From assembly GCA_050250935.1 (NCBI GenBank), contig JBFWNS010000001.1, forward strand, positions 224,001 to 288,000: a DNA stretch of 64,000 nucleotides. Direction: 5' to 3'. The stretch is from Candidatus Margulisiibacteriota bacterium. GTDB taxonomy: Bacteria > Margulisbacteria > Marinamargulisbacteria > JBFWNS01. The notes beneath the pieces are model-generated. The model did not search any database. It was given only the letters and a program-made list of their open reading frames with translations, and was not told where the DNA came from. Below, in pieces: positions 1 through 64,000 of this stretch. The position numbers and the translations under genes are program-made. Every line of letters starts with the position of its first letter. Within the stretch, counting starts at the first letter, position 1.

Positions 1-17
1 TTTGTCATAAATAATCC

Positions 18-431
18 CTACACAAAACTTTTTTGGATAAACCTGCTTTTGACAGGCAGCTTATGTGCCGCCAAACGAAAAGCCTCTTTGGCCACTTCGG
101 TATCAACACCACTCAACTCGAACAAAATATTTCCAGGCTTAACAACAGCAACCCAAAATTCAGGAGCCCCTTTACCTTTACCCATACGGGTTTCAGCCGG
201 TAACTTTGTTACGCTTTTATCTGGAAAAATTCTAATCCAAACTTTTCCGCCTCTTTTAATATGGCGGGTCATTGCCCGTCGGGCAGATTCAATTTGCCTA
301 TCCGTAATCCAATGAGCGTCCAGGGTCTGCAACGCAAAATCACCGAAGGCGATATAGTTGGATGAACTGGCCACTCCACGGTTGCGGCCTCTTTGGTATT
401 TTCTATATTTGGTCTTTTTGGGCATTAACAT
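18..431 (-). CDS. rplP: 50S ribosomal protein L16
   Basis: [33 protein letters not shown] and ETRMGKGKG motifs; S10 operon position. Confidence 0.98.
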
Positions 432-449
432 CTTACTATCTCCAACCTG

Positions 450-1121
450 TTATGATGCTGCTTCTACGAGCTCTTGCTGATCGAGGTGAGAGAGACTCAT
501 CACTTCACCTTTGTATAACCAAAACTTAACACCAATTTTTCCAAAGGTTGTTAAAGATTCAGAAAACGCATAATCAATATCGGCTCTCAGGGTATGCAAG
601 GGAACCTTTCCTTCTCGGTACCATTCGGTTCTTGCAATTTCTGCGCCACCCAGTCTTCCTGCACAACAAACTTTTACACCTTGTGCTCCAGCTTTGAGTG
701 CACGCTGAACAGCCATTTTCATTGCTCGGCGAAAAGGTATCCGTTTTTCCAATTGTTGGGCAACCCAGTCCGCCAACAACTTGGAGCTGAGATCCACATG
801 TTTTTCTTCTGTAATGGTTAATTTCACATTCTTTGAATTAATCAGTTGAGACAGGGCTTCTTTTACAACACCCATGTCTTTGCCTGATTTTCCAAAAATC
901 ATACCCGTTTTTGCAACTTGAACGGTAACTTCAGTAAAATTCTGTTTACGGCTGACTTGAATTGAAGCAATTCCTGCTCGTCCAAACTCGGCACGAACAA
1001 ATGCTTTAATTTTGAAATCTTCTACGATGTAGTCTTTGTACTCTTTTTCTGCAAACCAATTGCATTCCCAAGATCTTGTGATACCAACTCGTAATCCCTT
1101 TGGATTAGCTTTTTGCCCCAT
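450..1121 (-). CDS. rpsC: 30S ribosomal protein S3
   Basis: MGQKANPKGLRVG N-terminus, GRLGGAEIARTEWY, VPLHTLRADIDY; start moved to ATG 1121 after a GGAGG SD. Confidence 0.97.
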   Translation of the reverse strand: MGQKANPKGLRVGITRSWECNWFAEKEYKDYIVEDFKIKAFVRAEFGRAGIASIQVSRKQNFTEVTVQVAKTGMIFGKSGKDMGVVKEALSQLINSKNVKLTITEEKHVDLSSKLLADWVAQQLEKRIPFRRAMKMAVQRALKAGAQGVKVCCAGRLGGAEIARTEWYREGKVPLHTLRADIDYAFSESLTTFGKIGVKFWLYKGEVMSLSHLDQQELVEAAS

Positions 1122-1485
1122 TGTTTCCTCCATGTAGTAAATCAACACCCGCTGTTATATGGGAGCTTCTTTTAATAATTTTATAAATTCTGCCTCGAGC
1201 ACGAGGTTGAAAACGCTTCAATTTTGGTGCTTCATTGATGAGCAAATAAGTGACAAACAAATCGGCTCGGGTTAAGCCGGCATTGTTGGTGGCATTTGCA
1301 ATAGCAGATTCCAAAGTTTTGCGAAGGGGTAATGCTGTTGGTTGGGGCATGCTTTTTAAAATTGCAACTGCATGATCAACTTGTTTGCCTCGGACAACAT
1401 CAGCAAGCCTTCTAAGCTTGAACGGTGATACCCGAATATATTTTGAATGAGCAACCGCTTGGGGGTGATACTTTGTGTTTGACAT
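1105..1485 (-). CDS. rplV: 50S ribosomal protein L22
   Basis: RVSPFKLR and KRFQPRARGR motifs; operon order. Confidence 0.96.
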   Translation of the reverse strand: MSNTKYHPQAVAHSKYIRVSPFKLRRLADVVRGKQVDHAVAILKSMPQPTALPLRKTLESAIANATNNAGLTRADLFVTYLLINEAPKLKRFQPRARGRIYKIIKRSSHITAGVDLLHGGNNGAKS

Positions 1486-1490
1486 TAGCG

Positions 1491-1754
1491 CTACTTACCT
1501 CCGGAATGGCCTTTAAATGTTCGGGTGAGCGCAAACTCTCCCAAACGATGACCAACCATATTTTCTTGAATAAAAACTGGGATATGCTTTTGTCCGTTAT
1601 GAACTGCAATGGTATGACCGATCATTTCTGGAACAATAATTGACGCTCTAGACCAGGTTTTGATTAATTTTTTCTCATTTGCTTCGTTCATTTTTTCTAC
1701 TTTTTCAAGCAGTCTGTCCAAAACAAAGGGTCCTTTTTTTAACGATCGTGGCAA
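1491..1754 (-). CDS. rpsS: 30S ribosomal protein S19
   Basis: [33 protein letters not shown] start. Confidence 0.98.
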
Positions 1755-1766
1755 GGCTATATCCTC

Positions 1767-2594
1767 CTATCCTCTACGCTTCACAATAAGCTTGTTTGAT
1801 TTATTTTTCTTGGTTCTGGTTTTATAACCCAATGCAGGTTTACCCCAAGGCGTAACAGGGCCAGATCTTCCAATAGGAGCCTTACCTTCACCCCCACCGT
1901 GTGGGTGATCATTCGGGTTCATTACAGAACCACGAACAGCTGGGCGAATTCCTTTTCTTCTAGACGCACCCGCTTTTCCAAGTGACACATTGCGGTTATC
2001 AAGATTGCTAACTTGACCGATGGTTGCTTTGCACTCCAAAGATACCAAACGAACCTCACCTGAAGGCAGTTTTACAGTTGCATAGTCTTCATTCTTAGCC
2101 ATTAAAACGGCGCCAGATCCAGCAGATCTAACCAACTTAGCACCAGAACCTACTGAGATTTCAATATTGTGGATGGTAGTCCCCGCTGGAATATTACGAA
2201 GTTTAAGGGCATTCCCCAATTTAATATCCGCTTTCTCTCCAGAAGAAATAACATCTCCCACTTTTATGCCATGAGGGGCTAGGATATACTCCTTGTTTCC
2301 ATTGCCATAAGCAACCAAAGCAATAAAAGCAGATCTATTTGGATCGTATTCAATGGCAGCAACAGTTCCCAAAACATCGTCACCGTTGCGCTTGAAATCG
2401 ATTACACGAAACTTACGTTTCACCCCGCCGCCTTTATGACGAACTGTAATTTTCCCCTGGTTATTTCTACCAGATGATTTTGAAACCTTTTTAAGGAGTC
2501 TTTTTTCTGGTTTTGTGAGTGGAGAAAATTCAAAGTCAACACTTTGCTTTGTTCTTAACCCTGGGGATGTTGGTTTATATGCTTTAACTGGCAT
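1767..2594 (-). CDS. rplB: 50S ribosomal protein L2
   Basis: [33 protein letters not shown]. Confidence 0.99.
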
Positions 2595-2613
2595 TGTAAA
2601 ATCCTAACCTTAT

Positions 2614-2889
2614 TTAATCTTTCACCGATTCGATTTTTGAATCGGCTGAAAGTGTCACAATCGCTTTTTTTAGTTTTTGGGGCTTTCCAAAGAAACGGCC
2701 CACACGTCTTGCTTTTGTTCTGACCGTCATCAAATTAACAGCGGCAACCTTTACACCAAAATATTGGTTAAAAAAGTGCTTTAATGTTGTTTTTGTAGCT
2801 GAAGGGGCAACAAAAAAGACATATTTATTTCGCTCAAGAAGCGCCGAAGACTTTTCGGAAACAACTGGTTTTTTAATCAAATTATTCAT
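2614..2889 (-). CDS. rplW: 50S ribosomal protein L23
   Basis: PVVSEKS and KKAIVTL motifs; between rplD and rplB. Confidence 0.95.
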   Translation of the reverse strand: MNNLIKKPVVSEKSSALLERNKYVFFVAPSATKTTLKHFFNQYFGVKVAAVNLMTVRTKARRVGRFFGKPQKLKKAIVTLSADSKIESVKD

Positions 2890-3490
2890 TTTTCAGCCTC
2901 TCTTGCAAACGCTCGGCTGCACGTTTGGTTAAAACTACTTTATCTGCCTGAAGGACATTTACAATGTCCATAGCGTCAACCGAATTGATACTTACACTGG
3001 GCAGGTTAGAAAATGACTTAATTTCAAAATCACATGCTGGGGTCACCAACAAAACAGCTTTTTTGGATTCTTTACCCAAAAGAGCTTGAGCTTGTTTGGT
3101 CTTTACAATTTGATTTTGTGTATCCAAGACCACCATATTGGCTCCTTGGGTGCTCACCAAAGATTTCAAAACATTTTCAATAACTGATTTATTTAACTTT
3201 GTGGCAAAAGACCTTGGCTTAGGACCAAAAGAAATACCACCACCAGGTCTGAGAGGAGTTCGATTAGACCCACGTCTTGCGTTACCGGTTCCCTTTTGAC
3301 GGTATGGCTTAGAACCACCACCGGATACTTCTGACTTTGTTTTAGTCGAAGCAGTACCTGCTCTTAACTTATTTTTTTGGAACTTGTTATACAAGTAAAG
3401 CTGATGGGAACTTCCCTCTGCAGCAATTTCAAATCCAAAATCGAAATCCAAAACTTTTTTTCCAGCAATATCAACAATGTTTAATTTCAT
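2882..3490 (-). CDS. rplD: 50S ribosomal protein L4
   Basis: GTASTKTKSEVSGGGSKPYRQKGTGNARRGS and FGPKPR motifs. Confidence 0.97.
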   Translation of the reverse strand: MKLNIVDIAGKKVLDFDFGFEIAAEGSSHQLYLYNKFQKNKLRAGTASTKTKSEVSGGGSKPYRQKGTGNARRGSNRTPLRPGGGISFGPKPRSFATKLNKSVIENVLKSLVSTQGANMVVLDTQNQIVKTKQAQALLGKESKKAVLLVTPACDFEIKSFSNLPSVSINSVDAMDIVNVLQADKVVLTKRAAERLQERLKNE

Positions 3491-3509
3491 AAATAATTCC
3501 CTGAGCCCG

Positions 3510-4127
3510 CTACGAATATATCTCGACTAGCGCATTGGCTTTGCCAGGAACAGCACCTTTAAGAAAAACAAGGCCCTTCTCCAGATCAACCGATACAACT
3601 GTAAGATTCTTAATGGTCACTCGCTCGTTACCCATTCTTCCGGCCATCTTTTTACCGGGGACAACACGACCTGGGGTTGTACCCGCACCAATAGAACCAG
3701 GAATTCTATGGCTTTTAGAACCATGGCTCATAGGGCCTCTGTTAAAATTATGACGCTTAATGGTACCGGCAAAACCCTTACCAATAGAACGCCCTGAGAC
3801 AGTGACAATGTCACCAGCAGAAAAAACTTCCAACTTCAAAGCTTCATTTAGCGAGTAGTTTTCGACGTTTGCAGTTCTAATTTCCTTAACAAACTTTTTT
3901 GGAGTTGCTGATAGCTTATCAAAGAACCCCTTCATCGGTTTGTTGAGGTGCTTATCCTCGACAGCCTCGTAACCAACAACCACAGCTGTATACCCATTGG
4001 TCTCTAGCGTCTTATGCTTCAAGACCAATGAATCGCAAGCAGCAAGAACAGTTACAGGAACAACTTTTCCTTCGTCATTGATAAACTGAGACATGCCCAG
4101 TTTTTTAGCCAAAATATATTTATTCAT
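3510..4127 (-). CDS. rplC: 50S ribosomal protein L3
   Basis: KKLGMSQ, GKGFAGTIKRHNF, PGSIG, KGAVPG. Confidence 0.98.
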   Translation of the reverse strand: MNKYILAKKLGMSQFINDEGKVVPVTVLAACDSLVLKHKTLETNGYTAVVVGYEAVEDKHLNKPMKGFFDKLSATPKKFVKEIRTANVENYSLNEALKLEVFSAGDIVTVSGRSIGKGFAGTIKRHNFNRGPMSHGSKSHRIPGSIGAGTTPGRVVPGKKMAGRMGNERVTIKNLTVVSVDLEKGLVFLKGAVPGKANALVEIYS

Positions 4128-4154
4128 AAAAAACCTTAAATGTGGGTATAAAAA

Positions 4155-4490
4155 CTAGTTTAACTTTATTTCGATGTTGACCCCAGCTGGAAGATTCAGC
4201 TGCATCAGTGCATCGACAGTGGAAGATGGGGGATCCAAAATATCGATCATACGCTTATGAACACGAATTTCGTAATGCTCACCACCACGTTTATCGATGT
4301 GGGGAGATTTCAAAATACACCAGATTTTTTTCTGGGTTGGAAGGGGCACAGGCCCCAGGACTTTAGCCCCGGAGCGCTGAGCAGTTTGAACGATCTTTTC
4401 AGCAGACTGATCGATAACTCGGCTGTCAAAGGCCTTGAGTCTAATTCGGATTCGTTGCTGAGCTTTTAAAGACGACTTTTGCTTTTTCAC
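4155..4490 (-). CDS. rpsJ: 30S ribosomal protein S10
   Basis: [34 protein letters not shown]. Confidence 0.97.
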
Positions 4491-4506
4491 TTTTATTTCC
4501 TGATCA

Positions 4507-5709
<1,203 letters not shown>

Positions 5710-5712
5710 TGA

Positions 5713-7791
5713 TTATTCTCCTTTTCTTTTGTCAGCGACTAAAAATTCATAGATTTGTTTGGGGCAATCACTATACATGAAGAACTGCATTGTGTAAATA
5801 CCGCGACCCTGGGTAAGTGACCTCAAATTGGTCGCATATCCGAACATTTCAGAGAGGGGCACATGGGCCTTAATTAACTGAATATTGTTCTTACCAGATT
5901 CGATCTTTTCGATTTTTCCACGACGGCTGTTCAAATCTGAAATAACGTCACCCATATTGGACTCTGGAACTTCCACTTCAACTTCCATAATCGGTTCCAA
6001 AATGGTTGGACCTGCATTTTTCACCGCATCTTTTACGGCGTAAGAGGCTGCCAATTGGAAGGCAATGTCTGAAGAGTCTACAGGGTGGAAGGACCCATCG
6101 AGTGCCGTTACACAAACGTCGATCATGGGGAAGCCAGCGATAATCCCTGTAGTAAAGGCTTCTTTGGCACCTTTTTCTACAGAAGAAATAAACTCTTTTG
6201 GAATGCGTCCACCCACGACCTTGTTTACAAATTCAAACCCTTTACCACGCTCGAGGGGCTCGATAGTCAGGATAACGTGACCATATTGACCACGGCCACC
6301 CGTTTGACGTACGAATTTGCCTTCGGCTTCTGCCTTTTTGTTGATGGACTCTTTGTAAGCCACTTGGGGTTTACCAACACCGGCTTGAACAGAAAACTCT
6401 CTGAGCAAACGATCGGTAATGATTTCCAAGTGCAACTCGCCCATCCCAGAAATGATGGTTTGACCTGTTTCTTGGTCGGTTTTGAAACGGAAAGTCGGAT
6501 CTTCGTCTGACAATTTTTCCAAAGCTGTAGACAATTTGTCTTGGTCAGATTTGGTTTTAGGCTCAATAGCAACAAAGATTACGGGTTCTGGGAACTCGAT
6601 ATTTTCTAGGGTGATTGGCTTGTCTTCAAAACAAAGGGTATCACCTGTTTTGGTATATTTGAGACCAATAATCCCAACGATGTCACCAGCGCCTGCGGCA
6701 TCCAATTCGGAGCGGGAATTGGCGTGCATTTGCATGATACGTCCGACGCGCTCACGCTTGTCCTGGGTAGAGTTCATGACATAGGTTCCGGGCATCAACT
6801 TACCTGAATAAACACGCAGGTAGGTCAAACGACCAACAAAGGGGTCTGTTTGAATTTTAAAAGCCAAGCCAGAAAAAGGCTCGGTTTCGGCCAGCTTTCT
6901 TTCTTCTTCGGCACCTGTTTTGGGGTTCAACCCTTTAACTGGAGGCAAATCCAAAGGAGAAGGTAAAAAGTCGATAATGCCATCCAACAAAGGTTGAACC
7001 CCTTTGTTTTTAAAGGCTGTTCCACAGAAGACCGGAACAATTTCACCAGCAATGGTTAATTTTCTGATTGCCGCAACAATTTCGTCTTCGTCGAGGTTAC
7101 CTGTTTCCAAATATTTTTCGAGCAATTTGTCATCTGCTTCGGCCGCTGTTTCCAAAAGAATTTCACGAAGCTCTTTGTATTTGGCTTCGTTTTCAGGTTG
7201 AAGATCTACGGTTTGGTAATGGTCACCTTTTTGATCGGTAAAATGATATTCCTTACCACGAACGATATCGATAACACCTTTGAATTGGTCTTCGCTTCCA
7301 ATAGAGGAGTTGATGACCACTGGTCTTGCGTACAAATTGTCTCGGATCATTTGCACAACACGGTGGAAATCGGCACCAACACGGTCCATTTTGTTTACAA
7401 AGGCAATACGGGGAACTTCGTACTTGGTTGCTTGACGCCATACGGTTTCGGTTTGAGGTTGAACCCCAGCCACACCACAGAAAACAACAACCGCACCGTC
7501 CAATACCCGCAACGACCGTTCAACTTCAACAGTAAAGTCAACGTGACCTGGGGTATCGATGATATTAATAACACTGTCTTTCCAGTAACAAGTGGTGGCA
7601 GCAGAGGTGATGGTGATACCCCGCTCTTGCTCTTGAACCATCCAGTCCATGGTGGCATTACCATCATGAACTTCACCAATTTTGTGAGATTTTCCTGTAT
7701 AGAACAGAACCCGCTCGGTTAGGGTTGTTTTACCGGCATCAATGTGGGCAGAGATCCCGATATTCCTGAGTTTTTGTAAGTTTTTTTCCAT
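5713..7791 (-). CDS. fusA: Elongation factor G
   Basis: [36 protein letters not shown]; start set to ATG 7791, downstream of the rpsG stop. Confidence 0.98.
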
Positions 7792-7798
7792 GTTTATT

Positions 7799-8269
7799 CT
7801 ACCATCTAAAGTGAGCAAATGCTTTGTTTGCTTCAGCCATTTTGTGAGTTTCTTCGCGTTTTTTGATTGAAGCTCCAACTTTGTTGTAAGCGTCTACAAA
7901 TTCGTTGGCCAATTTGTCGGCCATTGATTTTCCTGAACGTGAACGGGAATGTTGAATCAACCATCTCATGGCCAACCCTACAGCACGATCCATTTTAACT
8001 TCTACAGGAACTTGGTAAGTTGAACCGCCCACACGGCGAGATTTAACTTCCATAATGGGCATGACGTTTTTAATGACTTTTTCAAAGCCCAAAACGGGTT
8101 GTTCGCCCACTTTCTCTGAAAAGGTTTGAAGTGCCCCATAGACAATGCCTTGGGCAATACTTTTTTTACCAGAGATCATGAGTTTATTGATGAACTTTGC
8201 TAGGTTTACGCTGTTGTAAACCGGATCTGGCGTAATTTCACGCTTTATACTACGACTTTTTCTAGCCAT
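7799..8269 (-). CDS. rpsG: 30S ribosomal protein S7
   Basis: [30 protein letters not shown]. Confidence 0.99.
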
Positions 8270-8274
8270 AAAGG

Positions 8275-8658
8275 TTACTTAGCCTCCTTCTTCTGTCTTT
8301 TGGCGCCATAAATGGACCTGGATTGTTTTCGATTGGCTACACCTTGAAGGTCGCCACGGCCTCTTTCAGTATGGTAGCGAACCCCTGGAAGATCTTTAAC
8401 CCTACCACCGCGAATAAAGATTACAGAGTGTTCTTGTAAATTATGGCCTTCACCTGGGATATACGAAGTGACTTCGTATCCGTTAGACAACCGAACCCTG
8501 GCAACTTTACGCAAAGCTGAGTTTGGTTTTTTTGGCGTTGTTGTATACACCCGGGTACAGACCCCACGGCGTTGCGGACAGGATTGGAGGGCCGGGGATT
8601 TCCCTTTGGCTCTCTTCGGTTTTCGCTTGGTGCGAATCAATTGATTACTGGTAGGCAC
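8275..8658 (-). CDS. rpsL: 30S ribosomal protein S12
   Basis: [31 protein letters not shown] start after AAGGAG. Confidence 0.99.
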
Positions 8659-8689
8659 TATAAACTCCTTACTGATATTTAGCCGAACG

Positions 8690-8719
8690 ATAGTAATGTA
8701 CGGCTTATTTTTTTGTCAA
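8690..8719 (-). promoter_or_regulatory. Putative sigma70 promoter of the rpsL (str) operon
   Basis: Minus strand TTGACA-N18-TACTAT in the rpoC-rpsL spacer. Confidence 0.55.
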
Positions 8720-8725
8720 ATGCGT

Positions 8726-11700
8726 CTATCCGAGGATGGCTTCTTCCTCGTTGACACCTTCTTCGGTCGCTTCTAGGCGAACCCGGTTGTATCGAGCACC
8801 TCCGGTTCCGGCTGGAATCAACTTTCCGATAATGACGTTTTCTTTCAAACCATACATTGGATCGCGTTGACCTTCGATGGCGGCTTTGGTCAAAACGCTG
8901 GCAGTTTGTTGGAAGGAAGACGCTGAAATAAAGCTTTCTGTATTCAAGGAAGATCGGGTGATCCCCAACAATACACGTTCCCCAACAGCTGGGCGTTTTC
9001 CAGCTTCAACCAGGGCAATATTGACCCGTTCAAAACTGCGGATATCCACCAATTCGTTTGGCAAAAAGTCGCTGTCTCCCATGGAAATAACGTTTACTTT
9101 TCGGGTCATTTGTCGAACGATAACCTCAACGTGTTTACTGTTGATTTGTACCCCTTGAGAGCGGTATACCCGTTGAATTTCGTCGGTAAGGTAACATTGG
9201 GTTGCATAAACACCTTTTGTTTCCAACACATCGTGGGGACTGATAACCCCATCGGTCAGTTGATCACCTTTTCGAACTTTTTTACCAGAATACACTTTCA
9301 AACGGATACCGTAAGGAACTTTGTATTCTTTTTTCACCCCTTCGGTAGAGGTTACAACCAACAAGCGGTAACCATCGCCATCGGAGATCTCGACAGCGCC
9401 TTCGATTTCGCTGAGAACAGCGGCATCTTTTGGACGACGGGCTTCGAACAATTCTTCTACACGAGGCAACCCTTGAACGATGTCTTTGGTTTTGCTGGCA
9501 TCTGAACCACCAATGCGTTCTTTTGCAAGGATCTCGCCAACTTTGACTTTTTCGCCATCGTTGATAAAGAACCGAGCACCAGAAAGGATTTGGTAAGATT
9601 CACCAGGTGAAATTGAGATGGTTAACAAGGGTTCTTTGGAACGGGATTTGGTTTGTTTGGCCTCGCCTTCTTTAAAGCCGACCACAATACCCCCATTTTC
9701 CAATTGGTAACCTGAGGTGAGTTCGACTTCTGCTTTAATCCGATCGCCTTCTTTGAATCGTGCGGCAACAGATTTTAAAATGGGGAAGTCGTGAACGACT
9801 GCGGGGTTGTATACAAAAATTTCACCGTCTTTTTGGGCAAAACTTTCGATAATTTGACCGTCTTCGTCTTTACGTTCTTGAACACTGGCCCCAAAGATTT
9901 TGGCAATGCCTTCACTTTCGGAGAAAATGTATTCGTAAGATGGGTCGTATTCGGCCAAAACATCGCCAACACCGACAGGCTTTTTATCTTTGGCAGAAAC
10001 GGTACTTCCTTGAGGAATAAGGTAAACCCGTTTTTGACCATTTTCGGCCATAACATAGATATTACCTTCTCGGGTTGAAACCCAGATGGTTTTCCCTTGT
10101 TCGTCTTTAATCCGGCTGATTGGAAGATCGCTTGGTAAGGAAACCGTCCCAGCATGTTTGGCTTTAATTTCAACTTTAGAAGCACGACGCAAGTCTACCC
10201 CCCCAGTGTGGAAGGTTCTCATGGTGAGCTGTGTACCTGGCTCCCCAATGGATTGAGCAGCAATGATACCCACCGCTTCGCCAATATTGATTAACTTGCC
10301 TGAAGCCAAATCTAGTCCATAACATTTTTGGCAAATGCCCCGTTCTGCACGGCAATGATAAATGCTTCTGACCTTCAAGGAATCTTTACCGACTTCTTGA
10401 ACTTCTTTGGCTGTAGTTTCTGAAAGCAGTTCGCCCTTAGAGGCAATTTTAGCCTTGGTTTCGGGGTGCACAACGTCTTCAAGTGAAATACGACCCTCAA
10501 TTAATTCGGAAAGCGGAACAATGATGTTAATCCCGTCTTTGATTGATTGAATATCAACACCTTCTGAGGTTCCACAATCTTCTGTCGTGATCATGACATC
10601 TTGGGCGACATCCACCAAACGGCGGGTCAAATAACCCGAGTCGGCCGTACGCAAGGCGGTGTCTACCAACCCTTTTCTGGCCCCGTAAGAAGAAATGAAA
10701 TATTCGGTTAGCGACAAGCCTTCTTTAAAGTTAGACGTAATGGGAATGTTGACGGTACGACCTTGAGCGTCGGACATCAAACCCCGCATCCCGGCCAACT
10801 GTCTGACCTGGTCCATATTCCCCCGTGCACCAGAGTTAGCCATGATATAGAGGTTGTTCAAGCTCCCCAGTTCGGATTCTAGGGCACCTGCGACATCTTG
10901 GGTAACTTCTCGCCAAATATCGTTGCTTCGCAATTGGCGTTCACGCGCAGACAAGGCACCGGATTTAAAGAGTCGGGTGAGTTTTTCAACTTCTTTTTCG
11001 GCATTTTCGATGATTTCTGATTTGTTTTTGGGAACCACCAAATCGTCGATGGAAATGGAAATACCAGATCGGGTTGAATATTTGAATCCTAAACTTTTGG
11101 CCCGGTCGATGAGGCTGGAGGTGATGTCGTTTCCGTAGGTCAAATACCATTTGAAAACAGCATCAGACAATTTCTTTTTGCCCAATACATCGTTCATAAA
11201 TTCGGTGGGTGGGCAACCATGTTCGGCCAATACTTCCCACACGGCGGTGTTGAAGACCACACGGCCCATGGTGGTTTGGTAACGCTGTCCATTGATTTTG
11301 ACAACCAAGGGGCTTTGAATGGTTAAAATTCCCGCTTCCCAAGCTCGGAAAGCTTCGTCAACACTGGCAAAACATTTTGGCTTTTGAGCCGCCAATTCTT
11401 GGTTTTCGGCTGTGAGGTAGTAACAACCCAACACCATATCTTGGGTTGGGGTTACGATGGAACGACCGCTGCTGGGAGACAAAATGTTGTTGGTTGACAT
11501 GATCAACAAGCGACACTCAGCTTGGGCTTCCAAAGACAGGGGTACGTGAACAGCCATTTGGTCACCGTCAAAGTCGGCGTTAAACGCAGAACAAACCAAG
11601 GGGTGAATTTGAATCGCAGATCCTTCAACCAAGATGGGTTCGAAGGCTTGAATCCCCAAACGGTGCAAGGTAGGTGCACGGTTCAATAGAACAGGCTGAC

Positions 11701-12934
11701 CTTTAATGACAGATTCCAAAATATCCCAAACAATGACTTCTCTGGCTTCTATTTTGCGCTTAGCGCTTTTAACGTTAGAAGCATGACCCGCATCCACCAA
11801 ACGACGGATGACGAAGGGCTTAAACAATTCCAGGGCCATTTCTTTTGGCAATCCGCATTGATGGAACTTCAAGTGAGGACCAACAACAATGACGGAACGG
11901 CCAGAATAGTCGACCCGTTTACCCAAAAGGTTTTGACGGAAACGACCTTGTTTCCCTTCAATGATATTCCCCAAAGATTTTAAAGGACGACCATTTGAAC
12001 CGGTAACAGAACGACCCCGTTTGCCGTTTGAAATCAAAACATCCACGGCTTCTTGAAGCATCCGCTTTTCGTTTCGGACGATCATTTCTGGGGCACCGAT
12101 ATCCATCAAACGTTTCAATCGGTTGTTCCGATTGACCACACGGCGGTACAAATCGTTTAAGTCGGAAGTTGCAAAACGGCCACCTTCCAACTGAACCATA
12201 GGGCGCAAGTCTGGGGGCATAACCGGAATGGCTTCCAAAATCATCCACTCGGGTTGATTTCCAGATTTGTACAAGGATTCAACGATACGAAGGCGTTTGG
12301 TGATTTTAAGGCGTTTTTGACCTTTTAATTCGTCTAGGTTTTCTCGGAGTTCGCCAATAATTTTTTTAAGATCCATGCCGGCCAAAATTTTCTTGATGGC
12401 CCCAGCACCCATTTCGGCTTTGAAACGGTCACCAAATTTTTCTCTGAGTTTTACGTATTCTGAAGTGCTGACCACTTGTTTAACTTCCACGCTTCCAGCC
12501 AATTCTGGACCCGCTTCTGTGACAATGTATGAATCATAATAGACCACTTCTTCCAACTGACGAGACGACATGTCCAACAAAAGGCCCATATAGCTGGGTA
12601 TCCCTTTTAAAAACCAAATGTGAGAAACATCGGCGGCCAATTCAATATGGCCCATGCGTTCACGACGAACCTTGGAATGGGTGACTTCCACACCACAGCG
12701 TTCGCAGACAATACCGCGATAACGAACCCGGCGGTATTTACCGCAGGAACATTCCCAATCTTTGACAGGGCCAAAGATTTTTTCGCAAAACAACCCCTTG
12801 CGTTCTGGCTTGAACGTTCGGTAGTTAATGGTTTCTGGTTTTTCAACCTCCCCGTAAGACCAAAAACGGATCTTATCGGGGGAGGCCAAACCAATTTCTA
12901 GAAAATCAAAATCGCTGGGGCTGTTAACAAGCAT
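8726..12934 (-). CDS. rpoC: RNA polymerase beta' subunit (unsplit)
   Basis: [12 protein letters not shown] catalytic motif, Zn-ribbon cysteines, [16 protein letters not shown]; start at ATG 12934 after AAGGAG. Confidence 0.98.
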
Positions 12935-12954
12935 CGGTGCATTTCTCCTTTTGT

Positions 12955-15900
12955 CTATCGCGTATCCACTTCGGTGCCGTCTTCGGAGACAACACGAACA
13001 TCCAATGCAATTGAACGCAATTCTCGCAACAAGACGCGGAACGATTCTGGGGTTCCAGGGCGAGACAAACATTTGCCTTTGATAATGGCTTCGTAGGCTT
13101 TTGAACGGCCGGTTAAATCGTCGGATTTAATGGTCAGCATTTCTTGGAGAGTGTGCGCTGCACCGTAAGCCTCCAAGGCCCATACTTCCATTTCCCCAAA
13201 CCGTTGGCCCCCATACTGCGCTTTACCCCCCAGCGGCTGCTGGGTAACCAAAGAGTAGGGTCCAGTGGATCTTGCATGGATTTTGTCTTCAACCAAGTGA
13301 ATCAGTTTCAACATATACATGCTTCCCACGGTGACTTCACGCTCGAAAGGCTGGCCGGTACGACCGTCGCGAAGGGCAACTTTTCCCGAGGGTTTTACCC
13401 AGGTGTATTGGTCTTCTTTTGAAGCATCAATCAGTTTGCCTTCTACCGATTTTACTGAAGCCAATTCGTCAAAAGCTTCATCGAACAACTGAACTTGATA
13501 GTTTTCGCCCAAAACATGGGAAGCCATTCCCAACAGGGTTTCGAAAAGCTGGCCCACGTTCATCCGTGAAGGAACCCCTAGGGGGTTCAAAATGACGTCA
13601 ATCGCTTCTCCGTTGGGCAAGAAAGGCATGTCTTCTACGGGCAAAATAGTTGAAATAACCCCTTTGTTTCCGTGGCGTCCTGCCATTTTGTCCCCAATTG
13701 AGATTTTACGAAGCTGGGCTACATAAACGCGAACAATACAATTGACTCCTGGAGGCAAGTTATCGCTGGTTTCTCTAGAGAAAACCCGAACACCAATTAC
13801 TTTTCCAGTTACGCCTGAAGATACACGTAGCGAGGTATCGCGCATGTCTCTGGCTTTGTCGCCAAAAATAGCGCGGAGTAGTTTTTCTTCTGCTGGGGGT
13901 TCTGTCTCCCCTTTTGGGGTTACTTTACCGACCAAAATATTACCAGCGCGGACAACAGCACCGACCCGAACAATCCCGTTTTCGTCGAGATTCGACAGGG
14001 CATCTTCGGATACGTTGGGAACCTCGCGGGTGATTTCTTCTGGGCCCAATTTGGTGGTTCGAACATCCACTTCGTACTTGTGAATGTGAATGGACGAGAA
14101 GGTGTCTTCTTTAACCAGTTTTTCGGAGATGATAATAGCGTCTTCGAAGTTGTACCCTTCCCAAGGCAAAAAGGCGACCAGAACGTTGCGTCCCAAGGCC
14201 AATTCTCCCATTTGGGTCGAAGCTCCATCCGCAATCACCTGATCTTTTTCAACCTTATCGCCTTCGCGAACGATGGGCTTTTGGTTTTTACAAGTGTTTT
14301 GATTCGAGCGCAGGTACTTTTGCAACAAATAAACATCGTCTTTGTCTTTAGACCCTTCAGGTTTAATGACAATTTCTTCGCCGGTTACTTTTTTGACAAC
14401 CCCTGCCCGCTTGGCTTTTACCAAACTGCAAGAATCTCGGGCAACCACTTGTTCGATCCCTGTCCCAATAAAGGGAGCCTTGGGGTGAAGCAAGGGCACA
14501 GCTTGACGTTGCATGTTCGCACCCATCAAAGCCCGGTTGGCGTCATCATGCTCCAAGAAGGGAATCAAGGCACAAGAAACCCCCAACAATTGCTGAGGAG
14601 AAACGCCAATATAGTGCACATCGCTGGGGCTCATAATCACGAATTCGCGGTTATAGCGACCCACCACTTGTTTGCCCTTGATTTTCCCGTTTTGAGTGGG
14701 CGTATCCCAAGGGGCGATGACATATTTGTCTTCGATATCGGCTGTGAAATATTCGATTTTGTCTGTGATTTTGCCGTCTTCAACTTTGTAGTAGGGGGTT
14801 TCAATGAAACCGAACTCGTTGATTTTAGCGTAGGTGGCCAAAGGACCGATCAAACCGGCGTTTGGACCTTCTGGGGTTTCAATCGGACAAATACGTCCGT
14901 AATGAGAAGGATGAATATCCCGAACTTCGAAACCAGCACGTTCCTTGGTCAAACCACCAGGTCCCAAGGCACTCAAGCGTCGCTTGTGGGCAATTTCGGC
15001 CAAGGGGTTGGTTTGGTCCATAAATTGGGACAGCTGAGAGCTTCCAAAGAACTCTCTCATGATGGCCACCAAAGGACGAATGTTGATGAGGTGTTGGGGA
15101 ACGATTCTTTCGTTGCCTTTGACTGCCATTTGTTCTCGGATCGAACGCTCCAAACGGGCCAAACCAATTCGGAATTGTTTTTGAAGCTGTTCGCCAACAC
15201 TGCGAATACGACGGTTACCCAAGTGATCGATGTCGTCTGTACTGCCTTCGCCACGGATCAAATCGATGATTTGGTTCACTACAGAAATGATGTCATCGTT
15301 ACACAATACTGTTGTGTTGATGTCCACATCCAATTCAAGTCGTCGGTTAATTCTGTAACGACCTACTTTGGCCAAATCGTATTTTCCTGGATCAAAGAAA
15401 AGGTTGTTTAGTAACAACTTCGCGCCTTCTAGGGTGACTGGGTCTCCAGGGCGAAGTTTACGGTGAATTTCAAACAAGGCATCTTTTTGAGACTCCACAG
15501 GTCCTTTTTCAAGGGTTCTGGTGATGATGTCTTTGTCTTTGGCAAGTTTTAAAATATCTTCTTCGGTATACCCCAAGGCACCCAAAAGAACGGTTACAGG
15601 CAACTTTTTGATTTTGTTGATATTCGCATAGATAACCTGGTTGACATCGGTTTCGATTTCAAGCCAAGCGCCTCGGTTAGGGATGATGGTTGCCAAATAG
15701 GTAACACGGTCTGCGATACCAATTTTTTTTCTGAAATAAACACCTGGTGATCGAATAAACTGACTGACGACCACACGTTCTGAACCGTTAACCAAGAAGG
15801 TTCCCATATCGGACATTACGGGAATATCACTCATGAAGACTTCTTGTTCGGTGATTTCGCCCGTTTCTCTGTTAATTAAACGAACCGGAACCCGTAACGA

Positions 15901-16173
15901 AGCCGAGTAGGTGATTTCGCGGTGCTTGCATTCTTCAAATGAAAATTCTGGCTCATCCAAATGATAGCCATCCAAAAACTCCAATTCATATTTGCCGCCG
16001 TAGGCAACAATGGGAGAAATATTTTTAAATTCTTCTTTAAGGCCTTCATCAATAAACTTTTTGAAGGAATTGAGCTGAATCTCGATCAGATTCGGGATTT
16101 CAAGACGATTTTCGGGGGCTTTGGCATTCAACAGAACGCGTTTTCTCGGTTTTAAAACTTGCACGAGTTTCAC
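12955..16173 (-). CDS. rpoB: RNA polymerase beta subunit
   Basis: [52 protein letters not shown]. Confidence 0.99.
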
Positions 16174-16189
16174 CTCTTCATAAAACTGA

Positions 16190-16223
16190 GACCTGAGATC
16201 GAGCGTGGGCTCTCTCTCAGGTC
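16190..16223 (-). terminator. Hairpin between rplL and rpoB (attenuator or processing site candidate)
   Basis: GACCTGAGA..GAGC-loop-GCTC..TCTCAGGTC inverted repeat, followed on the minus strand by TCAGTTTT. Confidence 0.5.
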
Positions 16224-16279
16224 ATCGTTTAGGCAGTAGATTTTTGGAAATAAGACGGAAGGACAAACAAGAGCATCAA

Positions 16280-16687
16280 CTATTTGATTTCTACAGAACC
16301 ACCTTGTTCTTCGAGCTCTTTTTTGATTTTTTCGGCTTCTTCGCGAGAAATGCCTTCTTTAACTGGTTTAGGTGTCGCGTCTACCAAGTCTTTGGCTTCT
16401 TTCAAGCCCAAGCCGGTGATTTCACGAACGGCTTTCAATACTTGGATTTTTTTGTCGCCACAACCGGTCAAGATGACAGAAACGGTTGCATCAGCAGCGG
16501 GGGCTTCAGCAGCGCCACCAGCGGCAGGAGCAGCAGCAACTGCAACAGGGGCAGCGGCCACAACACCAAATTTGTCTTCCAAGGCTTTAACCAATTGAGA
16601 CAACTCTAAAACAGTCAATTTCTCGACGGTTTCGATAACGGACTTAGCGGCTGCGGACAATTCGATCGTGGTAGTTTCTGCGGACAT
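16280..16687 (-). CDS. rplL: 50S ribosomal protein L7/L12
   Basis: [19 protein letters not shown], Ala-rich hinge, [13 protein letters not shown]. Confidence 0.98.
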
Positions 16688-16707
16688 GTTAGGACCTCCT
16701 GAAAAAA

Positions 16708-17232
16708 TTATTCTTTGTTATTTTTGATCGCGTTTAGTGTGTAGATGAAACCCAAAATTGGACTGTTAAGCGATCGGACCAATCCAGTAATGGGGGACTT
16801 AATCGAGCCAATTGCCTTCGCAATGAGCACCTCTTTTGAGGGCAATTTGGACAGCGCTTTTAAGTCGGCTTCACCAATGACATTCTGTTCAACAATGGCA
16901 CCATGGACACTGAGGGTTCCACCAGATTGTTCAGCAAAATCAACCACAATTTTTGCTGTTCGGACGGGATCTTCCGAAGAGTTAACCAAAATGGAGGGAC
17001 CATTGAACATGTCATCACACTGTTGATAGTTCAGCTGATGAAGGGCAATTTTAGCCAAGGTGTTTTTGCAGACCAACGCATGGGCACCTTGTTTTCTGAG
17101 CTGACTTCTGAACGAGGTCATGTCAGAAACAGACACACCGCTGTATCTTGCGAATACAACGATGGATGAGGACTGAACCTTCTCCTTTACTTTCTCGATT
17201 ACATCGATTTTTTCCTGGCGAATAACGGGCAT
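16708..17232 (-). CDS. rplJ: 50S ribosomal protein L10
   Basis: [23 protein letters not shown] 17232 overlaps the rplA stop (TAATG) with GGAGG upstream. Confidence 0.95.
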
Positions 17233-17939
17233 TATTGCTCCTCCTTCCATTTCAACCGAGAAGGCTCAACACGCACGCCTGGGCCCATGGTGGTGCACAG
17301 GGTAATGCTTTTGAGATAAACCCCTTTGGATTTGTTGGGTTTTACCTTTTGGATTGTGTCGTAGACCGCTTTGAAGTTATCCAAAAGCTGCTCGTTTGAG
17401 AATGACTTCTTGCCGATACGCATGTGAATTAAACCGGCTTTGTCATTTCTGTATTCCAATTTGCCAGATTTGAATTCTTTAACGGCTGTGGCAATGTTGG
17501 GGGTTACCGTTCCACTTTTGGGATTGGGCATTAACCCTTTAGCACCCAGGGTTTTACCCAATTTACTGATCTTGGCCATCATGTCTGGAGCCGCAACCAC
17601 CAAATCGAAATCAAACCAGCCGCCTTGGATTTTTTCCACCAAATCTTCGCCGCCTACAAAATCGGCACCAGCATCTTTGGCTGCGATGAGCTGTTCGCCT
17701 TGGGCAAAAACCAACACCCGAACATCTTTACCACTGCCATGGGGAAGAACCAAGGTTCCTCTGAGCTGCTGATCAGCTTGCTTGGGATCAATACCCAAAC
17801 CAAAATGCACTTCAACCGTTTCATCAAACTTGGCGAATGCGGCATCTTTAACGAGCTGCAATGCCTCTTTGGGACTAAGCGCGTCTTGGGATTTAACCAA
17901 AGCGGCTTTCTCTATGTATTTTTTTCCTCGAGTCTTCAT
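17232..17939 (-). CDS. rplA: 50S ribosomal protein L1
   Basis: [35 protein letters not shown]. Confidence 0.98.
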
Positions 17940-18403
17940 CCTTGCACCTTCACTCCCATGCTTTTTGCGGTCCCTTTAATGATCTTTTTGGCCGCCTCGA
18001 TATCACCTGCGTTTAAATCGCTCATTTTGCTGTGGGCAATTTCTTCGATTTGTTTGTCGGTGATCGTCCCCACGATATTCACGTTGGGTCTTGCAGACCC
18101 TTTATCAACACCGATGGCCTTTAGAATCAGAACCGATGCTGGTGGGGTTTTTAGAACAAACGTGAAAGATCGATCGCCATAAACGGTGATTTCGACAGGA
18201 ACAACCATGTTGCCCTTATCTTTGGTTTGTTCGTTATAAGCTTTGCAAAACTCCATGATGTTCACACCATGTTGACCCAAAGCTGGACCGATTGGTGGTG
18301 CTGGGTTTGCTTTCCCAGCAACAATTTGAAGCTTAATTTTGGCCTGGACTGCTTTTCCGCCTTTGGCCCCTGGTTTCCCAGTTTCTTGAGGTTTTTTACT
18401 CAT
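17936..18403 (-). CDS. rplK: 50S ribosomal protein L11
   Basis: [32 protein letters not shown]. Confidence 0.98.
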
Positions 18404-18431
18404 CTGCTCGACACCTTATCCTTACAAAAAA

Positions 18432-19040
18432 TTATTCGACTGCTTTTTCTACCTGATCGAACTCGAGTTCGACAGGGGTTTCTCGACCGAAAATAGAGAT
18501 GAGGGCTTTCAACTTGCCCCGTTCTGCATTGATTTCGGAAATCGGACCTGAGTAGCCGCGGAAAGGTCCCGCAATGACTTTGATCACTTCACCATTTTCA
18601 AAATCAACATCGATCTTACGGGTCTTTTCGCCCACTTTTCTGAGAACACGGAGAATTTCTTCTTCGGTGACAGGGGTCGCATGGGTTTTGGTTCCAACAA
18701 ATTTCGCCACACCCATCAATTGGCGAATTTCGTAGTACAGGGGATCGGACATGATCATTTCAACAAACACATATCCTGGGAAAATCTTGGAGATCTTCTC
18801 GACGCGTTTGTTATTTTTAATTTCGATGACCTCTTCTTCAGGAACCAAAACGCGGAAAATCTGGTTTTGAAAACCTTTTTCTTCGATGAGGGCCAAAATT
18901 CGGGTTTCTACTTTGTATTCTTTACCGGTAAGGCATTGCAAGATATACCAAGCGCGGCCATCGGCTTGTGGCGCAGAACCTGCGCTTTCTGCTTCGGCTT
19001 GGGGTGTTTCTAGCTCGGTATTTTCTGTTTCTAATGACAT
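18432..19040 (-). CDS. nusG: Transcription termination/antitermination factor NusG
   Basis: [12 protein letters not shown] motif [21 protein letters not shown]. Confidence 0.97.
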
Positions 19041-19072
19041 ATCAAGAATCCTAAACGTTATAAAAGTATACT

Positions 19073-19255
19073 TTACAGACCGCGGATGAGACCCATGGCC
19101 TGAGATAAAGAAAAATCGATTGAACCAACAACAACTGCAACGACAAACACAATTAATACCACAATGCCGGTTGATTTGGCCACGACATCACGGCTGGGCC
19201 AGATGACCTTGCTTAATTCTTCGCGACTTTGGTGGAGGAAGGACACTACATTCAT
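19073..19255 (-). CDS. secE: Preprotein translocase subunit SecE
   Basis: [10 protein letters not shown] motif plus one transmembrane helix; upstream of nusG. Confidence 0.93.
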
Positions 19256-19293
19256 AAATTTTATTTTAAACTCAATTTTTTCCGGGAAGATTC

Positions 19294-19370
19294 TGGCAGG
19301 CCCGGTCGGATTCGAACCGACAACACTCGGTTTTGGAGACCGATGCTCTACCAGTTGGAGCTACGGACCT
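19294..19370 (-). tRNA. tRNA-Trp (anticodon CCA)
   Basis: Minus strand AGGTCCGTAGCTCCAACTGGTAGAGCATCGGTCTCCAAAACCGAGTGTTGTCGGTTCGAATCCGACCGGGCCTGCCA; cloverleaf, TTCGAAT T-loop, encoded 3' CCA. Confidence 0.97.
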
Positions 19371-19378
19371 ATGTGACA

Positions 19379-19531
19379 CTATTTGGTCTCTTGGTGAACA
19401 GTCGATTTACGGCAAAATTTGCAGTATTTCTTTAGTTTGATTTTTTCTGTGGTGTTTTTTTTGTTTTTTCTTGTGCTGTATGCGCTGCCACACCCAGGCT
19501 CTGCACACACCAATGTTACCAAAACTCTCAT
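19379..19531 (-). CDS. rpmG: 50S ribosomal protein L33 (Zn-binding form); absent from the ORF track
   Basis: Manual translation [50 protein letters not shown]; rpmG-trnW-secE-nusG order. Confidence 0.95.
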
Positions 19532-19593
19532 GGCTGATCCTTTAAAACTTGCAAAGTAAGACGTAAGACGGTATCACAGCAATGATGAGGGTG

Positions 19594-20820
19594 TCAATAA
19601 CTTCTAGGGTTTGGTTTGACATACGTTTTGCAGGTTAAAAAGAAGGTTTTGTAAGACGCCAACAGATCGGAAATCAAGTCCGCTTCGTTGTTTTTAACCG
19701 TTAGGCGCCCTGGTTTTGGATTGATTTCCAACACCAACGGCATGGGGCCTGCTGGGCTGTCTTGAAGGATGATATCGATGCCAAAAAACGAAATAAGTTG
19801 GTTTAGAAGAGGGTCTTTTTCCAGGCCCGATCCCCACAAAACGGCTTGGAGCACTTTTTCGATTTCATGCTCGATGTGAATCCAAACCTGTTGGGGGTTG
19901 GACAGGGTCGAAAAATAGGCCGTTGCTGTTTCATAGCCAGCCCTTGCCGTAATGGAATTGGCAGAATTGTCGAGATTTTTTTCAGAAAAGGGTTGATTGG
20001 CCACCCGAACCTTGGCTTGGCGAAAGACCTGAAACCGTAGCGGCGCCCATGAATAAACAGCAACATTAATGCGCAGGTCGGCCTTGCATCCTTTATACAG
20101 CACCGAATCGGCGATGAACCTTTGGACCACATAGCTGGAAGGCGGCAATGACTTGAGGGTTGTGGCAAACTCCGCTTGAGTTTCTGGGGTTACCACATAA
20201 ACCGACTCGCTTCTGGAGCCTAAGTCAGACTTCACCACAATGGCATCGGCCATGCTTAATTGTTGGGACAGTTGAGTTAAAGCCTGGTCTGCATTTAAGG
20301 CGATTTGAGTGTAAGGACGAGGAATGGGTTCGTTTAGGCGTGCATCGGCGGCTTTAAAATAGGTTTCCAAAGCACATTTTCCACAGTGAGCCAAAACAGG
20401 GTCATAGGTAAACACACTGTTTTTCCAGAAGGTTTTGAGCAAGTATTGAATGTAGGCACAGGCCAAATCGCGCTCGCTGATGGGTATGGATGACAGAACA
20501 CCCCGTTGCCGAAGGCTATTAAGGGCTTTCTGATTTTGAGGATTTTCTATAACGGCGGAGGTCCCAGGACATTCATCTAAAATGAGGGCTGGCTCTAGGG
20601 GTTCGGGATCTTCGATTCGAACGGTTCCGGCCGCTGTTTTTTCTACGCCTTTGCAGACCCATACGGATTCATCTTGAATCTTAAGGTGATTCCAGGAGGT
20701 GATGACCACCCGAAATCCACAGTCCACCAAGCACTCGCTGATGGGCTCGAAATCGTCGAAGGTCCTGAAGGAAAGTCCCTCTGGCGCATAGGCATCGGTG
20801 AGTAAATAGAGGAGATCCAT
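19594..20820 (-). CDS. ATP-grasp ligase, tubulin-tyrosine-ligase/YheC-D-like
   Basis: VVKSDLGSRSESV, YVVQRFI, KADLRINVAVYSWAPLR, FFGIDIIL and LEINPKP resemble TTL-family motifs. Confidence 0.65.
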   Translation of the reverse strand: MDLLYLLTDAYAPEGLSFRTFDDFEPISECLVDCGFRVVITSWNHLKIQDESVWVCKGVEKTAAGTVRIEDPEPLEPALILDECPGTSAVIENPQNQKALNSLRQRGVLSSIPISERDLACAYIQYLLKTFWKNSVFTYDPVLAHCGKCALETYFKAADARLNEPIPRPYTQIALNADQALTQLSQQLSMADAIVVKSDLGSRSESVYVVTPETQAEFATTLKSLPPSSYVVQRFIADSVLYKGCKADLRINVAVYSWAPLRFQVFRQAKVRVANQPFSEKNLDNSANSITARAGYETATAYFSTLSNPQQVWIHIEHEIEKVLQAVLWGSGLEKDPLLNQLISFFGIDIILQDSPAGPMPLVLEINPKPGRLTVKNNEADLISDLLASYKTFFLTCKTYVKPNPRSY

Positions 20821-20887
20821 GGGCTTATTTTAGGGATATCATTCAAAAAATTCCATTTTTATTCATCTTACGTTACACTACCCCGAC

Positions 20888-22303
20888 ATGACTATTTCCA
20901 AGAAGAAAACCATCTATTTTATTGGCATCGGCGGTGCTGGTATGAGCGCAATTGCCAAAATTTTATTGGAACAGGGTTATAAAGTAAGCGGATCTGACCT
21001 CAAAGAAACCATTACCACCATTCGGTTAAAGGATTTGGGGGCCAAATTGTTTTATGGTCATGATCCCAAAAACCTGAGATCGGCCGACTATGTGGTGGTT
21101 TCCAGCGCCATTTCGGAAGACAACCCCGAATACACCCATGCCTTACAAGAAAAATTGCCGGTTTTAAAACGGGCCGAAATGCTCAACGAAGTGATGAAGT
21201 CTTTCCCCGGCCGGATTTCGGTTGCGGGCACCCATGGGAAAACCACAACAACCTCGATGATTACCCGGGTTTTGGAGTCTGCGAATCAAAAACCAACCTA
21301 TATTATTGGGGCCGAGATGGCCGATTATGGGGGCAGTGCTGGCCTTGGGGATGGCAATTATGTGGTGGCTGAATCTGATGAAAGCGATGGTTCTTTTCTG
21401 CATTTGGAAGCAACCATTGGGGTTTTAACCAACATCGAACCGGAGCACATGGATTATTACAAACGGGTCGACAATTTGTTTGGCCATTTTGTGACCTTTA
21501 TGAACGCTATTTTATCCCGAAAAGGCTACCTGGTTTTGAATGCAGATGACGCCAATTTAATGAGCTTGGTTCCCCAATTGTCTGACACCTCGTCCGTTAT
21601 TTATTACGGTATTGAAGCCGAGGCCAGCATTCGGGCACAATCGATTGTGCATTCGCCAACAGGTGTTCATTTTAACCTTCTGGTAAATGGAGAAGACATG
21701 GGGGAAGTTCTCTTGTCGGTGAAAGGGGTTCACAATGTGTACAATGCCCTGGCCGCCATTGCCTTTGGTCTTCGGGAACACCTGCCGTTGGATTTGATTA
21801 AGAAAGGCCTTATGAACTTTACAGGGGCCAAACGTCGGCTTCAGGTGATCGGACAAGTCAACGATATTATTGTCTATGATGATTACGGCCACCACCCCAC
21901 CGAAATCCGGGTGACTCTGGAGGGGGTTAAGCAAAGCTTGCAGCGCCGAACCATTTGTATTTTCCAACCCCATCGTTACACCCGAACCCGGGATTTATTG
22001 GAATCGTTTCCCACAGCTTTTGGCGCGGCAGATAAGGTGATTATCACCGAAATTTATTCGGCCAATGAGAAAAAAATATCTGGGATCTCCGGCAAGGTGA
22101 TCGTTGATAAGATGAAAAAACTTTACCCCCAAGTGGATGTTTGTTTTATCTCTAAAAAAAGCGATATCGCATCCAAACTGGCCCCCACCCTTAAACAAGG
22201 CGACGTGGTGATTACCATGGGTGCAGGCGACATTTACACCGTGGCCAAAGAGCTCTACGTCCAACTTAAAGAAGCTTCTCTGGATTTGACTCCCGCCGCA
22301 TGA
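20888..22303 (+). CDS. murC: UDP-N-acetylmuramate--L-alanine ligase
   Basis: FIGIGGAGMS, GTHGKTTT, ESDESDGSF, DDYGHHPTEI, FQPHRYTR. Confidence 0.98.
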   Translation: MTISKKKTIYFIGIGGAGMSAIAKILLEQGYKVSGSDLKETITTIRLKDLGAKLFYGHDPKNLRSADYVVVSSAISEDNPEYTHALQEKLPVLKRAEMLNEVMKSFPGRISVAGTHGKTTTTSMITRVLESANQKPTYIIGAEMADYGGSAGLGDGNYVVAESDESDGSFLHLEATIGVLTNIEPEHMDYYKRVDNLFGHFVTFMNAILSRKGYLVLNADDANLMSLVPQLSDTSSVIYYGIEAEASIRAQSIVHSPTGVHFNLLVNGEDMGEVLLSVKGVHNVYNALAAIAFGLREHLPLDLIKKGLMNFTGAKRRLQVIGQVNDIIVYDDYGHHPTEIRVTLEGVKQSLQRRTICIFQPHRYTRTRDLLESFPTAFGAADKVIITEIYSANEKKISGISGKVIVDKMKKLYPQVDVCFISKKSDIASKLAPTLKQGDVVITMGAGDIYTVAKELYVQLKEASLDLTPAA

Positions 22304-23151
22304 TCGTTCGGCATGAGGTTCCCATCTCGACCCTGACCACCTTTAAAAATCAGGGTACGGTTGGCACGTTGACCCTATTGGAATCTCCCGACGATTTGGC
22401 TGCATTTTTTCCTTGTAAAACCCCATTTTTTGTTTTGGGAAAAGGATCAAATACCCTGATTAATCCCGAAGGACCGATTCAATCGTTTGTGCAACTGTCG
22501 CATCGGTTTATCGCGCCCAGTGTCGAGGGCCATCGCCTGACGGTTTCGGCAGGGACCACCGTCAACATGTTGATGAATTTGGCCGTTCAGCATGGGTTGT
22601 CGGGGCTGGAGTTTTCGGCCGGTGTCCCCGCCAGTGTGGGGGGGATGGTGGCCATGAACTTTGGGTGTTGGAGCAGCGAGGTGGCCGATGTTTTGCTTCG
22701 AGCCTGGGTATTGGACCCGAACACCGGAAAAACCGAATGGTTGTCCAAAACGCAACTGGCCTTTGGCTATAGAAAATCAATCATGTCGACCTCTGATCGG
22801 ATTGTTTTGGCGGCTGAATTTGACCTGAGTCCAGACTCCCCAAAAGCCATTGAAGGCCGTATTTTGGCCAATATTCATACCCGCTTGTCCAAACAACCCC
22901 TGCGCGCCAAGACTTTTGGCAGTTGTTTTAAGAATCCAGATGGCCATTTTGCCGGAGCACTGATCGAAGCGGCCAACCTTAAAAACTTTCGGATTGGCGA
23001 TGCTGCAGTTTCTGAAAAACATGCGAATTTCATGGTCAATCTTGGCAATTCTAATTTTTCGGATATAGAATCACTTATTCGAACCCTTCAAGCGCGTGTC
23101 TTATCGCACGCCAATATTCAACTCGAACCGGAAGTGAAATTGGTCACATGA
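22300..23151 (+). CDS. murB: UDP-N-acetylenolpyruvoylglucosamine reductase
   Basis: LGKGSN, GVPASVGGMVAMN, FGYRKS, GSCFKNP, SEKHANF, LEPEV. Confidence 0.95.
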   Translation: MIVRHEVPISTLTTFKNQGTVGTLTLLESPDDLAAFFPCKTPFFVLGKGSNTLINPEGPIQSFVQLSHRFIAPSVEGHRLTVSAGTTVNMLMNLAVQHGLSGLEFSAGVPASVGGMVAMNFGCWSSEVADVLLRAWVLDPNTGKTEWLSKTQLAFGYRKSIMSTSDRIVLAAEFDLSPDSPKAIEGRILANIHTRLSKQPLRAKTFGSCFKNPDGHFAGALIEAANLKNFRIGDAAVSEKHANFMVNLGNSNFSDIESLIRTLQARVLSHANIQLEPEVKLVT

Positions 23152-24059
23152 ACCTGCCCTTTAAAGATAAAACCGTTGCCGTCATTTGTGGGGGTTATTC
23201 CTCTGAAAAAGAAGTCTCGATTCGGTCTGGCAACAACATTTATGCCGCCCTTAACCAAAAAGGGTACACCACCCTTTTAATCGATCCGGCCACCTCGGCT
23301 TTAAGCGATCACACCTTCGATGTTGCCTTTATTGCCTTGCATGGGGCCCTGGGTGAAGATGGGGCCATCCAAGCCTATTTCGAGCGAGAAGGGATTCCCT
23401 ATACCGGCTCTTCGGCGGCGGTCTCGGCCCTGGCCATGAACAAACTGATGACCAAACAGGTCCTGATTCGCCATGGCCTTCCAACCCCTGCTTATAAAAC
23501 CCTGACAACTCCCTGTTCCGGGGAAGACCTGGGCCTGCCCTTTCCGGTTATTTTAAAACCTATCGACGAAGGCTCCAGTGTGGGTGTCGAGTTGATTGAA
23601 GGCCCGGGATTGTTTAAAGAACGCTGTTCGGCCCATTTGCAACAGTTTCCGTTTTTGTTGGCCGAAACCTTCGTTCCTGGCAAAGAGATTACGGTGAGCG
23701 TGATCGAAAAAAATGGTGCCCCCCTAACCCTGCCCATTTTGGAACTTCGCCCCAAACACGCCTTTTATGACTATCAAGCCAAATATACCCAAGGACTGAC
23801 GGATTTTATTTTGCCAGCCTCTTTGGATGCAGAACTGACAGCCCGGTGTCAGGCTTTGGCTTTGCAGGTTCATCGCTTGTTAGGGTGCCGAGGGATGTCC
23901 CGCACCGACATGATTGTTCATGAGGACCAAGGTCCCTTTGTTTTGGAAATTAACACCATACCAGGCATGACGGATTTGTCAGACCTTCCTGCCCAAGCCC
24001 AGCATGCGGGTATCGCTTTTGCGGATTTGGTGGAATTGATTTTAAATAGCGCACAATGA
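23148..24059 (+). CDS. ddl: D-alanine--D-alanine ligase
   Basis: GGYSSEKEVS, HGALGEDG, GSSVGV, YDYQAKY, LEINTIPGMT. Confidence 0.97.
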   Translation: MNLPFKDKTVAVICGGYSSEKEVSIRSGNNIYAALNQKGYTTLLIDPATSALSDHTFDVAFIALHGALGEDGAIQAYFEREGIPYTGSSAAVSALAMNKLMTKQVLIRHGLPTPAYKTLTTPCSGEDLGLPFPVILKPIDEGSSVGVELIEGPGLFKERCSAHLQQFPFLLAETFVPGKEITVSVIEKNGAPLTLPILELRPKHAFYDYQAKYTQGLTDFILPASLDAELTARCQALALQVHRLLGCRGMSRTDMIVHEDQGPFVLEINTIPGMTDLSDLPAQAQHAGIAFADLVELILNSAQ

Positions 24060-24898
24060 GAAAAAAGGCCCTGTCTTCCACCCAAAAACGACGACGCCTT
24101 TTGGCTTTGGGATTATTGTTCGCCCTCGTTGGACTTATCGTTCTTTTCAAACTTCCTCAGCTTAAAATTCAAACCGTGATTGTTGAAAACTGTCGTCTTT
24201 CTGATCCCAAATTGGTATACCCCACTGCAGAATCGATGAAGGGTCGGAATATTTTATGGGTCAAATTAATCGCATCACCGGCATCGAAACTGGTGGCTGT
24301 GAATCCGAAATTGGCGAGTTGTCATGTGTCGGTGGTGTTGCCCAAGACCTTGATACTGACCCTGACCGAAAAAAAACCTTGGATTACCCTGGTCGACGAA
24401 GGGGGACATTGGTATCAATTTTCGGAAGACGGGAGCTTGCTTCGGGATGGGGACGGAACACCGCCCACCACTCGGGATGAGCCTTTGGTCCTTGGGGTCC
24501 CAAAACGGTTTTATCCCAAACATGTCCTAAGCCCCAACGCATTAAGCAATATCAACAAACTGGTAGCCAGGCTTCATTTTCATTTTCCACACGCTTTTTT
24601 TGAAATTCATTTTGATGTATTCTCATTTGATCCTAAAACACAGTTTTTGAGCAAAATTACGGTGTTCCAGGACCATCTTCCGATTCCCATGAACCTTGGC
24701 AATATGGAGAGTATGGACCTAAAATTAAGGACACTAAATCAGTTTTTATCGGCGTACATGACCCTTCATTCGCTGAAACCGGAAGATTTGCCAAAGCGAT
24801 TGGATCATGTGGACGTCAGCTTGGGACAAAAAATTATTGTTGGGGAAAAAATGCACACTTTTGAACGCGTTGTAACCGAAAATAGCCATGGCCAGTAA
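24056..24898 (+). CDS. ftsQ: Cell division protein FtsQ/DivIB family
   Basis: Basic N-terminus, one TM helix, POTRA-like segment ending LPKTLILTLTEKKP; lies between ddl and ftsA. Confidence 0.75.
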   Translation: MRKKALSSTQKRRRLLALGLLFALVGLIVLFKLPQLKIQTVIVENCRLSDPKLVYPTAESMKGRNILWVKLIASPASKLVAVNPKLASCHVSVVLPKTLILTLTEKKPWITLVDEGGHWYQFSEDGSLLRDGDGTPPTTRDEPLVLGVPKRFYPKHVLSPNALSNINKLVARLHFHFPHAFFEIHFDVFSFDPKTQFLSKITVFQDHLPIPMNLGNMESMDLKLRTLNQFLSAYMTLHSLKPEDLPKRLDHVDVSLGQKIIVGEKMHTFERVVTENSHGQ

Positions 24899-26087
24899 AG
24901 ACGGCTATTACCTGGGAATCGACATTGGGTCTTCCAAAATTGCGGCGGTGATCTGCGATATCGACGCCAACGCCCAAATTAATCTGAAGGGGCTGGGCTC
25001 TAGCCTGACTTCGGGGTTGGTACGGGGCAAAATTGACGATATGGACAGCTTAAAATCGGCCATTGAAAGGGCCATCAAGCGGGCCGAACGCACGGCCGAA
25101 ATCCGACCCAAACGCGCCATGATTGCCATTCCCTCGTATCGGCTGGAGTTTGTTCATTCCTTTGGCAGCTTAAAGCTTAAAGAAGAGACGTCTCAAGTTT
25201 GCGAAGAAGACAAGGCCGAGTGTATTAAACGGGCCAAAAACATGGTCCCAACCCACCAAAAAACCATTTTGCATGTGGTGCCCTTAACCTACAAAATCGA
25301 CGGGCAAGTGGCTGCAGATCCGATCGGACAACAAGGCCGTATTTTGGAAGTCGAGACCCTGATTGTGCTGGTGGACCATGACTTTATTCAACAACTGACC
25401 CATGTTTTGCATGGCCTTGGCCTTCATATTAGTGGGTTGGTCTATGATTTATTGGCATCTGGCCAAATTTTGGTGACAGAAGAAGAAAAAAATTACCACA
25501 GTCTGATTTTGGATATTGGGGGAAAATTCACCAAAGTGGGTGTTTTTCGACACGGGTTGCTCGAACATTCTTGTGTTCTGCCCTTGGGCGGAGACAGCTT
25601 CACAGCCGATTTGGCTTATTGCCTTAAAACGTCTTGGCAGGAAGCCGAGCGCATTAAATTGAACCATGGCACCACCGCCTTGGCCGCACTTGACCCTACC
25701 GAAACCGTGACGGTGATGAACAAAGAAGGGGTCGAAGAGCAGGTTAAACTTCGCCTGATCGGCCAAATTTTGCAGGCCCGTGCCCTGGAAATTATTCAAC
25801 TGATTAAGAAAGAATTAAACCCTAAATCCTATGACATTCAGCGCAGCATTTTAACCGGTCGTGGCACCTTACTTCATGGCATGAGCCATCTGGTTCACAC
25901 CCATTTCAAGGCACCCGTTCGATTGGGTTATCCCGAGAACATTAAGCCCATTGTCGACCAAATTGAATATGCCAGCGCCGTTGGCGGCATTTTATTTGGG
26001 CTTCGCAGCAAGGCCATTTTGCCTCAGGGGAAATCGAAATATAAGGTATCCACCCTGCTGAACAAGTGGATGCGGGATTTCTTCTAG
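24888..26087 (+). CDS. ftsA: Cell division protein FtsA
   Basis: GIDIGSSKI, LDIGG, LGGDSFTADLA, AERIKLNHG, C-terminal amphipathic KWMRDFF. Confidence 0.92.
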   Translation: MASKDGYYLGIDIGSSKIAAVICDIDANAQINLKGLGSSLTSGLVRGKIDDMDSLKSAIERAIKRAERTAEIRPKRAMIAIPSYRLEFVHSFGSLKLKEETSQVCEEDKAECIKRAKNMVPTHQKTILHVVPLTYKIDGQVAADPIGQQGRILEVETLIVLVDHDFIQQLTHVLHGLGLHISGLVYDLLASGQILVTEEEKNYHSLILDIGGKFTKVGVFRHGLLEHSCVLPLGGDSFTADLAYCLKTSWQEAERIKLNHGTTALAALDPTETVTVMNKEGVEEQVKLRLIGQILQARALEIIQLIKKELNPKSYDIQRSILTGRGTLLHGMSHLVHTHFKAPVRLGYPENIKPIVDQIEYASAVGGILFGLRSKAILPQGKSKYKVSTLLNKWMRDFF

Positions 26088-26099
26088 ACGGTTCTAGCC

Positions 26100-26681
26100 C
26101 TAGCGCAATACCTGCATTCGATCCAAAGGCCAGAAGGTGAAAAAGGCCCTGCCCAACAAATCTTGGGACGGAACAAACCCCCAATAGCGAGAATCCAAGG
26201 AATTGGCCCGATTGTCGCCCAACATGAAATAGGAATCAGCTGGCACGGTAATAGGCCCATAATTGGCCCCATCGTTTTGAATGTTTACACCTGGCAAAGT
26301 GGTGAGCTTGCCATTGATGTACAGCTCTCCGTCGATGAGCTGAACGGTTTCTCCGGGCAACCCAATGCAGCGCTTAACGTAGTCTTTGCCATCGTGGAAG
26401 GGGGATTTAAACACCACGATTTCGCTTCGTTTTGGCTTTTCAAAAAAGTAGACAAATTTGTTTACAAACAACCGATCCCCAACCATCATGGTGGGAATCA
26501 TAGAGCCTGTGGGCACCAAAGACGTTTGAACAATATAAGTTCGAATTAAAAGGGCCATGGCCAAGGCCACCACAACGGTTTCCACCACATCAACCAAAAA
26601 ATACCGAACCAAGCTTTTGGCTTTAAGGTCTTTTTTATAGGTCTCCCAATTTTTGAGTTTGGTTTTAATCGCTTGAATCAT
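26100..26681 (-). CDS. lepB: Signal peptidase I
   Basis: PTGSMIPT, YVKRCIGLPGE, GDNRANSLDSRYWG. Confidence 0.97.
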   Translation of the reverse strand: MIQAIKTKLKNWETYKKDLKAKSLVRYFLVDVVETVVVALAMALLIRTYIVQTSLVPTGSMIPTMMVGDRLFVNKFVYFFEKPKRSEIVVFKSPFHDGKDYVKRCIGLPGETVQLIDGELYINGKLTTLPGVNIQNDGANYGPITVPADSYFMLGDNRANSLDSRYWGFVPSQDLLGRAFFTFWPLDRMQVLR

Positions 26682-26758
26682 CTCGACACCCTTCGAACAA
26701 CGTTAGAATTTTTTAAAAAAGATAGCATCCTTTCAATGCCCTGTCATGATCTGAAAAT

Positions 26759-29051
<2,293 letters not shown>

Positions 29052-29062
<11 letters not shown>

Positions 29063-29474
29063 AACCCTCCGCGAAGCCCTGGAAAACCTGTCTAAAAAGC
29101 GCCACCTGCTAACCGACGAAGCCATCAAAGCCAAGGACAATTACGACAAAATCAAAGCCCCAGAAGCGCCAGCTTCGACCAGCGAAAAACAGTTCAAAAA
29201 AAATCTGGCCGTTCTTGAAGAATTCAACGACAGTGTCCATATGCTTTCGTCTATTTTTCGGAAATCCAAATTCGATGAATTGGCCTTGTTTTTGTCTCAA
29301 CCCGGTCGGGTTTTTATTATTAATTTTTTTATTGGTATTGTGCGTGGCGTGGGATTCGCCGTTGGGTGTTTAATGATTACCTTTTTGATGGCCTATTTGG
29401 TCAAAGAATCGGTAACCCTGGCCCATTTGCACCATTGGGTGGTGTTTATTAAAACACTGTTTTTAAAAGCATGA
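29052..29474 (+). CDS. Small membrane protein, DUF5665-like
   Basis: [22 protein letters not shown] resembles the DUF5665 core; start at ATG 29052 after GGAG. Confidence 0.6.
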
Positions 29475-29941
29475 CGATTTTTAGCAAGGGGTATACCCGG
29501 TTTATTGTATTGGGCTTTATTATCGACCAAATCACCAAGATGATGGCCCAAACCAATTTGTCTTTTTTTGAGCCAACAGAAGTGATTCCAAACGTCTTGC
29601 AATTCCAATTGGTGAACAATTTCGGGGCTGCATACGGCATTTTGCAAAACCAACGTTTTTTTCTATTGGGGATTGGTCTTATTGTCCTGGCTGGCTGTTA
29701 TGTGTTTCGAAGCAAACTGGGCACCAGCACCTGGTCGCGATTGGGCTTAAGCTTTCTGATGATTGGCATCGCCGGCAACGTCTTTGATCGTTTGTGGCGT
29801 GGCTTTGTAATTGATTTTATCGACATCCATGTGATTCCGGTGTTCAACCTGGCTGATGTTTGCATCAACATTGGGATGGCCCTGTTTATATTGGAACTTT
29901 TTGCACCCCGTGGAACTCAAAAGCACCGCCGACGACGTTAG
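29471..29941 (+). CDS. lspA: Lipoprotein signal peptidase II
   Basis: DQITK, NFGAAYGIL, GNVFDR, VIDFI, FNLADVCI. Confidence 0.96.
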   Translation: MTIFSKGYTRFIVLGFIIDQITKMMAQTNLSFFEPTEVIPNVLQFQLVNNFGAAYGILQNQRFFLLGIGLIVLAGCYVFRSKLGTSTWSRLGLSFLMIGIAGNVFDRLWRGFVIDFIDIHVIPVFNLADVCINIGMALFILELFAPRGTQKHRRRR

Positions 29942-30776
29942 GCTGGACCTCTATTTGGCCGAATACTTGGGCCAAAGCCGGGGAGAGCTTCAAAAAAAGA
30001 TCAAACATGGGTTGGTTCGGGTCAATGGTGAGGTTGCCAAACCGGCATTGCGGCTTGCTCAGGGAGATCATATTGTTTTGTCTGAAGCGGAACCCTTGGT
30101 TTCTGCAGCCATTCTGCCCTGCCCCGTTCCCGATTTTTTATATGAAGACGCCGACATTGTCGTGCTGAACAAACCCGCTGGCTGCCTGGTCCATGCCGGA
30201 CAAGGACAAGAGAATACCGAAACCCTGGTGGATTATCTTGAACAACGCATGCCCTTGTCGACCCTGGCCGGAACGGGACGCCACGGGATTGTTCACCGTC
30301 TAGATCAATGGACAGAAGGCCTGATGGTGATTGCAAAATCCGATATCGCCTATACCCAGTTGGTGGCCCAGTTTAAGGCCCATACTGTTTTAAAACGCTA
30401 TTATGCCATGGTGTTGGGCAATCCCTTGAGCGACCATCAAACGGTTGATCAGCCCATTAAACGCAGCAACGCCAGCTTTACCAAATTCGTCGTAACTTCG
30501 CAAAAAGACGCCAATGCCAAACCCTCTACCACCCACGTTCGGGTCTTAAAACGCTTTCAAACCAAGACCTTGATCGAAGCCCAGCCAGTGACAGGACGAA
30601 CCCATCAAATTCGTGTACACTGCGCCTTTTTGGGCCACCCCGTGGTTGGGGATTCCCTGTATGGAAAAGCCAAAGAAGGGCAACAACAGCTCCAGGCTTT
30701 CACCCTGGGATTCGATCACCCCACGAAAGGGTTACGGTTGGTGTTTCAACTGCCACTCTCAGACCGTTTGGGATAG
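29910..30776 (+). CDS. RluA/RluD-family pseudouridine synthase with S4 domain
   Basis: RLDLYL, NKPAG, GIVHRLD, TGRTHQIRVH, GHPVVGD; GTG 29910 start inferred. Confidence 0.92.
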   Translation: MELKSTADDVRLDLYLAEYLGQSRGELQKKIKHGLVRVNGEVAKPALRLAQGDHIVLSEAEPLVSAAILPCPVPDFLYEDADIVVLNKPAGCLVHAGQGQENTETLVDYLEQRMPLSTLAGTGRHGIVHRLDQWTEGLMVIAKSDIAYTQLVAQFKAHTVLKRYYAMVLGNPLSDHQTVDQPIKRSNASFTKFVVTSQKDANAKPSTTHVRVLKRFQTKTLIEAQPVTGRTHQIRVHCAFLGHPVVGDSLYGKAKEGQQQLQAFTLGFDHPTKGLRLVFQLPLSDRLG

Positions 30777-31127
30777 GCCGCCCAGCAACACTTGGGTTAT
30801 AGGCCCTGTACTTGTCGCAATACGGTCTAGCAATTTTTGCCCATCTTGTTCGGGAACTTTTCCCTGAGTTAACCCTTGGGTTAGGGTTTCAGCAACGCTG
30901 GTTCTGACCAACTCGTCACTGGATCTGGCCAGTTCTGAGAGTCGATTAAAATCGGTTGGAGACATCATCGAGGTATTTTTCATGCGTTCCGAAATCAATT
31001 GAATCTCGGCAAAATGGTCCAAATGACTGCCCACCGAAAACCCTGGGGCAGACGAAGACCCACCGCGGCTGCTTGGCACACCGCCAAAAAACGCCCCCAA
31101 TCTTGATCCACCTTGAATGCCGCTCAT
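30759..31127 (-). CDS. Hypothetical protein (122 aa)
   Basis: ATG 31127 preceded by GGAG; fills the gap between neighbours; Ser/Gly-rich N-terminus, helical C-terminus. Confidence 0.5.
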   Translation of the reverse strand: MSGIQGGSRLGAFFGGVPSSRGGSSSAPGFSVGSHLDHFAEIQLISERMKNTSMMSPTDFNRLSELARSSDELVRTSVAETLTQGLTQGKVPEQDGQKLLDRIATSTGPITQVLLGGLSQTV

Positions 31128-31189
31128 TTTGGCTCCGTACCCACAAATCGCAGGGTTTAAACATGGCTTTTTTTTGCTATAGTGCCTCC

Positions 31190-31906
31190 ATGCGATATTT
31201 GGGTTTTTACATCTTTTTTTGTGGGGTTCTGGGTCAAGCTTTGCTGGCCACTCCCAAAACCATTTTCGAGGCCCGGTATAAAGGGGCACCCGCTTATACC
31301 ATCGAGGTTGAGGCACAAAACGTGGTTCACCATGGACGCCCTCTAACCCTTCTGGAAACCCGAAGCCAAGGCCCAAACATTGAAGAACTGAACCAATGTC
31401 TGTTGGATGAGACTTTGCAGCTGGTCCATTTGTTCCAAACCTCTCAAAACGGGTATACCAAGGCCCACTATCAATGGGAGATTGACTTTTCTGATGCCAA
31501 AGGGCAGGTTACCTATGGGTCTTTGGGCAACCCCAAACGTCATCTGGTTTTGGTGACCCATCCCAATACCAGAACCCTTCAGACCTTTCTGTTTAGCCTG
31601 AAAGACCAAGATTTGGAACCCGGAACATCCCTACAATTTTGGATGCTGACCCCACCAGCCAGCTTGTTTTCAATGACTGCTACTGTGGTGGGCACTGACA
31701 CCTTCGATGGAGCTGGTCTGCGGCCGTTTTATTCGGATTGGGCTTCGAGACGGGACTGCTATCGGATCGAATGTCAGGTCTCGGGGCTATTTGGCTATCT
31801 ATTGCCCAAAACAACCCTCTGGGTTACCCAGAAAAAACCTCATATTCCCGTTAAGTATGTCGACCAGCAGCAAACCATTGTGCTGGTTAAAACGGTAGCG
31901 GATTGA
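31190..31906 (+). CDS. Secreted hypothetical protein (beta-rich, possibly DUF3108-like)
   Basis: Signal peptide MRYLGFYIFFCGVLGQALLA; C-terminal LWVTQKKPHIPVKY. Confidence 0.6.
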   Translation: MRYLGFYIFFCGVLGQALLATPKTIFEARYKGAPAYTIEVEAQNVVHHGRPLTLLETRSQGPNIEELNQCLLDETLQLVHLFQTSQNGYTKAHYQWEIDFSDAKGQVTYGSLGNPKRHLVLVTHPNTRTLQTFLFSLKDQDLEPGTSLQFWMLTPPASLFSMTATVVGTDTFDGAGLRPFYSDWASRRDCYRIECQVSGLFGYLLPKTTLWVTQKKPHIPVKYVDQQQTIVLVKTVAD

Positions 31907-31907
31907 T

Positions 31908-32546
31908 CTAGCGCAATCGAAAGTGGTGGGCGATGTCCAAGACTTCTTCTTCCAAGCAAAACCGAAGCAAGGTTTTGTTTAAGTAGGCATAAACAATGCC
32001 CATGGCCAAAATGGCCAGAAAAACGTCGCCTCCGACCACAATCCAAGAATAAATGGCTGCGATGAACAAGGCAACGGGATAGGCCAGAATGAGGGTGTTG
32101 GTCAGACCCATCGACACCAGCATCAAGAGCGGAAACACCCCCACAAAACTCCAATGAATGGCCGTTAAAATACCCCACATAAAAAACCAATTGGCCTGAA
32201 GCCTGGGCAAGCTCATGCTATGGCCATGAAATTCAAAATCCACCTCGGCCTCTTCGGGTGGCAGTAGGTGGTGAAACACCATCATGACCCCAACCGTGGC
32301 CAGAACCCAATAGTCGCTGTCCCACCACAAATGGGCCACAAGGGGAAAGGCAAACCCCAAAACGAATTCCAATAGTTTTTCCCCAAAGGTTAGCCATTGG
32401 TATAAAGAAGCCTGACACCACAGGGATGGCCTGTCCAATTGTCCTTGAATGTCTCGAATTTGAGCATGGCCCCATCGCTTGAGTCGCGAAAGGGGAATCG
32501 AGACCACGACCATCACCACCGCAAAAAAAAGAATCAGGGGAAACAA
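31908..32546 (-). CDS. Multi-pass membrane protein, possibly a degenerate PlsY homologue
   Basis: About 210 aa with several TM helices; SIP near the N-terminus and an H..P segment recall PlsY, but its glycine motifs are absent. Confidence 0.5.
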   Translation of the reverse strand: MFPLILFFAVVMVVVSIPLSRLKRWGHAQIRDIQGQLDRPSLWCQASLYQWLTFGEKLLEFVLGFAFPLVAHLWWDSDYWVLATVGVMMVFHHLLPPEEAEVDFEFHGHSMSLPRLQANWFFMWGILTAIHWSFVGVFPLLMLVSMGLTNTLILAYPVALFIAAIYSWIVVGGDVFLAILAMGIVYAYLNKTLLRFCLEEEVLDIAHHFRLR

Positions 32547-32552
32547 GGGGTG

Positions 32553-33782
32553 TTACTGATCCAGTTCAAACGCAGCATGAAGCAGGGCTACTGCGCGCTT
32601 GGCTTCTTTGCGTTCGATGGCGCAAGAAATTTTGATTTCGGAGGTTGAAATCAGTTTGATATTAATGCCATTTTGCCCCAAAACCGAGAACAATTTGGCG
32701 GCAACACCAGGCTTAGAGATCATGCCAACCCCGACAATCGAGACCTTGGCAATGGCATCGTCCCATTTGACGCCTTTGGCTCCCAATTCGGCAGCCACAG
32801 TTTCGGCCACGGTTCTGGCTTGGGCCAAATCGTCTTGATCGACGGTGAAGGTGATTTTGTTGATGTGGTTTTCTTCTGAACTTTGAATGATCATATCGAC
32901 ATTGATGGCGGCTTCGGCCAGCTGGGTAAAAACTTTACCCGCCACGCCAGGGCTATCCGGTACATTCAAAATAGAGACGAGGGCTTCGGTTTCGTTGAGG
33001 GTAACGCCTGTTACCGGTTTGGTTGCTTCCATGACGGATACCTCTTTTACTTTGGTGCCTTCATCCGGTGCGAAGGATGAACGGACCTGTAGGATGATGT
33101 TGTTTTCTTTGGCACATTCCACAGACCGTGGATGCAGTACCTTGGCGCCCAACGAAGCCATTTCGAGCATTTCTTCATACGCAATTTCTTGCAGCTTTTT
33201 TGCGGTTGGCACGAGGCGGGGATCGGTGGTGTAGACCCCATTCACATCGGTGTAGATTTCGCATTCTGCGGCCCCTAGGGCTGCTGCCAAAACGACGGCC
33301 GAGGTATCGGATCCGCCCCGTCCAATGGTGGTGATGTCGCCATTGGGATTGAGGCCTTGAAAACCGGTAACAACCACGACTTTTCCGGCTTCGAGTTCTT
33401 GGATCAGGCGAGTTGTTTCCACATTGGTGATCTTGGCTTTAACGTGGGCCAATTCGGTTTCAACACCGGCCTGAGGCCCTGTTAAAGAAACGGCTGGAAC
33501 CCCTTTTTGAATCAGGGTCATCGCCAACAAGGCAGCCGAAATGGCCTCGCCCGTGGAAATAAGGGCATCGTATTCTCGGGGATCTGGGGTTGCTGTAATT
33601 TTTTTGGCCAGGTCAATCAGGTCGTCGGTGGTATCGCCCATGGCCGAAACCACCACCACCACGTGGCGGGTTTTTTTAAGGGTTTGAATCACGCGGTCTG
33701 CCACCGCCATAATGCGTTCTGGGGACCCCACGGAGGTGCCGCCAAACTTCTGAACGATTAAGGAATTTACATCTATAGGCAC
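32553..33782 (-). CDS. lysC: Aspartate kinase with two ACT domains
   Basis: VQKFGGTSV, VVSAMGDTTD, GRGGSDTSAV, YTDVNGVYTTDPR, STSEIKIS; GTG 33782 start inferred. Confidence 0.96.
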   Translation of the reverse strand: MPIDVNSLIVQKFGGTSVGSPERIMAVADRVIQTLKKTRHVVVVVSAMGDTTDDLIDLAKKITATPDPREYDALISTGEAISAALLAMTLIQKGVPAVSLTGPQAGVETELAHVKAKITNVETTRLIQELEAGKVVVVTGFQGLNPNGDITTIGRGGSDTSAVVLAAALGAAECEIYTDVNGVYTTDPRLVPTAKKLQEIAYEEMLEMASLGAKVLHPRSVECAKENNIILQVRSSFAPDEGTKVKEVSVMEATKPVTGVTLNETEALVSILNVPDSPGVAGKVFTQLAEAAINVDMIIQSSEENHINKITFTVDQDDLAQARTVAETVAAELGAKGVKWDDAIAKVSIVGVGMISKPGVAAKLFSVLGQNGINIKLISTSEIKISCAIERKEAKRAVALLHAAFELDQ

Positions 33783-33789
33783 GTCGCCT

Positions 33790-33818
33790 GTTATACCCAA
33801 CGGGGGTTTGAGTGTCAA
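33790..33818 (-). promoter_or_regulatory. sigma70 promoter of lysC
   Basis: TTGACA-N17-TATAAC on the minus strand, 7 nt before the GTG start. Confidence 0.75.
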
Positions 33819-33847
33819 CCCTGGGAGGTGCTATGATTGCCGCCACT

Positions 33848-35071
33848 ATGAAACACATTCCATCGGTTCCCTTGATCTTGCGTAATTGGGTTGAACACTC
33901 GTCCAATCCTTTGTTAAACCACAGACTGTTTTTATTGGAGAACTGGCAGTGGTTGGGACTGGCCTTGAGTACGGGATTTGCCTTGCTGACCGGCCTTGTC
34001 GCCCTGATGATTGCCCGGTTTATCTTAAAAAGAACAACCTTAAAGGTGAATGGTTTGCCCATCCCCAATTTAACCGATTTGTCCCTGTCTGTTGGGATTT
34101 TTATGGTTGGGTGGAGTCTGAAAGCTGGGGTTTATTTTTTGGAGTTGCCCGAACATCTTTATTCGGGCCTTGGCATTCTGGCCCATGTGGTAATGACCAC
34201 GGGTTTGGTTGTGGCGTTGTGGCGATGCATTCAGTTTATTCAAACCACATTAAGCACAGCAGCCCCCAAATCGGATGGGCGCATGGACGCCCTAATGGCC
34301 TCGCTGATTTCCAGAACTTTAACCCTATTACTGGGGATTATTGCGGCCTTGTTGTACGCCAAAGCCTTGGGATTTCAGGTCTCGAGCTTGCTGGCCGGTG
34401 TGGGGCTTGGGGGGTTGGCTGTGGCCATGGCCGCCAAAGACACGTTGGCCAACATTTTTGGGTCTTTGGGCATTGTCATGGACAAGCTGTTCCGAACAGG
34501 TGACGTGATCAAAATTGGGGAACTTGAAGGCAGCGTTGAAAGTGTTAGTTTTCGCAATACCAAAATCAGAACCCCTCAAAATTCCTTGCTGACCATTCCC
34601 AATTCCATGGTGTTAACCTCGCCTTTGGATAACCTGGGGGTTCGGACCAGTCGACGCCTTAAAACCACCTTTACCCTGCCCCTCTCGGTGACCCCAGACA
34701 AAATCGAGGCATTTTGTGCAGGTATTAAGACCTTGATTTTAAAACAGCCTCTCACCAAAAAAGAAGGTTTCTATGTTTCGGTGACAGAGGTGTCGTCTTT
34801 GGGCTATACCCTTCAGGTGATCTGCCAACACAAAACCAAAGATTATGATGTCGAGTTGTCTGAACGGCATCGGCTGATGCTGGACATCGTCCGTTTGGCC
34901 CACGTCCTGGATATCCCGTTGACCCCTCAACCCACCACCACCATTAATGCCAAATCAGAGCAAACCCCGGATCCGGCTCAATTCACCTCGAAAACCGAGC
35001 AAGACAAATGGATTGCTTTCGGAAAAGAGCAGGCTGAACGCCTCAGCGACGAATTTGGAACCAAGCTCTAG
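33848..35071 (+). CDS. MscS-family mechanosensitive channel
   Basis: SLLAGVGLGGLAVAMAAKDTLANIFG, FRTGDVI, GSVESVSFRNTKIRT, TIPNS; start 33833 or 33848. Confidence 0.93.
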   Translation: MKHIPSVPLILRNWVEHSSNPLLNHRLFLLENWQWLGLALSTGFALLTGLVALMIARFILKRTTLKVNGLPIPNLTDLSLSVGIFMVGWSLKAGVYFLELPEHLYSGLGILAHVVMTTGLVVALWRCIQFIQTTLSTAAPKSDGRMDALMASLISRTLTLLLGIIAALLYAKALGFQVSSLLAGVGLGGLAVAMAAKDTLANIFGSLGIVMDKLFRTGDVIKIGELEGSVESVSFRNTKIRTPQNSLLTIPNSMVLTSPLDNLGVRTSRRLKTTFTLPLSVTPDKIEAFCAGIKTLILKQPLTKKEGFYVSVTEVSSLGYTLQVICQHKTKDYDVELSERHRLMLDIVRLAHVLDIPLTPQPTTTINAKSEQTPDPAQFTSKTEQDKWIAFGKEQAERLSDEFGTKL

Positions 35072-35075
35072 CGGT

Positions 35076-35951
35076 TTACCACCGATAGGACACACCCAAT
35101 TGGCTTTGGGGTTGATTCAGACCTTCAATGCTTAACTGGGTCAGACCATAGGCCACCGAGAACGGATCCAAATTCAGGCAAACCCCTAGTCCATAGCGCT
35201 TGAACTGAAAGCGGCTGTCCAACACCAGGTCTCCGGTTAACCCCAGCATGGGATGCAGACGCCACCCCACCTTAAAGCGTTCGTATTTGGCCACGTCGTA
35301 GCCCATCTGAAGGGTCCAGGGTCCCAGGTCCATGCCCCCGCCCAGCACCAGATGGGGAGACAGAAATTCGGTACGACCATAAGTCCAGGCATAGCCTGTT
35401 TGAAGGATGTTTTCGGTATAAGCTTCCAGCCAATAGCCATCGGGGTTCCACACCACACCAGCATCCACAGACCATCCGCTGGCCATCGCTGTATCCAATT
35501 GCTGGGCATAGCGCCGAATATTGCCTCCAAAACGCCAGTTCTGCCAGGTTTTACCAACCGTGGTTTGTACCACCTGAAAGGATTGTCCAAATTGGCCTAC
35601 TACCTCCCCTCGCCCATTGGAGGCAAATTGGGTTCTTGCGATGTCCGAAGTCGACAGACCCAGAAACCCCACACCCACCGAGACTCCCCGAATAGTGGTA
35701 GAAGACCCCACCAAACTTTGGGAATACCCGAAAGCATCCTGCTTGGATTCGAGTTTTGTGACATCACCTGCTCGGCCAATCCAAGCGGGGTTTTCGAAGG
35801 TGGCCATGCCAGGGCTTTCGAAAACCTCGGGCTCGATAAATCCTTTTTGGGGACTGTAAGCATCCAGGGCTAAGACGGGGGTCGCGAACAACCACACCGC
35901 CAGTAGCGCTCCTATTGGTTTAAGCGTTTTAGTGACTGTTGTTTGACCCAC
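35076..35951 (-). CDS. Outer-membrane beta-barrel protein (PorV/FadL-like)
   Basis: Signal peptide, early NPA motif, amphipathic strands, C-terminal QLGVSYRW beta-signal; start uncertain. Confidence 0.6.
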   Translation of the reverse strand: MGQTTVTKTLKPIGALLAVWLFATPVLALDAYSPQKGFIEPEVFESPGMATFENPAWIGRAGDVTKLESKQDAFGYSQSLVGSSTTIRGVSVGVGFLGLSTSDIARTQFASNGRGEVVGQFGQSFQVVQTTVGKTWQNWRFGGNIRRYAQQLDTAMASGWSVDAGVVWNPDGYWLEAYTENILQTGYAWTYGRTEFLSPHLVLGGGMDLGPWTLQMGYDVAKYERFKVGWRLHPMLGLTGDLVLDSRFQFKRYGLGVCLNLDPFSVAYGLTQLSIEGLNQPQSQLGVSYRW

Positions 35952-36556
35952 CCTATGGTTCCCGTTTCTGTGATAATTTCTACCCAATCTTTGGTCTCTG
36001 TCCGACAAGCCAGCACAGTTCCTTCTGGCAATTTTTCGATATCAGCTCGGTTGGGTCCAGGTCCATTAAACAAGGTTGCTGGTCTTAAGACAATGGCTTT
36101 GTGTTGGGCAAGGGCCACAGCTTTTAGACCCCAAAGCCCTCCGACCAGAACCGTCGCCCCTAGCGCAATACCCACCACATTTTGAGCCAAAACCCGATTG
36201 CCCCGGCCATACCACAACCACCCCAGCCCCAGAGACACACAACTGAGAACCACCCCAAACAAGCCCCGCAATTGGTCTTCGGTGATCCACTGCACACTGG
36301 CTTCCAGATAGAAGCCAGATCCCCGACGGTCTTCGGGAACATGGGCCAACAATTGGCTTCGAAATGCCCGAATGTCGGCATCCCAGGGATCTTGGCGGTA
36401 GGCGGTTTGAATGTGATAAACCGCTGGCCCCAACCGATTGGCACTGGCGGCTTGCCGACTGGCATTAAAAGCTGCTGCACCTGCTGATTCGGCCCAACAC
36501 AAAGACCCGCAAACCAGTACCCCCAAGAGTGCCAGAATCAATTTATAATACCGCAT
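35912..36556 (-). CDS. BatE-like protein (TPR, TM, SH3b)
   Basis: Signal peptide, TPR-like helices, two TM segments, SH3b-like GPGPN..LPEG..WVEI..GTIGWV. Confidence 0.75.
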   Translation of the reverse strand: MRYYKLILALLGVLVCGSLCWAESAGAAAFNASRQAASANRLGPAVYHIQTAYRQDPWDADIRAFRSQLLAHVPEDRRGSGFYLEASVQWITEDQLRGLFGVVLSCVSLGLGWLWYGRGNRVLAQNVVGIALGATVLVGGLWGLKAVALAQHKAIVLRPATLFNGPGPNRADIEKLPEGTVLACRTETKDWVEIITETGTIGWVKQQSLKRLNQ

Positions 36557-38162
36557 CGAGTCCCTCCAAGACTGCTTGGACCGACTGGGGTCCCCTTTGT
36601 TTGTCGAGCTGTTCAACCGGAGCATAGGCCAAAAATTGAAGGTCGTCGATGAGGCTCGCCCATTTAACCAAGAGGTCTTCTGGCACCTGATAGTGTTGCA
36701 AAAGGGCCACCTGTTCGGCTTTTTTAAGGCCCACACACGAAACCCCGATTTTATGACCAAGATAGGTTTGAAGGATCCCTTCAAGGACATGGGCCTGTTC
36801 TTTACTGGGCAGAGATTTCGCCGCTTCCAGCGCTTGTTTGGCTGTCCCAAGAGCACCATCCCGCAGACGCTGTGCTTCGGATTTTTGAAACCGTTTCAAC
36901 CCAAATTGATGAAGCCCCATACCCAATAAAAGGGCTGCATTGAGGCCGATTAATCCCAACGCCCAAGGCCAAGAGGAGGGTGCTTTCGACAGAGGTTTTG
37001 GAGCAGGCAGGTTTTCTGAAATGGGTTTTAAGGCCATGACTTTGTCTTGTTTGCGAACCTCTCCTTCCACGGTTAAGTGTGGTGTTTCGAGGGTTTGATA
37101 GGTTTTTTTTGTAGGGGAATAGGTCGAAACTGAAAGGATTGGCAGACTCAGTTGCCCCGACCGTTTGGGCACTAAGGTGTAGATAAAGGTTTTTTGAGAT
37201 GGGTTTTGGGTCTCTGTTTTGGCCAAATAAACGGCCATGTCGTTTGAAGGGGCAATCACCAAGTTTGCAACGGTATCCAGATTGCCGGTTCCCGATAGCG
37301 TTACGGTTAGCCGACCCGGCTGTGAGGGACGAATCCGAGTTTTTCCCACCGTAGCAGACAAGGTAAAATCGCCAATCGCTCCCGAAAAATCAGCGGGGCG
37401 GCCCTGGATTGGCAAGCCGATTACACGAACGGTTACAGGATTTGATCTCAAGGTGACCGGGCCTTGAGCCACATCAAACACCACCTTAATTTGGGCCGGA
37501 GGTAAGGTTAGGGTTCCTGCAGTGATGGGGATGATTTGCTTGTTGATGACTTCGGCGCCATAAAACTTCTGATTCTGAACCACTTTTTTGAGCACACGCT
37601 GAGAGGTCGCCTGGCTTTTGGCGACGACCCCAGTAAACGCAGGATCGATTAAAATGACATCGCCCTCCACAGCCCCACGTCGATAAAACACAACCCGATA
37701 CGGAATGGGCTGACCCACCATCACCTGTTGGACACCGACCTCGGCTTCTAGAAATCCTTGTTTGCCGGTTGCCGTCGGCGTTTGCTTGGAAACGGACACC
37801 ACAATGGGTTTGGTTTGAAAAGTTTTTCCTTGATAACTGAGGCGAACCGGGGGAATCGAAAGTTTGCCAGACTTCAGCGGCACCAAGACCATCTCGATGG
37901 ATTTGACGCTGGTCATTTTGCCATTGACCAATGAAAAGGAGGTCGACTCTGCCGTTGAAAGGACTTTGAAATTCCCTTTCAGATTGGGAACAGGGGGGCT
38001 TGGTACAGCGGAGGCCTCTTTTCCGACAATTTGAATTTCTAAAACCACCCGATTTTGGGCATCCAAAGCAGTGCCAATTCGAGCCGATACCCGCAATTCT
38101 TCTGCACAAAGCGAGACAGACAAGCCGAGCGCTAAAATTGCCAACAGTGTTTTTTTTATCAC
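36543..38162 (-). CDS. BatD-family protein
   Basis: STSFSLVNGKMTS, LSIPP, PADFSGAIGDF, LSGTGNL, C-terminal TM. Confidence 0.85.
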   Translation of the reverse strand: MIKKTLLAILALGLSVSLCAEELRVSARIGTALDAQNRVVLEIQIVGKEASAVPSPPVPNLKGNFKVLSTAESTSFSLVNGKMTSVKSIEMVLVPLKSGKLSIPPVRLSYQGKTFQTKPIVVSVSKQTPTATGKQGFLEAEVGVQQVMVGQPIPYRVVFYRRGAVEGDVILIDPAFTGVVAKSQATSQRVLKKVVQNQKFYGAEVINKQIIPITAGTLTLPPAQIKVVFDVAQGPVTLRSNPVTVRVIGLPIQGRPADFSGAIGDFTLSATVGKTRIRPSQPGRLTVTLSGTGNLDTVANLVIAPSNDMAVYLAKTETQNPSQKTFIYTLVPKRSGQLSLPILSVSTYSPTKKTYQTLETPHLTVEGEVRKQDKVMALKPISENLPAPKPLSKAPSSWPWALGLIGLNAALLLGMGLHQFGLKRFQKSEAQRLRDGALGTAKQALEAAKSLPSKEQAHVLEGILQTYLGHKIGVSCVGLKKAEQVALLQHYQVPEDLLVKWASLIDDLQFLAYAPVEQLDKQRGPQSVQAVLEGLDAVL

Positions 38163-38752
38163 CAGTCCTGATCTCCTTGTTTGGAGGGTTTTGGGATTTG
38201 ATTAAAGCGATTTCGGCTTTCTCTTTCGTGATCACGCAAGGTATTTAGGGTTAATTTTGCCCGATTTTCATTGGGTTTGGGGGGCGTTGGGTCGGGTGGA
38301 GGTGGGGATTTTGGTGAACGGCGCTTTTCCACCAAAACGGCTTCCAAATTATACTTGGCATCTTCGTCGTTGGGGTTTCGTTTTAAGGATTCGCGATAGG
38401 CTGCAATGGCTTTTTCAAGATCCTGTTTTTGATGATACACGTTTCCCAAATTGTAGTAGATTTTGGCTTGTTTACTGGGAGGAAGTTTTTGGATGGCTTT
38501 TAGGTAGGCTTCTTCTGATTTTTGCCAGTCCTTTTGGGCATAATAGCTGCTGCCCATGTTGGCCCAGGCTTCGCCTGCATCGCTGGTTTTAATGGCTTTT
38601 TCAAGGTGAATTTGTGCCGCTTTGGGATCGCCTTTTTTAAGGGCCCTTACACCCAAGTTGTTGTGCCAGGCCGCCGTTAAAGACTCGGCCTGGAGCGAAC
38701 CAGCAAAAAGGGTCATCACCATCCAAATCCCAACAACCACCTTACTCGTCAT
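38159..38752 (-). CDS. BatC-like TPR protein
   Basis: YYNLGNVY, AIAAYRESLKRNPNDEDAKYNLE, C-terminal DW. Confidence 0.85.
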   Translation of the reverse strand: MTSKVVVGIWMVMTLFAGSLQAESLTAAWHNNLGVRALKKGDPKAAQIHLEKAIKTSDAGEAWANMGSSYYAQKDWQKSEEAYLKAIQKLPPSKQAKIYYNLGNVYHQKQDLEKAIAAYRESLKRNPNDEDAKYNLEAVLVEKRRSPKSPPPPDPTPPKPNENRAKLTLNTLRDHERESRNRFNQIPKPSKQGDQDW

Positions 38753-39749
38753 GAGACCGGACCTCGGGCAATGCCCATTCCACTAGCAAAAGGACCAACA
38801 CCAGGCCTAGAAGCCACTGATACCGATCTTCGTGTTGTTTGCGAAGCCAATGGCTGCCAAACGTGGTTTCGTGAACCACCATCATGGCCCGATACAGTTT
38901 GTTATAGACATGCTGATTTTGGCCAGTGAACAAAGCCGTCCCGCCGGTTTCGGCTGCAATGGCTTTTAACTGGGCCTCGTTCAGCTTGGACACCACCACA
39001 CGGTTGTCGCCATCTTTTTTGAGGGCAATAACCCCATCGTCCTGAGGCAGGGGAATGGGTTGGCCTTGGGGCGTCCCAACCCCAACGGTAAAGACGGTAA
39101 TCCCGGCTCGTTTTGCTTTTTTGGCTGCGGCTTGGGCATCGCCGCTTAGGGCTTCTCCATCGGTAAAAATGACCAGGATTTTTTCCGCAGCTCCCGGTTT
39201 TTGAAAGCCTGTGATGGCGGTTTCGATGGCCGAGGCCACATTGGTGCCATATTCTGGAACTGTCCCCACTTGGACCGAATCCACAAACATCGACACGGCT
39301 TCTTTTTCCGCGGTTAGAGGGCACTGAACCCAAGCGTTTCCAGCAAAGACAATCAAACCCAACCGATCGGCCTGGGCCAATTGAATCAGCCCCTGAATTT
39401 CGGATTTGGCAAAGTCAAAACGGGTGGGCAAACTATCTGGGGTTAACATGCTTAACGAGGTATCCAAGGCAATGACAATGTCCCGGCCTTTTTGCCCCAC
39501 TTGCTCGGATTTGGTCCCAAATTGAGGCCGAAGCACCACACCCACCAGACCGGCCAAAACCAGAACCCAGAGAACCCGTTTCCAAAACCGGCGGGTGGGG
39601 CTATTGCCCACCAACAACAGGGCCCAGGCCGAGCTATTCGCCAAAATCTGAAGATTTCGTTTGCGTCTAAGCGCCCCGATGGCTAGGATTGCCAGCACAA
39701 GGGGAACCACAATAAAAAGCGGCCATAAAAATCCATTTCCAAAAATCAT
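38742..39749 (-). CDS. BatB-like vWA-domain protein
   Basis: RPQFG, MIDAS DTSLSM, FAGNAWVQCPLT, TDGE, VGTPQG, SKLNE. Confidence 0.9.
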   Translation of the reverse strand: MIFGNGFLWPLFIVVPLVLAILAIGALRRKRNLQILANSSAWALLLVGNSPTRRFWKRVLWVLVLAGLVGVVLRPQFGTKSEQVGQKGRDIVIALDTSLSMLTPDSLPTRFDFAKSEIQGLIQLAQADRLGLIVFAGNAWVQCPLTAEKEAVSMFVDSVQVGTVPEYGTNVASAIETAITGFQKPGAAEKILVIFTDGEALSGDAQAAAKKAKRAGITVFTVGVGTPQGQPIPLPQDDGVIALKKDGDNRVVVSKLNEAQLKAIAAETGGTALFTGQNQHVYNKLYRAMMVVHETTFGSHWLRKQHEDRYQWLLGLVLVLLLVEWALPEVRSHDE

Positions 39750-40753
39750 GGCAATCCCCGTCCAAAATAGCCAAAGACCAAGGCCCCTTCCAGAAGGAAG
39801 AGCCCCAAGGCCAGGACCACAAAAATAGGGAACAATTCCACAATATCTTGATGGTGTTTGCCGGACAATTTTGTTTTTTCAAGGCCGTCTATTTGGGCAC
39901 AAATGGTTTCCAGAGAATGGGTGTCCACCGCCCTAAAATAACGCCCCTGGGTGATTTTTGAGATGGTTTTGAGGGTGGCTTCGTCGATCTGGGTTTTCAC
40001 CAAAGACCCATCCGGGTTGGTGGCATAGACCTTGCCTCGCAGGGGGTCCATCACGGGCAGCGGTGCCCCCCCTTCTTTGCCCACCCCGATGGTATACACT
40101 TTGACCCCCAAATCCTGGGCCAACCCCGCAGCGGTGATGGGGTCGATATCTCCACGGTTGTTGACGCCGTCGGTTAGCAGAATAATGACCTTTGATTTTG
40201 CGGGACTGTCTTTGAGCCGGTTTAGGGCGGTTGCAAGCCCCGTACCAATGGCCGTTTCGCCACCAGCCATGCCAATGGTGACATGATCCAATAGCCCCGA
40301 CAAAATATCGTAGTCCAAGGTTAAAGGGCATTGGGTAAAGGCATCTTCGCCAAACACCACCAATCCCATTCTGTCGTACTGGCGTTTCTGAATGAAGGCC
40401 TTGAGGGTTCGCTTGGCCACTTCGAGGCGGTTGTCGGGTTTAAAATCTTCGGCCCTCATGCTGGCCGAAACATCCAGTGCCAACACCATATCGATGCCGT
40501 CTTTTTGAATATCCGCCAACACCGCAATTTTTTGGGGTCTGGCCAACGCAATCACCATGCAACACAACACCAAAAACCGCAAAATCGGCACGGCCTTTTC
40601 CAACCAGCCTGGCCAAGCCGGGAGTCCTTTTCCCAAAAGCGAAAAGGAAGAAAACAACACCACGGATTTTTTGGGGTGTCGCCATCGCAGATAGGCCAAG
40701 CCCAACACCGGAAAAAGTGCCAAAAGAAAGAGCGGATCTTCAAATCGCAACAT
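39746..40753 (-). CDS. BatA-like vWA-domain protein
   Basis: ALARPQ, DVSASM, PDNRLE, QCPLTLD, TAIGTGL, LLTDGVNN, KVYTIGVG. Confidence 0.92.
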   Translation of the reverse strand: MLRFEDPLFLLALFPVLGLAYLRWRHPKKSVVLFSSFSLLGKGLPAWPGWLEKAVPILRFLVLCCMVIALARPQKIAVLADIQKDGIDMVLALDVSASMRAEDFKPDNRLEVAKRTLKAFIQKRQYDRMGLVVFGEDAFTQCPLTLDYDILSGLLDHVTIGMAGGETAIGTGLATALNRLKDSPAKSKVIILLTDGVNNRGDIDPITAAGLAQDLGVKVYTIGVGKEGGAPLPVMDPLRGKVYATNPDGSLVKTQIDEATLKTISKITQGRYFRAVDTHSLETICAQIDGLEKTKLSGKHHQDIVELFPIFVVLALGLFLLEGALVFGYFGRGLP

Positions 40754-41687
40754 CGGTATCCTGCTTTGGCCACCCCGTGTCGATCGTTTGAAGCAGCGTG
40801 GGAAGTCGCATAAACCACCCTTTTGCGATCTCGGGGCTGGGGGTTGCTTTGGCAAATTTAACTTGGTCGCCTTGAACCAAAAAATCTGCAATTTCAGCCT
40901 TGATTGGATCCAAAACTGGGCTTTGAATCAACCAGTATTTGACTTCGTCTGTGGTCATTTCAAGAACTGGTTGACCCGTTTTTTGGGTAAGATAGCCTTT
41001 GATAATATCGATGAGTTCAGAATAGTCCTGCTTGGGTTCTTGGCCCCAGGTTTTGGCTGCCAATTTTTGGCAGGCTTCAAGGGCCCAGTCGAGGGGGGAA
41101 ACCGCTGCAACTTTCGGAACCGCCTCGGCTTCGAATCGCTCTCGTTTAAACCAAAGTTTGGCCTTGTAAATTCCAAAGCCTCCCCCACCCAGAACCGCCA
41201 TTAAAGCCCCCAAAAGCAAGGTCCATTGCAAGGCCGTCAGCGAAATATCCAGGGGCGATTTTAAACCCCGAAATGCGATTGGGCCTTGTTTGGGCAACCG
41301 GCTTTTAACAGCGAAATCAAAGGTTTTAACTTGGTGGGGATAGTGTTTGCCATCTCGGACCACGTCGACTGAAAACGTCGGAATTTGCATGTGATCGGTC
41401 TGGTAAACCTTAAATGTTAGGGTGTATTTGAAGCGTCCATCCCCCAAAGCATCGAAGGTGGCATTGCCCGAGACTTGTCTGGCCAACTGTGGGGAAGGCG
41501 CTTGAACCGTTGTGCCAGATGGGGGTGTCAAAATCACCGTATAGGTAACAGGATCCCCAAAAAGGGGATGAGCCGGACTGACACTGGCTTGACTGTCCAA
41601 TTTGGCCCAAACAACGCCCGGCAGACCCACCATCAAAGCGACCATGCCCCAAAAAAATAGGCTTCGTTTTGACGGAAGTGTTCTCAT
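40740..41687 (-). CDS. Bat-operon membrane-anchored protein
   Basis: Signal peptide, Ig-like domain, TM, then LEMTTDE and DQVKFAK motifs typical of the gene between DUF58 and batA. Confidence 0.75.
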   Translation of the reverse strand: MRTLPSKRSLFFWGMVALMVGLPGVVWAKLDSQASVSPAHPLFGDPVTYTVILTPPSGTTVQAPSPQLARQVSGNATFDALGDGRFKYTLTFKVYQTDHMQIPTFSVDVVRDGKHYPHQVKTFDFAVKSRLPKQGPIAFRGLKSPLDISLTALQWTLLLGALMAVLGGGGFGIYKAKLWFKRERFEAEAVPKVAAVSPLDWALEACQKLAAKTWGQEPKQDYSELIDIIKGYLTQKTGQPVLEMTTDEVKYWLIQSPVLDPIKAEIADFLVQGDQVKFAKATPSPEIAKGWFMRLPTLLQTIDTGWPKQDTDVAI

Positions 41688-42559
41688 AACACCTTCATCC
41701 TTTGTCTGAAATACCGATTCAAAGCCCCGACATAAGACTCGCCTGTGGTGATGCGAATCGGTTTAATGCTCCACTGTTTAAAAAAATAATCCAGTTCGGC
41801 AGCTCTCTGCTCAGCCGCTTTTGCAAAAGCATCCCTCACCGAAACCAAAGCCGTGTCCACCACCTGCGTTTGTCCGGTTTCTGCATCTTGTAGACGTAAG
41901 GGCCCCACATTGGGAAAAGCCAGTTCCAAACCATCTTGAATCACCAGCGGAATTAGATCGTGTTTGACGGAGAGTTGTTTTAAAACGGTCTCGTACCCGG
42001 TATCCAAAAAATCGGAAATCACAAACACGATGGCTTTTTTGCGAAGCCGTTTTAGGATTTGAGTCAATCCTATTTTAAGAGAGGTTTTTTTGCTTTTGGG
42101 GCGTAGGCTCATCAGGTCCCTTAACAAGCGGAGCATGTGATCTTTGCCTTTTTTGGGGGGCACATAGGCCTCGATTCGGTCCGAAAACAAGCACAGTCCC
42201 ACACAGTCTTTGTTTTGAACGGCTGAAAATCCCAACACGGCCGCCAGCTCCGTGATCAAGTCGGCTTTGGTTTGGGCCGCAGTGCCAAATCGGTGGGAGG
42301 CGCTCACATCCACGGCCAACATAACGGTTAATTCCCGCTCTTCTTCGAACACTTTGACAAAGGGAGACCCCATTTTCGCGGTCACGTTCCAGTCGATAAA
42401 CCGAACGTCGTCACCAGGATGATAGTCCCGAACTTCGGCAAATCGCATGCCTTGTCCCCGAAACACCGAATGGTATTCCCCCGTAAAGGTCGAGCTGACC
42501 AACAAACGGGTTTTAATTTCGATGGCTCGAACTTTTTTTAAGAGGTCTGCAGAAATCAT
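41684..42559 (-). CDS. DUF58-domain protein
   Basis: GEYHSVFRGQGMRFAEVRDY, IDWNVTA, VFEEERE, VISDF. Confidence 0.95.
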   Translation of the reverse strand: MISADLLKKVRAIEIKTRLLVSSTFTGEYHSVFRGQGMRFAEVRDYHPGDDVRFIDWNVTAKMGSPFVKVFEEERELTVMLAVDVSASHRFGTAAQTKADLITELAAVLGFSAVQNKDCVGLCLFSDRIEAYVPPKKGKDHMLRLLRDLMSLRPKSKKTSLKIGLTQILKRLRKKAIVFVISDFLDTGYETVLKQLSVKHDLIPLVIQDGLELAFPNVGPLRLQDAETGQTQVVDTALVSVRDAFAKAAEQRAAELDYFFKQWSIKPIRITTGESYVGALNRYFRQRMKVL

Positions 42560-43549
42560 TTAGGGAACTTGAATCGCAGCAAAGATCTGATCCACCAAAG
42601 CATCGGCGGTTAATCCTTCGGCTTCGGCTTCGAAAGAGGGAATCACCCGATGACGCAGCACATCTTTGCCGATGGCCTTGATATCTTCTGGGGTCACGTA
42701 ACCACGGCCCCGAAGGAAGGCATGGGCTTTCGCCGTTTGAACCAAACAAATGGATGCCCGGGGAGAGGCCCCATAGGCAATCAAGGGTTTCAAGGTTTCT
42801 AGACCATGGTTTTCGGGATGACGCGTCGCATCGACAATGTCCAAAATATACCCTTTAATTTTGTCGTCCAAATAGATTTGCTGAACCACAGATCTGGCCT
42901 TAATGACGGCTTTAGCAGACACCACAGGGCTCACTTTAGTGGGCTGGGCAGTGGTCATGCGATCCAAGATGATGCGCTCATCGGCCTTTGACGGATAGGT
43001 CACGGACAACTTCATCATGAATCGGTCGATTTGGGCTTCTGGCAAGGGATAGGTCCCCTCTTGGTCCACCGGGTTTTGGGTGGCCAACACCAAAAAGGGC
43101 TCTTCAAGGGGGTAGGTGGTATCCCCAATGGTCACTTGTTTTTCTTGCATGGCTTCCAACAACGCGCTTTGAACCTTGGCTGGGGCTCGGTTAATTTCGT
43201 CGGCCAAAATAAAATTGGCAAAAATAGGGCCCAACTTTGGGACAAATTCTTGTTTGATGGGGTTGTAAATCAAGGTTCCAATCACGTCTGCTGGCAGCAA
43301 ATCGGGTGTAAACTGAATGCGTTTAAAGTGAACATCCACCACCGTCGCCAGGGTTTTAATGGTGAGGGTTTTGGCCAAACCTGGAACCCCTTCCAAAAGC
43401 AAGTGGCCTCCCGTTAAGACACCGATCAATAACCGCTCCAAGACCCCCAACTGACCCACAATCACTTTACCTGCTTCATCTAGAATGGTTTTTACAAATT
43501 TGGACTCTTCCTCAACCAAAGCCTGAATTTGGGACAATGCATCACTCAT
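42560..43549 (-). CDS. MoxR-family AAA+ ATPase
   Basis: EGVPGLAKT, RIQFTPDLLPAD, DEINRAPAKVQSALLEAMQE, PEAQIDRF, GASPRA; start 43549 after AAGGAG. Confidence 0.97.
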   Translation of the reverse strand: MSDALSQIQALVEEESKFVKTILDEAGKVIVGQLGVLERLLIGVLTGGHLLLEGVPGLAKTLTIKTLATVVDVHFKRIQFTPDLLPADVIGTLIYNPIKQEFVPKLGPIFANFILADEINRAPAKVQSALLEAMQEKQVTIGDTTYPLEEPFLVLATQNPVDQEGTYPLPEAQIDRFMMKLSVTYPSKADERIILDRMTTAQPTKVSPVVSAKAVIKARSVVQQIYLDDKIKGYILDIVDATRHPENHGLETLKPLIAYGASPRASICLVQTAKAHAFLRGRGYVTPEDIKAIGKDVLRHRVIPSFEAEAEGLTADALVDQIFAAIQVP

Positions 43550-43688
43550 ATCTGTGTTACTCCTTAACAATATCAAGCCCCCAGCAGGGGATTATTTTAG
43601 CATCGAACCGCTTTTTTAATACAGGCCAAAAGCAAAAAAATTGTCTATACTAGAGCCAAGTACGATTCCTTTTTCATTGGAGCATTTT

Positions 43689-45533
43689 ATGAGAGCGGCC
43701 CTTAAACTACTCCCTCTATTGGTTATCTTTTCTTTTGGGTCCTTGTTTGCCCAGTCCCTTAAAGACACGGTGAATCCAAGCCGAGAATGGCCCCTGAAAT
43801 GGCGAACCAAAATTGGCGTTACCACCTTTAAAACCAACATGGTTCAGCAAGAAAATCGCCTGTTTATTGGATCGAATGGCAACTCCACCAAAAACCTGAT
43901 GGACTATGCCGATGGGGTCTATGTGCTCGACGCCAAGACTGGGGATATTGTGCGACAAATTAAAACCGACGCCTTGGGGGACACCGACGTTAATGGGGTG
44001 GCGGTTACAGGCAACACCGTTTTTTTTGGGAATGATAACAACGTTTTTTATGCCACAACCACCACAGGCAACATCCGATGGAAACTGGAAACCAGTGGGG
44101 ATATTGAAGGGGTGCCTGCGATCGCCGATTTTAACCGCGACGGGGTTGCCGATGTCTGCTTTGGAACAGAAAGTGGCGAATTGTTTGTGGTGAATGGCAA
44201 AACTGGGGAGGTGCTGTGGAAGTTTGTGGCCGATTTCAAGCCCAAGTGGACCTATCCTGCCGAAAGGTCTTTTGTTGCCTCGCCGCTTTTGGTGGATCTG
44301 AATAAAGACGGCATCCCAGATGTGGTGATCGGGTCTCGAAACGGGTCTTTTTATGCCTTTAATGGCCGCAATGGTCTGATTTTATGGGAAATTCGAAATG
44401 AAAACCCGGCTGGGATTCATGCATCCGCCATTTATAAAGATGGGGTAATTGTGTTTGCCGACGCCTATGAGCGGGTTTATAAAATCGATACCAAAGCCGT
44501 GCCAATTGAAGATTTCAGACTCAACAACGGGACATTTCAAGGGCTGTTTTCGAGTCCGGTTCTGACCTCGTCGAACACGATTGCCATTGGGTCTTCCTGG
44601 CCAGGCAGCGAGTGTGGGGCCTGGATTATCCCCGCAGAAGATGGGGAAACCTCAAAATTTATTCCCCTTGGCCGGGTGTCTGCAACCCCTGTAGTGGCAG
44701 ACTTTTTGGGAGCCGGGGTCCCGCAAATTGGATTTACGTCGGAAACCGGTTTTTTTGCAGTTTGCGACGAATCCGGTACCGTCTTGGCCAAGTTTAAGCT
44801 GCCGGCCGGGGCCGAAGCAACGCCCTTTATTACCGATGTGGACGGCGATGGTGTTTTGGATATTTTATTTGCCACCCAAGATGGGTTTTTAAACTGCTAT
44901 GCGTTGCCTGCCAAGCCCAAAGTCGCTTCTCCTTGGCCGTCCTTTCGTGGCAATCCCGACAATACCGGTTGTTACCCCATTTTGACCCCTGCCAAAACAA
45001 CGGCACCTGCAACCCTGACCGCCCTGGTTTCGGCCTCGCCCAAAGACAGTCAATTTATCGTTTCTGAATTGGGCATTGGCCCTGCAAAATTGGGCATGAC
45101 CCTGCAAGAGGTGAAGGCCGCCATGGCAGGCCCCAATATCGAGTTTAAACCGGATGAGTTTTTGGGCGGGTACAAGGCCTTGAATGTGATGGAAAAAGGC
45201 GAATCTTTGTTTTTGATTGTTTTCCCTGCCTGGCAGCCGCTTAAGGACGAGGATCCGGTTTCCATGTTGGTGACGTTTAATCCGAACTACCATACGGTTC
45301 AGGGCATCTCGCCCTCGTCTCCACTGGGATTGGCTTTAACGGTGTATGGGCCTCCCACCCTGACACTGTATCCCAACGAGGGGCGGGAAATGGTGACCTT
45401 TCCCAAAAGCCCAGAAGGACTGTTTTTTGCGGCGACGCCCAAATCTGGAATTTACCGGGACGACATTACCTTTAAATCGACCAAATCGTTTACCAATGGG
45501 GCCCGTATTTTGTACATCGGGGCCAAGCGCTAG
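43689..45533 (+). CDS. Secreted PQQ-like/FG-GAP repeat beta-propeller protein
   Basis: Signal peptide; DFNRDGVAD, DLNKDGIPD and DVDGDGVLD Ca-binding repeats; GKTGEVLWK; WPSFRGN; separate C-terminal domain. Confidence 0.8.
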   Translation: MRAALKLLPLLVIFSFGSLFAQSLKDTVNPSREWPLKWRTKIGVTTFKTNMVQQENRLFIGSNGNSTKNLMDYADGVYVLDAKTGDIVRQIKTDALGDTDVNGVAVTGNTVFFGNDNNVFYATTTTGNIRWKLETSGDIEGVPAIADFNRDGVADVCFGTESGELFVVNGKTGEVLWKFVADFKPKWTYPAERSFVASPLLVDLNKDGIPDVVIGSRNGSFYAFNGRNGLILWEIRNENPAGIHASAIYKDGVIVFADAYERVYKIDTKAVPIEDFRLNNGTFQGLFSSPVLTSSNTIAIGSSWPGSECGAWIIPAEDGETSKFIPLGRVSATPVVADFLGAGVPQIGFTSETGFFAVCDESGTVLAKFKLPAGAEATPFITDVDGDGVLDILFATQDGFLNCYALPAKPKVASPWPSFRGNPDNTGCYPILTPAKTTAPATLTALVSASPKDSQFIVSELGIGPAKLGMTLQEVKAAMAGPNIEFKPDEFLGGYKALNVMEKGESLFLIVFPAWQPLKDEDPVSMLVTFNPNYHTVQGISPSSPLGLALTVYGPPTLTLYPNEGREMVTFPKSPEGLFFAATPKSGIYRDDITFKSTKSFTNGARILYIGAKR

Positions 45534-45536
45534 GAC

Positions 45537-46157
45537 CTAGTCCACCACCAAATAGGGGCGAAGCTGGGCCACTTTTTTCCAGCTGAACCCCTTGAGTTTG
45601 ACCAGTCCATCCAGACCAATAAAGGGGCCGTGCTCTTGGCGATAACTCACAATGCTTTTGGCAGCTCCCAGGCTGAGCCCCGGAACCAAAGCCAGATCTT
45701 CTGGGCTTGCTGTGTTTATGCCCAAAGGAAATGTAGGCCCTTCTTTTGGGGCTAGCCTGTCCGGGTTTTCAGTGGGATTTTTTCGGGTTTTGCGATGGGA
45801 TTCTTTGGGCAATTTGACGGCCTTTTGGGGCTTAACCTTTTTGGGCGGCACATAGATGCGCTGCCCATCTTTGACATAGGCCGCCAAATTGACCTTATCG
45901 ACATCGGCATTGGCCAAAACGCCCCCAGCTTTTTCCAATGCTTTTTGAACACGAATATGCCCTTGAATGGGATAGAGACCCGGATGCTGAACCGCCCCCG
46001 AAATATAGACCATGGCATGGGGTTTTTGAATCACAGGGGCCACAGCTGTTGTTTCGACCACCAGGGGTTGATCGGCGTTGTGATGGCGGAGCAATCCCAC
46101 CAAACCCAGGCAAAAAATGACGCCAACTCCGCCGATTAAAAACTTCGAATTGTCCAT
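45537..46157 (-). CDS. comEA: Competence protein ComEA (TM, SLBB, HhH)
   Basis: VYISGAVQHPGLY, VNLAAYVKDGQRIYVP, INTAS, AKSIVSYRQEHGPF. Confidence 0.88.
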   Translation of the reverse strand: MDNSKFLIGGVGVIFCLGLVGLLRHHNADQPLVVETTAVAPVIQKPHAMVYISGAVQHPGLYPIQGHIRVQKALEKAGGVLANADVDKVNLAAYVKDGQRIYVPPKKVKPQKAVKLPKESHRKTRKNPTENPDRLAPKEGPTFPLGINTASPEDLALVPGLSLGAAKSIVSYRQEHGPFIGLDGLVKLKGFSWKKVAQLRPYLVVD

Positions 46158-46209
46158 CGCTTACCCTTTTAATTTGAGAATTGGGGTGATATTATCGTCT
46201 TACTTGAGT

Positions 46210-46397
46210 GGCCGTATCGACGACGGACGGCCGATACGACCGGGTGGCGATCTTGATCTATTTAGACCGGGAAGTCCATGTCAAGATCGCCATCAGAACC
46301 GTAATCAGTTCGACGCATTCGCCGACTGTTACCTGTATCTGTAGTGTGACACCAACCATCTCCCTTTTGGGGGAGCCCCGATAAAAATAGGTCCGTC
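46210..46397 (-). ncRNA. Candidate structured RNA of unknown family
   Basis: Five hairpins, G-U pairs favouring the minus strand, 5' GACGGAC complementary to the last hairpin loop, TACAGT -10 box 6 nt upstream. Confidence 0.6.
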
Positions 46398-46512
46398 AGA
46401 CTTACTGTAGATTAATTAGACGTTTTTGGAAATAGATTTTTTATTTTTATCATGACGCAATTAAAATTATGATGGATTGTGCAGGGCAGTCATCCTCGCC
46501 TATACTTGGGGA

Positions 46513-47463
46513 ATGATATCCTTTTTTAAACACATCAGTAGGGTGACTTTGATTGCGGTTTATGTGTTGATTTTGGTGGGCGGTATTGTTCGGGCCACAG
46601 GGTCTGGCATGGGCTGTCCAGACTGGCCGAAATGTTATGGTCGCTGGATGCCTCCGACTTCTGAATCGCAGTTACCCGCCAACTATCAGGCCCACTACAA
46701 AGCGCTGGGCATTCATGATGTTACGTTTAATGCCTTAAAAACCTGGACCGAGTACATCAACCGACTGATTGGGGTGGTCATTGGACTGCTGATTATCACC
46801 ACTTTTGTGGCCTCATTTGGCTATGTTAAAACCAAACCCTCAGTCACGGCCCTTAGCTTTTTGGGGGTGGCTTTGGTGGTGCTTCAGGGATGGCTGGGCG
46901 CCAAAGTGGTGGCCTCGAATTTGCATCCCATGGTTGTGACTTTGCACATGGGGTTGGCTTTGGTTTTGGTTGCTGTTTTGATTACGGCCCGCCAGCTGGC
47001 TCTGCCCCCCAAACCCGAAGCCATCGATCGGTTGGATTTTTTACGTCTTTTGGCTTTGATCAGCTTGGTCTTTACCTTTGGGCAACTGTTGTTGGGCACC
47101 CAAGTTCGCGAAGCCATCGATGGGATTGCCAAGGTTATGGGCGAATCCGAGCGCTCGGCCTGGGTTAGCCATTTGGGCAACCGCTTCGATCTGCACCGCT
47201 CTTTTTCTTGGATTATTGTTCTGGTGAACGGATTGCTGGCTTATCACATTCGGCAACAAGCGGTGGGAACCGGGCGTTTGGTGCGATTGGCCAAAGCCAT
47301 TTTGCTTGTGATTGGCGCCGAACTGGCCCTGGGCATGAGTTTGGCCTATTTGGGATTTCCGGCAGCGCTTCAGCCTTTGCACTTGTTGTTGGGCACACTG
47401 TTGTTTGGGTTGGTTTTTACGGTTGTTTTGACGTTAATTCAACTAAAAAAAGCCAACACCTAA
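46513..47463 (+). CDS. ctaA: Heme A synthase (COX15/CtaA)
   Basis: GGIVRATGSGMGCPDWPKC, EYINRLIG, LQGWLG, VTLHM, LHR, QPLHL. Confidence 0.92.
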   Translation: MISFFKHISRVTLIAVYVLILVGGIVRATGSGMGCPDWPKCYGRWMPPTSESQLPANYQAHYKALGIHDVTFNALKTWTEYINRLIGVVIGLLIITTFVASFGYVKTKPSVTALSFLGVALVVLQGWLGAKVVASNLHPMVVTLHMGLALVLVAVLITARQLALPPKPEAIDRLDFLRLLALISLVFTFGQLLLGTQVREAIDGIAKVMGESERSAWVSHLGNRFDLHRSFSWIIVLVNGLLAYHIRQQAVGTGRLVRLAKAILLVIGAELALGMSLAYLGFPAALQPLHLLLGTLLFGLVFTVVLTLIQLKKANT

Positions 47464-50400
47464 ACCGCCAAAACTTGCCCTGCCCCCAGCAATGCTTCGA
47501 GGTCCATCAAGAGGGTTTTGTCTTCGGAAACCCAAAACTTTTTGTGGGCCTGAACCACCGATTCGTTCACTTGAAAACACAGGGGAATACCGCCTCGGTT
47601 TTTAAGAACCAGCTCTCGAATGGCCAAAAATAGGGCCTTGTCTTCCACATGGGTTAAATCCAATGTGACTCGGGTTAAGGGACCTTGGTGGTCCATTAAG
47701 TGGATATCGTCCACCATCAGGGAAATTTCGTCTTGGTTTACCCGAACCCGCCCTTTCAACTGCACCAAATGGTCGTCTTGAAACAGGGGTGCCAGCTTTT
47801 CAAAGGATTCGCTATAAAACATAAACACGGGCATGCTGCCTCGAAAATCTTCCAAGGTGGCCATGACCATTTCTTTTTTGTTGCGGGTTAAAATGCGGCG
47901 ACATTCGGACAACATCCCCCCCATCACCACCGACTTATCGGCATCTTCGGGACGCAATTTATCGGTGCTATAGGGCAAGCGTTCGAGGCGGTCTCGAACC
48001 GTATCCAAGGGATGGCCAGAAATATAGAGCCCCAACAATTCTTTTTCCAACCGCAACAAATCGTGGGTGGATAGGGCCACAAAATCGGCGATTTCTTGGG
48101 GCTGTTGAAAAGCGGCGGCTGTGAAATCGCCAAACAACCCGATTTGACCATTGGCCCTTTCTTTGGCCTCGGTTTGGGCCCGTTCCAGTGACACTTCGTA
48201 TTGTCCCAGCAAGGCACCGCGGCTGCCGAATCCATCCATGGCCCCGGCCTTGATTAAACTTTCGATGACCCGTTTATTGACCTGTTTGAGATCGACTCGT
48301 TTGCAAAAATCGTCCAGGTTGGCATAGGGTTTATCTCGGCCCGACACAATGCTTTCGATGGCCCCTTCCCCAACGTTTTTGATGGCTCCCAACCCAAAGC
48401 GAATGGACCAAGTGTCCTCGGTTTTCAGAATGGTGAATCCTGATTCGGAGCTGTTCACATCGGGGGGGAGCACGGCAATGTTCATGCGTTTACATTCTTG
48501 AATGTACAACGAGGTTCTGTCCCCAGACCCCAAAATACTGGACAACAAGGCCGCCAAATATTCCACCGCAAAATGGGTTTTCAGATAGGCGGTTTGAAAG
48601 GAAATTAGGGCATAGGCCGCGCTGTGGGACTTGTTGAACCCGTATTCGGCAAACTTGTAGCAGAGGTCGAAAATTTTCTCGGCCTTGTCCAAGGGGGCCT
48701 GTTTGGTTTCGGCGCCGTCCATGAACTTGTCCCGCATTTTGTCCATTTCTTCTTTTTTCTTTTTACCCATGGCCCGGCGCAGGACGTCGGCTTCTCCCAA
48801 ACTGAAGCCGGCCACCACCGAGGCAATTTGCATGACCTGTTCTTGATAGACGATCAACCCATAGGTGTCTTTTAGAATCGGCTCGAGTTCTGGCAAATCG
48901 TATTTCACCTGGGTTTCCCCAGACTTGTTGGAAATAAAATCGCTAACCATGCCAGAGCCCAAAGGACCGGGTCGATACAGGGCCAACAAAGCAATAATGT
49001 CTTCAAAAACCCGGGGCTTCAGGTCTTTAATCAACCGCCGCATGCCCGAACTTTCCAATTGGAAAATCCCAGTGGTTTCGCCCGAACAGAGCATGTCGTA
49101 GGTGGCTGAATCGGTTAAATCAAGTTTATTCAAATCGATTTCAATCCCACGGTTTCGTTTGATGAGCTTGACTGCGTCGTCCATTACCGTCAGGTTTCGA
49201 AGGCCCAAAATATCCATTTTGAGTAGACCGATTTTTTCCAGATCCGTCATGGAATATTGGGTGACGGCTTGGCCTTCGTTGCGAATCAGAGGCACAACCG
49301 TGGACAAGGGATCTCTGGAAATGACCACCCCGGCCGCGTGCATCGAGGTATGTCTGGACAACCCTTCCAGCTGAGCCCCCACCTCGAGCAATCGTTGCAC
49401 TTGGGGATTTTGGTCCTGCATTTTTTTAAGTTCGGGGACTTGCTCCAGAGCTTCGGGAATGCTGGTGTATTGACCGGGACTGGAGGGAATCAGTTTGGCG
49501 ATATAGTCCACATCTTTAAGGGGGACATCGAGGGCCCGGCCCACGTCGCGGATGACGCCACGGGCAGCCATGGTTCCAAAGGTGGCAATTTGAGAGACAT
49601 GATCTGCCCCATATTTTTGAACAATATAGGCGATCACTTCGCCCCGACGCCGAATGCAAAAATCCAAATCAATATCGGGCATGGACACCCGCTCGGGATT
49701 CAGAAATCGCTCGAAGAGCAGGTTGTATTCGATGGGATCCACATTGGTAATGTCCAGGGCATAGGCCACGATCGAGCCCGCAGCAGATCCCCGGCCCGGC
49801 CCAACGGGAATGTCGTTTTGACGGCAGAAATTCAAGAAATCGTAGATGATTAAAAAATAGGGGGCGTATTGCATTTTGGTCATGATATCCAGCTCGAAGT
49901 TCGCCCGTTTTTCGAGTTCTGGGGTTAGGGTTCCGTATTTTTTGGCCAAGCCTTCCCAGACCAATTCGGCCATGTAAGCTTCTGGGGCCTTGCCGTCGGG
50001 ACATTCAAAACGGGGCAGTTTTACCTGTTCGGTTTCGAGTTTAAGGTTACAACGATCGGCAATTTTAATGGCATTTTCGTAGGCTTCTGGACAGTGGGGA
50101 AAGAGGGCGGCCATGGCTTCGGAGGACTTCAAATAATGCTCTTGGCTTTCGGCCAGTCTGGTGTTCTCATCCAATTTCCGACCGGTTTGAATGCAGTTCA
50201 AAATATCCCGCAAATAGGCCTGATCTTGTTTGAGATAATACACATCGTTGGTCAGAACCACAGGAATATCGAGTTCTTTGGACAACGCCAAAGTACCGTC
50301 GTTGATGATGTCTTCGTAGGGCAAATCCAATTTTTGAATGCCCAGATAAAACCGATCGCCAAACACCGCTTTGTAGCTTTGCAAAATGGCTTTGGCACGG

Positions 50401-50846
50401 TCTGTCTCCATCGACCGAAGCGCATAGCTGGCTGGGCCTCGGCCCCCTGGGGCAATCGCAATCAACCCTGTGTTTCGCTTGGCCAAATGGGCCAAATCGA
50501 TTCGGGGCTTGTAATAAAACCCCTCCAAATGCGCCGTTGTCACCAACTGAATCAGGCTTTGGTAGCCTTCGTAGTTTTCACAGAGCAAAATTAGCCGATC
50601 CAATCCCCGCTCTTTTTGGGTGATGTCGTCGGTGATGTACATCTCGCAGCCGATGATGGGCTTGATGCCTTTTTTCTGGGCTTCCAAATAGAACTGGATG
50701 CAACCAAACATGCTGCCATTGTCCGTCATGGCCACGGCTGGCATGCCCTGGGCTTTACAGGAATCGATCAGCTCGGCAATGCGTAGGGGGGCTTCCAGGA
50801 GCGAGTATTCGGTGTGGCAGTGAAGGTGGACAAAGGGCGATGACAT
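47460..50846 (-). CDS. dnaE: DNA polymerase III alpha subunit
   Basis: HLHCHTEYS, GPGRGSAAGS, FERFLNPERVSMPDIDLDF, YGFNKSHS. Confidence 0.98.
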   Translation of the reverse strand: MSSPFVHLHCHTEYSLLEAPLRIAELIDSCKAQGMPAVAMTDNGSMFGCIQFYLEAQKKGIKPIIGCEMYITDDITQKERGLDRLILLCENYEGYQSLIQLVTTAHLEGFYYKPRIDLAHLAKRNTGLIAIAPGGRGPASYALRSMETDRAKAILQSYKAVFGDRFYLGIQKLDLPYEDIINDGTLALSKELDIPVVLTNDVYYLKQDQAYLRDILNCIQTGRKLDENTRLAESQEHYLKSSEAMAALFPHCPEAYENAIKIADRCNLKLETEQVKLPRFECPDGKAPEAYMAELVWEGLAKKYGTLTPELEKRANFELDIMTKMQYAPYFLIIYDFLNFCRQNDIPVGPGRGSAAGSIVAYALDITNVDPIEYNLLFERFLNPERVSMPDIDLDFCIRRRGEVIAYIVQKYGADHVSQIATFGTMAARGVIRDVGRALDVPLKDVDYIAKLIPSSPGQYTSIPEALEQVPELKKMQDQNPQVQRLLEVGAQLEGLSRHTSMHAAGVVISRDPLSTVVPLIRNEGQAVTQYSMTDLEKIGLLKMDILGLRNLTVMDDAVKLIKRNRGIEIDLNKLDLTDSATYDMLCSGETTGIFQLESSGMRRLIKDLKPRVFEDIIALLALYRPGPLGSGMVSDFISNKSGETQVKYDLPELEPILKDTYGLIVYQEQVMQIASVVAGFSLGEADVLRRAMGKKKKEEMDKMRDKFMDGAETKQAPLDKAEKIFDLCYKFAEYGFNKSHSAAYALISFQTAYLKTHFAVEYLAALLSSILGSGDRTSLYIQECKRMNIAVLPPDVNSSESGFTILKTEDTWSIRFGLGAIKNVGEGAIESIVSGRDKPYANLDDFCKRVDLKQVNKRVIESLIKAGAMDGFGSRGALLGQYEVSLERAQTEAKERANGQIGLFGDFTAAAFQQPQEIADFVALSTHDLLRLEKELLGLYISGHPLDTVRDRLERLPYSTDKLRPEDADKSVVMGGMLSECRRILTRNKKEMVMATLEDFRGSMPVFMFYSESFEKLAPLFQDDHLVQLKGRVRVNQDEISLMVDDIHLMDHQGPLTRVTLDLTHVEDKALFLAIRELVLKNRGGIPLCFQVNESVVQAHKKFWVSEDKTLLMDLEALLGAGQVLAV

Positions 50847-50902
50847 AGGGGCCTAAGTTTAACACTAATGCCACCGAAATCACATCGTGTTATGCTAGCC
50901 CC

Positions 50903-53281
50903 ATGCAGCTGATTTTGACTGAAAAGCCCAGTGTGGCCCGAGACATTGCCCGCGTTTTAACTGTGGATCAGAAGCACGATGGTTTTTTTTCGGGGAACGG
51001 CTATTACATTTCTTGGGCTTTTGGCCATTTAATTAAACTCGCCGAACCCGAAACCTATCGGCCTGAATATGGCAACTGGAGCCTGGATGTACTGCCCATG
51101 ATCCCCGAAGCCTTCCAAATCGAACTCCAAGACAACCCCTCTAGCCAAAAACAATTTCACACCATTGCCAGTTTGATGAACAAAGATGATGTGGACACTG
51201 TCATCTGCGCCACCGACGCGGGGCGGGAAGGGGAGCTGATTTTTCGGCATATTTACACCAAAGCCGGTTGCGCCAAACCGATTTTACGCCTTTGGATTTC
51301 GTCCCAAACCGACCAGGCTATTCGCGAAGGATTTGCCTCGCTTAAAGACGGAACCCTGTACGATCCGCTTTACGATTCGGCCCGATGCCGCTCCGAGGCC
51401 GATTGGTTGGTGGGCTTGAATGCCACCCGGGCCTATACCATTAAATTTAGCAAGGGCAGTGGCATCATGAGTGTTGGGCGGGTGCAAACCCCAGTATTGA
51501 AGTTGATTGTGGACCGGTATCAAGCCAACATTAATTTTAAACCCGAAACGTATTTCGAGATCTCAGCCGAAATCGATCACCCCAACGGAACCTATCCAGG
51601 ACTTTGGATTAACGACGAAAAAGAAGCCCGTTTATTTGATGCAAACACCGCCAAGGCTTTGCATGAGGCCTTAAAACCTGGGGCACCAGGCACGGTGGCC
51701 GAGGCTCTGAACAAACAAAAAAAAGAAGCCCCGCCCTTGCTCTACGATTTAACCGAACTTCAAAAAGACGCCAACCGAAAATTTTCGTTTTCGGCCGAAC
51801 ATACCTTAACCACCCTGCAAGGGCTGTACGAACGCCATAAGCTGGTCACTTATCCCCGAACCTCGTCTCGGTATTTGTCCGACGATTTAAAGCCCAAAAT
51901 GGCCGAACGGGTTCAGCATTTGGCCGAATTACCTGACTATTCCGATTTGGCCCAGCCCCTCACCACAAAACCCCTGCCCTTTTCCAAGCGCTTTTTTAAT
52001 AACCAACAGGTTACCGACCACCATGCCATTATTCCCACCGAAAAAAAAGCCGTTATCTCCCAACTGTCCAGCGACGAATTAAAGCTTTACGATTTGATTG
52101 TTCGGCGGTTTTTGGCTTCGTTTTACCCGGATTGCGACAAAGACACAACCGAGATTATCACAAGTTTTGGGCCCCACCGCTTCCGCACGTTTGGGACCAT
52201 GATTACAAACCCCGGGTGGCGGGCCGTTTATGGCAACGATGCCGAAGACGAGGACGCCGATGCCCTACTGCCTGTGGTAAAAGCTGGGGACGCCGTTACG
52301 GGTAAAACCTTCGATTTAAACGAGAAAAAAACCAAAGCACCCCCCTTGTATACCGAAGCCTCGATTTTGGCGGCCATGGAAACCGCTGGCAAAACCATCG
52401 ACGACGAAGCCCTGCGCGAAGCCATGAAAAACTGCGGCTTGGGCACTCCGGCCACTCGGGCGCAAATTCTCGAGCGGTTGCTAACGGTCCAATACATCGT
52501 CCGAGAGAAAAAAAACCTGGTGCCCACCCCCAAGGGTATTCAATTGATTTCCTACATCCAAACCCCAGAACTGATGTCCGCCGAACTAACCGGCGGCTGG
52601 GAAAAAAAACTGAATGACATGGTTCAAAAAAACTACCAGCGGGAGACCTATATGAGCGAAATCAAAGCCTTCACCCAAGATCTGATTAACCAGGTTAAGG
52701 CCAGCACCACGGTGGCGGTTGGGGCCATCAAAGACAGTTTGGGCCCCTGCCCCAAATGCAGTGGGGCTGTGGTTGAAACCAAAATGGCCTATGGGTGTAG
52801 CCAATGGAAGGCCACGGAATGCAGCTTTAAAATTTGGAAAACCATTGCCGGCAAAGAGATCACCTCCAGCCAAGCCAAGGCGTTGCTCAAAACCAAAAAG
52901 TCGAAGGTGATTAAGGGCTTCAAAAGCAAAGAAGGCAAAACGTTCGAGGCCGCCTTGGCCATTACCGAAGCTGGGGATGTGGTGTTTGATTTTGCCGAAG
53001 CCAACGCCAAAAAGTCCCTGGGCACCTGCCCCATCTGTGGGGAGGGTCAAATTACCGAAACCCCCAAAGGATTTGGCTGCGACCAATGGCGAACCACCCA
53101 ATGTCGGTTTGTGATTTGGAAAGACATCGCTGGCAAAAAAATCGACGAAGCCATCGTCAAAACCCTGCTTAAAAAGGGCGAAACCGAGCTATTGGACGGC
53201 TTTAAAAGCAAGGCTGGAAAACCGTTTTCTGCCAAATTGATGTACAAAGACGGCCGGGTGGAATTCGTTTTTAACCCCTAG
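50903..53281 (+). CDS. topB: DNA topoisomerase III with C-terminal repeats
   Basis: TEKPSVA, ATDAGREGELI, SVGRVQTP, LVTYPRT, DHHAIIPT, GLGTPATRA, two CPxC...GFKSKxGK repeats. Confidence 0.95.
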   Translation: MQLILTEKPSVARDIARVLTVDQKHDGFFSGNGYYISWAFGHLIKLAEPETYRPEYGNWSLDVLPMIPEAFQIELQDNPSSQKQFHTIASLMNKDDVDTVICATDAGREGELIFRHIYTKAGCAKPILRLWISSQTDQAIREGFASLKDGTLYDPLYDSARCRSEADWLVGLNATRAYTIKFSKGSGIMSVGRVQTPVLKLIVDRYQANINFKPETYFEISAEIDHPNGTYPGLWINDEKEARLFDANTAKALHEALKPGAPGTVAEALNKQKKEAPPLLYDLTELQKDANRKFSFSAEHTLTTLQGLYERHKLVTYPRTSSRYLSDDLKPKMAERVQHLAELPDYSDLAQPLTTKPLPFSKRFFNNQQVTDHHAIIPTEKKAVISQLSSDELKLYDLIVRRFLASFYPDCDKDTTEIITSFGPHRFRTFGTMITNPGWRAVYGNDAEDEDADALLPVVKAGDAVTGKTFDLNEKKTKAPPLYTEASILAAMETAGKTIDDEALREAMKNCGLGTPATRAQILERLLTVQYIVREKKNLVPTPKGIQLISYIQTPELMSAELTGGWEKKLNDMVQKNYQRETYMSEIKAFTQDLINQVKASTTVAVGAIKDSLGPCPKCSGAVVETKMAYGCSQWKATECSFKIWKTIAGKEITSSQAKALLKTKKSKVIKGFKSKEGKTFEAALAITEAGDVVFDFAEANAKKSLGTCPICGEGQITETPKGFGCDQWRTTQCRFVIWKDIAGKKIDEAIVKTLLKKGETELLDGFKSKAGKPFSAKLMYKDGRVEFVFNP

Positions 53282-53304
53282 CTAACATCTGCACACCTTT
53301 TGCT

Positions 53305-54441
53305 TCATCTGCCACATAAAAACGAAACAAAGTTATCAGGATGCACGGTTTGAAAGGGTGCTGTAGGGTAGCCCTCTACCCAGGCTTTGGGTGGCTTGGC
53401 TTCCTTGTTTTTCCATTTAAATTCTACCGCTGAAATGGCTTGGTTATGGGTTTCAATATAATCGATTTCACTTTTGGCATAAGTACGCCAAAAATACATT
53501 TGTGCCGATGAATCCAAATATCCCAAGGTTTTTCGGCGTTCACTGAGCATAAAGTTTTCCCATAAAGGTCCTATATCCAGTCGTTGATCTAAAGGCGTAA
53601 AATCCCGCAAAACCGCATTGCGAATGCCGACATCTACAAAATAAATTTTATCCATCTTGCTTAATTCATTTCTTAAATTTCGGCTAAATCCAGGCAGCCG
53701 AAAAATAACAAAAGATTTCTCCAACAAGTCAATGTAATGGCCAACCGTTTCTTTACTAAGACCCAGCTGACGCCCTAATTCACTCAGCGATACTTCAGAC
53801 CCAATTTGATGGGCCAGCAACCGCAATAAAAGCTCCAATTGATTTGACTTCTTAAGACTCAACATTTCCAGAATATCTTTATACAAATAGGCCTCTGCCA
53901 AGTTACGCAACGTTCTTTCCTTAGCCACCCAGGCTGTTTGATTTAGAACATCGGGATAACTACCGTAGACCAATAAATGCGTCAGCTGATTGCGAAGTTC
54001 AAAGGGGGTAAACTGTTTTCTAAGCTCTAAAACAGACAAAGGATGCAAGGTGTAAGTCCACGATCGCCCTGTTAACGGTTCTTGAACCCGATTGGCCAGA
54101 TCAAAGGACGAAGAACCCGTCGCAATGACCCTAAAATCTGGTAATTCGTCATGAAGAAGCTTAAGGGTAAGGCCTATATTGGGAACGCGTTGGGCCTCAT
54201 CTATAAAAATGCCGTCATAGCCATCGATCAATCCGTTTAGCTGAACCAAATCACAAGAGGACAACACCCCATGATATTTGGTTTCATCTGCATTAATAGA
54301 CAAAAATTGTTTTGGAAATCGCTTCAAAATGGCTTTGATTAAGGTTGTTTTGCCAACTTGACGAGGCCCGTAAACAACAACTACTTTTTGGTTCTTTTCC
54401 AAATCATTTTCAATGGATTGAGCTAACTGACGATCATACAT
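53305..54441 (-). CDS. AAA+ ATPase with C-terminal DUF4143-like domain
   Basis: GPRQVGKTT, FIDEAQ, ATGSS, EPLTGR, GSYP, KIYFVDVG, FWRT..KSEIDY..AVEFKW. Confidence 0.92.
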   Translation of the reverse strand: MYDRQLAQSIENDLEKNQKVVVVYGPRQVGKTTLIKAILKRFPKQFLSINADETKYHGVLSSCDLVQLNGLIDGYDGIFIDEAQRVPNIGLTLKLLHDELPDFRVIATGSSSFDLANRVQEPLTGRSWTYTLHPLSVLELRKQFTPFELRNQLTHLLVYGSYPDVLNQTAWVAKERTLRNLAEAYLYKDILEMLSLKKSNQLELLLRLLAHQIGSEVSLSELGRQLGLSKETVGHYIDLLEKSFVIFRLPGFSRNLRNELSKMDKIYFVDVGIRNAVLRDFTPLDQRLDIGPLWENFMLSERRKTLGYLDSSAQMYFWRTYAKSEIDYIETHNQAISAVEFKWKNKEAKPPKAWVEGYPTAPFQTVHPDNFVSFLCGR

Positions 54442-54480
54442 ACCAAGAAGACTATCATTTTAGCTCAAAAATGGCAATTT

Positions 54481-54543
54481 TTATTCTCCGAATTTATATT
54501 AATTCAGAGATATTACTCTCCGAATTTATATTAATTCGGAGAG
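54481..54543. repeat. Two tandem palindromic units, period 32 bp
   Basis: TCTCCGAATTTATATTAATTC(A/G)GAGA at 54485-54510 and 54517-54542. Confidence 0.9.
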
Positions 54544-54549
54544 GCCTCC

Positions 54550-55614
54550 CTATCCCAAAAGTGGTTTTAGAATCTCGGCGATGGCTGTCTTTTTCCCCGC
54601 AACTTGGATGGGTCTTGATGAAATCTCGATGGCGCGATTGGGGTCTTTAAGACCGTGTCCTGTTAAAATCGAGACGATGGTTTGACCCTTTTCGAAGGCG
54701 TCGCGGTGTTGTTTGGCGTATTTGATCACCCCAGCCACGGAGGCCGCTGAAGCAGGTTCGCAGAAAACCCCATCGTGGGCAGCCAGCAATTGCTGGGCTT
54801 CGGTAATTTCCTCGTCGGTAACCAAATCGATCAGGCCACCGGAGGCGTCGCGGGCCTCTTCGGCTTGTTTCCAGCTGGCGGGGTTGCCAATGCGAATGGC
54901 GGTGGCGATGGTTTCGGGTTTTTCGATGGGATGTCCCATCACGATGGGGGCTGCCCCTGCTGCTTGGTAACCCATCATTTTGGGTAGGGTCGATTTGCCC
55001 AGGGCATTGTATTCTTTGTACCCTTTCCAATAGGCCGTAATGTTGCCGGCGTTGCCAACGGGAATAAAATGAAAATCGGGGGCTTTGCCCAGGGCATCCA
55101 CAATTTCAAAAGCCCCGGTTTTTTGCCCTTCAATGCGATAGGGGTTTACGGAATTTACTAGGGTGATGGGGTATTCAGCCGTGATTTCGCGAACCAAATC
55201 CAAGGCGTTGTCAAAATTGCCTTCGATTTGAAGCACCAAGGCGCCGTGCATCATAGCCTGGGCCAATTTCCCCAACGAAATTTTGCCTTCGGGAATAATC
55301 ACACAAGACGACATGCCGGCCTTGGCTGCATAGGCCGCAGCAGAAGCCGAGGTGTTGCCAGTGGAGGCACACATGACCATTCTGGCGCCTTCTTCTTTGG
55401 CTTTGGTAATGGCCATGGTCATGCCCCGGTCTTTAAAGGAACCGGTGGGATTTAGCCCTTCGAATTTGACATACCAATCGGCCGGAATGCCCAGATGCTT
55501 GGCCAAATTATTAATGGGAATTAAAGGGGTTTGCCCTTCGTGCAAGGAGACAATGGGGGTGGTGTCGGTCACGGGCAGAAAAGAACGGTAATGGTGAATA
55601 AGGCCTTTGTACAT
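54550..55614 (-). CDS. thrC: Threonine synthase
   Basis: [49 protein letters not shown]; start 55614 after GAAGGA. Confidence 0.96.
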
Positions 55615-55733
55615 GGCAATTTCCTTCAAACGCAAAGATTAAGTTTTCCCCAACTATACATGAGAGCCCGAGTGCATGTGTAGGGTTTTGGTCACTTTAA
55701 CAAAAGTCTTGCTCGCGCTATCATGGTCAGACT

Positions 55734-57761
55734 ATGCAATTTGAAACATTTGATCATGCCAATCGCGAGCGTTGGCATCTAACAGAAATCGCCGCGGACA
55801 AAATTCGTTCTTTCTCGGAAAAATTCAACATCCACCCGATCCTGGCCAGACTGATTATCGCCAGACAAATCGGCGTGACCAATGGTCAGCTGGATGAATC
55901 CCAAATTCAACGGTTCATTTACCCCGAAAGGTCTTTGATCACCGAAACCGTCGGTGTTACATCCAACGAAGACCTTCAAAAAGCCCTGACGCGTATTGCC
56001 CAGGCCCTTCAAAACAACGAGCCCATCATGGTCAATGGCGACCCCGATGCAGACGGCATTACCGGGACCACCATTCTGACCGCTTCTTTGCGGGAATTTG
56101 GCGCCACCGTTCACTACGATTTCCCTACCCGAGCCAAAGAAGGCCACGGGCTGCAACCCCGCATTATCGAAGCCACCAAGGCTTTGGGGTCTAAACTCAT
56201 CATCACCACGGACTGTGGTTCCAAAGACGTGGAAGCGGTGAATTATGCCAACACCTTGGGCATCGATATCATCATTTGCGACCACCATATTTTGGGTAAG
56301 GTTCAACCCGCTGCCCATGCTTTTGTAAACCCCTATCGCTATGATGGCCCTTCTGGCTGCAAGCGTTTGGCTGGCGCCGGGGTGTCTTACAAATTGGTGT
56401 TGGCCTTGTCCAAACATTTGAACCACAAACTGCCCGATGAACTGAATGATTTTCTGTTGGCCATCGCCGCTTTGGGCACCATTTCCGACCGCATGTCCTT
56501 TTTAGAGCCCATGAACCGCATCATGATCAAAGCCGGGATTGATGCCTTAAACAAAACCAAAATGGAAGGGTTAAAAGCCCTGAAAGCTGTTAGTATTCCC
56601 CGAGGCCAAGACCTGCGCGCCAACGACATTAGCCGCACCATCGTGCCCCGTCTGAACGCCCCTGGTCGTATTGGGGACCGCGAAGAAGGCATCCCCGATT
56701 CCCGCATTGTGGTGGATTTGTTGTTGATCGGATTTGGCAAGAAAAACGCCGCCAAGGCCCATGCTTTGGTTGAACAATTCAATCAAGTGGTTGAACTGGA
56801 ACAACAACAAAAAAACAACACCCCAGCCCTTAACGATGCGCAAACCGTTGACGACATCAACGAAAAACGCAAGTACATGACCAGCAAAATCGAAGACGAA
56901 ATCGATAAAATGATCCAAGAACAGGTGAATCCCAACACCGACCGCATCATTATTGTGAAAGGTCGCAACTGGAATCCTGGGGTTATTGGTATCGACACCG
57001 ACCGCTTGAAAGACCGATTCCTTCGACCCGCCATGATTTTGACCGAATACACCGGCAGCGACTACATTCGCGGGTCTGTTCGAAGCATTCCTGGCATTAA
57101 CATGTATCGCATTATCGACCTGGTGGGCGAGCAATTTGAAAAACAATTTGGCAAACAATTGTTCTTGTCCGAAGTAAAAAGCGACAGCGGAAAACGTTTG
57201 GTCAACGCCTTTGGTGGCCATTCCCAAGCCTGTGGCTTTACCTTCCACAAAGACCATCTCGACGCTTTTGTGGGATTGGTTCGCGAGGAAATGAAAACCG
57301 TTCCCATCGATAAATTCAACTATTCTTACGAGGTTTTGGACACCATCGATTTTGATGAAATCAACATGGGTTTGATCCACATTTTGGATGGCTTAACCCC
57401 TTATGGCCAAGATTTCGAATACCCCATTTTCTATCTTAAAAATTGTTTGTTGACCAAAGCCCGTCCGTTTGGGAACAAGTACCAAGAATCCAGAACCCCA
57501 CACGTGGATTTCTGGGTGGTCGAGAAAAAACCCAAGCGTAACCGTCCGCCGATGCGGGTAAATGCGGTTGGATTTGGGTTGTGGGAAAAATTTAACGCCC
57601 TCAAAACCAACGACACCAACGCCAGCTACAACATTATTTTTACAGTGGAATATTCCCGCAGAACCAACCGCCGCCAAAAAGACCGGCTGCGTTTGAACGT
57701 GCTGGACATCCGCAAAAGTGGTTCCAACGACGACCATATCGTACCTGTAACCTTCTCCTAG
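55734..57761 (+). CDS. recJ: RecJ-like DHH-family ssDNA exonuclease
   Basis: [49 protein letters not shown]. Confidence 0.85.
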
Positions 57762-57768
57762 GGATCTC

Positions 57769-60003
57769 ATGGCCAGAAAGCCAGTTGTTGAAACCCAGTC
57801 CCGCAATGGCATAAAAGCATTGGCCCTCATTTTGGGGGCCGTTTTTATTTTTTTGCACACCCAATTTCCGGCCTCGACTGGCCTTCTAGGACATTGGATT
57901 TTTGACATTGTTGGGTCCCATATTTTGGGTCAGGGTTTGCTGTATTTGCCTATTTTTTTGGTGTTTCAAGCCACGGCTTATTTGTTTGGCAAACACCATC
58001 CCCGATTGGCCTGGTTTGGCAATGGGTTGGGGCTATTGGGTCTGCTTTTGCTGCTGGAACAAGGGGTGAATGGGGTTCCAACCCAACTGGGGTGGCCTAC
58101 GTCTTTAGAGGGTGGTGGCGTGATTGGTTTGGCCACCCTCTGGGCGTCTTATCGGCTCATTGGTAAATCCGGGAGTTTGTTGGTGATGGGTGGAGCACTG
58201 GTGGGTGGGGCTGGTTTGATTTATCGGTTTTGTCTGAAACCGGCCCTGAGCTGGTGGATGGGATTATTGCCCCACGACGAAGCCCTGAAACCCCGCTCGA
58301 ATGCCTGGCTTCAAAAACTGATTCATACGTTGTTTTATACCCAAGAAAAGCCCAAACCCGCAGTGACCAGGCCCCTGTCGGACAAAACCTTACCCTTTAT
58401 TTCCGAAACCAAAGCCAGTGTTCCCCTTCCCCTCCCAGTCGAAAACGACGAGGAAGAAGACGAAGAACCGGCTCCGATTCCGGTTTCAAAACCCCCAAAA
58501 CCCGAACTCAAGCCCATGCCGAGGCCCGAGTTTCATTCGGATGGGCCCTATGAATTTCCGCCTTTAGACCTGTTGGAAGAAGCGGTTCATGGGTCCCCTC
58601 AAACCAAATTAAAGGCCAGCAAACAACAAGAACGGGCCAAAATTTTAGAAGACGCATTGGAAAGTTTTAATGTTCAAGCCAAGGTTGTGAACATTACACC
58701 CGGACCTTCGGTGACCCGATATGAACTTCAACCTGGGGCTGGGGTTAAAATCAGTAAGATCACGTCCCTGTCCAAAGACATTGCCCTGAAGCTGGCTGTA
58801 ACCGATGTCCGCATCGAAGCCCCCATTCCTGGCAAGGCGCTGATTGGTATCGAAGTGCCCAACCCCACCGTCGACACCGTAACGCTGCGCACCATTATCG
58901 ACAAAACCGACTTTATGTCCCGATCCAGCAAACTGATTGCCGCCATGGGTCTGACCATTACCGGGGAATCGATTTTGATGGATCTGGCCAAGATGCCTCA
59001 CATTCTGATTGCCGGTGCCACAGGGTCTGGGAAAAGTGTCTGTGTGAATACGATTATCTTGTCAATTTTATTGCGGGCCACACCCGACGAGGTTCGGTTT
59101 TTAATGATCGACCCCAAAAAAGTAGAGCTGAGTTTTTACAACGGCATTCCCCATCTGTTGGCCCCCGTGGTAACAGACCCCCACAAAGCTGCCGCCACTT
59201 TAAAACAATGGGCCTTGTTGGAAATGGAACGGCGCTATGAAGATTTTTCTCGGTTGGGCGTTAAAAACATCGAAGGCTATAACGAAAAAATGACCGGCTA
59301 CAAAAAAGAAGGCCTGCAAAACATTCCGGGCACCGATGCCCCAGCCAAACCCATTCCCTATATTGTGGTGATTATCGACGAGTTGGCCGATTTGATGATG
59401 GTGGCCTCCCAAGAAGTGGAAACCACGATTTGCCGCTTGGCCCAAATGTCTCGGGCCACGGGGATTCATTTGGTGATTGCCACCCAAAGGCCCAGCGTTA
59501 ACGTCATCACTGGGCTGATCAAAGCCAACGTGCCCTCTCGCATTTCGTTTTTCTTACAATCTCAGATCGATTCCAGAACCATTTTGGACATGCCTGGCGC
59601 CGAAAAATTGTTGGGGAAAGGCGATATGTTGTATTCCCCAGTAGGAGCCTTTAAACCCCAACGGGTGCAGGGCATTTATGTGAGCGAAAAAGAAATTAAG
59701 CGGGTGGTGGACTTTTTAAAACTCCAGGGCCAACCCGACTACATCACCGAAATTATCGATGTTCAGCCCCTGGTCGAAGAAACCAAATCTGGAAACAGCA
59801 GCGGGTCTTCCGACCAAGACGAACTGTTTGAAGAGGCGAAAAACATTGTCATGAGCACCCAATATGCCTCGACGTCTTACCTGCAACGCAAACTTCGCAT
59901 CGGCTATAACCGGGCCGCGCGTCTGATGGACGAACTTGAAAAACAAGGCATTGTGCCTCAATCCACCGGCGAACGCCGGGGTCGGGGATTGGGTGGGGAA
60001 TAG
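57769..60003 (+). CDS. ftsK: DNA translocase FtsK/SpoIIIE
   Basis: [33 protein letters not shown], gamma domain [14 protein letters not shown]. Confidence 0.96.
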
Positions 60004-61153
60004 GTTTCTTGCCCTTCTAAAACAGAACAGCCTGGCCGCTTATGGTTTTTTTACGGCCTTGGTTTTTGGGGTTTATGGCGCCTTTTTAGGGGGCGGCTAT
60101 TTTTTGGATGACGACATTTTGATTCATCACACCCTTCAAGATGCCCTGTTTTCGCCCTTGGGGAATTACCATTTTCGACCGTTGTGGGGGTTATCGATTT
60201 ATCTGACCAACCTGGTCGTCCACAATCCGGTCTTGGATCGGTTTTGGAACTATCTGTTGTTGGGCGGCTTTTTACTGCTGGTGTTTCGCTTTTGGGATCG
60301 GGTCTTGGCCAACACCCAAACGGCCTTGATGGGCACCCTATTCATCTTAATTTTACCCACCATCCCCTATCATGCCGTGTGGATAAGTGGGCGCCAAGAT
60401 TTGTTGATGGGCATCTTTTTTTTAGCCGCTTTCCACTATTTTGAACTGAAACGACCCGGCCCCGGTGTGGTCTATTTGATGCTGGCCCTGTTGTCGAAAG
60501 TGACGGTGCTTTTAAGCCCGCTGTATTTTATTGGAAGCTTGTTTCGGCAAGGACAACGTCGGCTGGCTTGGGTTTTGTCGGGTGGTTTTTTGGGGGTTGC
60601 TGGGCTGTCTTTGCTGAAACTGGGACAGCATCATGTCGCCCAAACCCACTTGCTGCACTTGCCGTTGATGTTGCGGCTGGCCAACATGGCGGCCCACGTC
60701 GGGGAGTTTTGTTTGACGCTGATTTTTCCCATCCCCTTCTTTTCCTCGGTGTGGCATGGGGCTCTGTATGTCCTGGGACTGTGCTTGATCCTGGGCTCGG
60801 TTCGGCTGGATTGGTCCAAAGGCAGACCCGATTTTTTGATTTTATTTATTTTAATCTCGGCCACCACCGTGGTAACCCCAGAACTGCGGATTGCAACCTT
60901 GAATATCTTGTTTTTACTGGCCTATGTGCTGACTTGCCCCCGAACCATTCGACATCCGCGGGTTTTAAAGGTTGGGCTTGGCTTGGTCTTTGCAGCCTTG
61001 CTAATTGCCACCTTAACGGTTTCGAAACTGTTGATCCAAAACACAAACCGAGACCCTTCTAAACCTTATCAAGGGAGCGGGGCCTTGTACGCCAACGGAT
61101 ATTACGGGGAAAAACGCACCCTTTTAATTGGCCTTAAGAACCGATTCTGGTAA
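59993..61153 (+). CDS. Multi-pass membrane glycosyltransferase-like protein (GT-C type)
   Basis: [21 protein letters not shown] and ALLSK motifs with many TM helices; start uncertain. Confidence 0.6.
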
Positions 61154-61155
61154 CC

Positions 61156-63978
61156 CTATTTTAAAACGGTCTTCAAAAACTGACCGGTATGAGACGTCTT
61201 ACATTTGGCCACCGTTTCGGGGGTTCCGGTTACCAGTAATTGCCCACCACCAGCCCCGCCTTCTGGGCCTAGATCGATCAGGTGGTCCGCGGTTTTAATC
61301 ACATCCAAGTTGTGTTCAATCACAATCACGGTATTGCCGGCATCCACCAAGCGGTTTAAGACCCCCAGCAACTGGTGAATATCGGCGAAATGCAATCCCG
61401 TTGTGGGTTCATCCAACAAATAGAGGGTTTTGCCGGTGCTGCGTTTGGACAATTCTTTGGACAGTTTAATGCGTTGGGCTTCGCCGCCCGACAACGTCGT
61501 GGCATTTTGGCCAATGTGAATATAGCCCAAGCCCACATCCATCAAGGTGTTCAGTTTCGAGACGATAGGGGGAATATTGGCAAACACCTCGAGGCCTTCG
61601 GCGACCGTCATGTTCAGAACATCGGCAATGGTGTAGCCCTTGTAGGTGACTTCCAGGGTCTGGTCGTTATAGCGCTTGCCTTTGCAAACATCGCAGGTGA
61701 CGTAGACATCGGATAGAAAATGCATTTCGATTTTGACGACACCGTCCCCTTCGCAGGCTTCGCAACGGCCGCCTTTGACATTAAAACTGAACCGCCCCGG
61801 TTGATAGCCCCGAATTTTGGCTTCCCGGGTTTGGGCATACAGGTCTCGAATCGGCCCAAAAACCCCCGTATAGGTGGCCGGATTCGACCGTGGGGTCCGC
61901 CCAATCGGCGACTGATCGATGGTGATGAGTTTGTCGATGTGCTCCAACCCATCAATGCGGGTATGGGCCCCAGGACGCTCTTTGCTTTTGAAAAAGTGGC
62001 GCATCAAGGCTTTGTGTAAAATATCGTTAATCAAGGTGCTTTTGCCCGATCCGGACACCCCTGTTACACCAATGAATTGTCCCAAGGGAAAAGAAACGGT
62101 TAGATTTTTAAGGTTATTTTCTGTGGCTCCCACAATGGTGATGGCCTGGTCTTTTTTGGGGGATCTTCGTTTTTTGGGCACTTCGATCTGTTGTTTGCCA
62201 CTTAAATAGGCTGCGGTTTGTGAGGTCGGGTGTTTGAGCAGTTTATCGAAAGGTCCTGCAAACAACACAGTGCCCCCCAATTTTCCAGCGCCTGGGCCAA
62301 TGTCGACCACGAAATCGGCTTTTCGAATCATATCTTCGTCGTGTTCAACCACAATCAGGGTATTGCCCAGGTCTCGGAGGGTCACCAAGGTTTCGATGAG
62401 ACGCTGGTTGTCGCGTTGGTGAAGGCCAATGCTGGGTTCGTCCAACACATACAAAACCCCGGTTAAACCAGACCCAATTTGAGTGGCCAACCGAATGCGC
62501 TGAAACTCGCCGCCCGACAAGGTTCCAGACCGGCGTTCGAGGTTTAAATAGCCCAATCCCACATGGTCCAAAAACTGAAGGCGTTCGACAATTTCTTTGC
62601 GCACCTGTTTGATGATGTCTTGCTCTTTTTGGGTGAAGGCCAAGGCATCAAAAAAAGCCAGTAAATCGGACACGCTTTTCCGGGTCAACTGGTGAATAGA
62701 CTCGTCCCCAATTTTAACGGCCAGGGCCAGGGGTTTGAGTCGGGCACCCTTGCAGGTGGTACAAGATTTGGCGGACATGTAATTTTGAAAAAAGAAACGC
62801 ATGCCTTCCGATTGGGTTTGAATATAGCGACGACGCAGGTTGTTGAGAATGCCTTCCCAATAGGGCAGCGCTTCGTAGGTGTCGGTGACAATGCGGCCCC
62901 GAACATAGGGGTTTTCGGGCATGGCTTTTTCTTGTCCATACAAAACCCAATTGCGTTGGGCTTCCGTTAAGGTGTTAAAGGGGGTGGAAATCGAAAACCC
63001 TTGCTGTTTGGCCACGGTTGCCAATCGGTTGCCATAGATGGTTCCGTTGAGGTTCATGATCTTGGCTGTACAGGTTTTAAGGGAAGCTGTTGGGGTTTCG
63101 ATGACCAAATCGGGGTCAAAATCGAGGGTGTCTCCCAAGCCATTGCAGGTTGGGCAAGCCCCGATGGGGGTGTTAAAGGAAAACAGGCGTGGCGAGATTT
63201 CCGAAAACCCCAGATTGCAGTGCGGGCAGGCCATGGTTTCGGAAAACAAGTGATCCTCGGCTGTGCTGGGCTTGTGGATCACCACCTGACCTTTGGATTG
63301 TTTGGCCGCCGCTTCGATGGATTCAAAGACCCTGGCCCGGTTGTCTTCGGATGTTTCCAGTCGGTCCACCACAATATCGATGCGGTGTTTTTTCTTTTTA
63401 TCGAGGGTGATGTCTTGGTCTACCCGCAGGATTTCGCCGTTTACCCGAACCCGGCTGAATCCCTCTTTTTTGATTTGTTCAAACAGGTCTTTGTACTCGC
63501 CTTTTTTGTCGCTGACCACCGGGGACAACACCATGATGTCTTGAACCCCCCAGGCCATTACCGCATCGGCCATTTCTTGGATGCTTTGGTGTTGAATGGG
63601 TCGGTCGCAGGTGGGGCAATGGGGTTTGCCAACGCTGGCAAACAACAGCCGTAAATAGTCGTAGATTTCGGTGATGGTCCCCACGGTGGATCTGGGGTTG
63701 TGGGAAGACGATTTTTGGTCGATGGAAATGGCAGGAGACAGCCCTTCGATGCGGTCGACATCGGGCTTGTCCATTTGGTCCAAAAACTGCCGGGCATAGG
63801 CTGACAACGATTCCATATACCGGCGCTGCCCTTCGGCATAGATGGTGTCAAAAGCCAAAGAGGATTTTCCAGACCCAGACAGTCCGGTAAACACCACCAA
63901 TTTGTTTCTGGGCAGAGCCACCGACACATTTTTCAGGTTATGAACGCGGGCGCCATCGATTTTAATTTGATTTAACAG
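61156..63978 (-). CDS. uvrA: Excinuclease ABC subunit A
   Basis: GARVHNLKN, GLSGSGKSSLAFDT, LSGGE twice, Zn-finger cysteines; the frame extends upstream of the ORF-track start, so the start is uncertain. Confidence 0.97.
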   Translation of the reverse strand: MLNQIKIDGARVHNLKNVSVALPRNKLVVFTGLSGSGKSSLAFDTIYAEGQRRYMESLSAYARQFLDQMDKPDVDRIEGLSPAISIDQKSSSHNPRSTVGTITEIYDYLRLLFASVGKPHCPTCDRPIQHQSIQEMADAVMAWGVQDIMVLSPVVSDKKGEYKDLFEQIKKEGFSRVRVNGEILRVDQDITLDKKKKHRIDIVVDRLETSEDNRARVFESIEAAAKQSKGQVVIHKPSTAEDHLFSETMACPHCNLGFSEISPRLFSFNTPIGACPTCNGLGDTLDFDPDLVIETPTASLKTCTAKIMNLNGTIYGNRLATVAKQQGFSISTPFNTLTEAQRNWVLYGQEKAMPENPYVRGRIVTDTYEALPYWEGILNNLRRRYIQTQSEGMRFFFQNYMSAKSCTTCKGARLKPLALAVKIGDESIHQLTRKSVSDLLAFFDALAFTQKEQDIIKQVRKEIVERLQFLDHVGLGYLNLERRSGTLSGGEFQRIRLATQIGSGLTGVLYVLDEPSIGLHQRDNQRLIETLVTLRDLGNTLIVVEHDEDMIRKADFVVDIGPGAGKLGGTVLFAGPFDKLLKHPTSQTAAYLSGKQQIEVPKKRRSPKKDQAITIVGATENNLKNLTVSFPLGQFIGVTGVSGSGKSTLINDILHKALMRHFFKSKERPGAHTRIDGLEHIDKLITIDQSPIGRTPRSNPATYTGVFGPIRDLYAQTREAKIRGYQPGRFSFNVKGGRCEACEGDGVVKIEMHFLSDVYVTCDVCKGKRYNDQTLEVTYKGYTIADVLNMTVAEGLEVFANIPPIVSKLNTLMDVGLGYIHIGQNATTLSGGEAQRIKLSKELSKRSTGKTLYLLDEPTTGLHFADIHQLLGVLNRLVDAGNTVIVIEHNLDVIKTADHLIDLGPEGGAGGGQLLVTGTPETVAKCKTSHTGQFLKTVLK

Positions 63979-64000
63979 GGGTCTTCCTCCACCACTTCTT

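Follow-up and report, generated by a model that had tools for sequence, protein, structure and literature searches.

The stretch of DNA analysed here (the window, 64,000 nucleotides of a Margulisbacteria genome, to which all coordinates refer) carries at 46210–46397, on the minus strand, an element of about 190 nt that lies between two protein-coding genes. On the same strand, 52 nt downstream, is a comEA-like gene (45537–46157; Pfam HHH_3 at 1.1e-14 and SLBB at 7.9e-13), and the comEA start at 46157 agrees with the initial annotation of the sequence; no terminator intervenes, so read-through from the element into comEA is possible. On the other side, a divergent ctaA/COX15 gene (46477–47463, plus strand; Pfam COX15-CtaA at 3.4e-51) has its own promoter-like site at 46426–46453 in the promoter scan. 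Upstream of the element on the minus strand, a −35-like hexamer TTTCCA (46427–46432) is followed after 17 nt by a −10-like hexamer TACAGT (46404–46409) and, 6 nt further on, by GACGGAC (46391–46397), the predicted 5′ end of the RNA. This series (46432–46391) was read correctly in the initial annotation; the promoter within it scores 8/12, under the 9/12 threshold of the scan, with a predicted transcription start near 46397.

The absence of a match to known RNAs in the initial annotation also stands. The Rfam scan was negative on both strands of the element, a permissive scan of 46100–46550 on both strands gave just two junk matches (E 3.2 and 4.7), and Rfam found one tRNA and nothing else in the whole window. 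Covariance models of 6S, SRP, RNase P and tmRNA do not match the element; RNase P and tmRNA were found elsewhere in the same genome, and the 6S and SRP models have no match anywhere in it. The idea that the element might supply the SRP or 6S RNA that was not found in this genome was rejected, there being no model match and the element being coding. Readings as a TnpB/IscB guide RNA, a retron msr-msd, a Y RNA or a CsrB-type sponge were dropped because the ORF described below better explains the conservation; no partner gene lies beside any copy.

The element is one of six members of a family, which consists of five diverged copies in its own genome (G000; c1 being the element of the window and c2–c5 the others) and one in a genome of the same class, G003. 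With blastn only the element itself was recovered. A single-sequence covariance model (R1) detected c2 at 46.7 bits and c3 at 38.6 bits in G000, a second model (R2) added c4 and the G003 copy, and a third (R3) added c5; the G000 matches of R2 and R3 are limited to c1–c5 and to the palindromic hairpin 4 of these copies read on the reverse strand. A covariance model built on one sequence can thus detect paralogues that are beyond the reach of BLAST. The five copies are dispersed among unrelated housekeeping genes in 1.95 Mb, and the family occurs in 2 of the 146 genomes of the phylum. A DNA search with the whole spacer in 61 relatives returned only matches of 20–35 nt to its AT-rich promoter part, and the hairpin 4 signature, which had no matches in viral contigs, gave 34 loci in one metagenome, none of them a member by R2 (the best being a 13.5-bit local match to the pattern itself). 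Several weak matches were dropped: a hairpin of the same stem sequence after acpP in G071, G064/L084 and G038/L080 after inspection, and G023 at E 2.35. For this DNA the run listings show four DNA runs, one of which may be the source, and no RNA run; variants came from the low-depth contigs of the X3 run alone. These hold a variant of the element, about 95% identical, with three listed changes inside the RNA, namely AUG to GUG (which in hairpin 1 is also U-A to U-G), a C-G to U-G change in hairpin 5 (46233) and one loop base; a further four changes fall in the 17-nt promoter spacer, and none is listed in the two hexamers.

On the minus strand, 46210–46397 folds at −76.8 kcal/mol with a z-score of −4.01, which none of 200 shuffles equalled, versus a z-score of −1.54 on the plus strand, where 17 of 200 shuffles were as good; the assignment of a structured RNA to the minus strand in the initial annotation, and its argument that apparent mismatches become G-U pairs there, therefore hold. 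The six members share a common fold of four hairpins and a pseudoknot, maintained by compensatory changes. Over six true rows, 334 of 381 cells (87.7%) are paired, against 35–46% when partners are slid by 1–3 columns, and 52 of 69 pairs are changed on both sides, counts that come from alignments fitted to the model and from members that are kin and few. The five-member alignment, from which the counts for single helices are taken, is 89% paired and has 51 of 69 pairs changed on both sides, which 0 of 500 shuffles reached. The MAFFT alignments A3 and A5 were left out of these counts because they misalign the c1 arm as well as hairpins 1 and 5, and RNAalifold gave only a partial model on A3.

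All of the hairpins lie on the minus strand. Hairpin 1 (46355–46392; from folds and helix co-variation) sets a U/C-rich 5′ strand opposite the start codon and the ribosome-binding site, which are purine-rich; in helix 1, pairing amounts to 84% and both-sides changes occur in 9 of 15 pairs, and in helix 2, the GGGG/CCCC apex, all 4 pairs have changed on both sides. In the consensus model the Shine–Dalgarno sequence and the start codon form the 3′ strand of this hairpin and are predicted to be sequestered; their unpaired probability, set against the average of the RNA, is 0.48 versus 0.33 in c1 and 0.42 versus 0.36 in c3, and so is not clearly lower. The hairpin CUCCC/GGGAG (46375–46360) of the initial annotation clashes with the long, co-varying hairpin 1, in which GGGAG-AUG is paired to the U-run, and may be an alternative conformer of this region. 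The 5′ strand of helix P1, present in the five other members, is missing from c1, with the result that the pseudoknot arm of c1 overlaps a competing extension of hairpin 1.

Hairpin 3 (46294–46341; from folds and helix counts) lies entirely within the ORF. Its basal helix CAGA/UCUG (46341–46338 with 46297–46294) co-varies, appearing as GAAGU/ACUUC and AAAGU/ACUUU in other copies; helix 3 is 96.7% paired with all 6 pairs changed on both sides, and helix 4 has such changes in 7 of 13. The hairpin that had been drawn at 46332–46301 is present, with two bulged A's that were passed over, and two other earlier proposals, the hairpin GUGUC/GAUAC (46352–46335) and an alternative multiway junction closed by AUCGGGGCU/GGUUCUGAU, are not supported and clash with the co-varying CAGA/UCUG helix. 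Hairpin 4 (46245–46292) is the perfect 12-bp stem with a small apical hairpin that had been described; its 5′ strand is coding, the stop codon sits in an internal loop and its 3′ strand belongs to the 3′ UTR. In its helix 5, pairing reaches 98.6% and both partners have changed in 8 of 13 pairs, a count that takes in one spurious reverse-strand row, and c4 and c5 have GGGCUUAGC/GCUAAGCCC in place of GRUCUUGA/UCAAGAYC. Hairpin 5 (46210–46241), in the 3′ UTR, has an 8-nt loop on a 12-bp stem, again as first described, with two G-U pairs among the twelve; 11 of the 12 pairs of this helix 7 have changed on both sides. The dinucleotide that follows hairpin 5 is AC in five of the six members and AG in c5.

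The loop of hairpin 5, CGUCCGUC, contains GUCCGUC (46222–46228, minus strand), whose complementarity over 7 nt to the 5′ GACGGAC is as reported in the initial annotation. GACGGAC is the longest perfect upstream complement of this loop, and in all five members that were scripted the longest such complement falls at position 0–3 of the predicted 5′ end; in the sixth, c5, the same complementarity of the 5′ end to the last loop was read by eye. The initial annotation had singled out GACGGAC/GUCCGUC as the pairing whose co-variation should be examined, and the two arms do change together among the members, keeping 6–9 nt of complementarity in all six: GACGGAC/GUCCGUC in c1, AAAACGGAG/CUCCGUUUU in c2, AAACGGCG/CGCCGUUU in c3, AACGGAG/CUCCGUU in c4, AAAACGGAC/GUCCGUUUU in c5 and GCAGUC/GACUGC in G003. 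Per 2000 shuffled loops, 13 for c1 and 2, 4, 42 and 18 for the others matched this length at that place in five members, c5 being without this control. Judged by the co-variation of its arms, the pseudoknot between the 5′ end and the last loop is real.

A Shine–Dalgarno-like GGGAG (46360–46364, minus strand) stands immediately 5′ of an AUG that opens a small ORF of 33 codons and UAG (46258–46359, minus strand; MVGVTLQIQVTVGECVELITVLMAILTWTSRSK), in the sole frame that is open in all copies. Over a gapless block of 93 nt in c1–c4, this sense frame has no internal stops and a mean BLOSUM62 score of +1.27; the other two sense frames of the block have 20 and 5 stops, with scores of −0.32 and +0.05, and on the antisense strand the frames contain 9, 3 and 11 stops. 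Differences at first, second and third codon positions number 18/9/17 between c1 and c2, 11/4/9 between c2 and c3 and 23/11/21 between c2 and c4, so that second positions vary least, about half as often as the first and third. Replacements are conservative (V/I/L, E/D/K, S/T), the peptides are 33, 33, 33, 32 and 35 residues long, and the stop falls at the same structural place. An ORF of 32–35 codons is found in five of the six members; c3 encodes the same peptide with no in-frame canonical start, its GUG being one base out of frame, which implies that c3 has decayed or uses a different start. Both the frame and the hydrophobicity of the peptide persist in c4 and c5, where hairpin 4 differs in sequence.

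The best 15-residue hydropathy windows of the peptides score 2.1–3.3, and AlphaFold2 with a five-row alignment models a single helix over residues 2–32 (pLDDT 81.6). A peptide HMM recovers four G000 copies and the G003 copy at E values of 1e-13 to 1e-17 per genome; its weak matches within long ORFs were dropped. Elsewhere the peptide has little company: with E values up to 10 allowed, the one match in Pfam, NCBIfam, PADLOC and PHROGs was to a PHROG at 0.21 for one of five peptides, a profile run against 1.84 billion representatives found just the predicted ORF of c4 itself and three chance matches of repeat type, and the best ESM Atlas score was 0.87, to clusters without names. Shine–Dalgarno-like sequences occur at the equivalent place in the other copies (GGAGG, AGGAGG, GAGGUG, GAGGGGG); the start codon lies merely 0–3 nt past the purine tract, which is poor spacing. 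By the pattern of substitutions, the RNA carries a conserved ORF of 32–35 codons that would encode a hydrophobic peptide, and so is not non-coding. The initial annotation, which offered a new ncRNA as one of two options, was right about an undescribed structured RNA with its own promoter and wrong about its being non-coding.

Promoter-like sequences flank the members on both sides. On the sense side, c3 has the same TTTCCA and the same 17-nt spacing as c1, the sites of c2, c4, c5 and G003 are at or above threshold, and in all six members the −10-like hexamer ends 6–7 nt 5′ of the pseudoknot arm. On the opposite strand, a sigma-70-like site lies 9–14 nt beyond hairpin 5 at five of the six loci, where the chance of finding one in a 6-nt window is 0.015–0.044 per locus. 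In the window this is TTTAAT-16-TATTAT (46168–46195, plus strand), with a predicted antisense start near 46202, reading back into hairpin 5. The sites of c3, c4 and G003 pass the threshold, those of c1 and c2 score 8/12, and the sole candidate of c5 is about 23 nt from hairpin 5. The antisense direction runs towards a divergent gene in c1, c2 and G003 and faces no gene in c3 and c4. Across the six loci no intrinsic terminator was seen for the sense or the predicted antisense RNA. In c2 and c3, hairpin 4 itself contains promoter-like sites in the antisense direction, which were judged incidental because they are not conserved in c1, c4, c5 and G003.

On balance we lean towards reading these loci as a candidate new type I toxin-antitoxin-like family in which the element is the predicted toxin mRNA, a messenger of about 190 nt, pseudoknotted and with a conserved 33-codon hydrophobic ORF, being likely to represent the toxin half of such a module. 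The peptide would be a putative membrane-active toxin. Translation of the full-length RNA would be kept quiet, the ribosome site being hidden in hairpin 1 and the 5′ end held by the pseudoknot. The predicted antisense partner would be transcribed from the convergent promoter-like site close to the last hairpin on its 3′ side and begin with the complement of hairpin 5, so that its loop would have the same sense as the 5′ arm of the mRNA, and the two would compete for the hairpin 5 loop. As long as the pseudoknot holds, the messenger would be silent and also out of reach of the antisense RNA; once opened, or trimmed at its 3′ end, it would become available for translation, or for pairing with the antisense RNA and decay.

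More speculatively, the Margulisbacteria lineage may have here its first type I toxin-antitoxin family, and one with a self-shielding messenger, a possibility we put forward tentatively and short of calling it probable. The 6–9 nucleotides at the 5′ end might, by forming the pseudoknot, serve as a plug for the very loop that the antisense RNA needs for its first loop–loop kiss, and one small tertiary contact would then set which of three states the messenger occupies: silent storage, antisense capture or translation of a 33-residue membrane peptide.

Among the alternatives, the most probable, although we consider it unlikely, is that the loci make up a gene family for small membrane proteins whose mRNA folds strongly and which have no toxin-antitoxin function, the product being for example a regulatory or structural membrane peptide, and that the opposite-strand promoter-like sites are incidental or serve neighbouring genes. 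The ORF and the fold are established and the toxicity and the antisense RNA predicted, the antisense direction does lead to a divergent gene in c1, c2 and G003, and of the six antisense sites two or three fall under threshold or are displaced. This explanation sits poorly, however, with the antisense promoters of c3 and c4 that face no gene, with a very narrow distribution in the phylum and an apparently frameshifted copy, and with five diverged, scattered copies in 1.95 Mb, which would be unusual for an ordinary small membrane protein. Moreover, a buried ribosome site and start codon together with a tie between the 5′ end and the 3′ UTR is a hallmark of type I systems in published descriptions (passages of PMC8594479 and PMC6733600).

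A good deal less probable is a non-coding structured RNA, from a trans-acting or protein-binding family, in which the structure alone would account for the open frame. The very strong covariation and the pseudoknot, the absence of an Rfam match, the poor spacing between purine tract and start codon and the lack of an in-frame canonical start in c3 would all fit such an RNA. A by-product of structure would not, on the other hand, be expected to leave one frame in six open in all copies, with second codon positions changing about half as often, replacements conservative, lengths held at 32–35 residues and the stop structurally fixed; nor does it suit the recovery of the copies by the peptide HMM at E down to 1e-17, or the frame and hydrophobicity retained in c4 and c5 over a different hairpin 4 sequence.

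The proposal in the initial annotation that the element is a cis-regulatory leader or riboswitch of comEA draws on its position 52 nt upstream, on the same strand and with no terminator between. The contexts of the other copies, however, are unrelated: one adjoins cutA, one lies in a gap between mazG and sepF, one is upstream of an MBL-fold gene, one is between convergent genes, and the G003 copy has a convergent tRNA. From c1 to c5 and then G003, the downstream co-directional gene is comEA, none, cutA, the MBL-fold gene, none and none, and because three of the six members (c2, c5, G003) have no such gene, control of comEA is very unlikely. None of the other five members is followed by a competence gene; the Marinamargulisbacteria relative examined has no such element next to dnaE, and no riboswitch family matches. 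We regard comEA as a mere neighbour.

Scarcely any probability attaches to a REP/BIME/MITE-like intergenic DNA repeat, the reading that the initial annotation had tied to the existence of many dispersed copies. Five intergenic copies do exist in this genome, but they are genes and not DNA repeats: they are only 39–73% identical over the ORF block, too diverged for blastn, and yet keep their helices by compensatory changes, hold the frame open, retain flanking promoters and have G-U pairs valid on one strand only. The observations of the initial annotation are, on the whole, partly confirmed and its interpretation is partly supported.

If the toxin-antitoxin reading is correct, it would widen the range of a class of loci that is nearly invisible to annotation, adding a family that was detected through RNA structure and not peptide similarity, in an uncultivated lineage that is sister to Cyanobacteria. 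For scale, a curated database described in passages of PMC8594479 holds 24 literature-reported type I families from 218 species. It would also provide a compact, covariation-backed example of a messenger locked through its own 5′ end. A strongly co-varying “orphan structured ncRNA” can conceal a mini-gene.

In Pfam, NCBIfam, PADLOC, PHROGs and Rfam no similarity in sequence or profile was found to any described type I toxin or antitoxin family, among them Hok, Ldr, Ibs, TisB, Fst, TxpA, AapA and the Rfam antitoxin RNAs, and the comparison with known systems is one of architecture. Passages of PMC8594479 and PMC6733600 list as marks of type I toxin mRNAs the hairpins of Shine–Dalgarno and anti-Shine–Dalgarno sequences and 5′–3′ long-distance interactions, and describe peptides of about 30 residues in several chromosomal copies, 3′-overlapping antisense RNAs in Gram-positive families, and one antisense RNA whose binding is restricted to the processed messenger. 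The convergent layout of toxin and antisense predicted here is that of TxpA/RatA, BsrG/SR4, BsrE/SR5, YonT, Fst/RNAII, SprA1 and SprG/SprF, in which antisense transcription begins beyond the 3′ end of the toxin ORF and the antisense RNA overlaps the mRNA in its 3′ part; those families, as characterized in passages of PMC8594479, have shared or bidirectional terminators, whereas none was seen at the present loci. None of them has a sequence or Rfam match to the element. To our knowledge, a pseudoknot from the 5′ end to a 3′ loop has not been described for 3′-overlapping families of the TxpA/RatA type.

In hok/sok, present on plasmid R1 and on enterobacterial chromosomes, an inert, stable messenger results from fold-back pairing (fbi-tac) between the extreme 5′ end of the toxin mRNA and its 3′ end, and the loci occur in multiple copies of which decayed ones are common. 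Hok has about 50 residues and is translated via the leader ORF mok, Sok targets the 5′ leader, and the 3′ partner in the hok mRNA is a linear 3′ tail and not a hairpin loop. The present family is like hok/sok in its 5′–3′ end pairing and multiple copies, and differs in having a hairpin loop as the partner and no homology. The hok/sok system is mentioned in PMC6733600 and PMC9841398.

There is also a likeness in several respects to aapA/IsoA of Helicobacter pylori, as described in passages of PMC6733600: an ORF of about 30 codons for a hydrophobic peptide, in several chromosomal copies; a ribosome site hidden in hairpins by a CU-rich anti-Shine–Dalgarno sequence; a 5′–3′ long-distance interaction by which the full-length mRNA is locked; and antisense action confined to the unlocked form, which for the present family is what we infer. 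There is no sequence similarity, and the phylum is another. IsoA lies within the bounds of the mRNA, where it covers the 5′ part and the ORF, whereas the antisense RNA predicted here would converge from the 3′ side (passages of PMC6733600). In aapA, according to the same passages of PMC6733600, the long-distance interaction itself sequesters the Shine–Dalgarno sequence, whereas in the present RNA hairpin 1 is predicted to hide it locally, and the 5′ end instead pairs with the loop of a 3′-UTR hairpin in a pseudoknot that does not extend over the Shine–Dalgarno sequence.

Read on the minus strand of the window (46205-46400), the element c1 upstream of comEA (46210-46397) carries the sense promoter and 5′ end described in the initial annotation (TTTCCA, 17 nt, TACAGT, 6 nt, GACGGAC), and the sequence also confirms the hairpins at 46332-46301, 46292-46245 and 46241-46210 and the complementarity of the loop of the last, CGUCCGUC, to GACGGAC. 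As RNA, this strand folds to -76.8 kcal/mol (z -4.01), which none of 200 dinucleotide shuffles equalled; the plus strand gives z -1.54, equalled by 17 of 200. Rfam at gathering scores returned one tRNA elsewhere in the window and no match to c1, and both strands of 46100-46550, scanned permissively, gave two junk matches only (E 3.2 and 4.7), so the structure is new to Rfam.

A blastn search with the element found itself and no further copy. A covariance model built from the c1 sequence and its fold alone (R1) recovered two full-length copies in the source genome, c2 at C4:100171-100366 (46.7 bits) and c3 at C1:156813-157010 (38.6 bits), with no match in the other 54 genomes of the class. A three-sequence model (R2), run against 146 genomes of the phylum, added c4 at C2:117876-118073 in the source genome and one copy in G003, a genome of the same class but another family (78% complete), and the final model (R3) added c5 at C8:7833-8028; with laxer filters in 40 and 39 genomes R3 found nothing further. 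The family is thus small, with six related members in two of the 146 phylum genomes searched, and the E-values of its models are rough. A signature-pattern scan of a metagenome collection gave 34 loci, none a member by R2, and the same pattern had no matches in viral contigs. In G071, another genome of the phylum, an acpP-like gene is followed directly by a 46-nt hairpin (L037 971-1016, contig C32; 19.8 bits) whose stem is identical in sequence to that of family hairpin 4 (GGAGGUCUUGA...UCAAGACCUCC); it has no other family feature around it, and is probably a terminator-like chance match.

The source genome (1.95 Mb, 17 contigs, 95.85% complete) is assigned to the Margulisbacteria lineage on the strength of its DnaE, which shares 62% identity with the DnaE of a Candidatus Marinamargulisbacteria MAG. 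Searches detect RNase P and tmRNA normally, and models for the small (RF00169) and large (RF01854) SRP RNAs and 6S RNA (RF00013) found none at E <= 1 in the whole genome; these RNAs either sit in sequence missing from the assembly or have diverged beyond the reach of the models.

In the alignment to the model, from which two spurious rows (the reverse strand of hairpin 4, a palindrome) were left out, the six true members form standard pairs in 334 of 381 cells (87.7%), as against 35-46% when the 3′ partners are slid by 1-3 columns, and 52 of 69 pairs show changes on both sides, counts that come from kin in alignments fitted to the model. A five-member alignment, which holds one spurious reverse-strand row affecting hairpin 4 only, is 89.0% paired, with 51 of 69 pairs changed on both sides and a covariation score of 0.511 versus 0.215 in shuffles, none of 500 reaching the observed value. 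Hairpin 1 is supported, with a variable apex; the basal helix of hairpin 3 reads CAGA/UCUG in c1, GAAGU/ACUUC in c2 and AAAGU/ACUUU in c3; hairpin 4 is GRUCUUGA/UCAAGAYC in c1-c3 and G003, and GGGCUUAGC/GCUAAGCCC in c4 and c5; hairpin 5 has both-sided change in 11 of 12 pairs. In five members a helix, P1, encloses hairpin 1 (CUAGU/ACUAG in c2 and c3, CUAUU/AAUAG in c4 and G003, CUAU/AUAG-type in c5); in c1 the stretch from the 5′ arm to hairpin 1 is about 14 nt shorter, which removes the 5′ strand of P1. The structure and 5′-to-3′-loop pseudoknot first proposed are therefore real, helices and arms being kept in family members, while some of the proposed pairings fall away: the hairpin GUGUC/GAUAC and the multiway junction AUCGGGGCU/GGUUCUGAU each clash with the co-varying basal helix of hairpin 3, and CUCCC/GGGAG clashes with hairpin 1.

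The description of the RNA as non-coding was wrong, since one frame holds a conserved ORF, from the hairpin-1 3′ strand to the hairpin-4 internal loop. The peptides are MVGVTLQIQVTVGECVELITVLMAILTWTSRSK in c1 (46359-46258), (M)ILIKLEVDISVKELLKLIVVLLAVLMIIAAQH in c2, (M)ISVKIGFEFTVEEFLIFCLVMSNLGLALYLGR in c4, (M)VSVKIEIKLSFKAFVVLLLLTLAGLALIISR in c5 and (M)VGNVRIEFNVDFDIEEILKLIVLILVVLSLFVRQ in G003, and in c3 ...DIKLKVELTVGEIIELIVSLLVVLMLIARQH, where a GUG lies one base out of frame and there is no in-frame canonical start. Over 93 nt that align without gaps in c1-c4, the ORF frame has no internal stops and a mean BLOSUM62 of +1.27. Stops number 20 and 5 in the remaining sense frames (-0.32 and +0.05) and 9, 3 and 11 in those of the antisense strand; differences by codon position are 18/9/17, 11/4/9 and 23/11/21, with the second position changing least. 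The hairpin-4 3′ strand and the whole of hairpin 5 are 3′ UTR. Since only the 5′ strand of hairpin 4 is coding, its covariation with the 3′ strand shows that RNA structure is itself under selection.

A peptide HMM run on the 146 genomes recovered four copies in the source genome and the G003 copy (E 8e-13 to 1.3e-17 per genome), missed c5 and gave no other convincing match. Protein family searches with the peptides gave no match and an ESM Atlas search nothing, and a profile search of 1.84 billion representatives returned only the predicted ORF of c4 itself and three repeat-type matches. AlphaFold2 on a five-row alignment gives one helix over residues 2-32 (pLDDT 81.6), which is weak evidence. 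The purine tract that would serve as Shine-Dalgarno (SD) sequence lies 0-3 nt from the start codon, and its occlusion is not clear from single-sequence pairing probabilities in c1 and c3. A gene call in public data (P0002, 46 aa; L039 1552-1692, minus strand) has the c4 ORF start at an upstream in-frame AUG in the hairpin-1 5′ strand; this AUG is absent from the other copies, which favours the shorter ORF from the GUG.

Contigs of a sequencing run from a sludge metagenome (X3), a second habitat and study, carry a variant about 95% like c1; they are short, cover only the intergenic stretch 46137-46462 of the window, and have a depth of 2-4, at which single differences may be errors. Three differences are listed within the RNA: the AUG becomes GUG, which also turns a U-A pair of hairpin 1 into U-G, a C-G pair of hairpin 5 becomes U-G, and one base changes in a loop; four more fall in the 17-nt promoter spacer.

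A script searched the 250 nt or so upstream for the longest stretch perfectly complementary to the loop of hairpin 5, and in all five members tried (c1-c4 and G003) that stretch lies at position 0-3 relative to the predicted 5′ end. The arms are GACGGAC in c1 (7 nt; equalled by 13 of 2000 shuffled loops), AAAACGGAG in c2 (9 nt; 2 of 2000), AAACGGCG in c3 (8 nt; 4 of 2000), AACGGAG in c4 (7 nt; 42 of 2000) and GCAGUC in G003 (6 nt; 18 of 2000), and by eye c5 offers AAAACGGAC/GUCCGUUUU. Common descent links the arms of c2, c4 and c5, which brings the number of independent events below six; those of G003 and c1, and the single compensated change in c3, are separate. Every member has a -10-like hexamer ending 6-7 nt before the arm; the sense promoter passes the promoter tool in c2, c4, c5 and G003, and c1 and c3 have in common TTTCCA-17-TAxxxT (8/12 or less).

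On the opposite strand a sigma-70-like site places its -10 hexamer 9-14 nt past hairpin 5, except in c5. The sites in c3 (TTGTGA-17-TATACT), c4 (TTGAAA-17-TACACT) and G003 (TTGAAA-17-TACTAT) pass at 9/12, and those in c1 (TTTAAT-16-TATTAT, 46168-46195 on the plus strand), c2 (TTGAAT-17-TAAACT) and c5 (TTTACT-16-TAGACT, about 23 nt away) were found by eye at 8/12, so that two or three of the six are weak or displaced. On three contigs of the source genome 0.25% of strand-specific positions are the end of a site scoring 8/12 or better, and in AT-rich contexts 0.74% are, which gives a chance of 0.015-0.044 for a given 6-nt window. In the antisense direction there is no gene in c3 and c4 and a divergent gene in c1, c2 and G003; ctaA has its own promoter-like site (46426-46453). 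A scan of all six loci found no terminator-like site for the sense or antisense RNA. Inside hairpin 4 of c2 and c3 lies another antisense site, TTGACT-16-AATCAT or TAACAT (9/12; L034 1621-1648, minus strand, and L035 1552-1579, plus strand), not conserved in c1, c4, c5 or G003, which could be a second antisense start, or chance. A further promoter-like site, TCGATA-18-GATAAT (9/12; 46191-46220, minus strand), overlaps the hairpin-5 3′ arm and the stretch after it, would interleave with the predicted antisense -10, and points at comEA, whose own promoter it may be.

A small hydrophobic ORF, a ribosome site and start codon predicted to be buried in a hairpin, a tie between the 5′ end and the 3′ UTR, scattered copies and a putative convergent antisense promoter together make up a type I toxin-antitoxin layout, and the chromosomal copies are several, scattered and partly decayed. 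We consider it reasonably probable that these loci form a type I toxin-antitoxin-like family, new and restricted to this lineage, whose 5′-3′ lock takes the form of a pseudoknot and whose toxin and antisense RNA are both putative. Counting against this reading are the short distance of 0-3 nt from purine tract to start codon, the missing canonical start in the frame of c3, the two or three weak or displaced antisense sites, the unclear SD occlusion in c1 and c3, the small size and relatedness of the family, and the rough model E-values. The predicted antisense RNA would open with a complementary copy of hairpin 5. The loop in that copy would have the same sense as the mRNA 5′ arm, so that arm and antisense loop would be rivals for the loop of hairpin 5. 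The arm of c1 could alternatively lengthen hairpin 1, with UGACGGACC paired to GGUUGGUGUCA, which is what the minimum-energy fold shows and may amount to a switch that only this copy has.

Next comes an ordinary family of small membrane-protein genes with a folded mRNA, which we regard as unlikely. The comEA leader or riboswitch of the initial annotation is ruled out by the contexts of the six members (ctaA, divergent, the RNA and comEA at c1; mazG, divergent, the RNA and a convergent sepF behind a bidirectional terminator at c2; a NUDIX gene, the RNA and cutA at c3; a co-directional gene, the RNA and an MBL-fold gene at c4; convergent genes on either side at c5; the RNA and a convergent tRNA-Leu in G003), a co-directional downstream gene being absent in three of the six, and the link to comEA is coincidental. 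At c1 the element has the comEA-like gene (HHH_3, SLBB) on its own strand to one side and the divergent ctaA/COX15 to the other, with dnaE beyond ctaA. In a Candidatus Marinamargulisbacteria contig a nucleotidyltransferase-domain gene (L020 7553-8152, plus strand) lies downstream of dnaE in place of ctaA, element and comEA, so the neighbourhood is not conserved at that distance.

The toxin-antitoxin-like reading finds its closest parallels in described type I loci. Type I toxin mRNAs are reported to have SD/anti-SD and long-distance 5′-3′ interactions, and antisense RNAs overlapping on the 3′ side are described for TxpA/RatA, BsrE/G/H, YonT, SprA1, SprG and Fst (PMC8594479); for aapA3, with its 90-nt ORF, the full-length mRNA is described as inert through a 5′-3′ interaction, IsoA3 binding the processed form only (PMC6733600). 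The family described here shares the layout of these loci, with an antisense RNA that is, in its case, a predicted one.
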